Below, piece by piece: positions 1 through 64,000 of a DNA stretch of 64,000 nt. The first letter of the stretch is position 1. Each line of letters starts with the position of its first letter. A program made the position numbers and the translations under genes. The stretch is taken from contig JBLDXI010000020.1 of assembly GCA_047495785.1 (NCBI GenBank), positions 1,178,001 through 1,242,000 on the forward strand, written 5' to 3'. This DNA comes from Lepidodermella squamata (taxonomy: Eukaryota; Animalia; Gastrotricha). The notes under the pieces were generated by a model that saw nothing but the letters and a program-made list of their open reading frames with translations, searched no databases and had not been told where the DNA came from.

Positions 1-547
1 CAACAAAATTCAATATTATAGAAATTATTAGGTGCTTTTAAAAATAGCTTATTGCGCGCGTTGAAAAAAAATCAATTTAATTTTTTATTTATTCTGAAAA
101 ATGGTGAATTTCGCGTCGAAATTTAGCTTTTTGTTATCGCCGTCGGATTTCGCGTCTTACTATTTAGGAATTTTGAGAATTCAAGTGAAATTGAAAAAAA
201 TTCGTGTCTACCCTGCGGCCCCTTCTCTAGTTTTAGCGCGCTCGCACTCATGTGCGCGCTCTCGAAATCTTCGGCCTTCAAACAATAGAAACTTCGGACG
301 ACTTATGCCGCGCGCGCGCGGAAATTGTCACTGATAACGTCACCGAAGTTTCGCTTGAGTGTTCCGAAGTTTCAAGTTCGGTCTCCGAAGTCACCCTCCG
401 AAGTCACCGAAGTTAGTTTGTGGACGCACCATTAAATCGCAATTTTTCGAGTTTCACGTATTAAAAATGACGTTTTACCCAATACGCAAAACATTATGGC
501 GCATAGTGTATTAACATTGAAAATCCTATTATTCATAATTAATTTCC

Positions 548-1199
548 CCCTGGCAACAAGTGGGTCCAGCAGAAGACGGGACTCTCGCTCGCCGAATGGC
601 GGACGGGAATCAAAAAGCGACGACGAACGTGCTTCCCGTTCGAGCCTTGCCTGGTCGCAGCACTGATGGCGTCCTCTGTCGGCACTGCCACAGAGAGCCC
701 GAAACTTTAGGACACGTCCTAGGTGCTTGCAGTCATGGTAATGACTTGATCATCGCCCGGCACGATAACGTCAAGCGTCTCATCGCGAACGAGCTTACTC
801 ACCGAGGGTCGAAGGTGCAGGTTGAAAGGCGCGGTCTTGCGACGAACGGCGAATGGAGCGGAACGGCGGCCGGACATCATCGCCTGGAACCCTGAGACGA
901 AGGAAGGGTGGATCCTCGACCCGACTGTCCATATCGAAACGAATGTACCAGATCAGTTCGATCAAGCCGACGCGGTCAAGCGTGGCAAGTACGAGCCATG
1001 CGTGCCCTACTACCTTGAGCTCTATAAATTGAATAGCCTAACTGTCTGCGGTATCTATATCGGAGCCCGCGGAACCATCACGCGAGGCGTTGTTGATCTT
1101 TTTTATAAACTAGGTTTGCCTAAATCCTTACTGTGTGACATTGCTCTGTCGGTAATTAGGGACAACAAAGTGATCGTCCAGCGGCACCTATACAGCTAG
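548..1199 (+). mobile_element. 5'-truncated, frameshifted non-LTR retrotransposon fragment of the RLE type (R2/R4/NeSL-like): C-terminal CCHC knuckle and restriction-like endonuclease
   Basis: CRHCHREPETLGHVLGAC knuckle, RHD motif, then RRPDII...ILDPT...KRGKY (PD-D/ExK endonuclease) spread over the overlapping ORFs 560-895 and 822-1199; no RT domain present. Confidence 0.85.
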
Positions 1200-1513
1200 A
1201 TTTACCTACTCGTTGTTTTTTTCCTAATTCTGCTATTGTTGTATAAACAAAAACTAGATCCTCTTTCTGTGTCTACGGGCAACAGGGGCCTATGCGCTAC
1301 CTGCAGACCATCGCTTTTATAATATAAAATGATCATTGTTGTTGTGTTTGCGATACTCACTAATTTTATATTGGCGAATGATATAACAAAGTCGAAGCGA
1401 ATGATATAACTAAGAGAATTCAAAGTCCTTATGAGAGTCCCCGCTCACCTGACTGCTTCGTTGCATTGTAAATCGACAAATCCCCAGGACCCAGGACTTG
1501 AGAAAAATCTCTA

Positions 1514-2052
1514 TCTCTATAAAATTAGATATCGCAGTCGGTCCAACTGCGAGTGAGTGCGATGACTCTAAGACTCTAAGCTTTAAGAGCTTTATGTGTG
1601 AGTACGATGACCCACGAGTGAGCACGATGACTCAATATATCTACGGCTATTTGAGTAACTGAAATTCAGAAACTAAGTTTTCTGAGGCTTTGGTGCCGTT
1701 ATATAGGCCTCTCTCGTGTAAGCTCCACCCCCGCGCGATGGCCACCGCCACGCTCTGACCGTTCACGGTCATGACCTCGCGCACTATAATAATGCGTAGT
1801 TTTATTGCACATACCTATAGCAATAATTTTATTTGCTTGGCCAATAAAAGTCGGCCCTCACCCCAGTGGGCGGAGCTTTTAGACGGTCTATATAAGGGAC
1901 CGAAAACCGCAGATTACTTAGTTTCTGAATTTCAGTAACTCAAATAGCCGTAGATATATTGAGTCATCGTGCTCACACATAAAGCTCTTGAAGCTTAGAG
2001 TCTTAGAGTCATCGCACTCACTCGCAGACTGCGATATCTAATTTTATAGAGA
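1514..2052. mobile_element. MITE-like element with long imperfect terminal inverted repeats
   Basis: TCTCTATAAAATTAGATATCGCAGTC...GAAATTCAGAAACTAAGT (from 1514) is the reverse complement of ACTTAGTTTCTGAATTTC...GACTGCGATATCTAATTTTATAGAGA (to 2052); no coding capacity; TSD uncertain (possibly AAAT). Confidence 0.85.
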
Positions 2053-2053
2053 A

Positions 2054-4243
2054 ATGCCGGAGACTATTGAACAGTTGGATAGGTCAACACGCAGCGGCGT
2101 CTACAATTTGGCGTCTACAAAATTTGGCGGTGGCCCTGACAATCTGCCTCAATTTTTACTTAAAAATCTCGCTACTTCTCTCTCTGCACCTCTTTCTATC
2201 ATCTTCAACTCTTCTATGCTCTCAGGTCAGCTACCAGACGTTTGGAAGGTGGCAGATGCAGTCCTCCGATTTTTTTTCGTGACTCAACAGTGTCTGCCAC
2301 TGGAAAAAAATTGCGAAAAAGTGTACGCCAATTTGGAATTTTTTTATTTTGTCGTTTGTTTCGCTAAGCTGCTGTAGATTGGTTCGAAGTTCGCTAAATT
2401 CGCGAACCTAGTTAATACGCGATTGAAAAATCACAGATGCTATTTCCCAAAGCTTGAAGCCTGAAGTCTTCAATGCTGTTCTAGGGGAGTAAGGCGTAAG
2501 GTATTTTATACCGCCTTATTTTATAAAATCAGGGAAACAAAGGAATATGACTAGAATGCGAGCGAAGCGAGCCGATTTTTCGGCGATTCGCCTCTGAAAA
2601 TGCGAAAAATGAGCATCTCGAAGCTGGTTTTCTCTCTAAAAAGGATGGAATTTTAGGTCTCTTTCCAACTTCCTTCCGGACAGATTCCAGATCCCAGATA
2701 ATTGAAAATTGGTTCTAATGAGAATGGAAACTGGTGGCTTAGGAGAATGGAATAAAAGGAAAATGGATATCAGCGAGCGAAGCGAGCAAATTTTCGATAT
2801 GAAAACACACAAATTGTGTATTTTTAACTCGAGAAATCCCTAAACCTGACTAGCTTCATAAGGTCTTAAAAGTGTACGCCGATTAACTATACCCTTTTCT
2901 CAACGGTTTTAATAAGGACTATTTTTTTGTGTCTGCCACTGAGCGTGGTCCAGTGGGCAAAAATCGGAACACTGGGCAGATGTTATTTCTATCTACAAGA
3001 AAAGCGGATCTCGGCTGGAAGCTAAAAATTACCGGCCTATCAGTCTTGCCAGTAACATCTGCAAATTGCAAGAAAAAATTATAAAAAATATTCTTACTGA
3101 GTATCTGAAAAGAAATAATGTGATACCGCCTAACCAGTTCGGCTTCCTGGAAAAGCGAAATGTTGAACTATTGCTCTTAATCTGTCTCAATAAATTCACG
3201 TTCTACCGAGATAATAATATACCCGTGGACATAATTTACCTTGATTTGGCGAAAGCCTTCGACTCTGTTCCTATTTTCAAGCTAATAAGTGCTCTTAAGA
3301 GTTTCAACATATGCGGAAATCTACTCGCGTGGCTAAAGTCGTACCTCTTAGACCGCAATTTCCGAACTAAAATAGGTAACAGTATGTCAGGTTGGAGAAA
3401 TGTGAACTCAGGTGTGCCTCAGGGCTCAGTTCTTGGACCGCTTCTATTTATTATATTTCTTATAGCTATCGATATCGACACGAAAGTCGAGTCTCCCTTA
3501 TTTTTTTCGCTGATGACAACAAAGTGTTCAGACCGATTATGAAAAATGAAGACAAATGTGTTTTGCAAAAAGATCTCGACAACATCATTTCTTGTTTTAA
3601 TGAAAATGGTCTCGATATAAATTGTGAAAAATGTTGTGTAATGAGAATCGGAGCAAGCGATGAAATCTCGACAGACTATACTATAAATAACATACCTATT
3701 CGCGTTGTAAAGTCCACTAAAGACCTAGGCGTTGTTGTTGATAAGGATCTAAGCTTCACGCAACATTGTGCTACACTTATGAACCGGTGCTCAAGTCTAT
3801 GCTCTGCTATTTTAAAGAGTTTCAGATGCAATCGATTAAAGATAATGGCTTTTAAAACTTATGTTTTGCCGATTCTGGACTACTGTTCTACTGTGTATAG
3901 CCCCTATTTTCTCACAACGATTGACAACTTGGAAAAAATACAAGAAAGATTTCTTAAAGCTGTGTTTCCAACCTTGAGCTACGATGATGCGTGCAAACAC
4001 TCTGGTACACTACGATTAGAAAATCGTAGAATTTTACGTGACTTGTTGTTTTTTTCAAAGCTTACCACAATTTTGTTGATGTCTCTTTTTCATCTTTGTT
4101 CGACTACTAACACTAGAAAGGCGAAACACTGCATAGTTCCTTCTAAATGTCGCTCAGATCCCCGAAGATTTTGTATTGGCAACAGAATTAACAAAATATG
4201 GAATAAGGTACCAGAATGCATAATTAACTCGGTCGCTCATTAG
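2054..4243 (+). mobile_element. 5'-truncated CR1/L2-type LINE ORF2 (reverse transcriptase), interrupted and frameshifted
   Basis: GPDNLP...LSIIFNSSM..GQLPDVWKVA; NYRPISL; QFGF; YLDLAKAFDSV; SGVPQGSVLGPLLF; FADD; KDLGV; LDYCSTVYSP; WNKVP; frameshift near 3500 and hAT insertion at 2259-2974. Confidence 0.93.
2259..2974. mobile_element. Non-autonomous hAT-like DNA transposon inserted in the LINE
   Basis: Perfect 8-bp TSD GGCAGATG (2251-2258 and 2975-2982); TIRs CAGTCCTCCGATTTTT / AAAAATCGGAACACTG; removing it restores the RT frame WKVADVISIYKKSG. Confidence 0.9.
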
Positions 4244-4762
4244 GCCGCGATAGTTCCGGCCGTGATGAGGCAGCGTTAGATTGTCGTGCGTGTGTGCCAG
4301 AATTCATGAAATATTTGTATATTGACCTAAAGTGCTCCCTTCTATAGCCGGCAACTTTGGATATAGCGCAATTATTTAGTGGGACTCATTCGCTTACTCG
4401 CAACTCACATCCCTAGGAACAACCGTGCGTTACCCCGTCTCTGGTTGCTAACCCGATAGGGATAGCGTCCAGCCAATAAACATTATCGCGGTGTCATTAG
4501 GAACTCAGGGAAGAAGTGCTAACATACCTACCTAAAACAGCTGTGTTGCACTCAATTGTCATAAGAACATCGATGAATCAAGACATAAATTAATTATTTT
4601 CATCATACCGTTGGATAATCGAGCTCAACTCATTGAATACTAACTATCTTGGCTAAATCGACCCAGCCGAGTTCGATTCTTCAATCAGATTTTGATTATC
4701 TGTCACCGCCTTCAACCCATCCCATTTGAATTTTCTCCCCTTTTGTTCGAAAAAGGCACGAT

Positions 4763-4932
4763 TCTCTGTCCGTGACGGTTGGGTGGGGCCTTAACTACGA
4801 GGGATGGTAGAGCTCAAAAGGTCTCATTCGAAGTGTCATAGTGGCTAGAAAGAAGAAAAAATCACTATTCATTATATAGCGCTTAATCCTTGCCAAAAAA
4901 TTGAAAATAGGCGAAAACGTCACGGACAGAGA
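4763..4932. repeat. 15-bp perfect inverted repeat pair flanking about 140 bp (small MITE remnant)
   Basis: TCTCTGTCCGTGACG (4763-4777) and CGTCACGGACAGAGA (4918-4932). Confidence 0.55.
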
Positions 4933-5738
4933 TTTGTTGATACGTTTGGCAAATATTACGCAATGCATCATTTTGACAAACCGAACACCTTATGTTAGAT
5001 ATTTTTTACGCCTTAATACCAATATCAGTCGATAACAACTCGACGGAAAGAACTCGTCAGTCATTATTTACGGCAAACAGCTATGGAAAATGATGAAAAT
5101 TCGCCTTGATGTTGAATATTATTATTGGGTTACGCAATCATGTCAACATGTCAAAAAATGCTGAGAATTCGAAAATAAATAATAGAATCTAACGGCCTAG
5201 GTCAAGAGCTATCTGACGATATGCAACACTTGGTCTGAATTTAAAATTTATAAATCGATGAAAAGTGATGCTTTCTCGTGGAATCACCCATATAGGCATC
5301 CAACTAACTGCTAGGAGCGCTGTGTTACTTGAGGACACTCGTATAGATCGAGGAAACAGCTATGGGTCATTCACTCTCATGGATTGGATTGGATCTCACC
5401 ATAGTCCTGGAAGGAACTCGGGTTGAGCGTTCGCGTCAACCCTCATTACTCATGATTGAAACAAAGGCTGTACAAAGTATAGGGCAAGCTTCTGATTTTT
5501 TTCACCACTAGACCACGCTTCATTACTTACACCCGTTGGGAAAACCGATTTATTAAAAAGTTGAGAACATGGTGGGAAGGGTGTATTTTTCAGCGTTAAC
5601 TTTGATGCCTTGTGAATACGGTCAAGTTTAATCATTTTTGGGGAAAAATAATCGAAATTTTACGTGGTTTCATGAACATATATTTTGTTAGAATTTTTCA
5701 TATCCTATAAAGACAACCTTTCTCATTCTTATTAATAT

Positions 5739-6300
5739 TAACCCTTTCACGGCCGAATTGTTTGTCTGTGGTAGAAACATATTTGACAGCATTTTAAGGG
5801 GTTTTCGAAGGCCCTGATCACAATTTTGAAACCCGCTTGTCTCTATCTATCACCGTTGGGCTTGTGCGTGGTCGAGATCGCCTTATCGGCCCATCAGATT
5901 CCAGACAATTTTTTAGCACTGTGATTTCTACATCAGATGCTTTGAAAATTTCAATTTCAGATCCTAAATTACTCCCACGAAGGTCCTTAACGTAAGTTAT
6001 CAGTTTTTGCAGACCTTACGCAGTGTTTTTTACGTGCATGTTACAGAAAATGTAACACCCATTCGGAAAGAGTGTAACAACCAAAATTGAAGTAACGTTG
6101 AATTGTCATTGTTAGGATATTTGGGAGCCTATTCGAGTGGAAAATTCAAAAAAATTATATTTCGCGCGAGGAAACTGCCAAAAAAATTGTCTCAACTAAT
6201 CGCTGCTTAAATAAAACAGCGTTTTACACGTACCCTATAGCCTAGAGCAAGAGAGTGTAGGACTTGGCATCATTTATGATCCTCTTTTTGTGCATTCACT
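5739..6300 (+). mobile_element. Possible piggyBac-like element fragment (left end only)
   Basis: TTAA followed by CCCTTTCACGGCC is a typical piggyBac-type terminus; no matching right end found, so the extent is a guess. Confidence 0.3.
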
Positions 6301-6844
6301 AAATTCGCGGATTTGTTACCTCCTACAAAGATTGAGCTACAAAAGTTTTGATTTCAAAAATTTGTTCAAAATTCGGATTTGTTCAACAGATGAAAAACAA
6401 AAAAAACTGAAAAAGTTGCAAAATTTTTCCGATCGAGTACGCTTTTTTTTAATTGTCTCCAGTGCCAGACACTTACGGCGGGCCACTGGCTGGTATTGCG
6501 TAAGAAAAAATCGATATATAATGCAGAACTTTGCACTATATTATTTTGTTGCACTCACTCGGAGCTCTTTTCCTTTATTAGTCTGGAGCCTTTTTCTTTA
6601 CCAGGAGCGTGACTGTCCTCCAGTCTTGTTTCCATATCAGATTATGCATGTCTGTCGTGTTCCAACTTTTTATCGCGAACAAAAGAATCGGTAAACAAAT
6701 CTGTCATGCTAAAAACCGAATGTTTCATCTTTGATGCTTGCTCGATTCTTTTTTCTCAGCAGCCGGAACAATTACGCAACCGCTCAGATAATGAGCGAAA
6801 AACAGTAAGAAGAGCACAGAAAACAGATGTACACGTCTAGGCTG

Positions 6845-6852
6845 CTATAAAA
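6845..6852 (+). promoter_or_regulatory. TATA box of Ly6 gene 1
   Basis: CTATAAAA about 90 bp upstream of the ATG at 6938. Confidence 0.45.
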
Positions 6853-6937
6853 GCTCTTCTCATTAGACAAATTGCAGAGAAGCACAAAAAGATTAGGAAC
6901 AATTCGGCAGGAAAGTTGAATCTCAATCACATCTAGA

Positions 6938-7410
6938 ATGCATCAGATCGTTTTTATCGCCGCCGCTTTATGCGCTATCATCTCCTTCGCTTCTGCTGTC
7001 ACAATCACTGGTCCTCAGTATTGCTGGGTTTTGGCAAACGGAAACACTGGACTTGGTAAACTTACAGCAGTCACCGCCGATGCCAACGCCAACAGCGCTT
7101 GCTATGCTGGATACCTATACAGCGGCGGGTGAGATTTTAAATGAAATAACTTAGTTTGTTCATTGATGTGTTTTCCAGAGCCAATATTGCTGAGCGAGGT
7201 CAATATACCAAGACCACCACTATTACTACGAGCACGGACTGCCCATCAGTCACCCTCGCAGGTACAACTCTTCCGCTCACCGACTCCAAGTATCAGTGCT
7301 GCACCACCAGTGCTGGTTGTAACACTATTGGTTCAGATGCTGGCTCGGTCCACCCGGCTGCTCCGCTTCTCGTTCTTTCGGCTGTTGCAGCTGCTGCTTA
7401 CATCCGCTAA
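6938..7410 (+). CDS. Ly6/uPAR three-finger-like GPI-anchored protein 1 (6 Cys in the mature domain); exons 6938-7128 and 7179-7410
   Basis: Signal peptide MHQIVFIAAALCAIISFASA; CW...CY...C...CCTTSAGCN; hydrophobic C-terminal tail; in-frame GT-AG intron of 50 nt. Confidence 0.85.
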
Positions 7411-8255
7411 GAAAATACGGCCTTGCTACAATCTTGTAACGACACAACGGGGTGTCAAACTCGTTCGAAATAACCCTACTTTCATTTACCCATAATGACA
7501 TTGCGTCATGATCTAACCCCACAGTGCAATGAACTGATTTGAATAAATAAAATTTTCCTGGACGTGAGGCATCATTCCGTTTCCTATAGCTGATTGCATT
7601 TTGGAAGCAGCCCAAATTAACTCAGAGCAGAGTGAAGAATAGCCAGATGCAGAGAACATTGAGCTAAGCGCAACATATCGACTGCTTCTCAAATCTCAAA
7701 TCAGTCAACTAGCCTGTGGTGCAAAAGCCCTTCCCCAAGCCATATACTTGCAGAAGACTTTCAGCAGAAAATGAATGTTTGACCCTTTGAGCTGAACTCT
7801 GAACTCAATTAAATCTTCGATATGTGCCTAGCTTAGTATTGCTACAATTCATTTACAATTCATTCATCATCTTCATCGTCTTCATTCGACAATGCATCGC
7901 AAAGCTTTCTAAAACAATCGTGAGTAAATTCAGCAGAAAAGGTTTCTGCATTCGCAAGTCGACTCTTAGCTTTTTGCAAGGTTAATGACGACCAGGTAAC
8001 TACTTGTCACTTGTCACCTTGCAAGAGTTTGAGTGTTTTCGTCAAATTAATGATTTCAATTAATATAAGGCGGATTCGGTTGAGCAGCCACGGAAGTTCT
8101 ACCGCAAATAATCAATTTCGAAAATTTTACCTGTAATTTAATGCCCAAATAGGTTGCATTGATGGACATTTTACACATCCAGACTGGCATTTTTTGGGCT
8201 TTGGGCTTTATATTTACCTGGTTCTTAACCTTGCCACTTTCGATATGCCAAAGTC

Positions 8256-9069
8256 GCCCCGTAGCAACATTTCAATGCCGTATTCTGTATTTCGTGAAAA
8301 ATCTCCGTATCGTATGAAAAAATGTCACAAAATACAGAGTACGAGCCCCGTATTCTGTGATTTTCATGAAATATGGGCCGTATTCCGTAAAAAATCCCGT
8401 ATTTTGTGAAACCCTGATACGTAACGTGAGAAAATGCCGTATTTCGTGAAATCGGGCCACGTAACGTATACACAGACCGTATTACGTGAAAAATCTAGAA
8501 AATACAAAATAATTTAGAGATTCTTCACGATACGTGGCAAAGTTTCACGGAATACGGCGCGTAATTCTGTAAAAAGTGAAATAAATGCGACTGTGCATAT
8601 GCTAATGAGATGAGCATTTCAGAGGAGGCTCACGACTGAAGGGGGAAGTGTCTAAAAAATCAATGATTAATTATTCTTAAATATTATATGGTCGCAAACC
8701 ATAGTAGGGAGAGAACTCTTTCTCACTTTTTCTCACTTGCTGGTAATTCTGCGGTGGTTGCAAGTGACTACTAACATTCTTCGAACTTGAGGTGGATCCT
8801 CAAATGACTTCATATTACAATTAATGGAAAAAATAGTTTTTATTTCGAATTCCTTATTCCGTGAACTTTAAACGTATTGCGTAATACGTATTACGTATCA
8901 CGAATCACGTAAATTTTGATCATTTCGTGATATGGAATCCACCTCAAAATACGGAACTTATTTTGTATTACGGGCCACTTTTCACGATACGGACAGCTCC
9001 GTATTACGGAAATAGCTCATTTGCATATTTCATCCTACGGAAAATCCACGTATTTTGTTGCTACGGGGC
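8256..9069. mobile_element. MITE with 14-bp TIRs and many subterminal CCGTATT/AATACGG motifs
   Basis: GCCCCGTAGCAACA (8256) and TGTTGCTACGGGGC (to 9069); repeated (C)CGTAT(T) motifs in both arms; ORFs here look like repeat artefacts. Confidence 0.7.
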
Positions 9070-9358
9070 CCCCAAAATGTCCAAAGTCACGGTGATAAAC
9101 TCGACTTTTAAGACCTCGGACTAGACATGCCTGAGTCCGCAACTTAAGGTAGTGCGAACCAAATAATTAGGAAAAAACTAATTAAAACAGTCTGGAAAAT
9201 TATAGCCTCGCCAATTTTTTTATTAACAGAGGGTTTTCAAGGATCATGACGTTACAGCGAACGAAGCCATTTGAAATTATGGCCAATATTGCCTAAAGTA
9301 ATGTCATCAATTCTTAGGATCGCTGCCGCAGCCAGAGTGATAATTAGCGAAAAGGACT

Positions 9359-9779
9359 TCAAAAGCTGGTTAGTGCTGCGACGAGAGTTGAAATTATCAG
9401 TATGCCGCTGCTCACAAATGATGTTCCGGTGTTACACAAATCGGATGTGCAACAAGTTGCGGGAGCAGATGAGCTACCGATTGTAACAGTGGACGGGCAC
9501 GAAGCAATGCAGCCTTTCGTATAAAGAGTCGTTCTTGAAGTAAAGAAAACGATTTGACGAGTTGACAAAAAGTTGATACAGAGAAGTATATTACTCTTAC
9601 CCAGATGAAGTCACAGATGCCGAATAGCAGTAATTGTTATCAGACGATGGGCAATTGGTAGCTGTCCCCGTGGATGTCCCTGCACTAACAGCGTAACAAG
9701 TCGACACAGTGGCCCACACGCAGAAAGGCAATGCCACGATACTAAGTGTCAAGATCAATGCAATGCCCTGAAGTGACAT
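9359..9779 (-). CDS. Ly6/three-finger GPI-anchored protein 2 (8 Cys); exons 9779-9601 and 9533-9359
   Basis: Signal peptide; TCY...NCP...YCY|...KGCIASC...CCTSDLCN; hydrophobic tail GILIISTLVAALTSF. Confidence 0.9.
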
Positions 9780-11748
9780 TTCGAAATTTGACGGCTGAAA
9801 TAAAGACAACTTATTTAGTAATTGCTCAGGTCGGAGATAGAAGAAACGAAATGCAAAAAATGCAGTCGTGAATTGCGACGTCAACGTAGGATGTTTCCTT
9901 ACTCACTCGAGCGGCCACCGTGGAGCACGTTTGTGTTTTGGCATGAATCTTGGTATCCAAAACCATATTGGACCCGCTTCGTGGAGCGAATTAATCAAGT
10001 CAATACGCTATTGTTTTTATCAATGTCATGCTGCTTCCGTCACACGCTTAATACGCGCTTAATGAGCATGACATGAACGCTACTTTCCCCCGCTATTATC
10101 CTATGCCGCATTCCGTGATCGCAACCTGGAAAATCCGGCAACCTGGAGACTGCTCAGCTTTGACCTAAACAAACATATATTGGAGCAAAAAAAACTAATT
10201 CTGAAATAATGCAAAGACTGCGTACTATCAATACCTATGGCGGAACATATGAATTGTCGGTATCTCGGTAATTAACAATTAACTTACGGTTTCGGCTCTA
10301 AAATTGAGGAGCCAACCCTAAATAAGCAGGTTATGTCTGAATTCTTCCGATATTATGAATTTTCGAATATTTTCTATCTGCAAAGTTATGCACCATGTGA
10401 TGTTTCATTTCGCCTACGTAAGCAGCAAAAATGAACATTTTTAAAACCAGACTTGAAATGGATTTCGGCTCAGCAGGCTGATTTCAGTTGTTTCATTCAT
10501 CAGCATTTGCCATCATTTATTGCACAAAATTACAGCGGAAATGAGAAAATGAGAAGCCGGTACCAATATGCCGGGCGTGAGGTTAACTTAATTCTCGCTA
10601 AGCGCTAAGCGTAACGAGTGTCCGGGGAGGACCGGTAGCAAGCTAACTAATCCGATCGTCTATCTCAACCCTACACTATACGATATTTTATTCAACTATA
10701 CCCCGAATTTGCGGCTTCTGCAGTTCCATGAAAATCCTGGCGTCGCTCCTAAATTTTGACATTTGTAATTCTCCAAGAAGATCAATTTTTAATTCATATG
10801 TTGTGTAAACTGTTGGATACCATCGATTGGTGGCAGCAAATTCATGCTCTTTTCTGCAGAATTTTTGTTTTAATTCAATCATGGACACCAGGCTATGTTT
10901 GATGAGAAGTTATTCTCGATGCCAGTTGATAGCGTGATTCGAGGGCTATCGTTTGGCACTAATTTTGCCGAGCGATCCCTCTTGAAAGTTTCACAAATAG
11001 TGCGATTTGCGAAACAAAAGTAAGATGTCTTCAGAATTTCCATCATATCCCACAATTGGTCAATCTTAAACGAACGATTTAGCAGGGCTTGTTCGACAGC
11101 CCTAATCCTCATCTATTCGAATAAGTACGATTCCTAAGATTTGGAGAAAAACTGGAGATGCTACGAAGAAAATAACAATATTTGCTGCGGAAAAGAGTAT
11201 GAATTTGCTGCGGATTAAAGTATTTTTCCCATGGATTCACCTTGATTTTGATTGCTCTTAAATTCAAGCATAAGTTGAACCTCGAATTCAGTGGTGGAAC
11301 CTTCAGTGTGAGAAGTTCCAGTCTCCCCGAATGTTGAGAAATCACTAGTTTGAGGACTCAAGATCTAACATGCGGAAGACTAATAAAGATCATAAACAGA
11401 CAATAAAAATGACAAATGGGTTTGACTCGAGTCAAAGTAGCAAAGAGACGCTTCAGCAATAAACGAAATCAAGTGAAAAAATGAAAAGATGAGATATTGC
11501 TGGACTAGTGCTGTGGGACTTGCTGTGGGATGCCACCTCAAGACGATGATTCTCCACGTATTAAAACATTTTATTTTTTAAATGGCAACATGATTTTGAA
11601 GACACAGAACAAAACGAGTACCAGATACAACTTGATTAGTTTTTCGGCTATGACTCGCGGCTTTAGGCTCAAAATCTGCACGTTGGCATATTCTTGCTTG
11701 CCTGGTGTATGAAGTATGAATGTTGATTTCCTTTAATCCCAGCTTTTA

Positions 11749-14700
11749 TCAGGGTTCCGTATTCCCGTTTCGTATTCCCGGAGTATCAACGTACGAGATA
11801 GCAATAAGACGAGTACCCTTTGTGACAGCAACGCCTTCGTGTAAGTGAGTGAGCCCGCCGGGATGAATAATGATAGACCCCAACGGCTGCCGAGAAACTG
11901 TACAATTGTAGCTGGCGAAATGAAGCCCACCACCTTCGTAGTCGACACCGTCTCTGCTGAGCGCGACGTTAGTTGAATAAGTGCTAGGGTCAAAATGAAG
12001 TCCCAATCCAGGCTGTTCCTCCGGCTTATATCGTGAGGCAAAAGCACGATAGACGTTGCATGGGGTCTTGTATCCAGGAAACGAAAATTCAACTAAGGGC
12101 TTTATATAGCGATTGCACAACTCAATCCATTCACTTAGGAACTCGACTTGTCCCATCTGCTTGCCGACGGTAGACAACTTCGCAGGATCGTCCGAGGGGC
12201 CGAGGCTTACAGCTGCCCAATCATCGAACTGACTAATCACATCGACGAAATGATCACAGAAATCTGAAGTGAAGATAGGGTATTGAAAAACATCACGACA
12301 AACTTCATTAGTGTCCCGTGGCGGGGCAGTGCCCTGGCTAATTTCTATCATAATCTCCCGCCAAGCAGGGTCAATATAGACTTTCGTCCACTCGAAATTA
12401 TTCCTTATTACTTCATAGATGTCTGGACGAGAGCGATGTACTCTGTAATCTTCGGAATCGATCAAGTGTCCAAAATCAACCAGATTTGTCACGTAAGGAT
12501 AGAATAAGTTTCCTCCAGATGCTGGTTCTACAGTAAATCGAACTGTATTATTGGCGATGTATTTCAGCTCGTCGAAAATGCTCGTCCTAAACATAATTGC
12601 TGCAGAGACCTCTGGGACACTCCACAAGCCACTATGGGATAAATAAAATTCAGCGATGAAGCAATTTGTTAAACAGAATAAATACCGTTTCTTTTCTTTG
12701 ATGATGTCAAAATATTGCGATGGCTGATTCGAATAGTTCGCTGTGACATCATACCTGAAGTTGGCTGTTACTACGTCAGCTTGCGTAAGCAAAGGAGATA
12801 TCAAATCAGTTCCCAGCCTAAGAAGAATTTTGAGGCTATCCGGATTTGTCAGCCTTGCACGGGCATCGAGAGCGAAAACGTGTGTGATTTCGATTGAGGA
12901 ACTCATGCTAAGGAAAAATCTCTGAAAATATAGAAACTACCTCGACATAATTTCTTACATCATTTGACTCAGCGCCTCAACTTCTGAAATTGACCGACTT
13001 TCATCGCAGCTGATATACCTGAAGTTGAGAAATGCCCCGAAATCCAGCGCACGAACTACCGCACTAACGTCGTAATCATGGTAACACTCCGAATTATATA
13101 TCAATAAGGCGATTTTGTTTTTAGGATAATTGAGCTCAGGTAGAACATCGAAAGCCATTTTGATGAAAGGCGTTGGCACCCGAACGAAAATTCCGATTAG
13201 GACACCATGCAAGCTATCTACCTATTGAAAATCAGCGACATGTTTATGATAGCAAACACAGAAATTGATAACTCACATCCTCTTCATGCGTGATAATTTC
13301 CTCGAGAGCTTCCAATCGTGTTCTGCCGTCATTTAATGAATTCCCATTCAGAATCACGTCGGCAAGGTAGTTGAAGGTGACAGAGTATTTCCGGGACGAT
13401 GTTAACATTGTCGGTGCGCTTCTCGTTCGACTATTGAACAAAAATACGGTGCTACCAATCGACTTGACGCTAACTTCATGCTCCGCTCCATCCAATAATT
13501 GAAAAAGCCTTCCGTCCTGATCAATTCGTATGGTTACTTTTCCGCTTTTTAAGTTCCGCTATTTCATTTCCGCCGAATTTTTTTCCGCTATGATCATTTC
13601 CGCCAATTGTCTTTTCCGCTACAAGTACACTTCCGCCAGTGATATTTCCGCCAATCAGCTTTCCGCCAAAGTTGATTTCCGCCAAGAACATTTCCGCTAA
13701 ATGTCATTTCCGCCAATAAAATTTCCGCTATATTGCACTTCCGCTTTTTGGCTCTTGGATTTCAACTTTGAAAATGCTGAAACCATGACGACGGAAAATT
13801 GGAGAAACGCTGGAACGTTAATTTGTCAAGTCGAACTAACACGTACAGCTAATGACAAGATAATTCGCCTTAGTTTTATTTGGCATGATACCTATATAAG
13901 ATACGACCAAATGCAATCGAATCATCACACCTAATTTGAAGGCAGTTTATTTCATGCATTTCATGCTTTAGCCTTTTATGCAGCTTCGCTGCTAACCTAC
14001 TCGAAGCCGCTGAACGGTTTCACTACGAATAATGTATTGATTCATACTGAGCGCTCACTTTCCCATTTCACTTCAAAATAAACCGTGTATCTTTAAAGCC
14101 CTTTGCAGTTTTGTTGAATAATCTGATTTTTTGAATCTGAAAAATCACCTTGGCGAAAAGGATTGAAGGCGGAAAACGTGCATAGCGGAACTGTCAGTTG
14201 GCGGAATTTCTGATAGCGGAAGTGTGCCATAGCGGAAATGTATATAGCGGAACTCATATTGCAGCGGAAATGAAAATAGCGGAAAACGCAATAGCGGAAA
14301 TGGTCGTCGGCGGAAAAAAATGTAGCGGAAATGAAATAGCGGAACTTAAAAAGCGGAAAAGTAACCAAACCGATCAATTTTTACCGCTTTATCGGTAGAT
14401 TCGAAAGCATCTTGCATACTGTGAAATTCGGATTTGGGGTCAAATATTTCGCAGAGGCTTCTCGCGTGGCCAATGAAGTTGGTAATTGTAGGAATTTCCG
14501 AAATTTTCGAAGAAAACAGAAGATATCTCAGCCATTTCGTTATAATTCCTACGAAGCTCGTTGTCCTAATAGGAGATATGTTTGCCGATATCACCACATC
14601 GGCATTCAGTTTCCTAAATTCTGACAACATCTCTTTGGCTCCGACTGTTAGAATACTAACAGGTTGAATGAACAAAACGACCGAGGAAGGGCTTTGCTGG

Positions 14701-14966
14701 CAGAGTTGTTTCAGTTCATTCTCCACGGCGGTAAATATTTCGTATTCTGTCTGTAATGTCGCCCCGTTATAAGTTGGCAATGGTGTAACTGAAAGTCCGA
14801 AAATAGCTGCTGATTCTTGCAGCAGGTTGAAGTAATGTTTATTGCTTGTTGCGGTCGTATAGACGTGCAAATTTTCCGGCTCATGGGCTGAAATTCCAGC
14901 TAAGGCGCTAATCGTGATTATCAGCCCAACGAATATTCTGACAATCGAATTATTCTGGGCATACAT
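11749..14966 (-). CDS. PLOD: Procollagen lysyl hydroxylase (PLOD/LH)-like protein; exon 1 interrupted by a transposon and one junction apparently frameshifted, so possibly a pseudogene
   Basis: Signal peptide; GT-like and accessory domains (VLIGIFV..PTPF...LNYPKNKI); C-terminal Fe/2OG domain LHFD...YEGGG...HPGGLTHLHEG..VTKGTR; exons approx. 14966-14372 (TE) 13526-13277, 13221-12959, ~12921-11749. Confidence 0.85.
13527..14371. mobile_element. Non-autonomous DNA transposon (Merlin- or MULE-like) inserted in a PLOD coding exon
   Basis: 8-bp TSD GATCAATT (13519-13526 and 14372-14379); TIR GGTTACTTTTCCGCTTTTTAAGTTCCGCTATTTCATTTCCGC; arrays of TTCCGC / GCGGAA subterminal repeats. Confidence 0.88.
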
Positions 14967-15333
14967 ATATAAATAATTTAATGATATCCTGAAGCTATTC
15001 TAAAGCTGGTTAATAGGCGTAGTATATCCGCTAGAGATAGTAGTATTTTCCTACAATAGAGCCAAGGATAATCGTTTCCAACGCTGCATATAACATGGGC
15101 ATACAGTGTCTATTTAGCGTGCAATAGGCGGACCATCATCGAGTCATTCATTGGCAAACGCTGAGATGGTAAACATGGCATGCGGATGCGCAGTTTCCTA
15201 TAAAGAATTAAGAATTAATTAGGAAATTGCGCTCCTAATTTCAATACTTTTTTCTTGTGCAAATAATTAACTTCAATAATTTTTATTCTGAAATCCTGTA
15301 CATTTAAAAATAACGCATCAACTACGGTGAAAT

Positions 15334-15732
15334 TTAGAAAATAAAATAACGAATAGTTGATACAAAACTAATAGCCAACATATATGTTGAAGTTATACAA
15401 TAATTAGCTGAAGCTCCATTTAGGTTACAAGAATCTTTTTGGCAGCAATATGTAACGTATGGGCCAGTGGGCATGGGGCCCGGGCAGAATGGCGAGCAGA
15501 ACCTTTCGACTTTCCTAATACGCAAAAAAATAGCCAGAATTTGAGAAAGTCTTGATCGCAAAGCTTACGAGTAATAATTGTAATTGGTCGATATTTGAAC
15601 GCAGTAATTGTAACCGCCAGGACAGGTCAGCAGATCAGCCGAGGCGTTATTGCAATCTGCACAGCTGAAGCACCTCAGACCGTAAGACTTTCCGACCAAT
15701 GCCAGTATGAGGAGTAACAAAACCGCTCTCAT
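15334..15732 (-). CDS. Ly6/LU-domain GPI-anchored protein 3 (10 Cys); exons 15732-15569 and 15514-15334
   Basis: MRAVLLLLILALVGKSYG-LRCFSCADC...TCPGGYNYCVQ...|RFCSPFC...YCCQKDSCN plus hydrophobic tail; exon 1 is not in the ORF track. Confidence 0.9.
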
Positions 15733-16229
15733 CCTATGACAAAAAAATTGCCGAAAAATTACGAACTGAGTAGGAATATTCTGATCTTGTATTTGATATA
15801 ATATGTGTACCGGAATCCTCGAGCCCCGATACGTCTAGGTTCAGATACAAAGGTAAAAGGCTTCCTGCGTCATGGCGCGGGTGCTAATGAGTGCTTTCAA
15901 CATCGGAAGGACATCGTATGAGTATCTCATTATTGTCATTACCGCAGGTAGAACCTAAAAAAATGTAAAGCCACACTCCTGCGATGAGTGCATGCGTTGA
16001 CCCACTCGTAGCGTCTTGAAGTAAAGGCCGAACAGGGTACTTATTATCGCCTGTTTACTCACCCTTATAATGAATTTATTATACAGCATTTTGTTTGTTT
16101 TATCCCGATCGCCACCTTCACGTTTACCCATAATAAATACCTGCGCGACATCAAGATAATCTACGCATTTTCTAGGAACGGATAAAAATAATGGTTTATT
16201 TTTACGATGATCGCATGAACAATTTCGAA

Positions 16230-16683
16230 TCATAGCGGGAAGATAGAGATCGTTAAACATGCTGTAATCAATGAGATGAAGTTGAAATCACTGATTTTTC
16301 TATTAGTTGTGGCAGCATTGCATCCTTCCAAAGTACAGCAACTGTATCCGAATCCATTCTAAAAATTATTGGGCGAGAAAATCAAGCTATTTTGTTATGC
16401 TGCTAATTTCTACCTGTGTCGCATCAGCTGGGCAAAAATCAGCGCAATATTTGTCGGCATATCTATTGCAAGGCTAGAAAAAATATATTTTCATTCGATT
16501 GCGAAAATGTTACCGAACGAATAGGCCATAGCCGCGATAGGTCACGCAGTACTTGAATCGGTAGGGACATTCCTGCAAAAACCCGATGTTGTAACAATTC
16601 GAGCATTGGTAGCATCGCAGCGAATGTAATGGTTGTAGCAAGGCGCAAATTACGAGTAAAAATTCCCTTGATATTGATTTCAT
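16230..16683 (-). CDS. Ly6/LU-domain GPI-anchored protein 4 (10 Cys); exons 16683-16514, 16462-16414 and 16358-16230
   Basis: Hand translation MKSISREFLLVICALLQPLHS-LRCYQCSNCYNIGFLQECPYRFKYCVTYRGYGLFVR|YADKYCADFCPADATQ|NGFGYSCCTLEGCNAATTNRKISDFNFISLITACLTISIFPL*; splice phases agree; missed by the ORF track. Confidence 0.9.
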
Positions 16684-17159
16684 CTTTCATAGAAGTCGGA
16701 AGAATAGACGTGACTGGTTCTGTCCATTTAGAACTGGGAACTGGGTTTTTCCTCCTTGTTGACCAAGCCTGGCGATTTGACGGCAAATAAATGCGCTTAT
16801 ATATCTAGGGTAATATTTACTGCCGGATGCAAGAAAACAAGCACTGCCGGTTCTTTGAAGTAGCGAAAATTATTTTACCTCGTAATGCATGTAAAACGTA
16901 AAACCGAAGTCACAAATTTAAATCGAAATTGAAAGCTGTATTTCTCTTCCCCGCGACCGATCGTCTGTACCCTTTCGGGTTTTGAGGAAGGCAAACCAAC
17001 AAATTAGCCACCCGCCCACACGGCACAAGTCACAAATTATAATAGGTAAATAAAAAATAAGTATACATTTTTTCTCGGCATTATATAGCATCATCAACTT
17101 TACAAATTCTAAATTTTGTCCTTTCGATTTTAATTCGACCTTGAACTTCAACATCTCGC

Positions 17160-19720
17160 TGTTGGAACCCAAGTCAGAAACGTGCCCGAACGCGTTCGGG
17201 TATACCCGAGCCCGACTGGGTAATAGCGTTTTGCCTGTCCGCACTCTGGCTGTTTCAAATGCTGCCCGTATGCAGCGTTTACGTTAAATTGATGAAAATG
17301 AAGCAAATCCCGCATGAGTGGACACGGGTAGGAGCAGGTGTCAGCCCGAGTACGGCTGAGAGAACAATAGAACGAACGGCGCATTGTTTTTACTCTGGAG
17401 GCAATTCCGCACTTGGGATAGCGATTTACCCAAGTCCGACATGTAAAAATAGGGCGCGCCTCACTTAATTATTGACTTGAGCTCGTCTTCATTATATCGT
17501 CATTTTTATCATCATTTTTTGTTAAAATAAAAGAAATAAATGCCTGGCATTTTTGTTTATTCTTTAGTCAATTTTTCTGATTGACTCAGGTAGTAGCCGT
17601 TTTTGCGTGGTGATGAGGCACTCAGTTGCAGTAAGCTGTTTGAAATTGCCGTTAATCGGACGCATCTGATGTCATTCGTGATAAATTTGATTAAAGGCAG
17701 CGGCGTGGCGCGTCTTTGGTTGATCACGCATTCCGCCGCTCAATCGTCGCTCAACATAGGCGCAGACGTCTGCGCGCCTTCCAGGGCCATTGACGGCGCG
17801 AGAAAGGACACAGATCTCAACTACTCTCACGCAACTAGAGGTAGTCCAATATTCCGAAGTATTCCGTATTCAGTATTCCAATTTAATTCGGAGTAAACGT
17901 TCTTAAATTGTAAGATTTATTGTAATTTGTAACGTTTAGAACGTTCATTCTAGTCCCGTTATTTCTGAAATAACCAAGTCGCATGCTGACCCCATCATCC
18001 TAAGTATTACCTGCAGAATTTGTTATCCATTATCTCTGGCAACTATATACCCGTTTCAGGACGCTTGGCTAATATGTTCATTTATTTCTTCTTGCTAAAA
18101 CTACTCGCACAGCTCAAGCCTCCTTAATTAGGCCGGTTTTAGAAATGGGGCTTTCTTAGAACTCAATTCCTAAATGCCTCCTAAAATTGTGGATTATCTT
18201 AGAAATTCATTTTTCCTTAGTGTTATCGCTAATTAATTTAATTTTTAATTTTAAGTAATTATCCTAAACCTTAAAACATCCAAAGAAAATTCTAGTTACT
18301 CCAGTGTCGTTATGTCAACTGTTATTTATTAATAACAGCGGGTTTTTGTTGTTTAAAACAATAAAATATATATATTTCATCAGTTTTCCATAAAAGTTTA
18401 ATTTTTCTATCCTCGGGCTCCGCTCATTTTCTACCTTAGGCTGCTTTTAGGGGTGGGTGTTTTTTAGACCTGAACCCTCTGAAAATTTGTCGATAGTTTT
18501 CAACATTTTCAACATTTTCCTTATCTTTCCTTGATTAATAATTGATTTATTCATGATTTTTTATATTTAGATTTGTTCGATTATTTAGATTATTAATAAT
18601 GTCGTTGAACCCTTCGATCGCCAAGGAGCAGCTGCTCGACCAGGCCGTCGTCGAGGTCGCGGTGGAGCTACTTGACGGTGTTACCTGGATGCCGGCCGTC
18701 GCTGACCCTCACATCCCAGGGGTGTACTGGGTGATTGGCCACAACATCCGGGTAATTTTCCCTGCACCCGAACGCATTGACCCGGAGGAGGAAGCCGAGG
18801 AAGCTCGCCTTGCCGAGCAAGAGCACGTGGCATGTGGGCCTCGGGTGCTCTCCTTACCAGGCGCTCTTCGGCATTCCGCCTCGCCTAGGTGCCTACTCTG
18901 TTCCCGGGCTGCCGTTCGACGTTGTTCCCACCATCGAGAACAAAAAAGACCTGAAGCGCGTTCTCAATCTAGGTATGTTGTTATTTCGCAAATTCTACTT
19001 GCAAAGAAAATTTGCCGTTAAATATTATACTATTGTTTCTGTTTTCTAAAAGCCTTCGTCAGCTGAGAATTAGGATAAATCTTGCGACTCTCGGGAAAAA
19101 AAATTGTATATTATGCCATACTTGTAATAATCATGTTATAAAAAATCTGAAAATCCGACAAAATTGTTGTACAGTTCACTTAATATATAACATAATTTCT
19201 GAGAAACTCTGGAAAAATCACAAAAAAATAATTGTATTATCTATGTATTTATAAGATAATTGTTTGTCCTGTTGTAGCATCGGTGGAATTTGCGAGATTT
19301 GACTGGTTTTTGAAATGGAAAATAAAAATAATGCGACCGTTATTTTGCTGCCTTGTTTCACTAAAATTTCTGCCTTTTCTTTAAAAATGGTTAATAGCAT
19401 GGCGCGCCCTGCTATTATGGTAGTCGATAGTCGAACTCGGGCATCAGCGGTGCCCAAGCCCGGAGAAGTATAAAAGTATGACCTCACGCAGAACAATGCG
19501 CCGTTCGTTCTATTGTTCTCTCAGCCGTACTCGGGCTGACACCTGCTCCTACCCGTGTCCACTCATGCGGGATTTGCTTCATTTTCATCAATTTAACGTA
19601 AACGCTGCATACGGGCAGCATTTGAAACAGCCAGAGTGCGGAAAGGCAAAACGCTATTACCCAGTCGGGCTCGGGTATACCCGAACGCGTTCGGGCACGT
19701 TTCTGACTTGGGCCCCAACA
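17160..19720. mobile_element. Ginger-type (Ginger2/TDD-like) DNA transposon, non-autonomous or degenerate
   Basis: TGT...ACA termini, 4-bp TSD TCGC (17156-17159 and 19721-19724), nearly perfect TIRs of about 229 bp (17160-17388 and 19492-19720), internal integrase C-terminal remnant HVGLGCSPYQALFGIPPRLG. Confidence 0.85.
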
Positions 19721-19990
19721 TCGCCACAAGTTGCTAAATCCTAATTATCCTAATTTTTTTTAAAAATGGCGTCAAATTGTTAAAATTTTGTTTATTAACG
19801 CGGGAAAAGCAAGAAACATATCACAAAATTCCCAGCCAATATCAGACGTGTATATACCACTTTAATAGCGACTTTGGCAATCAGATGAATCATCATGATA
19901 AACGATGCCATAATTTCGTCGCATTTGACCGAAAATTAATAACGTTTAAAATTTAAATTATTACAGTTCATAATATAACACAATGGCGAA

Positions 19991-21770
19991 TCAACTTTTG
20001 TATATGATTTCAGTCAGCAGTTGATGCTGATCAAGCAAGTCCTTCCTAACCGCCGTTGAATCGCTCATGGCGCTTAAAATTTGATTTGAAGCCTGGAGAA
20101 CAGCTTTCAGAAGCGAATCGATATCAGCCAAATCGAGATCCGGAACGCGATCTATCATCAGGTTTCGCAAAGAGCCCGCAACTTGGGTGACGTGGGTCGA
20201 CGCGGATAGATCAGGAAGATCTATAAATAAATAGGAACTTTAAATTCATTTTTTTGTGATTTTAAACACTGCCTTTGTTGAAGAATAGAGCAGCCGATAT
20301 CAGATCCATAATGCCAGCCGCCTTTGACAGATCCAATTCTCCAATCACTGCGTCGAAATCGCTGATCGCTGCCTGTTTTGATTATTTAAAGAATTTCAAA
20401 AAATTGATTAATCGAAACAACTGGAAATAATCCTGATGAATTTACGTGAATTTTAGGGTAGTGTTGAAATATCGCCGTTTTCGCGTTTGAATCCAGCAGC
20501 AGGCAGTTCGAGTAGCCGCCTTCGGTCGATTGGGAAATAGCGAGGCAGCTTATCGGATTGAATGCGTTGATCGTCAGCATGATTCGATCGTTCATTGGCA
20601 GCTCTTTGAAACCTGTTTGCTCACACGGGACAGAAAGCAGAGCAGGCAAGCGCGCGGCGAAGCGCGAAAGGTGAAAATTGAAACAAAAAACAAAACACAT
20701 GATTAAACTGGGTACAAATTAACATTATTTCCATCTCCCAGCGCGGGAAATTTTCTCTTATTTTGCTGTGCCAAAGCAGGTTCGACTGACAAGCTAATTT
20801 TATTGTCGAAAGGGAATGAAAATGTTAAGCATGATCAAGCAACAAAAAAGGGCTACTATAAATTTGCAGAAATTAATTACTGCTTACCTGTTAGATTTTT
20901 TATAAATTTTAAAGCGAAAGATAGGCGAGCCTCAAAAGAAATGAGAAGCAACAACCAAGTCATTTCCGATGTGATCGGGGCATCACACTCAATTCGCATC
21001 TGTCAATATGCAACGATTACAGGTGACTTATAAGAAATTTAGATGAAAGCTCACCTGTTTCAGCTGTTCGAGCATTTGAACGCCAGAGATGCTAGAAGAA
21101 TTTTCATGGCCTTCATCCTGGAAGGGTGAGACAAAATTCTGATAAAAATTGCTGGCAATACGTTGCGAAATGTTTTCGCGGCTGTTATCGCCGAAATCGG
21201 CAGAATGCCCGTTGATCATCACTACAGGCATTTTCGTCGTCTGACGGCCGATTTTCGGCGGCGAGGATGACGATGAGCCGTCATCGCTGTTGATCTTGCA
21301 ACTTTGCCGCTTCGCCTCACGGTAATTTATCGGCGATTTCAGCAGGCCGTCATTCTGCGCCAGGCGGTTGTAGCCGCCCGCGATTTCCGCCCGTCTGGCG
21401 TCAGACCGCCGGCCGGGCGGCGTGTGGCAAACGAGCGACATGCCAGCGGCGAGGCAGCGCTGGTAGCGACAGGCGCGGCACTGCTTTTGAAACGGCGTTA
21501 TTTCGCACCGGCGCGGGTTGTTCGCATTGGTGCAGCGGTGCAAATGCTGGTTCAGTGACACGTCGCCGTCGGTTTGGTACAACCGAACGGCTGTTCGGCG
21601 GAAAAAGCTTTTACACGCCTCGCAGGTTAGCGCAGAAAAATGAAAGCCAGTCGATCTTTCGACGAGTGGAATTACGAACGAAATTTAATTGCAACAAATC
21701 AAACTTACGATGCCCCACAAACGGTGCATGGAATAAACTGGAGATCAAAATGTTGGCCGTTGCTCTCCAT
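19991..21770 (-). CDS. Divergent nuclear hormone receptor (C4 zinc-finger DBD plus LBD), about 6 exons
   Basis: CTVCGAS|STGFHFSALTCEACKSFFRR...C...C...QCRACRYQRCLAAGM; LBD signature FIKNLTG|FKELPMNDRIML; AF-2-like LLTEII at the C-terminus. Confidence 0.9.
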
Positions 21771-22074
21771 CACAATAGCTTCGTGTAAAATAACCATAAA
21801 TTAGCCTAAGATTTTAGCCAGAAAAATGCCACGATTCGATTATTTCTGATGCTAAGAGAAGGAATAATTGTTTGAAAGAAATTTTTGACGCAGCACGCCT
21901 TATTAGTTGACGCGGTTTAATTGCAAGGAGACACGATTACGCAACACAGTGAAAGAATTGCTTTAGAACTAGGCATTACAGCCAGTGTTGAATCACAATT
22001 GAGACGCTCCGCCAGAAAACAGCCCATATGTATTCACTGTTATTTGAGAACTTCCGCAGAAAGCAACCAACATA

Positions 22075-23198
22075 GAGGACCCCGCCCTAATTTCGGCCGC
22101 TTTTCAGGTTTTTCCTACTTTGCCAGCCAGGTGAATTTTTAGAAAATATTCGGCAAAAGCAAAATTAAAGAGGCGTTCATAGGCTATCGAATGCCGCTTT
22201 CCGCAAGTCCGGACGAATTTACCTTGATTTATGGCTAATTTTTTAGTCACCCAGACACCCGGCCGGAATTAGGAAGCGGGGTGCCCTAATTTCGGCCACC
22301 TCATCCAGGTACACTAATACCATAAGTTTGGTATCGTTAGATTCGTCTCAAAAAGCTGACTATAAAAACCGCCTTTGTTGCTTCACCTGTGAGCTTATCC
22401 TTGACGACGTGATGCCTGAAACTTGAACTAGTTTTGACAGGTACAAGTTTGATAACTTGTTTTCTACCTAATAGCCTAACTGCGGTTGACTTTCTAAAAT
22501 TCTGGAAAAATATCTAAAAAATCCCTTGCCTCCTGTAGAATGAAAGTATCGATTTTGTTTTCCCGAATTCATTTCCACGATTTAGTGTAAGTTCGTACCG
22601 GAAAATTCATATCGTGGTCATTTCGTACCACACAAATTCATATCGTTATTCTAATCCTCGCATTGCTTTGGGTATGAAAAAATCACTAAAAATGTTATGA
22701 AAAGATCACCACTTTTGGTACGAAATGACAGCGGTACGAAATTGCGGGTACGAAGTTACACTTTACCTTTCCACTATTGGCTGCTAATTTTTGGAATCGA
22801 ACCCTCGAAAACTCTAAAATTGGCCCTCTCGATCTCTTCACTTGGGCGGTTTTAAATAGAATATTTTATACCAAAATGAAGCTGGCATTTAGCTGGTAAT
22901 TATTGAGGTGAAAGCAGTAAATTTTAAAGAGCCACTTTCATGTAAATTATACCTGCAAAGTAGCGGTAACAGAGCACTCGAGAAGCGACATAAGCCCGCT
23001 CGCTCGCATTTAGAATTATTTTTTTGCGATCACGTGCTTGAAAAATCATGAAACAGATGGGTTCAACAATGCACATTTCTTGAATTGCGCGCAAATAAAA
23101 CTGCTGCACAGCACTTTGTGTCCAAATTTCGGCCGGTGGCCGAAGTTAGGACGCAGCGGCCGAATTTAGGAAGTGGCCGAAATTAGGGCGGGGTCCTC
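22075..23198. mobile_element. Non-autonomous DNA transposon flanked by TA (Tc1/mariner-pogo-like or Sola-like)
   Basis: TIR GAGGACCCCGCCCTAATTTCGGCC / GGCCGAAATTAGGGCGGGGTCCTC, TA on both sides, subterminal copies of the CCTAATTTCGGCC motif. Confidence 0.8.
22579..22767. mobile_element. Small MITE nested in the 22075-23198 element
   Basis: 7-bp TSD TTTCCAC (22572-22578 and 22768-22774); arms with TTCGTACC / GGTACGAA repeats. Confidence 0.7.
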
Positions 23199-23274
23199 TA
23201 TAGACATTAATTTTTCGAAAATTTGTTTTTATCGTTATTTATTACATATTGGCGTTAACAGTATCAAAGTACCG

Positions 23275-23333
23275 AGGGTTAACTTTGGTCAATGAGGGTT
23301 AACTTTGGTCAACGAGGGTTAACTTTGGACAAA
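23275..23333 (+). repeat. Three tandem copies of a 19-bp unit GAGGGTTAACTTTGGTCAA(T/C), probably the subterminal array of a DNA transposon end
   Basis: Directly visible tandem repeat after TACC. Confidence 0.7.
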
Positions 23334-24206
23334 ATGTGTTTTCGGACATTAAAAATCAGCCTTCGCTCCTTAATTTCTGAAATTTTAATCAAAGGTGGGC
23401 AAAATGATGCCTGAATTTACTGAAAGTTTGTAGAGAATATTTGAGAATTTTTTACCTGATATTGACAAATTGAAACGTGTGAACTGTGGACACTTGGAAG
23501 GAAATTTTAGAAATCGCCATTTGAATATGCAATTTCATATTGTGAATTATCAATTTTTCATGGTTTTTCATTATTTACTCTTGAGTCAGATTTTGAATTG
23601 GGATTTGAATTTTGAATTTGAATTGGGTCTATTTCATCTGCTCTCAGAAAAAGCATTATGAATTATTTCTGAGTGAATTATTATTCACTCAAAAATATAA
23701 ACAGATGCCAGCTCGCATTGTGCTTCCTAATTATCTCGCCAATTTGAGCATCATTATTTCTTTTTCAGAAGTTCAATAAAAATACGTTTCTGCGTTCTCC
23801 GTTTTTCTTAGTTTATCTTCTGTTGACGACTGCTTTTTTTATTTTTCGAACAGTGGATGCAGCGATAGAGAAAGGAACGCAGATACAATTTTTGTGCCGA
23901 TATATTCCGGGATTTTAAGATCTATATAACTACTTGTTTGTGATACTCAAAGCATCGGATACAACGACGATTTGGTAAAGGTAAACTCGGGTAAATAGCA
24001 GACCGCAGCATAGTTACGCGGCACTGTTTACCGCCGGTCGAAAATAAAATCACAACAAACAGGAAAATTAACTGCGCCCTGATAAACTGATCGGTTTGTT
24101 TGTTCGGCGGAATCGGAACAAAATCAGAACAACAAAATATGCTATTTCCACTGAAAGCAATTTTGTTAGTGATAAAGCCAACTTCTTTTTCGAAACTGAT
24201 TCTAAA

Positions 24207-25303
24207 ATGAAACTCACTCTGGTTTTGATTCTCGTCATTTCAAATCAAGGTTCAGTTAACAAATTAAATTCCGAGCAATATGTTAAATTTTAATGAAATT
24301 ATTCCAGGTTTTTCAATACCATCGTGCTCCAATCAGCGCGAAACCATGCAAATCAACGGGGTTTCTCACGGCTTTTTCTCCGCTGATATAAACCAGCAAA
24401 CAGGCGAGTATTGGCCGATGCAGCGGTGCACCTGGAACATCACTGTCCGGCCGCATTCACGGATAAGACTGCTCTTCAGCCTACTCGACCTAACGCCCTC
24501 CATCAACTATAAACCTCCTAATGGGTCGATGCTCGAAGGTGACGATTATCAACCGTGTGGCTGCGATCGAGTCACCATTTTCGATGGAGCGGCTTCCTCG
24601 TCTGGGAAGGTATCAATTTTGGAATCGATTTGCGGAGATTTCGGGAAGCCTACCGAGCCTATATTGACATCTTCAAATAAAGCGACCATTCAGTTTTGTT
24701 CTGACTTTCGTCTACATTCCGACCGGAAATACCGTGGCTTCACCCTACATTTTGATGAAGGTATTCGAAATTTCAAAAAATTGAATCTCGAAAAAATGAT
24801 GAATCGATTTTTTTTCAAGGTTTTCCCGCTCATGAAATTTCATCGCCAATTTCACAAACTAAAATTACGGCCGTAACTTCATCTGAAAATATTCCAGAAC
24901 AAACATCAACTAGAAAAAGAATTCCAAGTCGGAAGTTTCGAAAAAGAGTGGCGAAAACGACGCTCAAACGGCTTGATCTAAAGTTAACGACATTAACCAA
25001 GGGTGTCCAGTACTCGACTACTGAATTCGACCCGGAGATAATTCGTATAAAAGACAGTAGCGAGCTCTGCCTACCTGATTTAGATCCTTCGGCAATAGTC
25101 TTCGGGGCTGTGTAATTAAAAGAATTCAAATTATTATTTCAATTGATTTGTTTTTGTTTTCAAGAATCGGATTACTTGCGGTAGTAGCTGTTGCGTTTCT
25201 CATCGCAACTTGGGCTCGCGAGGAACGGTTTTGGTCTAACGCAAGCGAAAAATCAACTCAAGCGGCAAATACATCGTTTTTCTACGCAGACATAAACGCC
25301 TGA
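24207..25303 (+). CDS. Single-CUB-domain type I membrane protein; exons approx. 24207-24249, 24308-24760, 24820-25111, 25164-25303
   Basis: Signal peptide; CTWNITV...IRLLFS...CGCDRVTIFDG...ICG...SSNKATIQFCSD...GFTLHF; S/T- and K/R-rich stalk; TM AIVFGAVIGLLAVVAVAFLIA; short tail. Confidence 0.85.
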
Positions 25304-25438
25304 ATAAAAGAAAAAATTCCTTCAAAAAAATAAATTTAAATTTATTCGCTTTGCATAAGCTAATTTACAGTAATTAGTATCAAGTGAAATTGTGTTAATA
25401 TTGACCACGGAAAAAGGAATGATTGCTCATGGGCCATT

Positions 25439-26274
25439 TCAGGTGAAAAGGCTGCAAAATTGCAAGCGTGCAGTGCGTCGAACACCTCGAAGCGAGCCCG
25501 GGCCATCGATGATTTGAACATCCGGAGTTTTGTACGAAACTTTAATGACATCAGTCGTCCATCGCCCGCCAATGTCGGCAATAATTCGCGGCACATTGGC
25601 CGGGTAAACCGAGGCGTCATTGCCTTGGGCGCCATCGGTTACCACCAAAATGTAAGCAAACGTTTTCGGCTTCGTATCACTGGAAGCCGATCGATTGTAG
25701 TCACGCTCTTGTAATGCAGCTATCGTCAACATGCTGAGGGTGATTTTCGGAGGTGGCGGCGGTGGTTTGGTTGTTAGCTTTGTCGTAGTTGTTGGTTTCA
25801 CGGTTGTTCCATTCGTTTTAGGGGTCGATGTTGTAGTCGTAGTCGTCCTTGTTGTTGTAGTTGTAGTCGTTGTGGTCGAAGTTGTTGTAGATGGCTGGAT
25901 CGCACTTACGAAGTAGACTTTCTTACCATCCATAATTGCAACGTAAAACTAGAAAATGTTTATTAAAATTGTTTAAACCCTTAGAATTCGATAGATTTAA
26001 TTCTAAATGATACCTGTTCGGGTTTAAGGAACATGCTCATCTCCTGCGCGAATTGCCCAATTGTCTCGTACCATTTCTGGGTCGAGTTGAGCAATCTAGC
26101 GTTGTAGTCATCACTGGCCGGGTTTTTGGCGATATCGATATAGAGCCCGAACAGGGCGTTAGTCGGGGAGTTACTCATGCAGTCTTGCTGAACCGTGTCG
26201 ATTATCGGAACATTTGATCGCTGCTGGCAAAGCACAACCTCGATGCCTAGAATCACTAGTAAGATTACCTTCAT
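25439..26274 (-). CDS. Secreted divergent vWA-like protein A with a Thr/Pro mucin insert; exons 26274-26014 and 25948-25439
   Basis: Signal peptide; DCMSNSPTNALFGLYID; YILVVTDG; poly-Thr and poly-Pro insert; paralogous to the next two genes. Confidence 0.75.
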
Positions 26275-26994
26275 GTCAAGAATGCTGCTTTGGCAAGTAA
26301 ATAAAAAAGATGATTAAAAATTCTTGTTGAGGCTCTCGTTTCGAGAAAGCCGAGTGACGTATTTCACAGGCACGAAAGTAACCGCCTACATGAAACGTGT
26401 CAGCTCTCATCATTCATCCATCAAAATAAACTAGATCAAACTTTGAAACTATTTAACCGTTAACTATGGAAAAGTTGGCTTTGGCGTATTATCTTGTACT
26501 TTCCAGCAAGGAAAAAAGTATGTTGAAGAGGGAAAATTCTTGGAATCCTAAATTCTAGGAGGCTCCCATCCACCTTAAGAGCCGGGAGACCCAAAAGTGT
26601 CGCTGAAAAGGCTTATCGATTTAGGTTGACGTGGAAGCACTGGCTTGATTCCATAAAAATGTTTGAATATCTAGCACGATTCATCACCTCAGATTACCTC
26701 GAAAAATGTCGACAGCGCTTAAGAAAGAAAGTAAGTAGGTAAGAAAGTACCTAACATCAATATTTATTGCGCGAATAATTATTAATTGATGCAATAAAAA
26801 ACTACATTTTTTAAGGGCGAATTTTTCGAAATTAGCAATTATCTCCTGTAAACTTTGAAGCCCATTTACTCAATCAACCTCTTTTTGATATAGTTCGACT
26901 CCTCGTTTATTGATCTTAAAAGCGGAATCAAAATATGACGATCTCAAAAATTTTGCCAACCCCCACTTTTCATTTGTTGAAGATCATTTTTTAT

Positions 26995-27965
26995 TCAAAT
27001 TTCCGTTTGTGTTGCATTATTCACGGAACTGGTTGTAGTTAGAATTTGTTTCACAAACGGCACAAAATATTTATTGACAGCATTTAGGTACCGACTGGTC
27101 GAGTTTCCGGTCTGTTTATTCAGTCCGCCCACTTGCCGGCACATGTCGTACAAAATTGAACGGCGATGATTTTGAAGATGTTTCACACTTTCGACAATCG
27201 ACAAATCAGTGCCAGCGTAGTTTTGCCCTTCTTCTGATACAGCAAAAGCCCCTGCAATGTCGAGAATTCGCCGCGGCACCTTATTTGGCAGCCGGCCAAC
27301 GCTGTCTTGACTGCCATTTGATAGATAAACAATGAATTTGAACTGTGATGAACTCGGTTGTGATACGTTGAACTGCGCTTTTAATTGCCGTTGTAGCAAG
27401 ATTTGTTCGACCAAGTGGCGGATGGAAATTAACCGATAGTGATTTATCGGCGGCTTCGGACCTCGGTGAGTATTTTCGTCGCCAAGTTTCGGCCGGTGAG
27501 TTGTCGTGTTTAATGCGAGGTCGAACACCTGCTCGTCGACGCGTTTGAAGTAGTGCGTTTCACCGCCTCTTTTGACGGTCGCGATGTAGAACTGAAAAAA
27601 AATTTATTTCAAAATTTTCAATTTTTTTCGGTTCGAAAAAAACGTACGTCTTCTGTGCGAATGGCTTGGCCAATCGACTGCGCGAATTTGGCAATGTTGC
27701 TGGCTGCATCTTTTGTTGAGAACGAATCATCAATGAAAAAGCCAAAAAGAGAACCATTAGGAGATTTTGATAGACAATCGCGCAATAAATCGTCCAGCTT
27801 ATATAGGCTTGATGGCGGTGAGTTTGAACCTGACTTGCGCACAGTTGGCGTCACGAGCGCGCGTCCTACATGTTCCGGTCGACTTGAAGATGAGGCTACT
27901 ACTACTACCAGGCGCAACAGCTGAGCCAGCAGCAGCAGGCTGGTACAAAAAGAAACCGACCGCAT
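26995..27965 (-). CDS. Secreted divergent vWA-like protein B; exons 27965-27648 and 27591-26995
   Basis: Signal peptide; DCLSKSPNGSLFGFFIDDSFS (DxSxS); intron before FYIA as in the paralogs; FIVYLSNG...ILDIAG...RRSILYDMC. Confidence 0.75.
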
Positions 27966-29212
27966 TTTTTACGCGTGCTTGCCAGTATAATTGAATGCCA
28001 TTTTTGGCTACTTGACGTGCCTTTGCACCGACAACTCACGTGATGCGGCATAAGAGCGGCGTAGCGGTTCATTGGCAGGAAACAATGGCCAAAGACCCAC
28101 TTGCCTTGGCCATTATCGGCAAAAAAGTATGCGCTCAAGTTCTAAACAAACATACGCATAGCTGCGGCTTGCAATTGACAAGAAATTGCCTCGTATTGAT
28201 CAGACATTCATTCACTTTCCGATATAAAGAACGTACAAGTCAGCCGTAGAGATTAGATTTAACCTAACTGAGTTGACATTCAATGGTTCGATGCCAGCCT
28301 CCACGATGGAGGAAAAAAATCAAGAGTTTTTTTGGTAGAATTGGTGAACATTTGAAACCAAAATTGCAGGAAACAAATTTGACCGGAAGCGGAAGCAAAT
28401 TTAAATGATTAATCGCCCATAACGGCCTTTTCTGAATTTTCTGGTTTTTTCCGATTGATTCGCAAAATCCAAATGAATTACGTAGAAATTATCCGTGATT
28501 TTCAGTATAAGGCCTTGTCCTCACTTTTAGAACGCGACGCATTCGTGATCAAAAAACAAATTTTCAAAAATTTCAAAAATTCAAAAATGCTTCCGTTAAA
28601 GTCAATTTTGGTTCCGCAACAGGCTAATATGCTTCCAATAAAATATACTCTACTATTGAAAAATGTACCAAGTGTCCACCCTTAATAAAGGGTTCCAGCT
28701 CTAGATTATCCCAAAATATGGGTTTTCCAGTTAAATATTTCGAATATTAAGCCCAATAGATCTTACGAGTTATTCTTCAACCTACAGAGCCAATATCGCA
28801 TCTTGGTAACGAGTTTACAAATCAGTGATTTTTCCTCATGACCTAATATTTAATATGGGTTCTACCAACCAGATGGCACCATCAGATTTGCTGAAATATA
28901 AATCAGCACCGATCAATAACATAAAAAGGTGAAATCGCAAAACAATTTATTGCTGGATCCTCTATTTTAGTGGTGCAAATATGTATACCCATCAAGTATT
29001 TACCCATTAACTCGCAGGCTTTATTTCAGAAGGTTTTTGCACTGCGATTTTTCCTTCTGGTTAATTAATGGACCGATACACCATTTCCCTTTCCTTTTCA
29101 GAAGTACATTTTCAGAAAATGTCAGAATTAAGTGTCCAAAATATCGATGGTGTATTAAAATTTGCTGATTAATTGTCGATTTAGTAATGAGGGACTGTTC
29201 TATAATTGAAGA

Positions 29213-30011
29213 CTATGAAATTCCGCCGTTTTCTTGGCACATATTGAATAGAAGTGTTCTTTTGAACAGCTTGACTTGTGACAGGTCGTCAACGATGTAG
29301 ACCTCACTCGTTGTATCATTCTTCGCCGCGCCCGACGACGCCCAGTGCCCCGCGAAATCCATTACAATAACAGTCGCATCGGGCAGCGTGTCCGGAATCG
29401 CTGTGCCATAGGTCGCATAAATGACCATTTTAAACGAATCAGGTGCCGAGACGTTGTATGTCGACGAAATTGAGTCGAAATTATTCAAACCAAGAGAGAC
29501 AAGGCTGCGGACGCTCAGCACAATCTTTTTCTTGCCGATAAGCGCTGGGCTTGTCGATTTTTGAAAGTAAGTCGACTGGTTGTAGTTCTTCATTATGGCG
29601 AAATAAAACTGGTGGGAAACATTGAATTAAACAAGGAATAACCCAAGCAAATAATGGCTCACATAATCGCGAACAACGTACTCCGATACTGCATCTGTCA
29701 ACCAGGCCTGGTTTAAAAAAATCGAAATTAAATGAAAATCCTCCTTATAAAATAACAAGCACAATGCTATCTACAGCAGGCGCAAATGCTGAAAATTTTT
29801 CATCGATGAAGAAACCAAATGTGGCGTTGTTCGATAAACATGTATACAGCCGCTTGTCAATCGTTGGAAGGTAAGGCTGGACATTCCTTTTCCAGCTCAG
29901 CTTTTGCTGCTTCTCGACCACTTCCCCATCTTTCGGGGTATCGACAGATTCGGGCATTACTTTCCCGAACACTAGAAAGATTACCAAGAAAAGAGCTAAA
30001 GAAATTTCCAT
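29213..30011 (-). CDS. Secreted divergent vWA-like protein C; exons 30011-29763, 29707-29663 and 29608-29213
   Basis: Signal peptide; TCLSNNATFGFFIDEKFS; intron before FYFA; MVIYATYG...VMDFAGHW...KRTLLFNMC. Confidence 0.72.
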
Positions 30012-30272
30012 TTTCGACGCGTACTAGTTTCCTGCTTTCCAATTAATAGGAGGTATCTGAAACGTTGAAACCCAGTTTTATCAGTCAAGAGCCGTCTAAT
30101 TGCTGTGTTCACAAACAATCTCAGATTTATTTGCTTTGTGCTTCATATTATTACAAATAGCAATCACACCGTTAACACTACAGTGAGAAAGCCACTTATA
30201 ATGACGTCATGGCTTGGATTCAGCAAGTTACTTGGTTCGCCGCGAGTAGAAAGATGGCTGTAATAAAATAAA

Positions 30273-32599
30273 TTAATACAATTTTGATTTAATAACGAAT
30301 AACTTTACCGGTAGAGGCGCTGGAGCTGTTTCGACTTTGGCGACGAATTTTTCAACAACCATGAAAATCGATGGTTCTTTTTCGTTGTCCGGCTTGTCGC
30401 TGGTAGACTCGATCGATCTCTTCAGCCCGCTGACGTCGATTGACTGGTCAATCTCGCCAAAGTATATCAACGTGCGGCGATATTCATCGATCGCGACTTC
30501 GAACAATTTTTCCAGTTCGACTAGCTTACCACCCTCCAAATGGCAAAACGAGGCCATTGCGTCTTTGAACGCCTTTTCGCTCACCGCTGCCTTCTCCAGC
30601 TGTTCAGGTGACGTTGGGACAGGTAAAATGGCTGGTAGCGCCGGGTTTTGCTGGCTTTCCATCTCGATCTTGGCCATACCAGCGCGGAGAGATGCGATTT
30701 CCGCGTGCAGGGTGCCTAATTCCCCAACAACCGAAGCTGCTTTCAAATCGCTTATTTCCGCCGAAATTTTGATAGGATGCTCAGCGTGTGATAGCACTTG
30801 TTCAGTTATTTGCTCGCCTGATGATGACTTCGCCTCGCAATGAGGACAAACAGGAGGGTGTAGCAAGACCTTGCGGACATAATCGGTTAGGGTGAAAGTT
30901 GCCCGTTTCGAACTTTTTGTATCACCCAGTCGCAAGAGGCTCGTCAATTTGAAGCCATTAACAGCTTTAGGCCGGCTGAAACTATTGAGAAAATTGCCAA
31001 TAGCAAGGGTGATTTCGAGAGTTTTCCTGAAAGCAGGGCTGTCGCGAAGTTGCCGCGAGCAACTGATTAAAGCCTCGAGTTTCGGCTTCACGGCATCGAC
31101 GTTTTCGCTGAAAGATTTTCGGTACACAAGAGCGTTCAATTTCTGAACGCAGCGAGGTATCTGCGACAACTCCCATAAAAATCGATCAGCCGAAGCGAAA
31201 TTAGCCAAATTATCGCGAAATCGTGCTAAAATTCGAATTTCGTCCTCAGTTGGAAAGTTTCGAATGAGACTAAAAAAAAATTGAAAAATTTCGTTTCAAT
31301 TTCAGGTAAGATGTAAACTTACTTCGAGCATACGTCAGCTGAAAGAACGTTATTGACGTCCATTGTTGAGATTAAGTTGACCAGCTCACCAATAGGCAGT
31401 CTCACAGCCGAAGATAGCAGAATGTTGAGATTGTGCGCGCGGCGCGAGTCGATGACGGAAAAAACTTGGCTGTGTGCCAGCATTGAAGAGCCAGCCCCGC
31501 GTTCTTCTGACGGCCGTGGAGTTGACGACCTGCGCCCGGGGGCTTTCTGGCAGAATATCTCTTCAAGCTCCATGAGATCGATGCGTTTCAGCACGCATTG
31601 CCAACTGCCGCGCGTGTTCTCCCAAACTGTGCCGCGAATTTTGAAATCAGGTAGCGGGACCCAGTTGAAACATTTCACGGGTCGGGACGGTTTCGGGAAT
31701 CGGATAGTTCTCGAATCTAGCGTAGTAGGCAATGGCGGGGGTGGGGGAGGCAAACCTCCAGGCGACATCGGCGGCGGGTCTGGGATAAGAGGTAAAGCAG
31801 GTTCGCTGGGTGATGCCTCGTCACGCATGACTGGATAAGTCTGTTGCCGGTTCATTATCGGCGAGCATGGTTGAGATTGGCTAGCGATTGAATGCTCCTG
31901 TTGTTTCTGCTGTTTTTCAGCAAGTACGGCTGAAATCGCTGATGCGGCGCTGAGGACGTTCGGGCTGACATTAGCTCGAATTCGGCTGACTGAGGGAGGC
32001 GGAGGTCGTTTCGGCGTCGTCAAAAGTTCATGAAGAGCTGCTTTCAATTCGGCATTTTCTTCCGGCTTATGATAATCCCCGCGGCTATTACTTTCCTTTC
32101 GTTCGACTACATCTTTTTCAGGTGTCTGTTTTTCCGCGACTGGTTTTCTCGGAACAGGAGTAGGAATTGGAGCCGGCGGTTTCGGCGTATCTTCAACTGG
32201 TGCTGCTTCGGTATTGACTTCGATTTGTTGACCATTCCGCCAGTTATGAGATGGGATTATTCCGACAAAAAATAAATGCTGGTCAGGAGGCGCTTGCCTG
32301 GTGCAAATTTCAGCTAGCTGATCAGGGCCCCAAACCAGGCGAAACGACACGCGCGACTGAGCAAACTCGTCCAGTCCATCTCTTAGCTTTCTCTTACATT
32401 TCGTCCATAAGTGACGCAGCTGCACGGCGGAGATGAAAGCTGCCAGAGAGAGAAATAGGACTATCTGCGGAACCAAGATAATGGCCGGAACAAAATATTG
32501 CGACGCAAGGCCTCCTTGGTCGTTACTAATAGGCTCTGGTACCGTGACAGCCTCTTTTACTCCAGTTGCTGGCCGCGTGGAGCAATTTTCAACTTCCAT
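30273..32599 (-). CDS. Formin (FH1 plus DAAM-like FH2) with an N-terminal hydrophobic segment; exons 32599-31323 and 31269-30273
   Basis: Polyproline FH1 PPPPPPLP; FH2 motifs KCFNW...GTVW, RRAHNLNILLS, ADRFLWELSQIP, LAIGNFLN, GFKLTSLLRLGDTKS; no GBD/DID or DAD visible. Confidence 0.92.
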
Positions 32600-35050
32600 A
32601 AATAAAATAATTGATATGGCTTTGAGTTGGATTTCAGGTCATGGTAAAAAAATCTAAAACAAGCAAGTTAAGGTGGAATTTTTTGCAATTCATGGCATCA
32701 GATGAGAGTGATGAGTCACTTCCTGCGCACGAATTCAAGCGCGAGCATATTATATTATCACGGTTCATCGCGATCATCATAATCATTTAGGCGTTACCAA
32801 GTAGGATGTTAGTCACTAAAGCTCAACTGGTTTGTTTGTCATCATAAAATAATAGACGCCTATTCATTGGATTTTTCAACGAGATCCTTATCGACTCGGA
32901 GGCCCGAAAAAGCTCAAGTAGGCGAGATTAGACTGTAATTAATATAGCGTTGGCGGCCAGTGCCACACTTATATAAGGCCATCTATTGAGGAAAACACCA
33001 GCAGCGAGATAGCGTGAGTGTAAAATGGGATAATGAAAGTTTGTTAATTTTTTGACAGCCAAGTGCGCATCAGCGGGAAATGCGAGAAAAGACGCGACCG
33101 AGTGCCATAAAGATCCTGTTCTCAAAATATAGTAATAAATCATGACTGAAATGTTGGCTAATTAGATGGCAAAATAATCCGATTAATTTTTCTACCAGCA
33201 TTAATTAATTATTCACGTAAATATTTGCTCGTCGACTTATCGAAGTTCACGGCCGGCTTAAATTTCGCCGGCACGTGGCGCGTGTAGATCCAAGAAGTAC
33301 GCGCGCAATATCTTGTAAAATTTTATCTAAACAGAAAAAAAAACGCAAAAAAACCCTGAAAAAATGCGCAACCGGACATGAGGTACAAAGTAGCCTGATC
33401 AATCGCGCAAAATTCGTTATGAATGCTTCTGTCAGTATTGTTGCCTTAGATAGATGTTCTGTATAAGAAACGCGGCCGGTATATTTTGGCGAGCGATGAA
33501 AAAGGCATCAGCATTGGGATAAAAATAACCTCGGGCTGGCGTTGTTGTTATAGTTGTAGAAAAGCGTAATGTAAACAAGTATATAGAAAAATAATATCAC
33601 AAAAAACGATCGAATCCGCCCGCGAGCACCGTGGTTGTAGCCGGGTGGAAAACTACCGGTGCAGACTTTTGATAAATTGAGAATGAGAAAATTCTGTTTT
33701 TTAATTAACGATTGAGTCAAAGGAAATAATAAGTTCAAGGAGAATTTTTCAACCTTATGCGGATTTTAATTATTAAAAAGTTTATTTTATGAAAATTTTG
33801 CCAACCTGGTCTAACACTTGGAATGGTCCCCTGTTTTTTCCATCCTGTCATCATGGGTGATAACTAAGGGATGGTCCAATGGTAGTATATACTACGCAAA
33901 AAACACGGCCCGGTGCGTAGCCGTTCTTCAATGCCATTATGTTTATTTCAACAGTAGGTCGATTATACCACCCATCATACGCTTTATATCTTGCAACTCA
34001 ACGCTACAGCAGGTAGTCTGAAAGGTACCAATTTATTACACAAACAGCTAACGAGCGATGCAAACACGCCGGTGTTTTTTTCTGCGCGATATATACACTC
34101 GAAGGGACGTTACTCAACGCGCAAATAAAACGCACATAATGGCTCTGGGTGACTAAATAGGGCTTACATTTTTTTGCAGTAAAAAATTGTTATAATATAT
34201 GATGTAAGAGATATAGATTACATTATACCTACACCGAAAAGGTAAAACTGGAGTTTAAGGTTGAAAAACCACGCTGCGTTTATTTACGCCCTTGAGGCAA
34301 CAAATGTGAAAACAAACCAGCGACTTCCGCCCGGCGTGGCACCGCTTTTTAATATTATTATTATTATTATTGCTCATCTTAACTTGGCACTGTTAATATT
34401 AGTATTTTATTTCGCTCCATTGTTTTGGCGCACAATTTACAATCGCCACCCTTCAGACTGCCCGGCGTTATACTACTACTACCTATAAAGCGATGAGTCA
34501 GCACAACCGCTTAACATAAGCGATATTTGCTTGAGAAGGCGCTGGGATGTGCGATGGAAACAAATAATAATAATAACATTTATCTAAATTGTTATCATCA
34601 TCACAAAAACCAAGGTATTACCATAATATTACAAGCTATGTTTGGCCCAGCGGCTTTTTCCTGGCATCTGAATAGCCTTGCTATACTGAAACACAAGTGA
34701 AGAGAGCTCCACAAGCTACAACCGTTTTAGTACTCCGCAGCATCCGGAGATTAACAGTATACAGCGTACGTATACCGAAAGACAAGATAAGTTATGGCCA
34801 AGTTTGTTGTTGTTATTTTGGCATCTGTCCATCTGGAGTGATAAGGAAGCCGTAAAACTACGCGGGAAGCGCGGATGAAATGAAAAATATTCAGAATTAC
34901 TACTTCAAGCATAATACCCAAAACGCTAAGTTTATTTTCAATCAACTTCTCAGCTATGAAAAATAGCGAAAAAAACAAATATTCAATTAATTTGCATTTG
35001 CGTTGGGGATACAAAAAATTCAACAGTAAATATTATTCGCCATGTTTGAT

Positions 35051-35555
35051 TTAATTGGTTGCTGCTTCCGTTTCAGCAACTACAGCATCGGTATCGGCTT
35101 TCGTGCTAACAATTTTGAAATTACAATTGTCCGTCTCGCAGCACTATTGAATAATACGAAAACTATTTTTCTAGAAAAATCTCAGTCGATAAGCTAACCT
35201 TGAAGTTCATCAACTTGAAATTCGTAAACGTCGGTTGAATGCAAAGCGGGGAACACGATCGGAAGTAAAATCTGAAAAATCAGAACCGATTTGAATGAAA
35301 ATTCTAGATTTTTCCTGCATACTCTTTGAGATTGATAATCTGAAGATTTATGTTCGCCGAAGCTTCCAGACAATATTTAGCCAGGGGTGAACAAGTTCGA
35401 TTGGTACCCTTGTCCGTTCCTATATGTCAAAATATTACTACAATCGAAAATTCAGAAATTTTCTGCCACAAACCAGTACATCCAACACATTCGTTGCAGT
35501 ATTTTGGCGCGGCTGAAGCCAATGCGATCAACATGGAAAAAATAAGAAGCTTCAT
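35051..35555 (-). CDS. Secreted Ly6/three-finger protein 5 (10 Cys, no GPI signal); exons 35555-35474, 35419-35323, 35271-35199 and 35143-35051
   Basis: Hand translation MKLLIFSMLIALASA-APKYCNECVGCTG TDKGTNRTCSPLAKYCLEASANINLQIINLKE FYFRSCSPLCIQPTFTNFKLMNFK CCETDNCNFKIVSTKADTDAVVAETEAATN*; splice phases agree; missed by the ORF track. Confidence 0.88.
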
Positions 35556-35888
35556 TTTGAAAAGGTGAAATTCAGGTTATAAAAATTCAGAGTGATAGCA
35601 AACGCAAAATGGCAATGCGATGGCATAATTTTGCGGCTATAAATTGGCCTAGAATAAATTATCGCTTATTGTGGCGAACCTTGCCAAATCGGCTAATTTT
35701 CCGACTGGGTACCAGAAAGCATGTCGTGACATGACAAAAAGGCTGGAAAATTAGCTAGCTGGGCTGATTTATTGCGTCATCAAGTGCGTACAGGTTAAAT
35801 TATCATTGTCTGAACATAAATACGATGCATTTTAGGATAACGCCCACCTTAAAAAGAAATGTCATTTGTTCAAGTTCCTGGTGAGTTT

Positions 35889-37216
35889 CTAACGCGGATC
35901 CGTCGAGCAGTAGGTGGCGCCCATCGGGCGTTTGAAGTCGAGTTGAGAGTAATCGCCCTTCGTCCAGAATTTGCGATCTCGCTGCCAAAATCGGCTAGAT
36001 TTGTTGTCGTCATCCGCCGTGAAAACTACCAATTCATCGTGCTTCAAATTCTTGTCGATAAGAACCTGCGAGGGTGAATAATCGGTGGGGGCATTATCGT
36101 CCGAAAAAGTAACCGATTTCTTCGCATAGGTTTGACTGTCCGTGTACATTCTGAACGCGAGAACTGACGCCATGAAAACAGCGGCGAAAATCGTGAAGCA
36201 GCAAACTAGGGTGATGAGAAAATTAGGGCTGAAGGTAGCGGCCGAGTGCGATAGATGCACAGTTGCGCCAATAACCGCGGCGGCTTCTTCAATTTTCTTG
36301 CAACTTGCCGGGCAGTCCTGACAGGCACAGCTGCGATTAGTAACAGGTTCAATCTCGTTACAGGCAAGAGGTGAAAATTCGAATCTTGTCTCCTCGGATT
36401 CAGGAAGAGCCGCCAGACCGAGGCGAAGGGCTGGGATTCGATTTGCGACGAAGTTCATCAAACCAGCGACGGTCATCGGGGCTGGGAAGCCTTTGTCGTA
36501 AACAGCGCTAACGTGGTAGGCCGTGTTTTGGCACGACTCGGCTATCGACTCGAGGGTCGATTTATCAATTGCTACTCGCTTAACTGAACCGACGTAGCTA
36601 TGAGCGGAGCACGTGTCGTGAGGCCGTGTTTTAGCTAGAGGGTGTCGATTTTTCATGATAGCCGCAAGCTCAGGGTCGATTGGCAGTTCGAACTCGACTG
36701 AGTCAGACGGCTGGTCGATTTTCAGGCCTGACATGAAAGTGTCTTGGTCCGGCGAGCAGGTGATGCCGCATAGGAGATGCGCCAGGTTCGACACGCAAGA
36801 CGGGCAGTGGCCGGCAATCACCTCCAAACGCGCAAAGTGGCGGTTCAAATTTTTAATCTGATGCGCCGAGCAGCATGTAAGAAGGGGTGCTTCGGTATCT
36901 ATCAAGAAATTTAAGCATATCGAAATACGAAATCGAAAACAATAAGCCGACCATTTTTCGCGAAAAGCCTCGAGCATTTCTTCAGCAGGAAATTGGCGGC
37001 CTTTTCGTCGTCTAATGGCCTGGCTCTACCTTCGTAGGGACATGGCATGGCGATATCGGTCGCCGGGTCGGTGTAGCATTCATTGTACCAAACACAATCA
37101 GCATTCAACAAGCTGAAAAGCGAGCTTGAGGCCTGCAAAAAAATATAAAAAAATCGGCGATTACAAAACAGAAAACTCACGATGATGGTGATGAATAAGA
37201 GATTTCGCTGGATCAT
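35889..37216 (-). CDS. NPC1 N-terminal-domain-only single-pass membrane protein; exons 37216-37181, 37132-36952 and 36898-35889
   Basis: Signal peptide; ADCVWYNEC...CPYEG...TCCSAHQI...HCPSCVSNL..LLCGITCSPDQ...CNE...CACQDCPASC; one TM; about 100-aa tail; stop at 35889. Confidence 0.85.
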
Positions 37217-40085
37217 TTTTTCATTGATAATTTGAATTAAAAAGACTCGGAGTTTTTCAGTTGGAACTTGACTGGTGTATCGGCACGTGCCGTATGAATT
37301 TTAGCGCGCTCGCCGCTAGCCAAGAGGCTAAAAAAATGTTACGCAACCAGGTTTCAAGATTATTCTCGGCTTGTTTAAGAAGATAATATTCTTCCGTGAT
37401 TCGCGTATAAATAGCCGAAATATGGTTTCTCGCTTTCTCGAACTTTCGCAAAGCATCGTGAAATTAGTTCAGCTGTCAGAGTCAAGATTGAAATAGGTAC
37501 AAAAAGTTAGACCGAAAATAAACATGAATAAAGTAAAAAGCTAATAGCGCTTCATCCATAATTTTTAGATCACAAAATCATCAATCCTAGCTTCTTATTT
37601 GAAATATTCGGTACCGTATTTCGAAAATGATTTACAAACGAGCCAAACAATTATTGTTTCAAAAAGGCCTAAACAGGGAAATTCGAACAATTAATTGAAT
37701 CAAAAGTTGGCCTAGGCCTTTGGAATGCCTTAAATTTATTAAATACCGTCAAATGTAGTGACTTTGACATATTAAAAATCGAAGATGGTGTGATGAAGAC
37801 CCAAAAATGGGGTACCGTTTGATAGCCTGGAGGAAGGGAGTTCTGAAAATTGCATGTGATTTCTATTTTTATCGAGCTATTTGGGCAATAACCAAAGCCG
37901 AAATAGAAGAAGAAATCAAAACTTCCCCAACTGTTCGCCTGTTAGTTTCATGTCCCAAAAGGGTTGTCCCAAAAAACGTGTGTATTATTATACCCTTACA
38001 GGTTGGCCTTTTTTGGGGTTAGCAGACGGTGAACTATTCACGGGGTCTTTATCATACCGGCTTCGATTTTTAATATGCGAAAAACACCCTTACAGGCTAT
38101 CAAACGACGGTACCTCCTGTTTATCAGTCATCTATTTCCTCATGTTTTGCGATTAGGAGAGTTGAGCTATTCTCGAATCTTCGCTAGCTATATCGCGGAC
38201 TCGATTTCAAGTTTCCCGCATTCTACTGAAAATAACGTCGTAAACTTGCCAGATTAGACTCTCCAGCGAAACCTCCGAAACATGAATTTCGAGTTACCAT
38301 AATTTGGGGTGACATCAGCGTAGGTTATTGCGATCGACTTCGCAAATCTTCGCAAATTGACAAGCTAACCCGCTCAATATGGATGTCGCCGGAAAGCCAG
38401 TAACGAGTAGAAACAGATGTTGCAGTCAAAGTAATTATCAGGTACAAGCATGAATTGTAGTGGACAGGTAACGGTGGTCAAAGTCACCCGTTACCGTTGC
38501 ATAGCCTGTGAACAGAGTGGTTCGAAAATGACATTCGATTTCGATTTCGATCGCATGGATTCATTTGGTTAGTCACTCAAATTCTACCGGAAATCGAACT
38601 TAAAAAAAATTCCCCTTAACTTTACCTGTCATTTTATACTCAGTAATAAGTCGGATTGGTGTACATGCTGGTGCGCACATCTAGGCCTGGCTTTCCTTGG
38701 GCTATGCAGCGGTATCCCACTCATGGGGTCTTTACCTTGCCGGCTTCGATATTTGAATGGCCAAAGTCATCCCAAATTACGGTACTTTCGGCATGATTTC
38801 GAGTTACATTTTACTTCAAATTTTACTACCGGTCTGATGCATGAAAAATGGAGACAAACGACTTGAGACAAAATTTTCCTTTCTTTATTTATGAATGATC
38901 CTCGCAATTTTTATATCCTGCGGCAAAGCGTTCATTCAATGAAACACTTTCATAGACATATCTTCCACAAAGTAGTATAGTAGTAGTACATTCGACAGTT
39001 CATCATCCAAAAAATGATCTGGATAATAAACTCTGTGCATATACAGAGGCACGCAAACAGACAATTCAGTCGTATGTAAGACAATATGATCTGCGATTAT
39101 AGAATATTATTATTATTAATAGAATTTCGAAACCAAAAATGCACATCAGGCGCGGAATAGATTATTTTGTTATAATTGGGTTAATAATAGAATTTATAAT
39201 CGTATATATGTACATAAATTTCCGTTGCAGACTCAGATAATAATGATAGTATAGAAGGCGATGACAGGCAGTTTCGTTAAAAATGTGGTGGTATTACATA
39301 TTATTTTCTAACAATTTCATCATGTGACGCGAAACAAAATCTTGCGACAAATTTTCGTGTTTCGATGCCTTGTATCGTTATAACATCGCACATATCGCAG
39401 TTTCAGAACAACAGTGAAAAGAAGGTTTTTTTAAACAGTCAGTCAGAGATTCCAGGTCAATAAAACGTGTTCTATTATGTATCACCTGCTATATTATATC
39501 TTGCACGATAGATCTACAAGTATTTGTATTATATAAAGATGGCAAAACGGCACAACGATTTGAGGAGAATTCATGACATAAGCTTTCAGTTCATTTTCGC
39601 GAAAATACTCGATAAATTGCATAATCTGATTTAATATTACGATTCCAACTTTTTTTTATGAGCACAAGGGTGTCTACGAAAATTAAATGGCGATTTGGGA
39701 CTGGCACCAAGAGAAAATAAAATAGGTTCTTCAGCTAACGTCCACAACGTTTTTTTACAAATCTGTTATTTCTGCTATTATTATCATTTTTACATCAAAT
39801 CATTTCAGAAATGAGATCAGGAAATATTCAGTGCGTTTTCCTTCAATCAATCATTATTACAAATAGGATAGCGATGTTTTTGTAAAACCCTCATGCGCGT
39901 TGCATAATAATCTATCTTTTCCGATATTATTATTATAGCATATTAGAAAGCCGCAACTGGAATGTCAACGGATCAATCGATTACCTTCCTCCTCAAATCC
40001 AAAAACATTAATTAGTCGAATCAAGTCAATTTCAAGTGAGCGGTTCCTGGGCAGAGAAGATCTATGTCTTTATGACAGGATGCGG

Positions 40086-40112
40086 GAGAGAGAGAGAGAG
40101 AGAGAGAGAGAG
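40086..40112. repeat. (GA)n microsatellite
   Basis: Directly visible GA dinucleotide run. Confidence 0.9.
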
Positions 40113-40819
40113 TGCGTTTTCCATGAGAAGAAAGTGATAAAAAGAAAAGCGATCAGTATAAATGAGCGTTCTTGTTAAATCATTATGAGGAAGAATTTTC
40201 AAGTTTACCCGAAAGTGTCGCAATTTCGGTATTTGTTTCACGAATCAGGGGCGCAGCGTTGAAGGAAAAGTGTTGTTCGGCGTCTATTTTTTCATCATAA
40301 ACACGGATAACAATATATAGGTAAGTAGAATTGAACCGGGCGAGATTTTGTAATAGCTGATGATTGCGTATTTCATAACAAATTGGCCCTCGTATATCTG
40401 AATGGATTTTTATATCAAAAAATTCTTTCACGGTAGCAAAAAGCGTGCTAAACAAAGGTATAAATATTTGTTTAATAATATCGTTATATAATAATATTAT
40501 CGGGTTTCGGTTGTATAGTGGTCTCTAAACACGGCAAAGCCGTGTGTAATAATATAATCTGCGCTGACTTGAATTCACCATATTAATTAAATTTTTCGAT
40601 TTTCACAGTCATGGCCTTTTGATATGAATCTTCTTGTAACAGTAAATGGTGTGACGACAACAGTATGAAAAACTTGTGGCAAAAACGACGTGTTATACAG
40701 ATAGTATTATAATTTTTCCCTTTCTTTTTTGCGTCTCATCGAGATTCAAGTTGTTGATGTTTTGATGATGATGATGAAGATGGTGTGGTTGTTGATGACG
40801 ATTCATTCAAGGCGGAGAT

Positions 40820-43800
40820 TCACGCCTCAGACGGCAGGTCGCAGCAGTCACGGGCGCTCATTGACACGAGCCGGATCGACTCGGCCGTGTTGCTGCGGTG
40901 ATGCCCGCCATTCACCGGCGCGTAGCGAATGTTGGACGACGAACCGCCTGGGGGCAGGCCGCACGCCACGCCATGCGCCACGCCAGTCATGTGCCCGGCC
41001 GCGCAGCCGCCGCCCTTCTGGCCGAACATCAGCTGCTTATCGCTGGAGTGCAGCGATTCGGCGGCGAGAATCCGCGTCAGTCTATCGTTTTGCTGGTACC
41101 TCAGTCGCGCCTTGTTACCGGGCGGGCCTGAAAAAAATTATTATTTTTATCATTATTTGCGCAACATAAACACGCATTCATACGTATAAAAATATGACAG
41201 GTTTTATAGGTAAACAGTCTACACGCCGAGAAAAAAAAAACAAGCTTATCGCCTCGTATATCTGTAGCGCTATTGGTCATATAATTGAGTTCATATGTGT
41301 GGGTATGTGTGGCATAGGAATGTTTATCTAACGTGGGTTTTGGCTGCGGGTAATAATCATTTCAATATGTTATTAACGCCTAATCAACCCGGGTTTTAAT
41401 GCGTGCCAGAGGAAACGGGGGCTGCTACAAGTGAAATATTATAAGAATGGCGCCTGAAGCGAAAAATGGCGCGCGCATCAAGCCGGCCGCGGAACAGATG
41501 TTTCACGCGGCCGCCTTAATAACTGACACGCCGATTAGGGTGAACGATAATTAAGGAAGCGGAGGATAGAAATGCTGCTGCTGCTGCTTACCGATAAAGC
41601 TGAGGAATGCCGGCAAGAAAACGAGACCATGAGCTGCGCCCAGAATGACGATCGCCAAGAACATTCTGAAATAATATACCTGTAGCGAAAAAAGTAAACA
41701 CATCAACGTATAAATTGAGGTGGATTTTTCGCAATTATTACTTGAAAGAGCCGAGATTTAGCAAAGGCAAGAATAACGATTCCGCCCAATTTCGTGAGAG
41801 TAATGCCGGAGAAGACCGATGAGCCAATGTGCGTCACGGTGTCCGTCATGCGACTCAGCCGCGTCGGCTGTGTGCTAATGGCGAATTTGCGAACCACGTG
41901 CGAGCAGAACTCGACGGCAATGCCGATAGACATGACGAGGTTGACGAGCGAGATGGCGTTGAGATCAATGTCCCACAAGAACATGATGCCAAACATGTCG
42001 ATGACAATCATCGTAATGACGACAAGCGTGATGAACGCCGAGTAGAAGTCGAAGCCGAGCAGCACGAATGAGACGAAGAAAATCGCCGCGCCGCACAGGC
42101 CCAAATTCGTCATAGTCATCTGAGCCATATCGACGTATTGCTCGTAGAACACGTAGAAGCTCGAATAGGCGAACACCGAGTAGCCAGTGCCTGATAACGA
42201 TTCAGTGAATTCATCGGCTATTTTACGCGACTCGCGAACAGCTCCGATAAAGTCATCAGAGGTCTTCAGCACAGAATGCCAGGCCATGAAATAAGTCGCG
42301 CCTATGTCAGGATTTTCGCCCATTTTCATCAACTCAACCGCGCCTGAATACGCCGCGTGACCGCCCTTCGAGCACTTTTCGTTCGGATTGTCGTGTAAAA
42401 AGTAGTCGATGAAGTGCTTGAAGTCTTGTCGCGATGGGCGCATCGTGCTTTGATTGTAGTTGGTCGCGCATGGCCGGTATGACTTGGTAGGATCGCGGCT
42501 GTATGACGGGCAGAAATTGCCAGAGTCTTTCTCGTAACCGCAGCACGCAACCTCGGGATTCAGCCACTCGATGTAATCGTCGACCCAAGACATGGCCGGG
42601 CGAGCGATGAAACTGTAGTTTGACAACTTCGATGCCAGTGAAATTCGTTCCATCAGCGAGTTTTCATCGCAGCCAGGCAGTGAACATATTTTGTTGATCA
42701 TTTTCGGGTCTGAATAGTCGTAACCTGAGCGGACAACAAAGTAAACCGGAGGGCCGACGGCGAGGTACTTTTCAAGGTCTTCGAAGTATCGCAACAGGTA
42801 GGAATCAGTTGGCATCGCCAGTTTCTGGTCAAGTCCAATGCGCACGTGTGGAATAGCGGCCATCGAAAGGAACAAAGTTCCGACGAAGAAAACCACCTGA
42901 AAATAAAAAATCCACCTTAAACTTATTTTGTTTCATTTTTTGGATCACATTAGTTTTTCGTCACATTTCCGTATTATACGTAGAGTGCACGCAAACCTGC
43001 CAACCTGCCACACCTGGTGCATCAATATATCATCGCCGTATAATAAAAACCAGAAAAAGCGTAGAGCGGAAACCTGCAGCCGTTGAGTAACAGCAGCAAT
43101 GAATCACGGGATTTTTTATGCTCCAGAACCGCCCAGTTTTCTCCTACTCCACACACTTTCTCAAGACGCAAGCGGCGCTGAATTACCAGCGCTGTGGGAA
43201 TACAGAATAATAACGCTGCTATCTCTGTTTTTTATGCCACGGCTTTGTGAAGCCGCCATTTTTTGCGCATCTTCCAATTACTAATGTGAAGTCTTATATA
43301 TGCGCATCCTATACACGCATTATCACAACGCGAAACGGCCTCATTTCGTTCTACAAAACGCCAAATAGGAGCCATCAGTCATTCGGGAACAAAGCGAGGC
43401 CAGAAAAAACATATAACGCCGATCGAATATCGACTGCTCTCTGCATAGTCATAAAACTACAAAGCGCGCCACGCCCTGATGCGCCCACCAAACGAGCCAA
43501 GTTCGTCGGCTCGATAACAGATTGAACCCGTCTGTTTTTGTTTTCACAAGGTAAACAGGATTGTTTTTTCGTCCCAGTAAGCGATGCCAAAGATTTGAAA
43601 CGTGACGCGAATTTTTGAGCCATTTAGCAAGAGGCACGCGAGTGCACTCGCCGGTGTGGTTGGCAGGTATCTATTATCTTGAATATGACGTCTTTCAAAC
43701 AATTAACCGAGTCGCGGGCATTGACAACTACACGCTTCGCTAGCAGAATTTAATACATCCGAGCACTCGCTACCCTCGCTCTCGCTACTCTATAAAGAGC

Positions 43801-46800
43801 GAGTAAACATCGTCAATGCAAGCTAAAGCGCAGACTGGTTTTTTTGTGTATTAAGCTGGATGTTTACCGCGTTAAGCGGCGACCGATACTACGATTAATG
43901 CTACTATGGTGAAACAAAAAACGCTGCGTCAAAAAACGCGCATGTACTCTCGGCTCATCACGCCACCGGTGCGCGCTACAAAGGATAGGTCGATCGCTGC
44001 CAAGGCGACGCGACAACACACGCCACGAAAAAAACGTGAGGCAGCGGCGGGCGTTGTCTGTCTCATGCTACGAGATCATTGAGCGCGGGCCGTGCACTCA
44101 CGTCATTATTAGTGCTTAGCCTTATTTACGCGACGAACCGCAAAAAAAGTAGTAGGCTGTTAGGTAGGTTGGTAAGGAAATAAATTGAACTAAATCTACG
44201 GCTGCTACTTGGCAACAAAGACACGTTAACCTGCCGCCACGCGTGAGTTAATTCGAACAAGTGGCGCGGAGCAACACGTGCTCCATTAAACAAATTAGCT
44301 AGTCAAGTAATGAATGGATAAAAAACTCACGACTATGATGCGAACGCATGGGAACGACAGAATCGGCGCGTAGAATTTACGGAACAGGCGGAATAACATG
44401 CCACCTTTATGCTCGCCAGGTACAGATCCAGGCGCCGTGCGACAACAGCAGAAAATGTCGGGCCTCGAGCTCTGAAATATGATACGAAACATAGCAAAAA
44501 ATCGTTAATTTCGCACTTATTAAAAATCCGCCTTAAAATGTACCTTCATGCGGCGTGCGTCGAAAGTGAGCATAGCGATGAAGGCGGTCATTTGCAGGAA
44601 GAAGTTGAGAAAAACGGCCGTGCCTGCGTACAGCGAGAAAATGTGAACGGCGGGCATGTTTGACAGGGCGCCGAGCAGAAAAGCGATCGATTCTGAGAAG
44701 CTGGTCAGCATCATCGAAGGTCCGAGACGTCCGACAACGAATCCAATGCGCTCTTCAATGGTCACATCAGCCACGTACGGCAGGCGTTGGTAAGCCTGGA
44801 CTAGAATGAAGATATTGTCGACACCAACGGCCAGAACCAGGAAAGGCACTACTTCCAGAATGATCAGCGTAGGCGGGATTCCGGTATAGGCGTACAGACC
44901 CAAGGCGGCGGTGACCGAAAGCAACACAACCATAACTCCGGCAAGACCTAGGGTAGCCTTGGCGTTGATAACGATGTGAAGCAGCTGGCTGGGCTGGTAT
45001 TGGCCAAGAGCGACCGTCACGTAGACGAACATGATCAAGTACGAGAGGAGAATCGTAATTTTATCAGTATCGCTCTGCCTATCGATTTCGTCTTGAATCG
45101 ACCGCTCAGCGCGGAAGGTTACGCGGAAGGTCGAGTTCGGATGGCTGGAAACTTCGTCGGAGATGTTGGTCATCATTTCAATGAACGCCTTCTCCCAGGC
45201 AAGCGCCGGGCCATTCTCATCGTGATCGACGTAGTTTTTAACCGGGAAGGTCAGAATGATAGCTGATGAATTGAAATACTGCTCGCCAGGATAGCCACCG
45301 AATGCGAGATACGGCGCGACGATTCCGCCAAATTCTGCCATGCATTCGTGCAGCTCACCATCAGCGCCGTTCGAGCCGACATTCGACGGATTTTTCACGC
45401 ATTCATGCAAATGGTCGAGGTAACGATCGTCTTCAGTCCATTCTTCAATAGTCTTGGCGTTGTTTTGGAAGTATTGAAACACGCTCAAAAACAGCGAGCC
45501 GTTGTTGCTCGGGTACATTGGTTTCAGCGAGATATCGTCAAAGCGGACACGTTCGCCATTGAACTCAACTTCTAGGTTGATGATTTGCTGCTGCATTTCG
45601 AAGATTTTCTTGAAAATTTCGCGCTCAAACAAATAACTGCCCAGCATATCTCCATTCACGATGGTACCTAGGTCGTGGAATTGCGGATTAGGTGGCTGTG
45701 GCTTCACCTCGGTGATTATAATTTGAGAGGTGCGGTAGAATGGGCCGAAGTGCTGATCGAAGTAGTCTTTTTCAACACGAGCGCGGCTATCTGGAGCGGA
45801 CCAAAGCTCAACAGGATCGACTAGAGGCTTGCGATTTAGGGCAAGGCCACCGGTGAGCGCAGCGCAGATTGAAACGCTGAAGATCATGACCAGAACAGGG
45901 TGACGGGCGCAGAACATGCCCCAATCGCGAAAGCGCATTTCTAGCATATTTTCAAACTTGGCGCCGAATCTTTCCGTGCACGTAGTTTTGACCGACTCGT
46001 TCGTGGCGTAAATAGCCGCAACCGCCTTGGATTTCTCAATTTCGCACAGTGAATTCGTGCTTCCGGCGACGATGATCTCATCCTGAGTGATAAATCGACG
46101 GCTTCGAAGCCTGCGAGCGCAGACAATGCGGTAAACAACGGCGAAAATCAGAATGCTGCCGGTGAATATCGCGAAGCCAATCATTGCAGCAAACAAATAA
46201 CAGTCGATATTATAGAACTTGCACTGGTGTTGTAAGGCCGATGCGGGTGGCGGTGGAAGAGGGGCGCAACAGGCTGGACAATCTGCGCAACTGCATCGCA
46301 TCCGAGATCGCGGCTCGGTTTCGTTGCAAGCATACACTTTATACTTGATAGCGTTATCGTCGCCTTCAACAGGCTCGAATTTCATCTCCATTGGTACGTA
46401 TGAGTTGGTGCTAGGTTCGCCAATGAACTTGAGAAGTTTCTCGATTGTGGGATCACTGCCAACAATGATTTCCAAAGCCCTTGTTCCGGCCATTTGAACG
46501 CTGATACACGATTGAAGAACTCCTTCGATCGTAGCTCGGTCGACAAGAATCGAGCCAACTTTTTCGACGTAAGGCCCGGGAGCATCAACTTGGCGCTTGC
46601 GGCGACTGAGAGTAGGCAACGTCGAGGTAGCTTCTACAGGTTCCGCAGACGGAGTTTTATCGTCATGAGCTTCAGTAGAAAGCTTGGTTAACTCAGCAGC
46701 TACAGTAGAGGTTGCAGATTCACCATTTATATGCTCAGATTTTTCGGCAGACGAGTCCGTTTGAGTTGAAGAGGACAATTCAGTCTCAGGAGATGTTGAC

Positions 46801-47356
46801 GCACTTTGTTCATGGATTTCGGCGTGAGTTGTTGAATCGGCTGGTGAAGTTTCTGATACCGCATCTTCTAGCGCATCTTCAGAAACTTCTTCGACAGGAT
46901 GTTGCACGGACAACTCTGACATAAATGAAGATTGATCTTTGCTGCAGGTGAAGGCGCAGAACAAATGAAGCATATTCGAAAAGCAAGAGGGACAGCGGCC
47001 CACGACAGCGCGTAGTTTTTCGATGTTGCTACGAAGCGTGTGGATTTGAGCAGCAGAGCAGCATGTTCGAAGTGTGCCATCCTGTTCTCGGGAAAATAAC
47101 AACGGGCAATTGTTCAGCAGGAAATCCGCCGCACTAGTATCGTTCAATATTTTTGGGGCGCCATTATACGGACAGGCTTGAAATAGCTCAATAGAGCCTT
47201 TCTCTGACCGATGGCAATTCCCATACCAAACACAATCAGCTTGCACAGAAGAAAACAACTGGAATAAAAGAAATTAATAAAATCAAATACTTATCCAGTC
47301 CAGATTCTCACCTGATAACAAGACAAAAAGCCAAGAATTAGAATACAATGTTTCAT
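40820..47356 (-). CDS. NPC1: Niemann-Pick C1 cholesterol transporter; exons 47356-47312, 47258-44544, 44471-44331, 42896-41742, 41679-41592 and 41127-40820
   Basis: [10 protein letters not shown]; [27 protein letters not shown]; [19 protein letters not shown]...GPSM; [14 protein letters not shown]; GPPVYFV; [21 protein letters not shown]; [12 protein letters not shown]; YYFRM. Confidence 0.97.
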
Positions 47357-48157
47357 TTAATATGATGTTCTACAATATAAAATAATTGATTGAAATTCTG
47401 CCAAGCTTAAATAATTCCATAAACGTCAAAAAATATATAATACGAGTACAATGAATAAAGCCGGTATTTCCAGCCCACTGAATGTAAAGACTTTTGAATG
47501 AAAGCAACGAAAATTTCTAAGGATATCATCTATCAACCACTTATTTGTCACCATAGCTGAGCTACGCGAAATACAAATGTGGTCATTTTCCAACAATTTC
47601 ACCCAATTTAACGTAGTTCTGTCAATGAATCAAGATAATGACACCAAATCGTGGGGAGTGCGTGGATACGCGCGTCAAAGAAAAGAAAAGCGCGTGGAGG
47701 CAACCATATACAAAACACATGATGAATGGAACGCACTTTTTGCTTGGTGGAGCCATAGACATGAACCACACAGATGAATAATCTGGGCTAGTAACAACAG
47801 CGTGCATGGAAACATGGAATCATGGGCTGATCAGGCCACTGGCATCGATTTTTTTCAAAAATATGCGTTTCGCGGGTTAATTTTGGCTTGTGGCCATCAA
47901 AATTTATATAAATATCTGTAATATTACTATACTCTAAATAAAATTCGAACTACTTATTGCGCATAATCATATTTATAAGCAGCAGTTTAATTGTAATATT
48001 TGCCGGGTTTTGGCACGAGGTTTTCTATTTTTACCGGCAGATGGGTCTTACCCGATCAGTATGGCACAGACAGTGCAAATATAGCTCAAGAACTTTGAGC
48101 CCTCTACCCTCAACCATCGTCGATGTTAAGTCGTGGGCGTCGAAGTTATGAACGTTA

Positions 48158-48290
48158 TGTTCTTTCAAAGTTGGATGTTTTTTTTTAACCAAGGTTTATA
48201 ATGGTTTAACTCCTTTTGCTGGCGGTGGCGAATGAGTTAAACCATTATCAACCTTGGTTAAAAAAAAAAACATCCAACTTTGAAAGAACA
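48158..48290. repeat. Near-perfect hairpin (arms of about 55 bp), probable foldback MITE
   Basis: TGTTCTTTCAAAGTTGGATGTTTTTTTTTAACCAAGGTT...GGTTTAACTC and its reverse complement ending GAAAGAACA, around a loop of about 21 nt. Confidence 0.85.
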
Positions 48291-48591
48291 AGAACAAAGA
48301 ACAACTTGAAAGAACACAACGTAGTTATCCGTAGTTCCCATTGGCATACTGGCGTGTCGCGTGTCATGTGAATGTGTTCTATGTTTACCAATTGTGAAAT
48401 GCATGAAACTTCGAATCTTTTCTTTCAGTCTTCAAAATTATGGAGACTATAGGCTTAGTTTCTGTGCTGAATGGGGTCAGCCTTCAAGTTTCAAATGTTT
48501 TCATTAGAGCTAATGTGTTGGTTGTTTTACATTCCATCCGATTGAGCAAGATTGTCTTAGATTGGTTTATTTTTTAATTATTCATTTACGT

Positions 48592-50439
48592 ATGGAGGAG
48601 CAAGTAAGTTCCTTTCTTCTCGATTCTCGAAAATATTCTCATAATTTCTATTGCTGACTTCAGTGGTCCAAGATTATTTCTCTTCCTGACATGACCGTGG
48701 CGTTGGCTGCATTGTCAACGCTCTTCGGTAATCATGCTGTTTTGTCAAAGCAAGAAGTAGATTCAAACGAATATACTATCCAGTTCAAAAAGTATGGATT
48801 GTCTCATTCCCAGTTTGGTTGGCATTGCTTATATTCGTATGATTACCTAGGTTTGTTAGTGCTGTTAATTGCATTAAAGATGAAGCGATACGCATTTACG
48901 ACGACCTCTCATCGACGCTGCCCCACATATTCGCCTATTTTTACTTAAACTTGATCCTCTCGGACCACTCAACAGCCGGTTTGTTAACATGTGTGCAATT
49001 AGAAACACATTAATTGGTGTGTTTTAGCTGAGCGATTTATCAGAGATTTTGGATCTATCGTTAACAAATATGACCAATCTATTGTTTCTCAACTGTCTTC
49101 TGTGCGTTCAGCTGAGGAGGTACGAAAACTAAAAGAGACAAACGTTTCGTTGACGGGCAGAATTCGCCTGTGCCTGTTAACCGAATCAGTCGATCGCTTG
49201 GTGAAAATTCTTGAGGCAAACAAGTTGTGGCTAATTTATGCCGCAATCAACTCTCGGTTCTTCATTGATCAAGCTACTTCGCATGAGCTTGGAATGATTA
49301 AAAGCGGCAACGAATCATGTCTTCAGCAAAGAAATAATGAAGATTCGCGAGGGGAAAAGAAGTTTACAAATGGCCACGCTTCTTTCGCGACAGATTTTCA
49401 ATCGGCTGCTGCTGCCATTCGAAAAATGTCGCCTTCAACTCCGCCGATTAGACTTATTACTGTCGGAAGTGATGATGGTTTTGCGCCTGCTTGTGGCATG
49501 TTTTCAACATCTGGCGAAGTTTGCGCGAGTCTTCAGTCCAGCAAGAAAATTTCCATTATTCCCACCGTGCAAGGCGTCGATGCCTTGTCGATTGAAAAGA
49601 TGGACCTAATGGCGTTGCAGGACCCTGTGACAAGTTTATCATTCGTAAATGACGATTCGATGCTGATAGCTGCAGCTGGCTGTAGTCTAATTTATTGGAA
49701 TCTTTCGCCCTTTTCTGCGGTGAAGCAAGCGTCCAAAATTCCTGCTTGTGCTTCGTTGACAAATCAACCGATCTGGACACTCAACGCTTCGCCCTTGAAT
49801 TTATTTTTGGCAGCTGGCTGCCATGATTCGTCGACTAATTTACTAGACTTGTCTAATCTCAACTCGCCATCGTCGCTTGTACGAATTTTCATCGATCTCA
49901 CACCGACGGCGGCGAAAGCTCCCGTCACAGCCGTTGCTTTTCACCCGAATTGTGCTTATCTAGCATGTGGCCACAGCAATGGCTCAATTATCATGTGGGA
50001 CATCAATGATGCAGCCCCCGTTCGCAGATTTCAACCTGTAAGCATGGTTTTTTTTAATCTTTCGATTCATTTAATTAATGATTGTTTTGTCTAGCCGGTG
50101 AATTCGTCGATTGCCGCTCTCAAATTTACGCCTGATGGAACGAAATTGCTCTCTCTTGACGATAGTGGTACTCTATTAGCGTGGGATTTGAAAGCGACGA
50201 CTAATAGCCCGGTTTCGACTCATTCCACCGGCGTGATTAGGCCTGCGCCGTGTCTTCCGATTTCCGCTGATTCATCGCTGGTCTGCGTTGGCGGTGCGAA
50301 TAACAAAATTGTTCTGATTCCAGTGCTTTCTCAAGTGTCCAGTGAATTCACGACTGTGAAATTGCCCCGGTCTACTGTTTTAGACGCCGACTTTCGGCTG
50401 GGAAACATCTTACACGTGCTTGCCAAAAGTGAAAAATAA
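48592..50439 (+). CDS. TAF5/TAF5L-like WD40 protein; exons approx. 48592-48603, 48664-48791, 48851-48978, 49028-50037, 50095-50439
   Basis: NTD2-like helices (LSSTLPHIFAYFYLNLI...AERFIRDF); WD40 repeats PIWTLNASPLNLFLA, VAFHPNCAYLACG...MWDI, LKFTPDGTKL...AWDL resembling the TAF5 family. Confidence 0.75.
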
Positions 50440-50619
50440 CAACGAACTAGTCCTATCGCTAGACATTTATTTCTGTTGAAACATTTACGCGGTAATAAAA
50501 TTGATAGAAAAGAAGGCTCGATGGTTTTTTCCACTGTCAGTTTTGTCACCATGAGTCATCAAAAACACCACATTTTATCATCACCTGTTCATAATGTTTT
50601 GCGGTTTCCAGAAAACACA

Positions 50620-53375
50620 TCAGGTTTTGTTGATGTTAAGGCGACCGCGCAGGGCTTTGCGGTTGTCGAAAAGCGTGTACGCTTGAAGAATGATGGCGAA
50701 TGTGCCAGAAATGCACGCGGCAGCGAAAATGTAAAGCAGCAACCGGTCGACCACGCGTGCAACGTACTTCCATTCGTCGTGTTTCTAGAAAAAAAATAAC
50801 GATTAAATATTAATGAAAATTATGATTAAATAATAATTCGGAGGTTGGAAAGCAAGCGCCATAAGCTTCTAGAAAATTCGAAACCGCAGTACCTTGATTC
50901 CTAACTTGATGATAGTGCGTTAGTGGCCTATTGTGCTAATTTCTTACAAGCCACAAAAAAGAAAATTGGGTGATCAGCAGAATAAATAATGATTATTATC
51001 TATCAAAATATTGGACTGAAAAATGCGAATTTTCTGAAAATGGCCGAAATCCTAAAATGACTCTGTTTGCAAAAAACTGACCTTTTTAGTTTCACTCTGA
51101 CGCTTCAGCCGTTTCGCAATGTAGTCGACATCGTTCAGCGCAGCTTGGAGCAGCATCATCATCGGCCGAGGGTTCGGCGCTTGGGTTCCAGCCAGCTTTC
51201 CACGCCGCTTCTCCTCCATTTTCGACACGTAATCATCGTCCAATAAATAGGATGGCGCTTTTTTCACCGAGGGTTTTTCTTCGTTCTCATCGCCGCTGTC
51301 TTCGCTAGCTTTCGTGTCTACACGAGAGAAAAATAGGTATATACAAGACAATTATATAGGTACATAAAAATTATCGAATTTGCAAGCGGCTTCAACTTAT
51401 TATAAACACATACAGGTTGAAAAAAGCAGGGTGAGCTTCAAACCCGCGTTTTCTTGCAGGAATTTAATAGAATAAATATTAAGGGAATTCCGAGAGTGAT
51501 GAGAAATGGGCCTTACTTGTAGCTGTAACTGCGCCGATAAAAGCTGCTGCGCTTTGATCGAAAATCGTCGTCCGAAAGCGCATATTTTCCGCGGTTGGTT
51601 CCTCCTGGTCTCGATACATTTTCATGCCGAGAATGCGAGGCAGAATGGTAAGAAAAATGACGCGAATCCACTGCGGCATTTTCCGAAATTCCGGTGAGAA
51701 GTAATGAACTGTTAGAAATAGTGTTCATTAAAGTTTGCTGATAGAACCTTGCTGAACTTACTATTTAAAACAACCACTGAAAGAATGATAGAGAGGGTGA
51801 GTAAAATCAGAGTGAAGAGCAGGTATTTCGCCATGAGAGGGATGACTCGTGACGTCGGAGGAATAATTTCGTTGAGGAGCAGCACGAACACAGTCAGCGA
51901 GACGAGGATGCTGATACCCATGTTGATCTTTTGCCGAGTATCGGCCGGCAAGTAAAACGTGAATATCGACAAAAACCTGTTGAGTAAAACAATCAGAATA
52001 TTCGAATGAAATCCCGTGGAAGTAAAATTACGCCATGATAACGCAAGGAAACAGCATGTTGACGGTGTAGAATAAAGTTTTCCGTCGAATTTTAATCTGA
52101 AAGGTGAGATCGGTGTATGGCTCAGGGCAGCAGTGGTAGTAGCGATCGCTACGAGTCGCGGGAACCGCAAGCAGATCCCACTCCCCGGATTCGTAGTAAT
52201 CGCCTATGTCTATTGCTTCTTCAATTGAACCGGGGCCTTCGGTTTTCGCATTGAGGTGAATTAAATTGAGCTGATAGCCGTCTATTGATAAAATATGTAG
52301 TCATTACTAGTAAACTTTAGAGCTATCGATTAACCGTAAGTCCAGCTGCCGAATTTCAACGAGCAAGCTTGTTCGTCGAAGGGAAAGTATTCTTTTATGC
52401 AAAGTCAAATTCAATGAGGATATCCATTCATCTCTGTTACAAAACTCACCAATATTTATCTCACTGTAAAAAAATTTAGGGAATAAATTGATGCTTCAAG
52501 GCTTGATTTATTGAAGCTTACCAAATAGAGCGGAAAATAGCTGGTGGCTCCCAGAGAATAGTTCCATTATTATGCACCGTTGCTGGAAAATATTAATTGA
52601 TAAAATAGACGAAAGGGGAAGTTCCAGCTTACCTTTGGCTTTGAGACGAACTTCGAAGTTGCCATCCGCCGAATTGTACAGCACGATATCGGGAAGCCAT
52701 AAAAATTGCGCTGAAGGAAAATGTCAAAAATAAAAAATTCTATTAAAAGTAAATCCAGGCAGTAGTCGGGCATAAATGAAGACAGCGCTAAAGCCTTTCG
52801 ACGCTTCGTAAATTATCATGATAAAAAATGCCCCGAATTCTACTAATTTCTGAAATCTGAACATTTCAATTTTGACGGCTATTCCTATACTTAACTTGGG
52901 ACCATTGTTGAAATTTCGAAAGCTGCAACTCACCTGGTATCCTAATTTTTTCGATCCCACCGAAGTGCTGAGGGTTCCATTTCAATCTGACGTCTAGCCA
53001 TTGATGCTTCAACCAGGCATTTGTGGATAGAACCTGGTTACGTTCATCCTAAAATTCAGTATGAGAAAATCGAAGTTAACATATTGCTCTCATTTCTATG
53101 GCGAAACTTGCCAAATCGATCAGCTGCGTGAGTGAAAGTCCGATGCGAACCTTTTTTTAATCATGAATAATTTTAATATTTCTCAAATCGAAGGATCAAA
53201 AACTCACAGTAAGTAAGTCACTGACGTTACTAACAGGTCGAATCAACCTGTTGTAGGCTGAAGGCCGTTCGAAGAGGTATGCCAATAATCGCCGCATATC
53301 TTCGTTGGCAAACACCGCCAACGGTCCAAACGCGACGTAGAGGATAAAAGTTAGAAACGCTATAAATCTCGCCAT
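50620..53375 (-). CDS. Nicotinic acetylcholine receptor alpha-type subunit (multi-exon, including a 14-nt micro-exon at 52463-52450)
   Basis: Signal peptide; YNRLIRPV; [13 protein letters not shown]; Cys-loop [15 protein letters not shown]; FGSWTY; loop [10 protein letters not shown]; [10 protein letters not shown]; M1-M3; M4 [14 protein letters not shown]. Confidence 0.95.
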
Positions 53376-54778
53376 CTTTCTCTGTCTAGGCTACTCGATT
53401 AAAATGACACCGCTCGACCATGCCGATGTCGCAAGCTAAAATAAATAACATTTTGGGTAAATAGTAAACAGGATCAATTTCGAAGTTGAATTATATTGAA
53501 AATGATAGATTGCAAAATTATTGCATAGACGCTGCTACTATTCGTTCTTATTGAATTTGTACCGAATCGGCTAAAACTATGCGCCTATTAGGTAATGAGC
53601 GCAAATAATGCGAACATTTTCCTGTGATGTTGTAAGAAATGTTTTACAACGCAAAAAGTTTTATTCACTCGTCTCATCTACGCGCAGTACTTAGTATAGC
53701 AAAGAGAGCGAGAGAGAGAGGGCGTATTAATGCGCGGCGGCGGCAATGGCCGCGATTTGACGATGATAAAAATGATAAGGAAATACTACTTTCTTGGGCT
53801 GATAGTACAAAATCAAAATTGTTGCTCCTGCGATGCTCGGCCGTGGCTATCGCGGCTCGCTGCGATCGCGAAGAAAATGACAGGCTGATGCTATTACCGA
53901 GGCGCAGCGGCGGCGGCGCGGCGTCCAAGTTCTAACGTTGTTTTGTAGAACACGGTGGCTAATAGTAATCGGCGGGGATTATTAACCAAAAATAGTGCTA
54001 TACTGGACGCGAGCTTTTTATATACATACAACAAGAGATATATCATCTATAGAAAACAAGCTGTAATATGTTGTAGCAGTTTTTCGGTCGGTGATTGGAC
54101 AATCTGCCTTACATAACATTTTTGCGGCTGCTAGTTTTAAAAGGCAAAACGCATATGCTAATGATGCTTCATCGCCAATCGAAATCGCCGGCATCAACAG
54201 ATGTAAAACAATACGCGAGACATCGCCATTGTGTGGTGGCTATAATCAGCTTGTTTTCCAGCTTGCTTAGTGCAAAACAAGCAACAATTACACTTAGATA
54301 TCCGCGTGAATCATCCTTGCGATGTACTTACCCGACGCATACATAGCGGAACAGTGCGAACAGCAAGGCAAAGTTCACGCTTAGAAATAGATACGCACCG
54401 CTGCTATAGTAGCACTGATTGCCGCTGGTACTCATCTCTCTGCTCGAGGCCATGCAGGTGTTGCTTTACTTATACAGTAGTACAAATAAGCAAATCGAGA
54501 CGTGTTCGGGACATAAACCGTTTCCCGTCAAAAGATGGATAGCTTTTATTCGCAACACTGAGATCTTCTGTTTATTTTTGCTCACGTATCGAACATACAA
54601 ATATTTGCTCACTCACATTTACGGTAGGTATATTGTATCACAATTTTGATCATGATCATCACAGCATAAATTAAATAAAAAATAATATCGAAATCATAGA
54701 AAACAAAAAAATCGGTGATTTGTTTGTTCTCCATGAGCAAAATCGATGTAGTTTTTGGCACAAATTTCACACGGAATT

Positions 54779-57134
54779 TCAATTCCTACTATCTTTATTA
54801 CGATCTCGCTCTTCTGCCCACAGTTTTTTAAGCCGTTCCGTCGTATCAGCACTCGAGCAAACGCTGGTTTTAATCGTTTGATTCGCAATAGCCATCGTGG
54901 AAAGCTGTTTAGTAACCCCAGTCGTTGTGACTTTATTCGGGTTCCACCGCGATAGCAGACTAGGCGGCAAATTTTCGACCAAATCGAAGCGGAACAGTCT
55001 GTTACTCAAATCTACCGACGCCGTGATAATTTGATTAATTGATTCAAAATGAGCCAGGGCGTACAAAATGCGCCCATCGGCTGTTAGGCGTAGAGCCGGC
55101 GGCGCATTTTCAGCTAAAATACCGCGAGATTGCCAAACGTAGCCGTTAGGCAGGCGGAGGTGGGTCAGTCGACGCGAATAATTGTCCCGATCACACAGCA
55201 ACAACGCTCCATCTGGTAGGCCGACAAACGCAACGGACGGCCATTGATCGAAGATTTCGACAAAAGCGAAATCTGACCCAATGTCGAGGCTGTTGAACTT
55301 CCATTGAACATTCATACTCGCGCTGGATTCGTCGTAGCGGATCAGAGCAGCGAAATTTAAAGCAGTAGTAGGTGAAACGGTCTGAGTTTCCAAAATTATC
55401 CGGTCATTTTCGATTACGCTGAATTTTCGCGTAGAAGCTGGTGTTGGGACAAGGGTCAAATTCGCCGAAATGACCCAGGTAAAGACATTTCCGATACTAG
55501 TCAGATTTCCAGTCGATAATATCATGATATTTCCACATTCAAGTAAAATGCTTAACATATGTCGATTAGACGATGCGGCCATGGCAATTACAGGCGATGA
55601 GACCGGCCACGATGACTCAGCCTTTCCATCAATTTGATCCTGTTGCTGCGTAGTCGCGGCTAGCATACCTTTCGGAGCTTGAGGTGGTGGTTTAATCGCG
55701 GAATAAACGACTATCGAGCAGAGCTCAGGCCACGCAACTGCGAATTTCGAGTCGGAAATCCAAGTGCTGATAGGGGGCCGTTTCGAATGATAGGGTGCAA
55801 TGTTGACGAGGGATGGCAGGCGGTCAGCGATTCCAAGAGGCATGAACTGGGCCTGGCGATGTTTGTGAAGATTCTGGCGAAGCGCGAAATAATTTGGTGA
55901 TAAAACGTGATTTGCACCCAGGCAAAGGCCATCGCCAGACTCTGACGCTTTAATAAACTGATTCAAGGTACTGGAAGCTGAAGAATACAAAAAATTATAT
56001 TCAGAACAATCAATTAAGGTAATTACTTACCACTTAAAACAGGGTATTTGAAGCGCATTGATAGGCTGCAACTGGGGATTCTCGGCCGTTCTGGCTCAGT
56101 TGGGGCAGGCGGGGCTGGTGGCTCGCCTGCTTTCGAAGCCTGTCCAGTGCTACCGGCCACGGACGGACCGGACTGGTGTTGGCTCGCAGCGGCATTCGAT
56201 GGCGGGGCGACGGAACTAGCGGCAACAGATGCGGGTATGCTATCCATACTTTCCGATATAATCGAAGCCGGAACTTGCTGACCTGGAACCGGCGATTGAG
56301 AGTTGCCAGAGCTCGACGCAGCAGCGGCGACGAGAATCGCATCCAATGCCCTGAACCAAGCGTCGCTTTGCAGCAGATAAATTTCCATACATCGGCTGTC
56401 GTCACTGGCTGCAAAAAAACCTGTTTTCCTCAATTTCGTGTTTTTCACAAATCAGTACCTGAATGAGCAATTGCTAAGAATTCGGCTTTTGGAGAAATGA
56501 GGCAGTCAGAAGCGATTGAATTCTGGAAAGTGATTTCCTGTTGGGTCAGAACGTGTAACTTCGAGTTTAACACGCCAACTATCGTCATTAATGACTGATC
56601 GTTTTTATTAGTCAAGACTACAACGAGGAAGCGCGTCGGAGAAACTTCGTAACTCTCAACTTTCAAAACGGTTTGGTCACCTTAAAATATATTCCATGAG
56701 CTTCAGAACTCAATTAAACGTCAATGTTTACCTAAAGGTAGAGCATCAAGCTTGACCATTTCGTAGAAATCCCATAATACCAAATGCTGATCAGTTGAGA
56801 AAAAGACGATAAGCGATCCACCAATGGGGTATAACGGCATGACGGCTTTCGAAATTGGCTCATCGTCGTCAACTTGCTCAAGGCATGACAAATCAGTCAG
56901 CTGCTGTTTCGACAGTCGCATGCTGCGAGCTTGGGCCAAAGCGGCCGAGTCAACCTGATCACATGCGTTACCTATCAGTGATTCGATCGTTTTGTTGATA
57001 AATCGGAACGGCTGGGGTAGCTCGTCAAAGAATAAATAAGGATCGATGCCGTTAACCGTAGCCGAGGCGTCAAGTCCTGCCGAGTCCCTGTCATGCTCGG
57101 CTGACTTGTTCTTTTTGTTGTAATGGATCATCAT
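54779..57134 (-). CDS. WDR93: WDR93 (CFAP297)-like WD-repeat ciliary protein; exons 57134-56732, 56680-56459, 56408-56031 and 55977-54779
   Basis: N-terminal DPYLFFDELPQPFRFINKTI motif recalled as characteristic of WDR93; degenerate beta-propeller; splice phases agree. Confidence 0.7.
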
Positions 57135-57248
57135 CTTTAAGCAGTTCTAGATTTAACTGAGGAAAAACAACCGAGTTTATTGCAAGTGGTGAGCAGTGCT
57201 TATAAAAAACAATTGAGCATTGCATAATGTCAGAAGTTGGTAAACGTT

Positions 57249-58067
57249 TTAATATTGATCGAAATCGTTTGAGAGGCTCAGAGGCTTTGCATAGGGTGAA
57301 TTCAAGGAAATCGCTGGCGAAGGCACTGGACGACGGACAATGGGAACGTTATCTGAGTTGGCCGAAACAGCTACTTCCAAGCGTTCCAGTCTGCGCAAAA
57401 TATCGCCATTTTCGACGAGCTGTTGAGCTTTTTCTGCTGTTTTCAAAATTGAATCAAATCGGGACGCAACCAATTCCAATATAGCAGAGGCATTTTCCAA
57501 GCGGCAACACGCCTTGGCAATACGGTCGTCAACTTCCGTAATGGCCTTGGTTTGATCAGGCGACAAATGCGGCTGGCCCAGATTTTCATCGGTATCGCTT
57601 TGCGAGTTCAATTTGGGTGATTGAGCGGAAGAGGACTTAACTAAAGTCTTTCGCGGCAACACTGCGTTAGGGGTGGGATGAGCATGTGCCGGTCCGAAAT
57701 GCTTTTGCACATATTTCAGGATGCTAAGGCAAAACATCACCTTGTGCTCTGGTGCGAAACCCCGTTGCAAGAATTGAGCTGGAGTGAGAGGGATTACTTT
57801 GAACTGGAAGAGCGTGCGTGCAAGTTTGAAAACATTTTCAACGAATTTTTGGTCACTAGCCACGCTCAACATGATTCCATTGTCAATCACGCGTTTCGCT
57901 AATTCCAATGAGTAATCCAGCAGTGCAAAATGAAGGATGGGAAGCAGAGGTTCGCAATAACCGCGCATTACATCTTCATAAGCAACGGTTTTTGTGTACT
58001 TCATTCGGCGCAATTCGGACTGTAGAGAAGAAACACTGTTCTTCAAATCACCGGCTTTTGGAAGCAT
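57249..58067 (-). CDS. CEP44: Centrosomal protein CEP44-like (single exon)
   Basis: GDLKNSV..LQSELRRMKY...LLPILHFALLDYS...SDQKFVENVFKLAR..F...LTPAQFLQRGFA.EHK, followed by a coiled coil. Confidence 0.85.
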   Translation of the reverse strand: MLPKAGDLKNSVSSLQSELRRMKYTKTVAYEDVMRGYCEPLLPILHFALLDYSLELAKRVIDNGIMLSVASDQKFVENVFKLARTLFQFKVIPLTPAQFLQRGFAPEHKVMFCLSILKYVQKHFGPAHAHPTPNAVLPRKTLVKSSSAQSPKLNSQSDTDENLGQPHLSPDQTKAITEVDDRIAKACCRLENASAILELVASRFDSILKTAEKAQQLVENGDILRRLERLEVAVSANSDNVPIVRRPVPSPAISLNSPYAKPLSLSNDFDQY

Positions 58068-59209
58068 AGTAACGACAACAAAGTATAATAAAACAAAAAT
58101 CTAATAAAAAAGTATGATCGGCCAATCAAAACTGTGATAGTGGCGAAATTCAATGAAAAAACCCGCAACATCAGGTTGTGCCCACATTCAGGCAATGGGA
58201 GCATCTTCGTCAGAGCAAAATCAAGCAGTCTTGTTCTCATAGAAGGATCATATGTCAAGCATCGGGATTAAAACTGCCCCACCATTTGAAGTTCGAAGAG
58301 CCTTCTATTGCTACAATCTGTTTACAGCTCGCCGCTGAATGTCGTACTTGTGTTATAAGTGAAACTCAGGCCACTTACGCAAGACACAGGACGATGCGGA
58401 GGAAGGATTCTACCTCTTGATTCTCAAGCTTACTAATATCTGCGGTACATTCAGCTTGACAACAGATGGAGTTAGCTTCTAGTTTCAACAGGATTCCCAA
58501 TAGGATTTCAAGGGAAGAGGTTTGCGGAAGGGGCTTCGCGACCGCGGGAAAACCACGCTTCTTAACAACGTCCAAGGACGCTTGTAGTAAAGTATAACTG
58601 CAAATTACGTTTATGAAAATTCAAGATAAGTATTATTGATGGATAAATAAATTGGTTGAAGTATTTATTACAGATGACCCGCGAAAAACTACTACTTGGT
58701 TGGCTAGTTCGGCGACGAAGCGGACATCGTACGTGACGCTGGGGTGAGTCAATCCTTCTCGTGGTCGTTGTGTAGCTTCGCGAATGGCTTTTAGCAATTT
58801 CATAACGGCCACCGGTCACCATCGTTCTTAGAAAACTATGGAGATACTTCGACTTGTTGTAATACGAATTCAATCGTTAATCGTAGGCTAAGGGCGAGCT
58901 GGAAATTTTCAAGTGCCTAAAGTATTCGTTGATTGATAGCAATGGTTTAGCTCAAACTTTATGTTTTTGTGGGATAAGTATGCGTAATAGTATACCCAAT
59001 TCCACTGTTTGATTTCTGTTCGATATTCGATGGTGCTTCCAGTTAAGTGAATGGGGTTATGTCTTATGTCGATTGTTAGGAGAGGCTCTCTTCTATCTCT
59101 TTGTTGCCAAGATCAGTCTATTTATTTGGAATGAGGTCATGACTTAATTGTTGGTAATACGATTAGATAATTACTTACCACTGAAATACCGCTGGTAATT
59201 AGCATACTG

Positions 59210-59866
59210 ATGGGTAAGTCTTTCACATCTTGCTGAGGGCAAGCTATTAATTTGATGTGATTGCTTACAAGGGAATCTCTTTGGTCGAATTTTCTCTGCC
59301 CTATTCGGAACTAAAGAGAGGCGAATTCTGATTTTGGGGCTGGATGGCGCAGGGAAAACAACAATCCTCTATCGTTTACAAGTTGGCGAAGTTGTGACTA
59401 CTATTCCGAGTTTGTGATTTACGCTATGTTTTTTTCGTTACTTTATTCGTCTCTTTTAGCCATCGGATTTAACGTTGAGACGGTGCAATACAAAAATCTG
59501 AAATTCCAAGTATGGGATCTTGGCGGTCAAACCAGTATTAGGCCTTACTGGCGTTGTTATTACGCAAACACTGATGCTATCATCTACGTTGTTGATAGTA
59601 TGGACAGAGATCGTGTCGGCATTTCAAAGCAAGAACTGCTCTCTATGCTCGAGGAAGAAGAGCTGAAGAGCACCCTTTTAGTTGTTCTGGCAAACAAGCA
59701 AGATCTTCAAGGCTGCATGACAGTTGCAGAAGTAGCTCAATCCCTCGGCCTATCAGCTATTAAAAACAGGAGGTATCAAATATTCAAGACTTCCGCCGTG
59801 AAAGGCGAAGGTCTCGACGAAGCGATGGAGTGGCTCACAACCACGCTAACGGAAGCTAAGAAATGA
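59210..59866 (+). CDS. ARL1: ADP-ribosylation factor-like GTPase 1; exons 59210-59213, 59272-59409 and 59460-59866
   Basis: MGNLFG...[62 protein letters not shown]...NKQD; Gly2 myristoylation site. Confidence 0.97.
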
Positions 59867-60216
59867 TTGTGTTATTGACGTACGCATTCCCGTTAAAATA
59901 TTTGTCCACCTACTTTACTGCTTGCTTGCTTGAGAGTAAACTTTGTATAAAACTTGTGTGTAGGAAATATCTTATTTTGAATGTTGTGTAACAAGAGGGA
60001 CGCATCTGGTCTACAGTAAAAAAAATTAATTGAACCACTGACAGTGTTGTTCATCATTCGGCTGCTTTCTTCATGATTGTTTAAAAAATTATTATCTATA
60101 AAATCTGATATAAACTATGTGCCTGTTGGGCTCTTTCGAAACCGGAAACTCCCGAAAGAAAGAATAACGGAAGAAAGGGAATTATTGCTTGGTTCGGTCT
60201 TTTTTAGGATTTTTTA

Positions 60217-63200
60217 ATGGCATCATCTGATATCGCGCTACTTGAGACAACGTTCAGTAGCGAGTTTGTTGATGGCTCGGGAAGAGTTATTCAGCCGTAT
60301 GAATTTTCGGTAATTTATCGGCTTTCAGCGAATGAATTAATTTATTGAAATTTCAATAGTTTACGGCTGAGTCTTCGAACATTCCCTCTAATGCAGCTGT
60401 CGCGAAAATCATGTTTGAAATCACCCGATTGCTCACGACTGTTCGTGGCGAGGGTAACGTAGTGACTTCGTCTCGCAACGTTTTGCGATTCCGGATCGAA
60501 AACTCAGATAGGCCACCGATGACCGTCAAAGTAGGCTGCGCCATAAGTTTTAGCAAACTGATTTCAATTTTGTTTACAGTTCACAGCAAAGGCTCTGGGC
60601 TGCCCGTCAAACGATGCTTGGTTCGAGTTGGTCGGTGGAGTAATGGACACAGTATCGCGTCACGTGACTGACGCGAAGCCAACAGTCGCCCCAATTTCTA
60701 CTCAGCGTCAGGCTTCTCAGGAAAAATCAAACAACATCAAATCTCCAATCCGTAAATCAATGAAATCTCCGCCACTTGCGTCGCCTCCCCCACCGCAACG
60801 TCAAAGCTCATTAGGATCAAGCAGTGTTGTGAAATCGCCAGTTCCTTGCAAATTGCCAAATCTAAATGATTTGAAGCAGTTTTTGAAGGCAAACCCTCAG
60901 TGCATTGTCTATGTGCCGTATGAAAATGGCACCGAATTAATGCCATCAGTAATTAGCACATATCCAGTTAACGGCGACGATAATTTGGTAAAGAAACCTA
61001 TCTAATTACATTGCAAGTTTGTAATTTTGATTACATGCTTAGATAACGTGTAAACTCGGCCTATGGCGAGGTGCTGCTGAGGTGACTTGCCGAGTCAGTG
61101 AAGTGTTTTTGATGAAGGAAATTCCTCAATACGCGAAAATGAACGCCTATTCCAACCCACCTGGTAAACATTTATCGCTGAAATTCAATCAAGTTTTCAT
61201 CCTTATTTTGCTAGCTTCGATTGGAAACTTGGCAAGCTGCGAAGACTCGCGCGTTTCAGAATTCATTGGGATTGTGGAAATCACCCTTCCAGGCAAAGCT
61301 TGTGAACGGTTGAAAGTGCGATATGTCGAGCAAAACCGGGAAGATGAAATTCCGTTATTTCGTTGCACCCTTTTCCGTGAGGGCGGCGTCCTTGAATTGA
61401 TAAAGCGGCGTTTGGTTCAGGATAAGGCGAAAACTAGTGAGATTCGCGAGGCGCCGAAACAGGAGGTCAGCGACGAGTTCGGCCGGCGTAGTCGCAGCAC
61501 GTCTCGCGCGTCGAAACGCGGAATTAGCGACGCGATTGAGGTGGCTGAAGATGCGGACGCTGTTTTGCCGGAACGGCGCAAAAGTTCGCGGTTAGACGCG
61601 CCGCAGCAATCTCGTCGCCGATCCGCCGCTCCGCAACCTATGGATTTCGAATCGAGTGAGGAGGTTGAAATCGCAGGCGATGCGGCGGCGGAAGACTTCC
61701 CGGCGAAAGAGAACGACGGCGCGTCGAGTGGAGCTGGGAATAAGAAGAGGCGGGCAACTATCGCGAATATCACTGCCCCGGCGACTTTCCCGCGTTCAGC
61801 CGAAAAGACGAAACCTGGCAAGGCGGCTCAAGCCCAGGCTGGCCAGGGCCGTCGCGGTTTGCGCCAGCAGCCGGATGAAGACCAGCAAGAAGCGGGCAAT
61901 CACGACCCGTTATCGAATTTGTTCAATGGAAACGTTTTCATGGTTCTAAACGCGGGTGAGCGGAGTTCTTCGCCTGCCGATGACGAAACGCGGTCCGTGG
62001 ATATGATCGAGCGGTTGATTAAGCAGGCGGGCGGGCAGGTGGTTGAATTGCCGGTTTGCAGCCCGCCGGAAGTTCTCGCGAAAATTACGGTGATTTGCAA
62101 GCAGGAGATGACGTCATTCAAGTACTTGTTCGCGATTGCGGCTGGAATTCCATGCGTCTCCTACGAATGGGTCAATGCTTGCCTCGATTCGTGCAGTTTG
62201 GTCGACAAAACTAACTTCCTCCTCCCCGCTGCTAGGTATTCGAATAATTCAAAAAGTTTATTGAAAAATAATTTTCGTTTTAAATTTAGGGAAAAAGATG
62301 GCAAACTCTATTCGCAGCGAAGCCCCTATACGGTGAGATTTTTTTTTTACGATTTTATGGCTCGTTGAATTTTCATGAGATATTTCTTCCATTTCCTTTT
62401 ATTATTGATTTTTTTTACGAAATGCTATTTCACACATATTTTTTTCCATATAATCGTGTTTTTAACCAAATGATTAGGAATTGGGGTTAGGTTAGGTTTT
62501 GGGGTCGGTTAGGATTCAGGGCTATGGTTAGGGTTAGGATTAGTTGAGTTTCGGGTTATTTACAAAGTTCGGTTTTTGGGCCTTTGCACTTCCCACTTCC
62601 CCAATAACCATTTTCATGCGATAAAATTGACCACGTTTTCGGAACCCCATTTTTCTCTTATACAGGGTGTTCGCGTAATAATACTCTTCTAAAAATAGCT
62701 TTGCTACTTTTTGCATGCATTTTAGCTTTTTTGTAGCTATTTTTAGCTCGCTCAGAGTATTATCACGCGAACGCCCTGTATAAACCAAAAACTAGTCATC
62801 TGGCATTTTTCTAATGTTTCCAGCTCGAAGTATATGAAAAATAATGTGTATGTAGGAAAGATTGCATCCATTTTATTTTTTATTTTAAACTTTTATCATT
62901 TAATTTTCTCAATTTTTTTCAGAAAATATTCAGTGGGACCAAAATCTTTGTGGCTGCCCGGTGCAGAGAATTTTACGTGACGTGGCAGGCGTTGATTGAG
63001 GCGGCTGGGGCGTCAGTTTTGCCGGCGGTTGACGGGGCTGGGTCACCGTTTCGACGTCATTATCTGCACGATGGTGAAAACCAGACGGATGCGATTGATC
63101 AAGAAGCTGTTGATAAGGAGGCTGAGGCCCTTATTCCGACTTGCGATTACGTCATTGTGGGTAAGTATCAATTTCGAAATAAATTTTTTCTCGTTAATTT

Positions 63201-63403
63201 ATTGCCGTTTTTCAGAACCTGAGGCTTCATGTGCGCCGTCTCAAGCGACTATAAATGCCGCAGTTTCGAGCAGCGTGCCCCTTGTCACGACTAAATGGCT
63301 TCTCAAATGCTTCCTAACCGGAAAAATGGTCGCACCTAGTGAGGACGCGTCGAAATTTACGTGGTGGGGTGTCTTGCAAGCGAGCGCCTCGGCGTCATCG
63401 TGA
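60217..63403 (+). CDS. TP53BP1: 53BP1-like protein (oligomerisation motif, degenerate Tudor region, tandem BRCT), about 8 exons
   Basis: FEITRLLTTVRGEGNVV (oligomerisation-like); BRCT1 FKYLFAIAAGIPCVSYEWVNAC...NFLLPA; BRCT2 TWQALIEAAGA...VPLVTTKWLLKCFLTG. Confidence 0.75.
62481..62570 (+). repeat. Degenerate telomere-like TTAGG(G) tract inside a 53BP1 intron
   Basis: GGGGTTAGGTTAGG...GGTTAGG...GGTTAGGGTTAGG. Confidence 0.6.
62663..62778. mobile_element. Mariner/Tc1-type MITE in a 53BP1 intron
   Basis: TA|CAGGGTGTTCGCGTAATAATACTC ... GAGTATTATCACGCGAACGCCCTG|TA. Confidence 0.8.
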
Positions 63404-64000
63404 ACCTTTGAACCAAGTCCAAGTTGCAAATTATTTCTTAAGATAACAAACAATGTTTTCGACTGATTCGATCGAAATCTCGGTGTTTTTTCTCTCAATT
63501 TTCTATGAAGAACGCACGCACGCATTTGTTTGGCTCAAAACAGAATAATAATTGGCTCAAATCTTGCATATTGGACGAAATTCTTGCCTTCCTTTTACCG
63601 GTCTTCACTTCTATTTGATTTTGTAATACTTGTTGCTGATCGCTGTTGCGCTGTTGTAATTAAAGATCTAATAAAATCCAGTCATTAATAACTCTTGTAG
63701 GAAAATAAAAACATATATTGAAAAGGGTTCTTGAACATTTCTTGAACGACACAGGTAAAAACCGGAAAAAACAGTGTAATCCGTGTTCCAATCGCTTGAG
63801 ATAGTGAAAATGTCACGATTCTCATAATCGAAGAAAAACAACTGTTTATTCACATTTGTATTCGGTCAATCAAAGTGTTTCGAATTTCGACGTCTTCAAA
63901 ACTACGAAATCAGCACTCTTCAATTCTAGACCTACCGTACATTGAGGTGACGCTGGCATATCAATAATCGAAGGTGGAAAGGTAAAGACCGATGAATGGG

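Follow-up and report, generated by a model that had tools for sequence, protein, structure and literature searches.

The DNA analyzed here, a stretch of 64,000 nucleotides from the gastrotrich Lepidodermella squamata (hereafter, the window), carries on its minus strand a gene for a formin, in which the FH1 and FH2 regions are preceded by a single hydrophobic segment close to the N-terminus (Table 1). Other genes in the window include CEP44, CUB, and NPC1 genes; the nearest named homologs of NPC1, from amphibians, mollusks, and crustaceans, are 36-39% identical to it. An earlier note, made from the letters of the window and the translations of its open reading frames, had described the locus as an animal formin with a transmembrane (TM) anchor and an architecture resembling that of plant class I formins. 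Below, we describe the gene, its relative in a second species, and the ancestry of its FH2 domain, and weigh the interpretations of the hydrophobic segment.

Table 1. Coordinates of the formin gene and of the features of its predicted protein (positions are those of the window; aa, amino acids).
Feature	Position	Strand	Details
Whole CDS	32599..30228	-	3 exons, 2268 nt including the stop, 755 aa
5'UTR	32600..32655	-	56 nt, up to the end of the RNA contig
Exon 1	31323..32599	-	aa 1-425 plus 2 bases of codon 426; ORF, continuous RNA depth
Predicted extracytoplasmic N-terminus, aa 1-34	32498..32599	-	polar, acidic; sequon NCS at aa 5-7
Predicted signal-anchor TM helix, aa 35-59	32423..32497	-	hydropathy and aligned ortholog segment
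Basic juxtamembrane stretch, aa 60-74	32378..32422	-	6 K/R, 1 acidic residue
Minimal FH1, aa 271-291	31727..31789	-	PPP and PPPPPP tracks
FH2, aa 296-746	30309..31714	-	interrupted by intron 1; Pfam, alignment, and PDB matches
Intron 1	31270..31322	-	53 nt, GT..AG, phase 2; RNA joint 31269/31323
Exon 2	30309..31269	-	remainder of FH2; ORF and RNA
Intron 2	30258..30308	-	51 nt, GT..AG, phase 0; RNA joint 30257/30309
Exon 3, coding part	30228..30257	-	9-aa tail PSFYSRRTK and stop TAA at 30230..30228

Gene structure and an ortholog in a second species

Before splicing, the gene presents itself as two minus-strand ORFs, 32599..31319 (426 aa) and 31208..30273 (311 aa), and had been taken for one open frame ending at 30273. 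Instead, the CDS consists of three exons, with both introns matched exactly by joints in RNA contigs (CT..AC when read on the plus strand and, hence, GT..AG in the direction of the gene), and position 30273 belongs to a stop inside intron 2, the true stop being located in exon 3. At the first joint, the shorter side measures 180 nt, and the genomic sequence has a GTAAGT donor after 31323 and the acceptor TTTTTTTAG before 31269. The three-exon formin gene is real and transcribed. Short and spliceosomal, its introns are in keeping with the host genome, and exon 1 extends from the N-terminus over the TM segment, the linker, and FH1 into FH2, of which it encodes the first third. The proposal that 32599-31323 forms a single exon was borne out by the continuous depth of RNA contigs over this region together with the joint at its lower end.

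The 5' end of the gene is backed by an RNA contig (32196-32655) that continues without a break across the hydrophobic segment and the ATG (32599) into the leader, with no unaligned overhang. The segment is thus contiguous with the ATG and the 5'UTR, rather than belonging to a separate gene. The 5'UTR contains an in-frame stop (32641..32639), 14 codons upstream of the ATG. The contig of a related DNA run that covers 32196-33270 has all of its listed indels at or above 32600, outside of the CDS, with the first directly beside the ATG; in the comparison table, which displayed part of the differences, these indels account for 19 of the 23 gap letters of that contig. Such confinement is as expected if coding constraint begins at the ATG.

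To assess how widely the gene is represented elsewhere, we compared exon 1 exhaustively, by HMMER, with 1.8 billion representative proteins (the exons were searched separately, not as the spliced protein). The sole strong match (P0001; E-value of 2.5e-60) is encoded by the exon-1 ORF on L001, a eukaryotic contig from an ENA metagenome, with near-identical contigs (L002 and L003) in other samples, whereas the remaining matches have E-values of 1e-15 or weaker and are confined to the FH1/FH2 part. The ortholog is 842 aa long and likewise encoded by three exons; its introns agree in position and phase with those of the gastrotrich gene, and the resemblance extends to the terminal micro-exon (PSFYSRRSK versus PSFYSRRTK, 8 of 9 residues identical). 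The ortholog also carries a hydrophobic, uncharged 25-mer (aa 52-76) that aligns with the TM segment of the gastrotrich protein, so that the search for further proteins combining TM and FH2, suggested in the earlier note, did yield one. Identity between the two proteins is 55-75% (roughly 70%) in FH2, 32% in the TM segment, and 15-30% in the N-terminus and linker. In both species, the frame remains open and the hydrophobic segment is retained, in a stretch of more than 290 codons with low conservation, and the three metagenome variants are nearly identical, differing only by in-frame indels in low-complexity runs. Collectively, the open frame and the presence of the same exons, TM segment, and micro-exon in a second species argue that the architecture is no accident of assembly or annotation.

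Word-indexed protein searches with exon 1 and exon 2 returned nothing beyond the orthologous species, and scans of JGI metagenome contigs with alignments of the two exons uncovered no relative; the taxonomic range of the gene in these searches is, hence, two species. Among 144 formin matches, there was no other credible TM formin. Two candidates were rejected: P0110, which looks like a gene-model chimera with a piece of an ABC transporter, and P0084, in which the hydrophobic segment is located inside an armadillo-type N-terminus.

The N-terminus described above could, in principle, be incomplete or unused, if isoforms with upstream GBD/FH3 exons, skipping of the TM segment, or initiation at a downstream methionine (aa 249 or later) yielded a cytosolic FH1-FH2 protein. 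The transcript data do consist of assembled contigs of one public RNA run, which show presence, not absence, and may miss rare isoforms with other 5' exons, and the first ATG has a weak Kozak context and is preceded in the 5'UTR by a 2-codon uORF (32642..32634). Nevertheless, we consider such an explanation highly improbable. Besides the unbroken RNA contig and the in-frame stop upstream of the ATG, the contigs of this run contain no joint to an upstream exon and none skipping any part of exon 1, and their depth is zero at 32758-34924, up to the 3' end of the next gene. The next RNA upstream (34925-35515) has minus-strand introns of its own and is probably the 3' part of a gene for a protein with an NPC1 N-terminal domain. 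Furthermore, tblastn with the GBD-DID-DD N-termini of four DAAM-type formins found no such region in the window or in the three metagenome contigs. In the orthologous locus, the gene next upstream is of the BTB-Kelch type and runs in the opposite direction, with no formin-like ORF in the 2.5 kb between the two genes. The retention of the open frame and of the hydrophobic segment over the weakly conserved codons, with in-frame indels only, points in the same direction. Taken with the CEP44, CUB, and NPC1 genes of the window, the DEG/ENaC and BTB-Kelch genes that adjoin the ortholog indicate an animal origin.

FH2 domain and its ancestry

Both ORFs match the Pfam FH2 profile (PF02181) above its gathering score of 34.8 (50.2 and 132.2 bits; E-values of 2.9e-13 and 3.3e-38), the two exons covering profile positions 5-115 and 142-354 of 372. 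In an alignment with the FH2 domains of DAAM (Dishevelled-associated activator of morphogenesis), delphilin, and FHDC1, the lasso tryptophans (Trp313 and Trp326) and the GNFLN motif are kept. The two actin-binding residues highlighted in the earlier note are likewise in place and aligned with those of other formins, namely, Ile393 in NLNILL (aa 390-395; codon at 31423..31421) and Lys544 in GDTKS (aa 541-545; codon at 30917..30915), the equivalents of Bni1 I1431 and K1601, respectively. Mutation of the conserved FH2 isoleucine or lysine abolishes formin activity. Ahead of FH2 lies a polyproline region (aa 273-291), in which the PPP and PPPPPP tracks, one of them strong, occupy aa 275-289 and end 7 residues before the domain; the ortholog keeps PPPPPPLP directly before its FH2.

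The regulatory regions that flank FH1-FH2 in DAAMs were found on neither side. The protein stops 9 aa after FH2, where the DADs of DAAMs would follow (DAAMs continue to DDLxSAL), and alignment with DAAM C-termini revealed no DAD in the predicted protein. Consistently, tblastn with two DAAM C-termini detected none in either the window or the loci of the ortholog, and Pfam identified no Drf_GBD or FH3 in the two ORFs. These results, along with the tblastn search for N-termini described above, agree with the earlier statement that neither GBD/DID nor DAD is visible, and from the sequence, the formin is predicted to lack autoinhibition.

The FH2 domain most closely resembles those of DAAMs. Its best match among solved structures is the FH2 of DAAM1 (E-value of 1.8e-24 in PDB), ahead of those of FMNL3, mDia1, INF2, and Bni1; structures of the human DAAM1 FH2 include PDB 2z6e and 2j1d. 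The best non-orthologous database matches, as labeled by their database names, are also DAAMs, from Lingula, Ciona, and nematodes. In a careful maximum likelihood analysis of 40 FH2 domains, with FHDC1 as the root, the two TM formins group with the DAAMs of metazoans, including nematodes, and with DAAM-like proteins of choanoflagellates (ultrafast bootstrap/SH-aLRT of 93/93), with delphilin, ichthyosporean, and early fungal sequences falling outside of the DAAM clade. The stem of the TM formins is, however, long (~1.9 changes per site), and DIAPH, FMNL, FHOD, FMN, INF2, MWHF, and PHCF, which were not among the best matches, were left out of the tree, so that descent from DAAM is best supported but not proven. 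Thus, the DAAM derivation put forward in the earlier note receives moderate support: structure and database matches and the tree speak for it, whereas the node support is moderate and the stem long.

The same data bear on the possibility that a plant class I formin was gained by horizontal transfer. In a language-model feature search, exon 1 ranks plant formin clusters first, with a score (0.87) that is below the reliability line of the tool and serves as a lead only. By sequence, by contrast, the closest FH2 domains are those of animal DAAMs, with DAAM1 as the top PDB match and holozoan DAAMs as neighbors in the tree; the protein has neither a signal peptide nor a proline-rich ectodomain, and its short spliceosomal introns resemble those of the host genome. 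We therefore reject a plant origin of the FH2 domain and regard the transfer of the gene from a plant as barely conceivable.

Whether this FH2 domain still assembles actin is a separate question. The FH2 of the TM formins contains three lineage-specific inserts, one with a Cys/His-containing PPxCxHC motif (aa 564-570), and phmmer aligned only its first half to DAAM, leaving the second half unaligned to DAAM or to most PDB formins; FH1, in turn, is minimal. Together with the long stem, these features would be consistent with a membrane-tethered FH2 that no longer assembles actin and has been reused for dimerization or binding, as in nematode FOZI-1, and, given such divergence, nucleation activity is not assured. 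However, FH2 is the best conserved part of the protein between the two species; Ile393, Lys544, the lasso tryptophans, and GNFLN are kept in both of them, as is the polyproline track directly before FH2; and the Pfam match extends over profile positions 5-354 of 372. Accordingly, we consider the loss of actin assembly to be improbable and predict that FH1-FH2 nucleates and elongates actin filaments.

Predicted membrane anchor and topology

The predicted TM segment comprises 25 uncharged hydrophobic residues, with a Kyte-Doolittle (KD) maximum of 2.42 over 19 residues, in agreement with the approximately 25-residue segment described previously. It is the only hydrophobic segment in the N-terminal region, beginning at aa 35. 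Hydropathy and conservation point to a single hydrophobic helix N-terminal to FH1-FH2. Besides the gastrotrich protein, only three of the 144 formin relatives reach a KD value of at least 2.3, namely, the ortholog, a chimeric gene model seemingly fused to a piece of an ABC transporter, and a 109-aa fragment. The rarity of such hydrophobicity among formin relatives and its occurrence at the same place in the ortholog argue that the segment is more than a product of chance. An AlphaFold model of exon 1 based on a two-sequence alignment has a helix at residues 32-56, at a poor pLDDT of 37. What counts against insertion is the internal Pro-Gln pair of the segment, which is kept in the ortholog and raises the cost of inserting the helix into the membrane.

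Residues flanking the segment are distributed asymmetrically. Among the 15 residues on either side, there are 0 K/R on the N-terminal side and 6 on the C-terminal side, where the basic sequence RHLWTKCKRKLR (aa 62-73), already recognized in the earlier note, is located. By the positive-inside rule, a positively charged flank stays cytosolic, and the basic stretch after the TM segment thus predicts a C-in orientation; the asymmetry fits the N-out/C-in topology proposed earlier, that is, a type III reverse signal-anchor. The charge bias is weaker in the ortholog, with 0 K/R on the N-terminal side and, on the C-terminal side, 1 in 15 and 3 in 30 residues. The glycosylation sequon of the gastrotrich protein is present where it had been noticed, and the ortholog has one as well (NQT, aa 31-33), also ahead of its TM segment. 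By hydropathy, no signal peptide was found, the first 34 aa being polar and acidic, with no hydrophobic core, and this predicted ectodomain, with its three prolines, includes no proline-rich stretch. Between the juxtamembrane stretch and FH1, a linker of ~200 aa shares a few conserved elements with the ortholog.

Based on these observations, we propose, with a probability of roughly 75%, that the gene encodes a 755-aa integral single-pass membrane formin with an FH2 domain of the DAAM lineage, free of Rho/DID-DAD control. Both membrane insertion and topology are predictions from the sequence. Residues 35-59 would act as a reverse signal-anchor (type III), inserted cotranslationally and with no need of a signal peptide; the acidic N-terminus would cross the membrane, and the basic juxtamembrane stretch would keep the rest of the protein in the cytosol, where the flexible linker would lead to a dimeric FH2, preceded by a single short polyproline track for profilin binding. 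In this arrangement, unbranched actin filaments would be nucleated by the FH1-FH2 dimer right at the membrane and elongated there. Presumably, the GBD-DID-DD N-terminus and the DAD were lost from a DAAM ancestor. With the Rho-binding and autoinhibitory regions gone, insertion into the membrane and trafficking, in place of recruitment by Rho, would determine where the protein is located, and its activity would escape DID-DAD autoinhibition.

As for the membrane in question, the length of the 25-residue helix leads us to favor, weakly, the plasma membrane or a post-Golgi membrane. Long hydrophobic helices are associated with the late secretory pathway and the plasma membrane, and with the SRP/ER route, over the mitochondrial outer membrane. 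Alternatively, the formin may be anchored on an internal organelle (ER, Golgi, or mitochondrial outer membrane) and build actin there, like prenylated INF2 at the ER. Signal-anchored organelle proteins, too, have an N-terminal TM segment followed by a basic flank, the flank of the gastrotrich protein being strongly basic (6 K/R in 15 residues), and there is no ectodomain of a size that would suggest a function at the cell surface. Conversely, the helix is long and very hydrophobic, and the basic flank is weak in the ortholog; an organellar location is, in our view, the less likely alternative, though a serious one.

Comparison with known formins

Relative to DAAMs, the TM formin combines a conserved core with a reorganized periphery. 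DAAM FH2 domains are its closest relatives, sharing the isoleucine, the lysine, the lasso, and the GNFLN motif. Unlike in DAAMs, however, the FH2 of the TM formin has three inserts and sits on a very long branch, there is one polyproline track, and an N-terminal TM helix is predicted in place of GBD-DID-DD, with DAD missing as well. Lacking these regions, the formin would not be subject to autoinhibition relieved by Rho or Dishevelled.

The comparison with plant class I formins (AtFH1 and AtFH5) holds in part. As in these proteins, one predicted TM segment is followed by FH1-FH2, presumably in the cytosol, with no GBD/FH3 or DAD. Class I formins are type I proteins whose signal peptide is cleaved and whose proline-rich ectodomain binds the cell wall (PMC11194305, PMC2386819), whereas the gastrotrich protein has no signal peptide and a predicted ectodomain of 34 aa with no proline-rich stretch, so that the likeness asserted in the earlier note is only partial. 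Moreover, its FH2 is nearest to those of holozoan DAAMs. Since the FH2 is of the animal DAAM type, and not plant-like, the likeness to plant class I would be convergent, as the note had suggested.

Animal formins can also reach membranes by other means. INF2-CAAX is prenylated at the ER, FMNL is N-myristoylated, and delphilin is palmitoylated. As proposed for the protein described here, these animal formins are held at a membrane; their association is, however, peripheral, lipid-modified, and reversible, whereas the TM formin is predicted to be integral and dependent on the secretory pathway. Holding animal formins at a membrane causes actin to form at its surface (reviewed in PMC11194305).

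Predicted hydrophobic segments in non-plant formins have been considered before. Grunt et al. (2008) listed rare invertebrate and other non-plant "tm" formins, from C. elegans (CeDaam, NP_503132.2), Helobdella, and Naegleria (PMC2386819), of which the C. elegans protein is also a DAAM. Unlike the TM formin, CeDaam retained GBD/FH3, and what sets the gastrotrich gene apart from these cases is a transcript-backed 5' end and conservation in a second species. In a 2024 review, the same group withdrew those cases, stating that evidence for integral membrane formins outside of plants is lacking (PMC11194305 Box 1). Indeed, according to reviews, all non-plant formins are cytosolic or nuclear and integral-membrane formins are restricted to plants (PMC11194305 Box 1), and the surveys by Pruyne recognize nine metazoan formin subtypes, none with a TM segment (PMC5047451, PMC5628938). 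Our full-text literature search retrieved no integral-membrane formin outside of plants, non-plant uses of "membrane-anchored formin" referring to other things.

Against this background, a transcript-supported and conserved TM-FH1-FH2 gene of an animal is a counter-example to the plant-only view. We lean toward the interpretation that Metazoa have here their first bona fide integral-membrane formin: a paralog from the DAAM lineage that would have shed control by Rho and DAD and acquired a type III anchor, in convergence with plant class I. Actin filaments would then arise from a formin lastingly embedded in a membrane, probably that of the cell surface or a post-Golgi one. If true, the plant class I solution was reinvented independently, which would overturn TM formins as a synapomorphy of plants, and a DAAM-type FH2 can be redeployed without GBD/DID/DAD control. 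The scope is modest, as the gene is known from two species and its function is predicted. Nonetheless, the protein would offer a test case for how a membrane formin unable to rotate freely handles filament twist, how a formin without autoinhibition is regulated, and whether direct tethering to the membrane suffices to pattern cortical actin in animal cells. As a further lead only, given scores below the reliability line of the tool, the feature search with residues 1-135 placed this region nearest to plant formin N-termini and to small proteins that span the membrane once and have a short ectodomain (LIME1, TMIE, opalin, and stannin).

Conserved elements of the FH2 domain and C-terminal tail

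Comparison of the predicted transmembrane (TM) formin with its orthologue on L001, an ENA metagenome contig from a second species, revealed two short elements retained in both proteins. Following the GDTKS helix, some 30 residues specific to this lineage are inserted into the FH2 domain of each, and within this insert both species keep a PPxCxHC motif, possibly a metal or redox site. The C-terminal tail, PSFYSRR[T/S]K, is identical between the two species at 8 of its 9 residues, a level of conservation exceeding that of most of the remaining protein, and may represent a sorting or regulatory motif.

An apparent TM formin from elsewhere, the 713-aa database protein P0110, which was matched in the HMMER search with formin exon 1, joins ABC-transporter-like N-terminal pieces containing TM segments to a DAAM-type FH1-FH2 module. 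P0110 most likely arose by fusion of gene models, and illustrates where false "TM formins" come from.

Leader and expressed variants of the formin gene

In the 5' leader, a two-codon uORF overlaps an in-frame stop of the main frame. Farther into the gene, two assembled contigs of the public RNA run X1 cover the same 196 nt (31934-32129), one matching the window exactly and the other with 10 differences (~5%); the gene appears to be expressed from two diverged alleles or copies. Contigs of the related DNA run X2, which bears another organism label, differ from the window by ~2-5% throughout.

Neighbouring genes

In the upstream neighbour, a hydrophobic stretch comes after the NPC1_N domain. The 3' part of this gene appears to be represented by RNA contigs at 34925-35515, which carry two minus-strand introns (35144-35198 and 35272-35322). 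Near the start of the window, the ORFs with a weak reverse-transcriptase match are a retroelement remnant. The CEP44 homologue, the BRCT-domain protein and CUB jointly speak for the window being of animal origin.

Features of the formin gene and its surroundings
Feature	Position	Remarks
ORFs with weak reverse-transcriptase match	3066-4243	RVT_1, below gathering score
CUB	24280-24876	
Formin tail PSFYSRR[T/S]K (9 aa)	30231-30257; L001 8629-8655	own micro-exon
PPxCxHC motif, formin FH2	30838-30858 (aa 564-570)	conserved in L001 exon 2
uORF (ATG ACC TGA)	32634-32642	transcribed 5' leader of formin gene
Stand-alone NPC1 N-terminal (sterol-binding) domain gene	34925-37216	minus strand; Pfam NPC1_N, 1.9e-19
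Full NPC1 gene	41703-47258	in tandem with stand-alone NPC1_N-domain gene
CEP44 homologue and BRCT-domain protein	57249-58067 and 61082-62368	CEP44 match 1.2e-29

Follow-up and report, generated by a model that had tools for sequence, protein, structure and literature searches.

How NPC1's N-terminal domain (NTD) passes cholesterol on to the rest of the transporter, and whether it may do so between separate molecules, is still debated, and to our knowledge a hand-off in trans is supported only by work on engineered fragments in cell culture. A natural gene composed of the NTD and the first transmembrane helix (TM1), if expressed and retained, would show that the module can be useful alone. The locus considered here raises the question of whether such a gene exists in the gastrotrich Lepidodermella squamata. 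It lies in a stretch of 64,000 nucleotides (contig JBLDXI010000020.1, positions 1,178,001 to 1,242,000; hereafter the window), next to a full-length NPC1. A preliminary description, made from the sequence of the window alone, read this small gene as an old partial duplicate of NPC1 kept as a sterol receptor, sensor or in-trans donor of the NTD. It held that lack of expression, neutral evolution or a message continuing into SSD-encoding exons would speak against this reading, and proposed mapping of the 3' end and a search for other membrane proteins with the NPC1 NTD as their sole domain.

Read on the reverse complement and translated exon by exon, the small gene occupies three exons on the minus strand of the window (37216..35889; Table 1). 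Its product is a single-pass membrane protein of type I, consisting of a signal peptide, an NPC1 NTD, a TM1-like helix and a tail; the NTD is disulfide-rich and faces the lumen or the outside. The gene model, the Pfam matches and the transcripts agree on the intact, spliced gene with signal peptide, NTD and TM1 that had been described downstream of NPC1 on the same strand. Several finer points of that description have to be amended. Its tail of about 100 aa measures 87 aa. The position of intron 1, said to be shared with NPC1, is indeed in phase 0 and inside the signal peptide in both genes (the intron of the neighboring NPC1 being 53 nt long), but the two sites are offset by four codons relative to the first Cys. 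Intron 2, described as an extra one, is absent from the neighboring NPC1 but is nevertheless old, since the ortholog of the small gene carries an intron at the same place and in the same phase. Exon 2 (36953-37132) and exon 3 (35892-36896) served as separate queries in all searches, in the fold prediction and in the scripts.

Table 1. Features of the small gene and of the neighboring NPC1 (positions within the window).
Feature	Positions	Strand	Description and basis
Exon 1	37181..37216	(-)	First 12 codons, beginning with the start codon; signal-peptide n- and h-region; sequence, translation
Intron 1	37133..37180	(-)	48 nt, phase 0, GTGAGT...TTTTTTGCAG (GTGAGT..GCAG); spliced in X4
Exon 2	36952..37132	(-)	181 nt; end of signal peptide (..LNA/D) and start of NTD; Pfam, alignments
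Intron 2	36899..36951	(-)	53 nt, phase 1, split codon Asp; absent from neighboring NPC1
Exon 3	35889..36898	(-)	Ends in TAG
NTD part of exon 3	36282..36898	(-)	Exon-3 residues 1-205; Pfam, PDB sequence matches, AF2, Foldseek
Lineage-specific segment in NTD	36597..36731	(-)	Exon-3 residues 56-100, 45 aa; alignments, regional identity
Single transmembrane helix	36153..36233	(-)	Exon-3 residues ~222-248; positional homologue of NPC1 TM1
Cytosolic tail	35892..36152	(-)	87 aa, acidic, Ser/Thr-rich
Conserved tail motif	35949..35990	(-)	Exon-3 residues 303-316; overlaps DYSQL
Stop codon TAG	35889..35891	(-)	Ortholog stop at equivalent place
3' UTR	35753..35888	(-)	~136 nt; AATAAA 35773..35768; poly(A) site ~35753
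Neighboring full-length NPC1	40800..47356	(-)	Likely parent; upstream on same strand, 3.6 kb away
Neighboring NPC1, exon 1	47356..47312	(-)	
Neighboring NPC1, large exon	47258..44520	(-)	NTD, TM1, MLD, SSD; further exons to ~40.8 kb

The luminal part of the protein is recognized by the Pfam NPC1_N profile (PF16414) both in exon 3 (E 2e-19; 70.7 bits, against a cut-off of 27; profile positions 53-231) and in exon 2 (E 5e-6; 26.8 bits; positions 2-48), and the two matches together span positions 2-231 of the 244 in the profile. Exon 2 also aligns with residues 21-54 of human NPC1, as well as with the ortholog and the neighboring NPC1, and the PDB sequences matched by exon 3 are those of NPC1L1, yeast NCR1 and human NPC1, with a second stretch running through the CxCxxCxxxC cluster and TM1. 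The NTD part of exon 2 contains four cysteines (CVWYNEC..C..C), in the CVWYxEC...C...C pattern with which an NPC1 NTD starts. Those of exon 3 follow in the order CC..Q, CxxC, C and C, then C and a C-terminal C-x10-CxCxxCxxxC cluster, and 12 of them belong to the framework of the family (C8, C9, C31, C34, C43, C47, C122, C179, C190, C192, C195 and C199). The ectodomain thus has 17 cysteines, 16 of which are common to the family framework and to the neighboring NPC1. The Cys pattern that had been called complete stands in these 16 positions, with the addition of one cysteine (C96) that is Ser in the ortholog, while the counterpart of the human pair C177-C184 is lacking here, as it is in the neighboring NPC1 and in several other NPC1s. 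With 16 framework cysteines aligned and the frame intact over three exons, the NTD is as diverged, and yet as regular in its Cys pattern and frame, as had been claimed.

An AF2 model of exon 3, built on a 31-row alignment, is predicted with a pLDDT of 85-95 in the domain core. In Foldseek this model, which covers exon 3 only and is without the first 60 residues of the domain, matches the ergosterol-bound NTD of yeast NCR1 at the top (9f40_A, TM by target 0.55), the human NPC1 NTD (3gkh_A, 0.57) and the NPC1L1 NTD (3qnt), all with a probability of 1.00 and a TM by target of 0.46-0.57. The folate receptor family (PF03024) gives a score of 15.9 bits, below the Pfam cut-off of 29.8, and the small protein is not a member of it.

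Four public sequencing runs, which come from other strains or close relatives at 95-99% identity, were compared with positions 34001-40000 of the window. One of them (X3) resembles genomic DNA, being evenly covered and free of joints. Two others (X4 and X1), obtained in two independent studies, are transcriptome-like: the exons of the small gene and of its neighbors are covered, and introns and intergenic DNA are not. Expression of the gene is apparent in both. Contig 23 of X4 shows both introns spliced as modeled, with joints at 36898/36952 (skipping 53 nt) and 37131/37180 (cut +1; skipping 48 nt) that end in CT..AC, equal to GT..AG on the minus strand, and it reaches 31 nt into exon 1. The 3' end is mapped by contig 19 of the same run, which carries 19 untemplated T before position 35753. 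The genome reads ...ggaaaatt at this point and has no T run, and hence the T stretch represents, on the minus strand, a poly(A) tail; an AATAAA signal (35773..35768) precedes the site by 15 nt. The message therefore ends 136 nt past the stop codon, which means that the protein stops there and that SSD exons do not follow. The next transcript downstream is a separate small Cys-rich gene with splicing of its own, and on the other side what appears to be a poly(A) site of the minus strand, at 38863, separates the small gene from the upstream NPC1 transcript. Profiles for the SSD (PF12349), Patched (PF02460) and NPC1_MLD (PF22314) find matches on this contig only in the neighboring NPC1. The absence of MLD, SSD and CTD that had been described is thus upheld by the end of the transcript and by the location of these matches, and the small gene is not a transporter, for the SSD and the 13-helix body of the RND / Patched superfamily are missing.

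The neighboring NPC1 extends from an ATG at 47356 down to about 40.8 kb, with NTD, MLD and SSD present. Across the genome (121 Mb in 151 contigs) no other paralog of the small gene is closer to it (E 3.7e-15; 46% over 67 aa). An exhaustive representative search with the small gene returned 169 matches, among them one below 1e-30. This match (P0001; 295 aa, 37% identity, 34-37% overall) aligns over the NTD and the helix and on into the tail, and it keeps all 16 domain cysteines, the helix and the tail motif. A metagenome contig of 1834 nt (L019) holds the complete P0001 gene in two exons. The one encoding the signal peptide and the first four cysteines is without an intron at the site of intron 1; the single intron equals intron 2 of the small gene in place and phase; and the second exon reaches a stop after a tail of 68 aa, followed by 346 nt of non-coding DNA. 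The same sample yielded an ortholog of the neighboring NPC1 (P0002), whose contig also carries the divergent WD40 neighbor found in the window. A word-index protein search with exon 3 gave no matches, a profile search built on the two orthologs found P0001 alone, and a metagenome locus scan revealed no further relatives, so that the family at present comprises two members and their strain variants. Poor sampling of gastrotrichs would explain this scarcity of orthologs.

In a maximum-likelihood tree the two small-gene orthologs are joined with support of 99/99 on a long stem (1.93), and the duplication hence precedes the divergence of the two species. The pair groups with NPC1s of the neighboring type and of the C15 type (81/83) in a clade within which its sister is not separable. 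Descent from the neighboring NPC1 is suggested instead by best similarity, by a common insertion site in the NTD and by the tandem position. Taken together, the reading of the small gene as an old partial tandem duplicate of the adjacent NPC1, retained since then, is well supported. The preliminary description had proposed as much, and its proposal agrees with the nearest relative being the adjacent NPC1, with the expression of the gene, with the 15 synonymous and 3 non-synonymous strain differences described below, with an ortholog of the same architecture and with the lack of SSD exons.

Retention has not implied slow evolution. The terminal branches of the small-gene pair (1.34 and 1.40) contrast with those of the NPC1 pair (0.45 and 0.48), and the identity between orthologs is 34% for the small gene against 61% for NPC1. 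The NTD of the small gene thus evolves about three times faster than that of its likely parent, and yet it is under purifying selection. Exon 3 shows 18 listed differences between strains, 15 of them synonymous and three not (S>P, I>T and I>L), which gives a pN/pS of 0.06-0.08 (~0.07) with 241-282 synonymous sites and a binomial P of ~1e-6 to 1e-7 against neutrality. The list comprises the best-supported differences, all but one of them in the NTD (17 of 18), so the constraint is shown for this domain, where neutral evolution had been named as evidence against a kept gene. One codon of exon 2, at the end of the signal peptide, also changes between strains, and one allele has six differences within 124 nt at the start of the tail (36027-36150), outside the itemized 18.

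The residues that contact the sterol in better known NTDs give a mixed picture. According to Kwon and colleagues in 2009, Q79 of human NPC1 reportedly bonds the 3-beta-hydroxyl of the sterol. A Gln that aligns with it without gaps is kept in both small-gene orthologs and is nearly invariant in alignment A3, and the hydrophobic positions around it are also kept. In contrast, the Pro-Phe pair corresponding to human P202/F203, whose double Ala mutant abolishes both cholesterol binding and trans-complementation in human cells (PMC6062155), aligns with P-A in the small gene, Q-I in its ortholog and P-M in the neighboring NPC1, and lies among the least conserved parts of the domain. The best-conserved part is instead the lineage-specific segment (residues 56-100), with 60% identity between the orthologs versus 35% in the remaining NTD. 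Its site corresponds to a short loop in most NPC1s and to an acidic insert of ~110 aa in the neighboring NPC1, and the segment is predicted by AF2 with a low pLDDT (49-76).

Beyond the NTD, a single Kyte-Doolittle window exceeds 1.6, and it coincides with the transmembrane helix; exon 3 contains no other hydrophobic segment. AF2 predicts a helix over residues 224-259 with a pLDDT of 97, and the segment aligns with TM1 of NPC1L1 and of the neighboring NPC1. Linker and helix together show 16% identity between the orthologs. The tail, at 21% identity, is predicted to be disordered (pLDDT ~40) save for one short helix (residues 300-309). It shows no detectable similarity to the TM1-TM2 loop of NPC1 (score 22 versus 21.7 for shuffles), is assigned to no Pfam family in either ortholog and has no detected paralog elsewhere in the genome. 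What the two tails do have in common is the motif F-W-x(3-4)-D-x-K-[FY]-W-x3-D-Y, with F303, W304, D307, K309, W311, D315 and Y316 invariant (A1; BLASTP). The YxxL motif that had been singled out in the tail, DYSQL, is present, but it is not conserved, the ortholog having YRIE in its place, and it is at chance level, as YxxPhi arises in 64% of shuffled tails; it was rejected as a sorting signal. YSQL is the sole YxxPhi of the tail, and neither [DE]xxxL[LI] nor NPxY occurs in it, leaving no conserved canonical endo-lysosomal sorting signal among the motifs sought.

What might such a protein do? We suggest that the tethered NTD would bind a sterol, or a lipid akin to one, within the membranes of the endo-lysosomal or apical system. 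The lipid could come from one of the many NPC2-like ML-domain proteins of the genome and would then be presented in trans to full-length NPC1-type transporters, as occurs with the engineered human NTD-TM1, and the lineage-specific segment and the tail motif may mediate partner binding and sorting. By analogy with the human system, the reading that we prefer, in which the anchored NTD binds lipid and works in trans within the endo-lysosomal sterol pathway, seems plausible, if somewhat less than probable, and the role of sterol receptor, sensor or in-trans donor offered in the preliminary description may be termed plausible on the same grounds. A sterol role finds support in the Gln equivalent to Q79 and in the presence of possible partners, with at least 16 NPC2-like ML-domain loci and, by profile search, three full NPC1 genes in the genome. 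Against the trans mechanism stand the loss of the Pro-Phe pair, the fast evolution of the NTD and the fact that conservation is highest in the lineage-specific segment, over the sterol motifs checked. To these must be added the tail, where a conserved canonical sorting signal was not found, and the negative outcome of a whole-genome search for an NTD-less NPC1 that would require a donor. A bolder version, which we consider rather unlikely, is that of a natural 'split NPC1', in which the small protein would be a free-standing sterol-loading subunit passing its cargo from NPC2-like proteins through NTD-TM1 to NPC1 or other Patched-family transporters in trans. If true, inter-molecular hand-off by the NTD would be physiological, beyond an experimental result. 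It is similarly doubtful that the gene is one of a larger group of membrane proteins of this animal, as yet undescribed, that carry NPC1_N alone (those of C3, C15 and C17).

The more skeptical readings concern the gene itself, and they can be largely set aside. A truncated copy that adjoins its parent, evolves fast and shares its genome with other partial NPC1 copies might be taken for a transcribed but functionless remnant of partial duplication. This is very improbable, since the frame is intact across three exons both here and in a relative at 34-37% identity, with the 16 domain cysteines kept, since synonymous differences prevail by 15 to 3 in the list, and since splicing and polyadenylation are correct. 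The order of the domains, on the other hand, is like the start of NPC1, and this is the one argument for regarding the small gene as the 5' portion of some longer NPC1-like gene with SSD exons that were missed. The poly(A) tail at 35753 after AATAAA, the in-frame stop kept in the ortholog and the 346 nt of non-coding DNA behind it, the separately spliced small gene that forms the next transcript and the lack of any SSD, Patched or MLD match downstream on the contig make that reading extremely improbable. The small gene is, in our judgment, almost certainly real and functional.

The other readings accept a functional protein and differ from a tethered sterol donor in what they have it do. If the NTD scaffold had been kept for its fold alone, the protein might be a neo-functionalized receptor that binds another ligand or a protein partner via the 45-aa segment, with the Trp-rich tail motif signaling or sorting. 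On this view, the main rival of the trans mechanism, the protein would have given up sterol transfer. The 60% identity of that segment against 35% in the remaining NTD fits this reading, as do the loss of the Pro-Phe pair, the long post-duplication branch (1.93) with its fast terminal branches, and a tail that is unrelated to the NPC1 loop and has a conserved motif of its own; members of this fold family bind other small ligands, and the folate receptor and Juno are among the weak fold and Pfam matches. We nonetheless regard it as somewhat unlikely, given that the protein keeps the sterol-hydroxyl Gln, the hydrophobic residues of the helix about it and all of the pocket-shaping disulfides, and that the searches run pointed to no partner or alternative ligand. 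Alternatively, a tethered NTD could act as a negative regulator or buffer, competing for NPC2-delivered sterol or dimerizing via TM1 and in this way damping lysosomal export. The small gene does have NTD and TM1 in common with NPC1, is in tandem with it and has its transcripts in the same RNA data sets, and NTD-TM1 by itself does not support transport in human cells (PMC6062155). Evidence of co-regulation with NPC1 was not seen, however, and a TM1 as poorly conserved as this one (16% over linker and helix) argues against a specific intramembrane contact, leaving a regulatory or buffering role quite improbable.

Proteins with NPC1_N alone are not unique to this locus. The search for them that had been proposed brought up loci on C3, C15 and C17 of the same genome, where NPC1_N matches are found without a nearby SSD, a stand-alone NPC1_N ORF with signal peptide and hydrophobic C-terminal end (P0010, on L025), and, from ciliates and rotifers, Atlas clusters of ~290-350 aa annotated as 'Niemann-Pick C1 N terminus domain-containing protein', some of which may be fragments. 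The called genes beside P0010 are without a recorded Pfam family, and hence no SSD is called nearby. The feature and shape searches of the Atlas returned generic NPC1_N clusters alone. Many short NPC1_N entries in the databases are in fact pieces of full NPC1 genes, and two short matches (P0004 and P0040) were set aside because their contigs of 1.0-1.3 kb are too short to reveal a complete gene. A natural NTD-only NPC1 protein was not found described in the literature searched. What is new here is thus a known domain in an NTD-TM1-tail layout that stems from a retained partial tandem duplication. The significance of the locus is that partial tandem duplication can release functional sub-genes from NPC1 genes, as seems to have happened several times in this genome, and that the small gene would provide a natural system in which complementation and binding could be tested and partners mapped.

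Among known systems, the nearest in sequence is the adjacent NPC1, which has in common with the small gene the 46% identity over the CC..CSPDQ block, the strand, the insertion site in the NTD and the phase-0 intron in the signal peptide, and which differs from it in its full transporter body and in an acidic insert of ~110 aa that ends in a dibasic site. The NTDs of NPC1, NPC1L1 and NCR1 (3GKH/3GKI, 3QNT and 9F40) have the family, the disulfide pattern, the fold, the Gln and the TM1-like helix in common with the small gene. In these proteins, however, the MLD, SSD and CTD are present, whereas the small protein is missing them and is therefore not itself an RND-type transporter; it also is without the Pro-Phe pair and has the 45-aa lineage-specific segment and a novel cytosolic tail. 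The folate receptor, riboflavin-binding protein and Juno (PF03024) represent a distantly related, membrane-anchored and Cys-rich ligand-binding fold, with weak matches and Foldseek E values above 1. P0010 and the NPC1_N-only proteins of the Atlas have NPC1_N as their sole recognizable domain, a signal peptide and a C-terminal hydrophobic segment, as is the case here, but they are not orthologs (E around 1e-7, over the CC..CSPDQ block only), P0010 is without a cytosolic tail and none is characterized. The closest functional precedent is an artificial one. Trinh et al. (eLife 2018; PMC6062155) showed that human NTD-TM1, engineered to carry a tail for lysosomal targeting, arrives in lysosomes and, paired with an NPC1 deprived of its NTD, restores in trans the export of cholesterol, which the NTD fused to TM13 does not. 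That fragment carries a grafted lysosomal targeting sequence, whereas the gene of L. squamata is natural and without a recognizable conserved targeting signal; its NTD is about 20-25% identical to NPC1 NTDs outside its own lineage, and its genome is without an NTD-less NPC1 partner. In its layout, nevertheless, which runs from an NTD over the first transmembrane helix to a short cytosolic tail, the small gene is nearly identical to the engineered human fragment.

Apart from the small stand-alone NPC1_N gene, the genome of this animal holds further loci in which parts of NPC1 occur, one of which is a second partial NPC1 copy (L002). In its reading frame an NPC1_N match (1.6e-34) passes straight into a match to the middle luminal domain, NPC1_MLD (3e-23), TM1 and TM2 being missing in between; a full NPC1 sits about 10 kb downstream on the common strand, and the profile matches on contig C15 include no sterol-sensing domain (SSD) near the copy. 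At L005, a helix comes after the NPC1_N-like domain, then a cysteine run (CGCCCCC) and a second hydrophobic segment, and a profile search of the whole of contig C3, which carries this locus, returned no SSD. All five copies on C17 have a hydrophobic segment after the domain, with the closest SSD 3.7 Mb off. They may form a family of NTD-only membrane proteins, or else they may be pseudogenes, a reading suggested by the stops or introns that lie inside four of the five matches.

Coordinates of the features described (G000, genome of this animal)
Feature	Location	Strand	Remarks
Partial NPC1 copy (L002)	G000:C15:1401678-1405367, ORF 1309-2706		NPC1_N and NPC1_MLD matches
NPC1_N-like ORF (L005)	G000:C3:3678850-3682422, ORF 1030-2043	-	
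Five diverged NPC1_N-like copies (L008, L009, L010, L018)	G000:C17:2317-27886	both	start of contig C17
Acidic Ser/Thr-rich insert	window 46584-46907	-	within NTD of full-length neighbouring NPC1
Small Cys-rich gene	window 34996-35555	-	directly downstream of small gene; Ly6-like in the preliminary, sequence-only description
Stand-alone NPC1_N gene (L025)	Logan ERR10899947 contig (8613 nt), 586-1458		product P0010, 290 aa

Between the neighbouring NPC1 and the small gene, the segment at window positions 38400-38800 looks like a repeated element, probably a mobile one, because the public run behaving as genomic DNA (X3) piles up there about 20-fold (depth of ~1600 against ~80) and its joints are inverted and skipping. 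The stretch at 38863-40000 is transcribed, as contiguous RNA-like contigs from the two runs behaving as transcriptomes (X1 and X4) attest, and contains no long ORF. A poly(A) site on the minus strand is apparent at 38863, and the stretch represents either an NPC1 3' UTR of about 2 kb or a separate non-coding RNA. The Cys-rich gene is also expressed, its three introns (51-55 nt) being spliced in both transcriptome runs.

The insert in the neighbouring NPC1 spans about 110 aa and ends in a dibasic RRKR; in the orthologous protein P0002 it is likewise acidic but shorter, and ends in RRMKR. The dibasic end may constitute a furin-type cleavage site within the sterol-binding domain. The set of NPC2-like ML-domain (PF02221) genes is expanded in this genome, with at least 16 loci (e.g. 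C13:3274791-3279441 and C45:37338-64400), several of them grouped in tandem clusters.

A stand-alone NPC1_N protein is also encountered in an unrelated eukaryote. This protein, P0010, consists of a signal peptide, NPC1_N, a Thr-rich linker and a hydrophobic C-terminus, which may serve as a tail anchor or GPI signal, and two further proteins, P0024 and P0053, resemble it in appearance.
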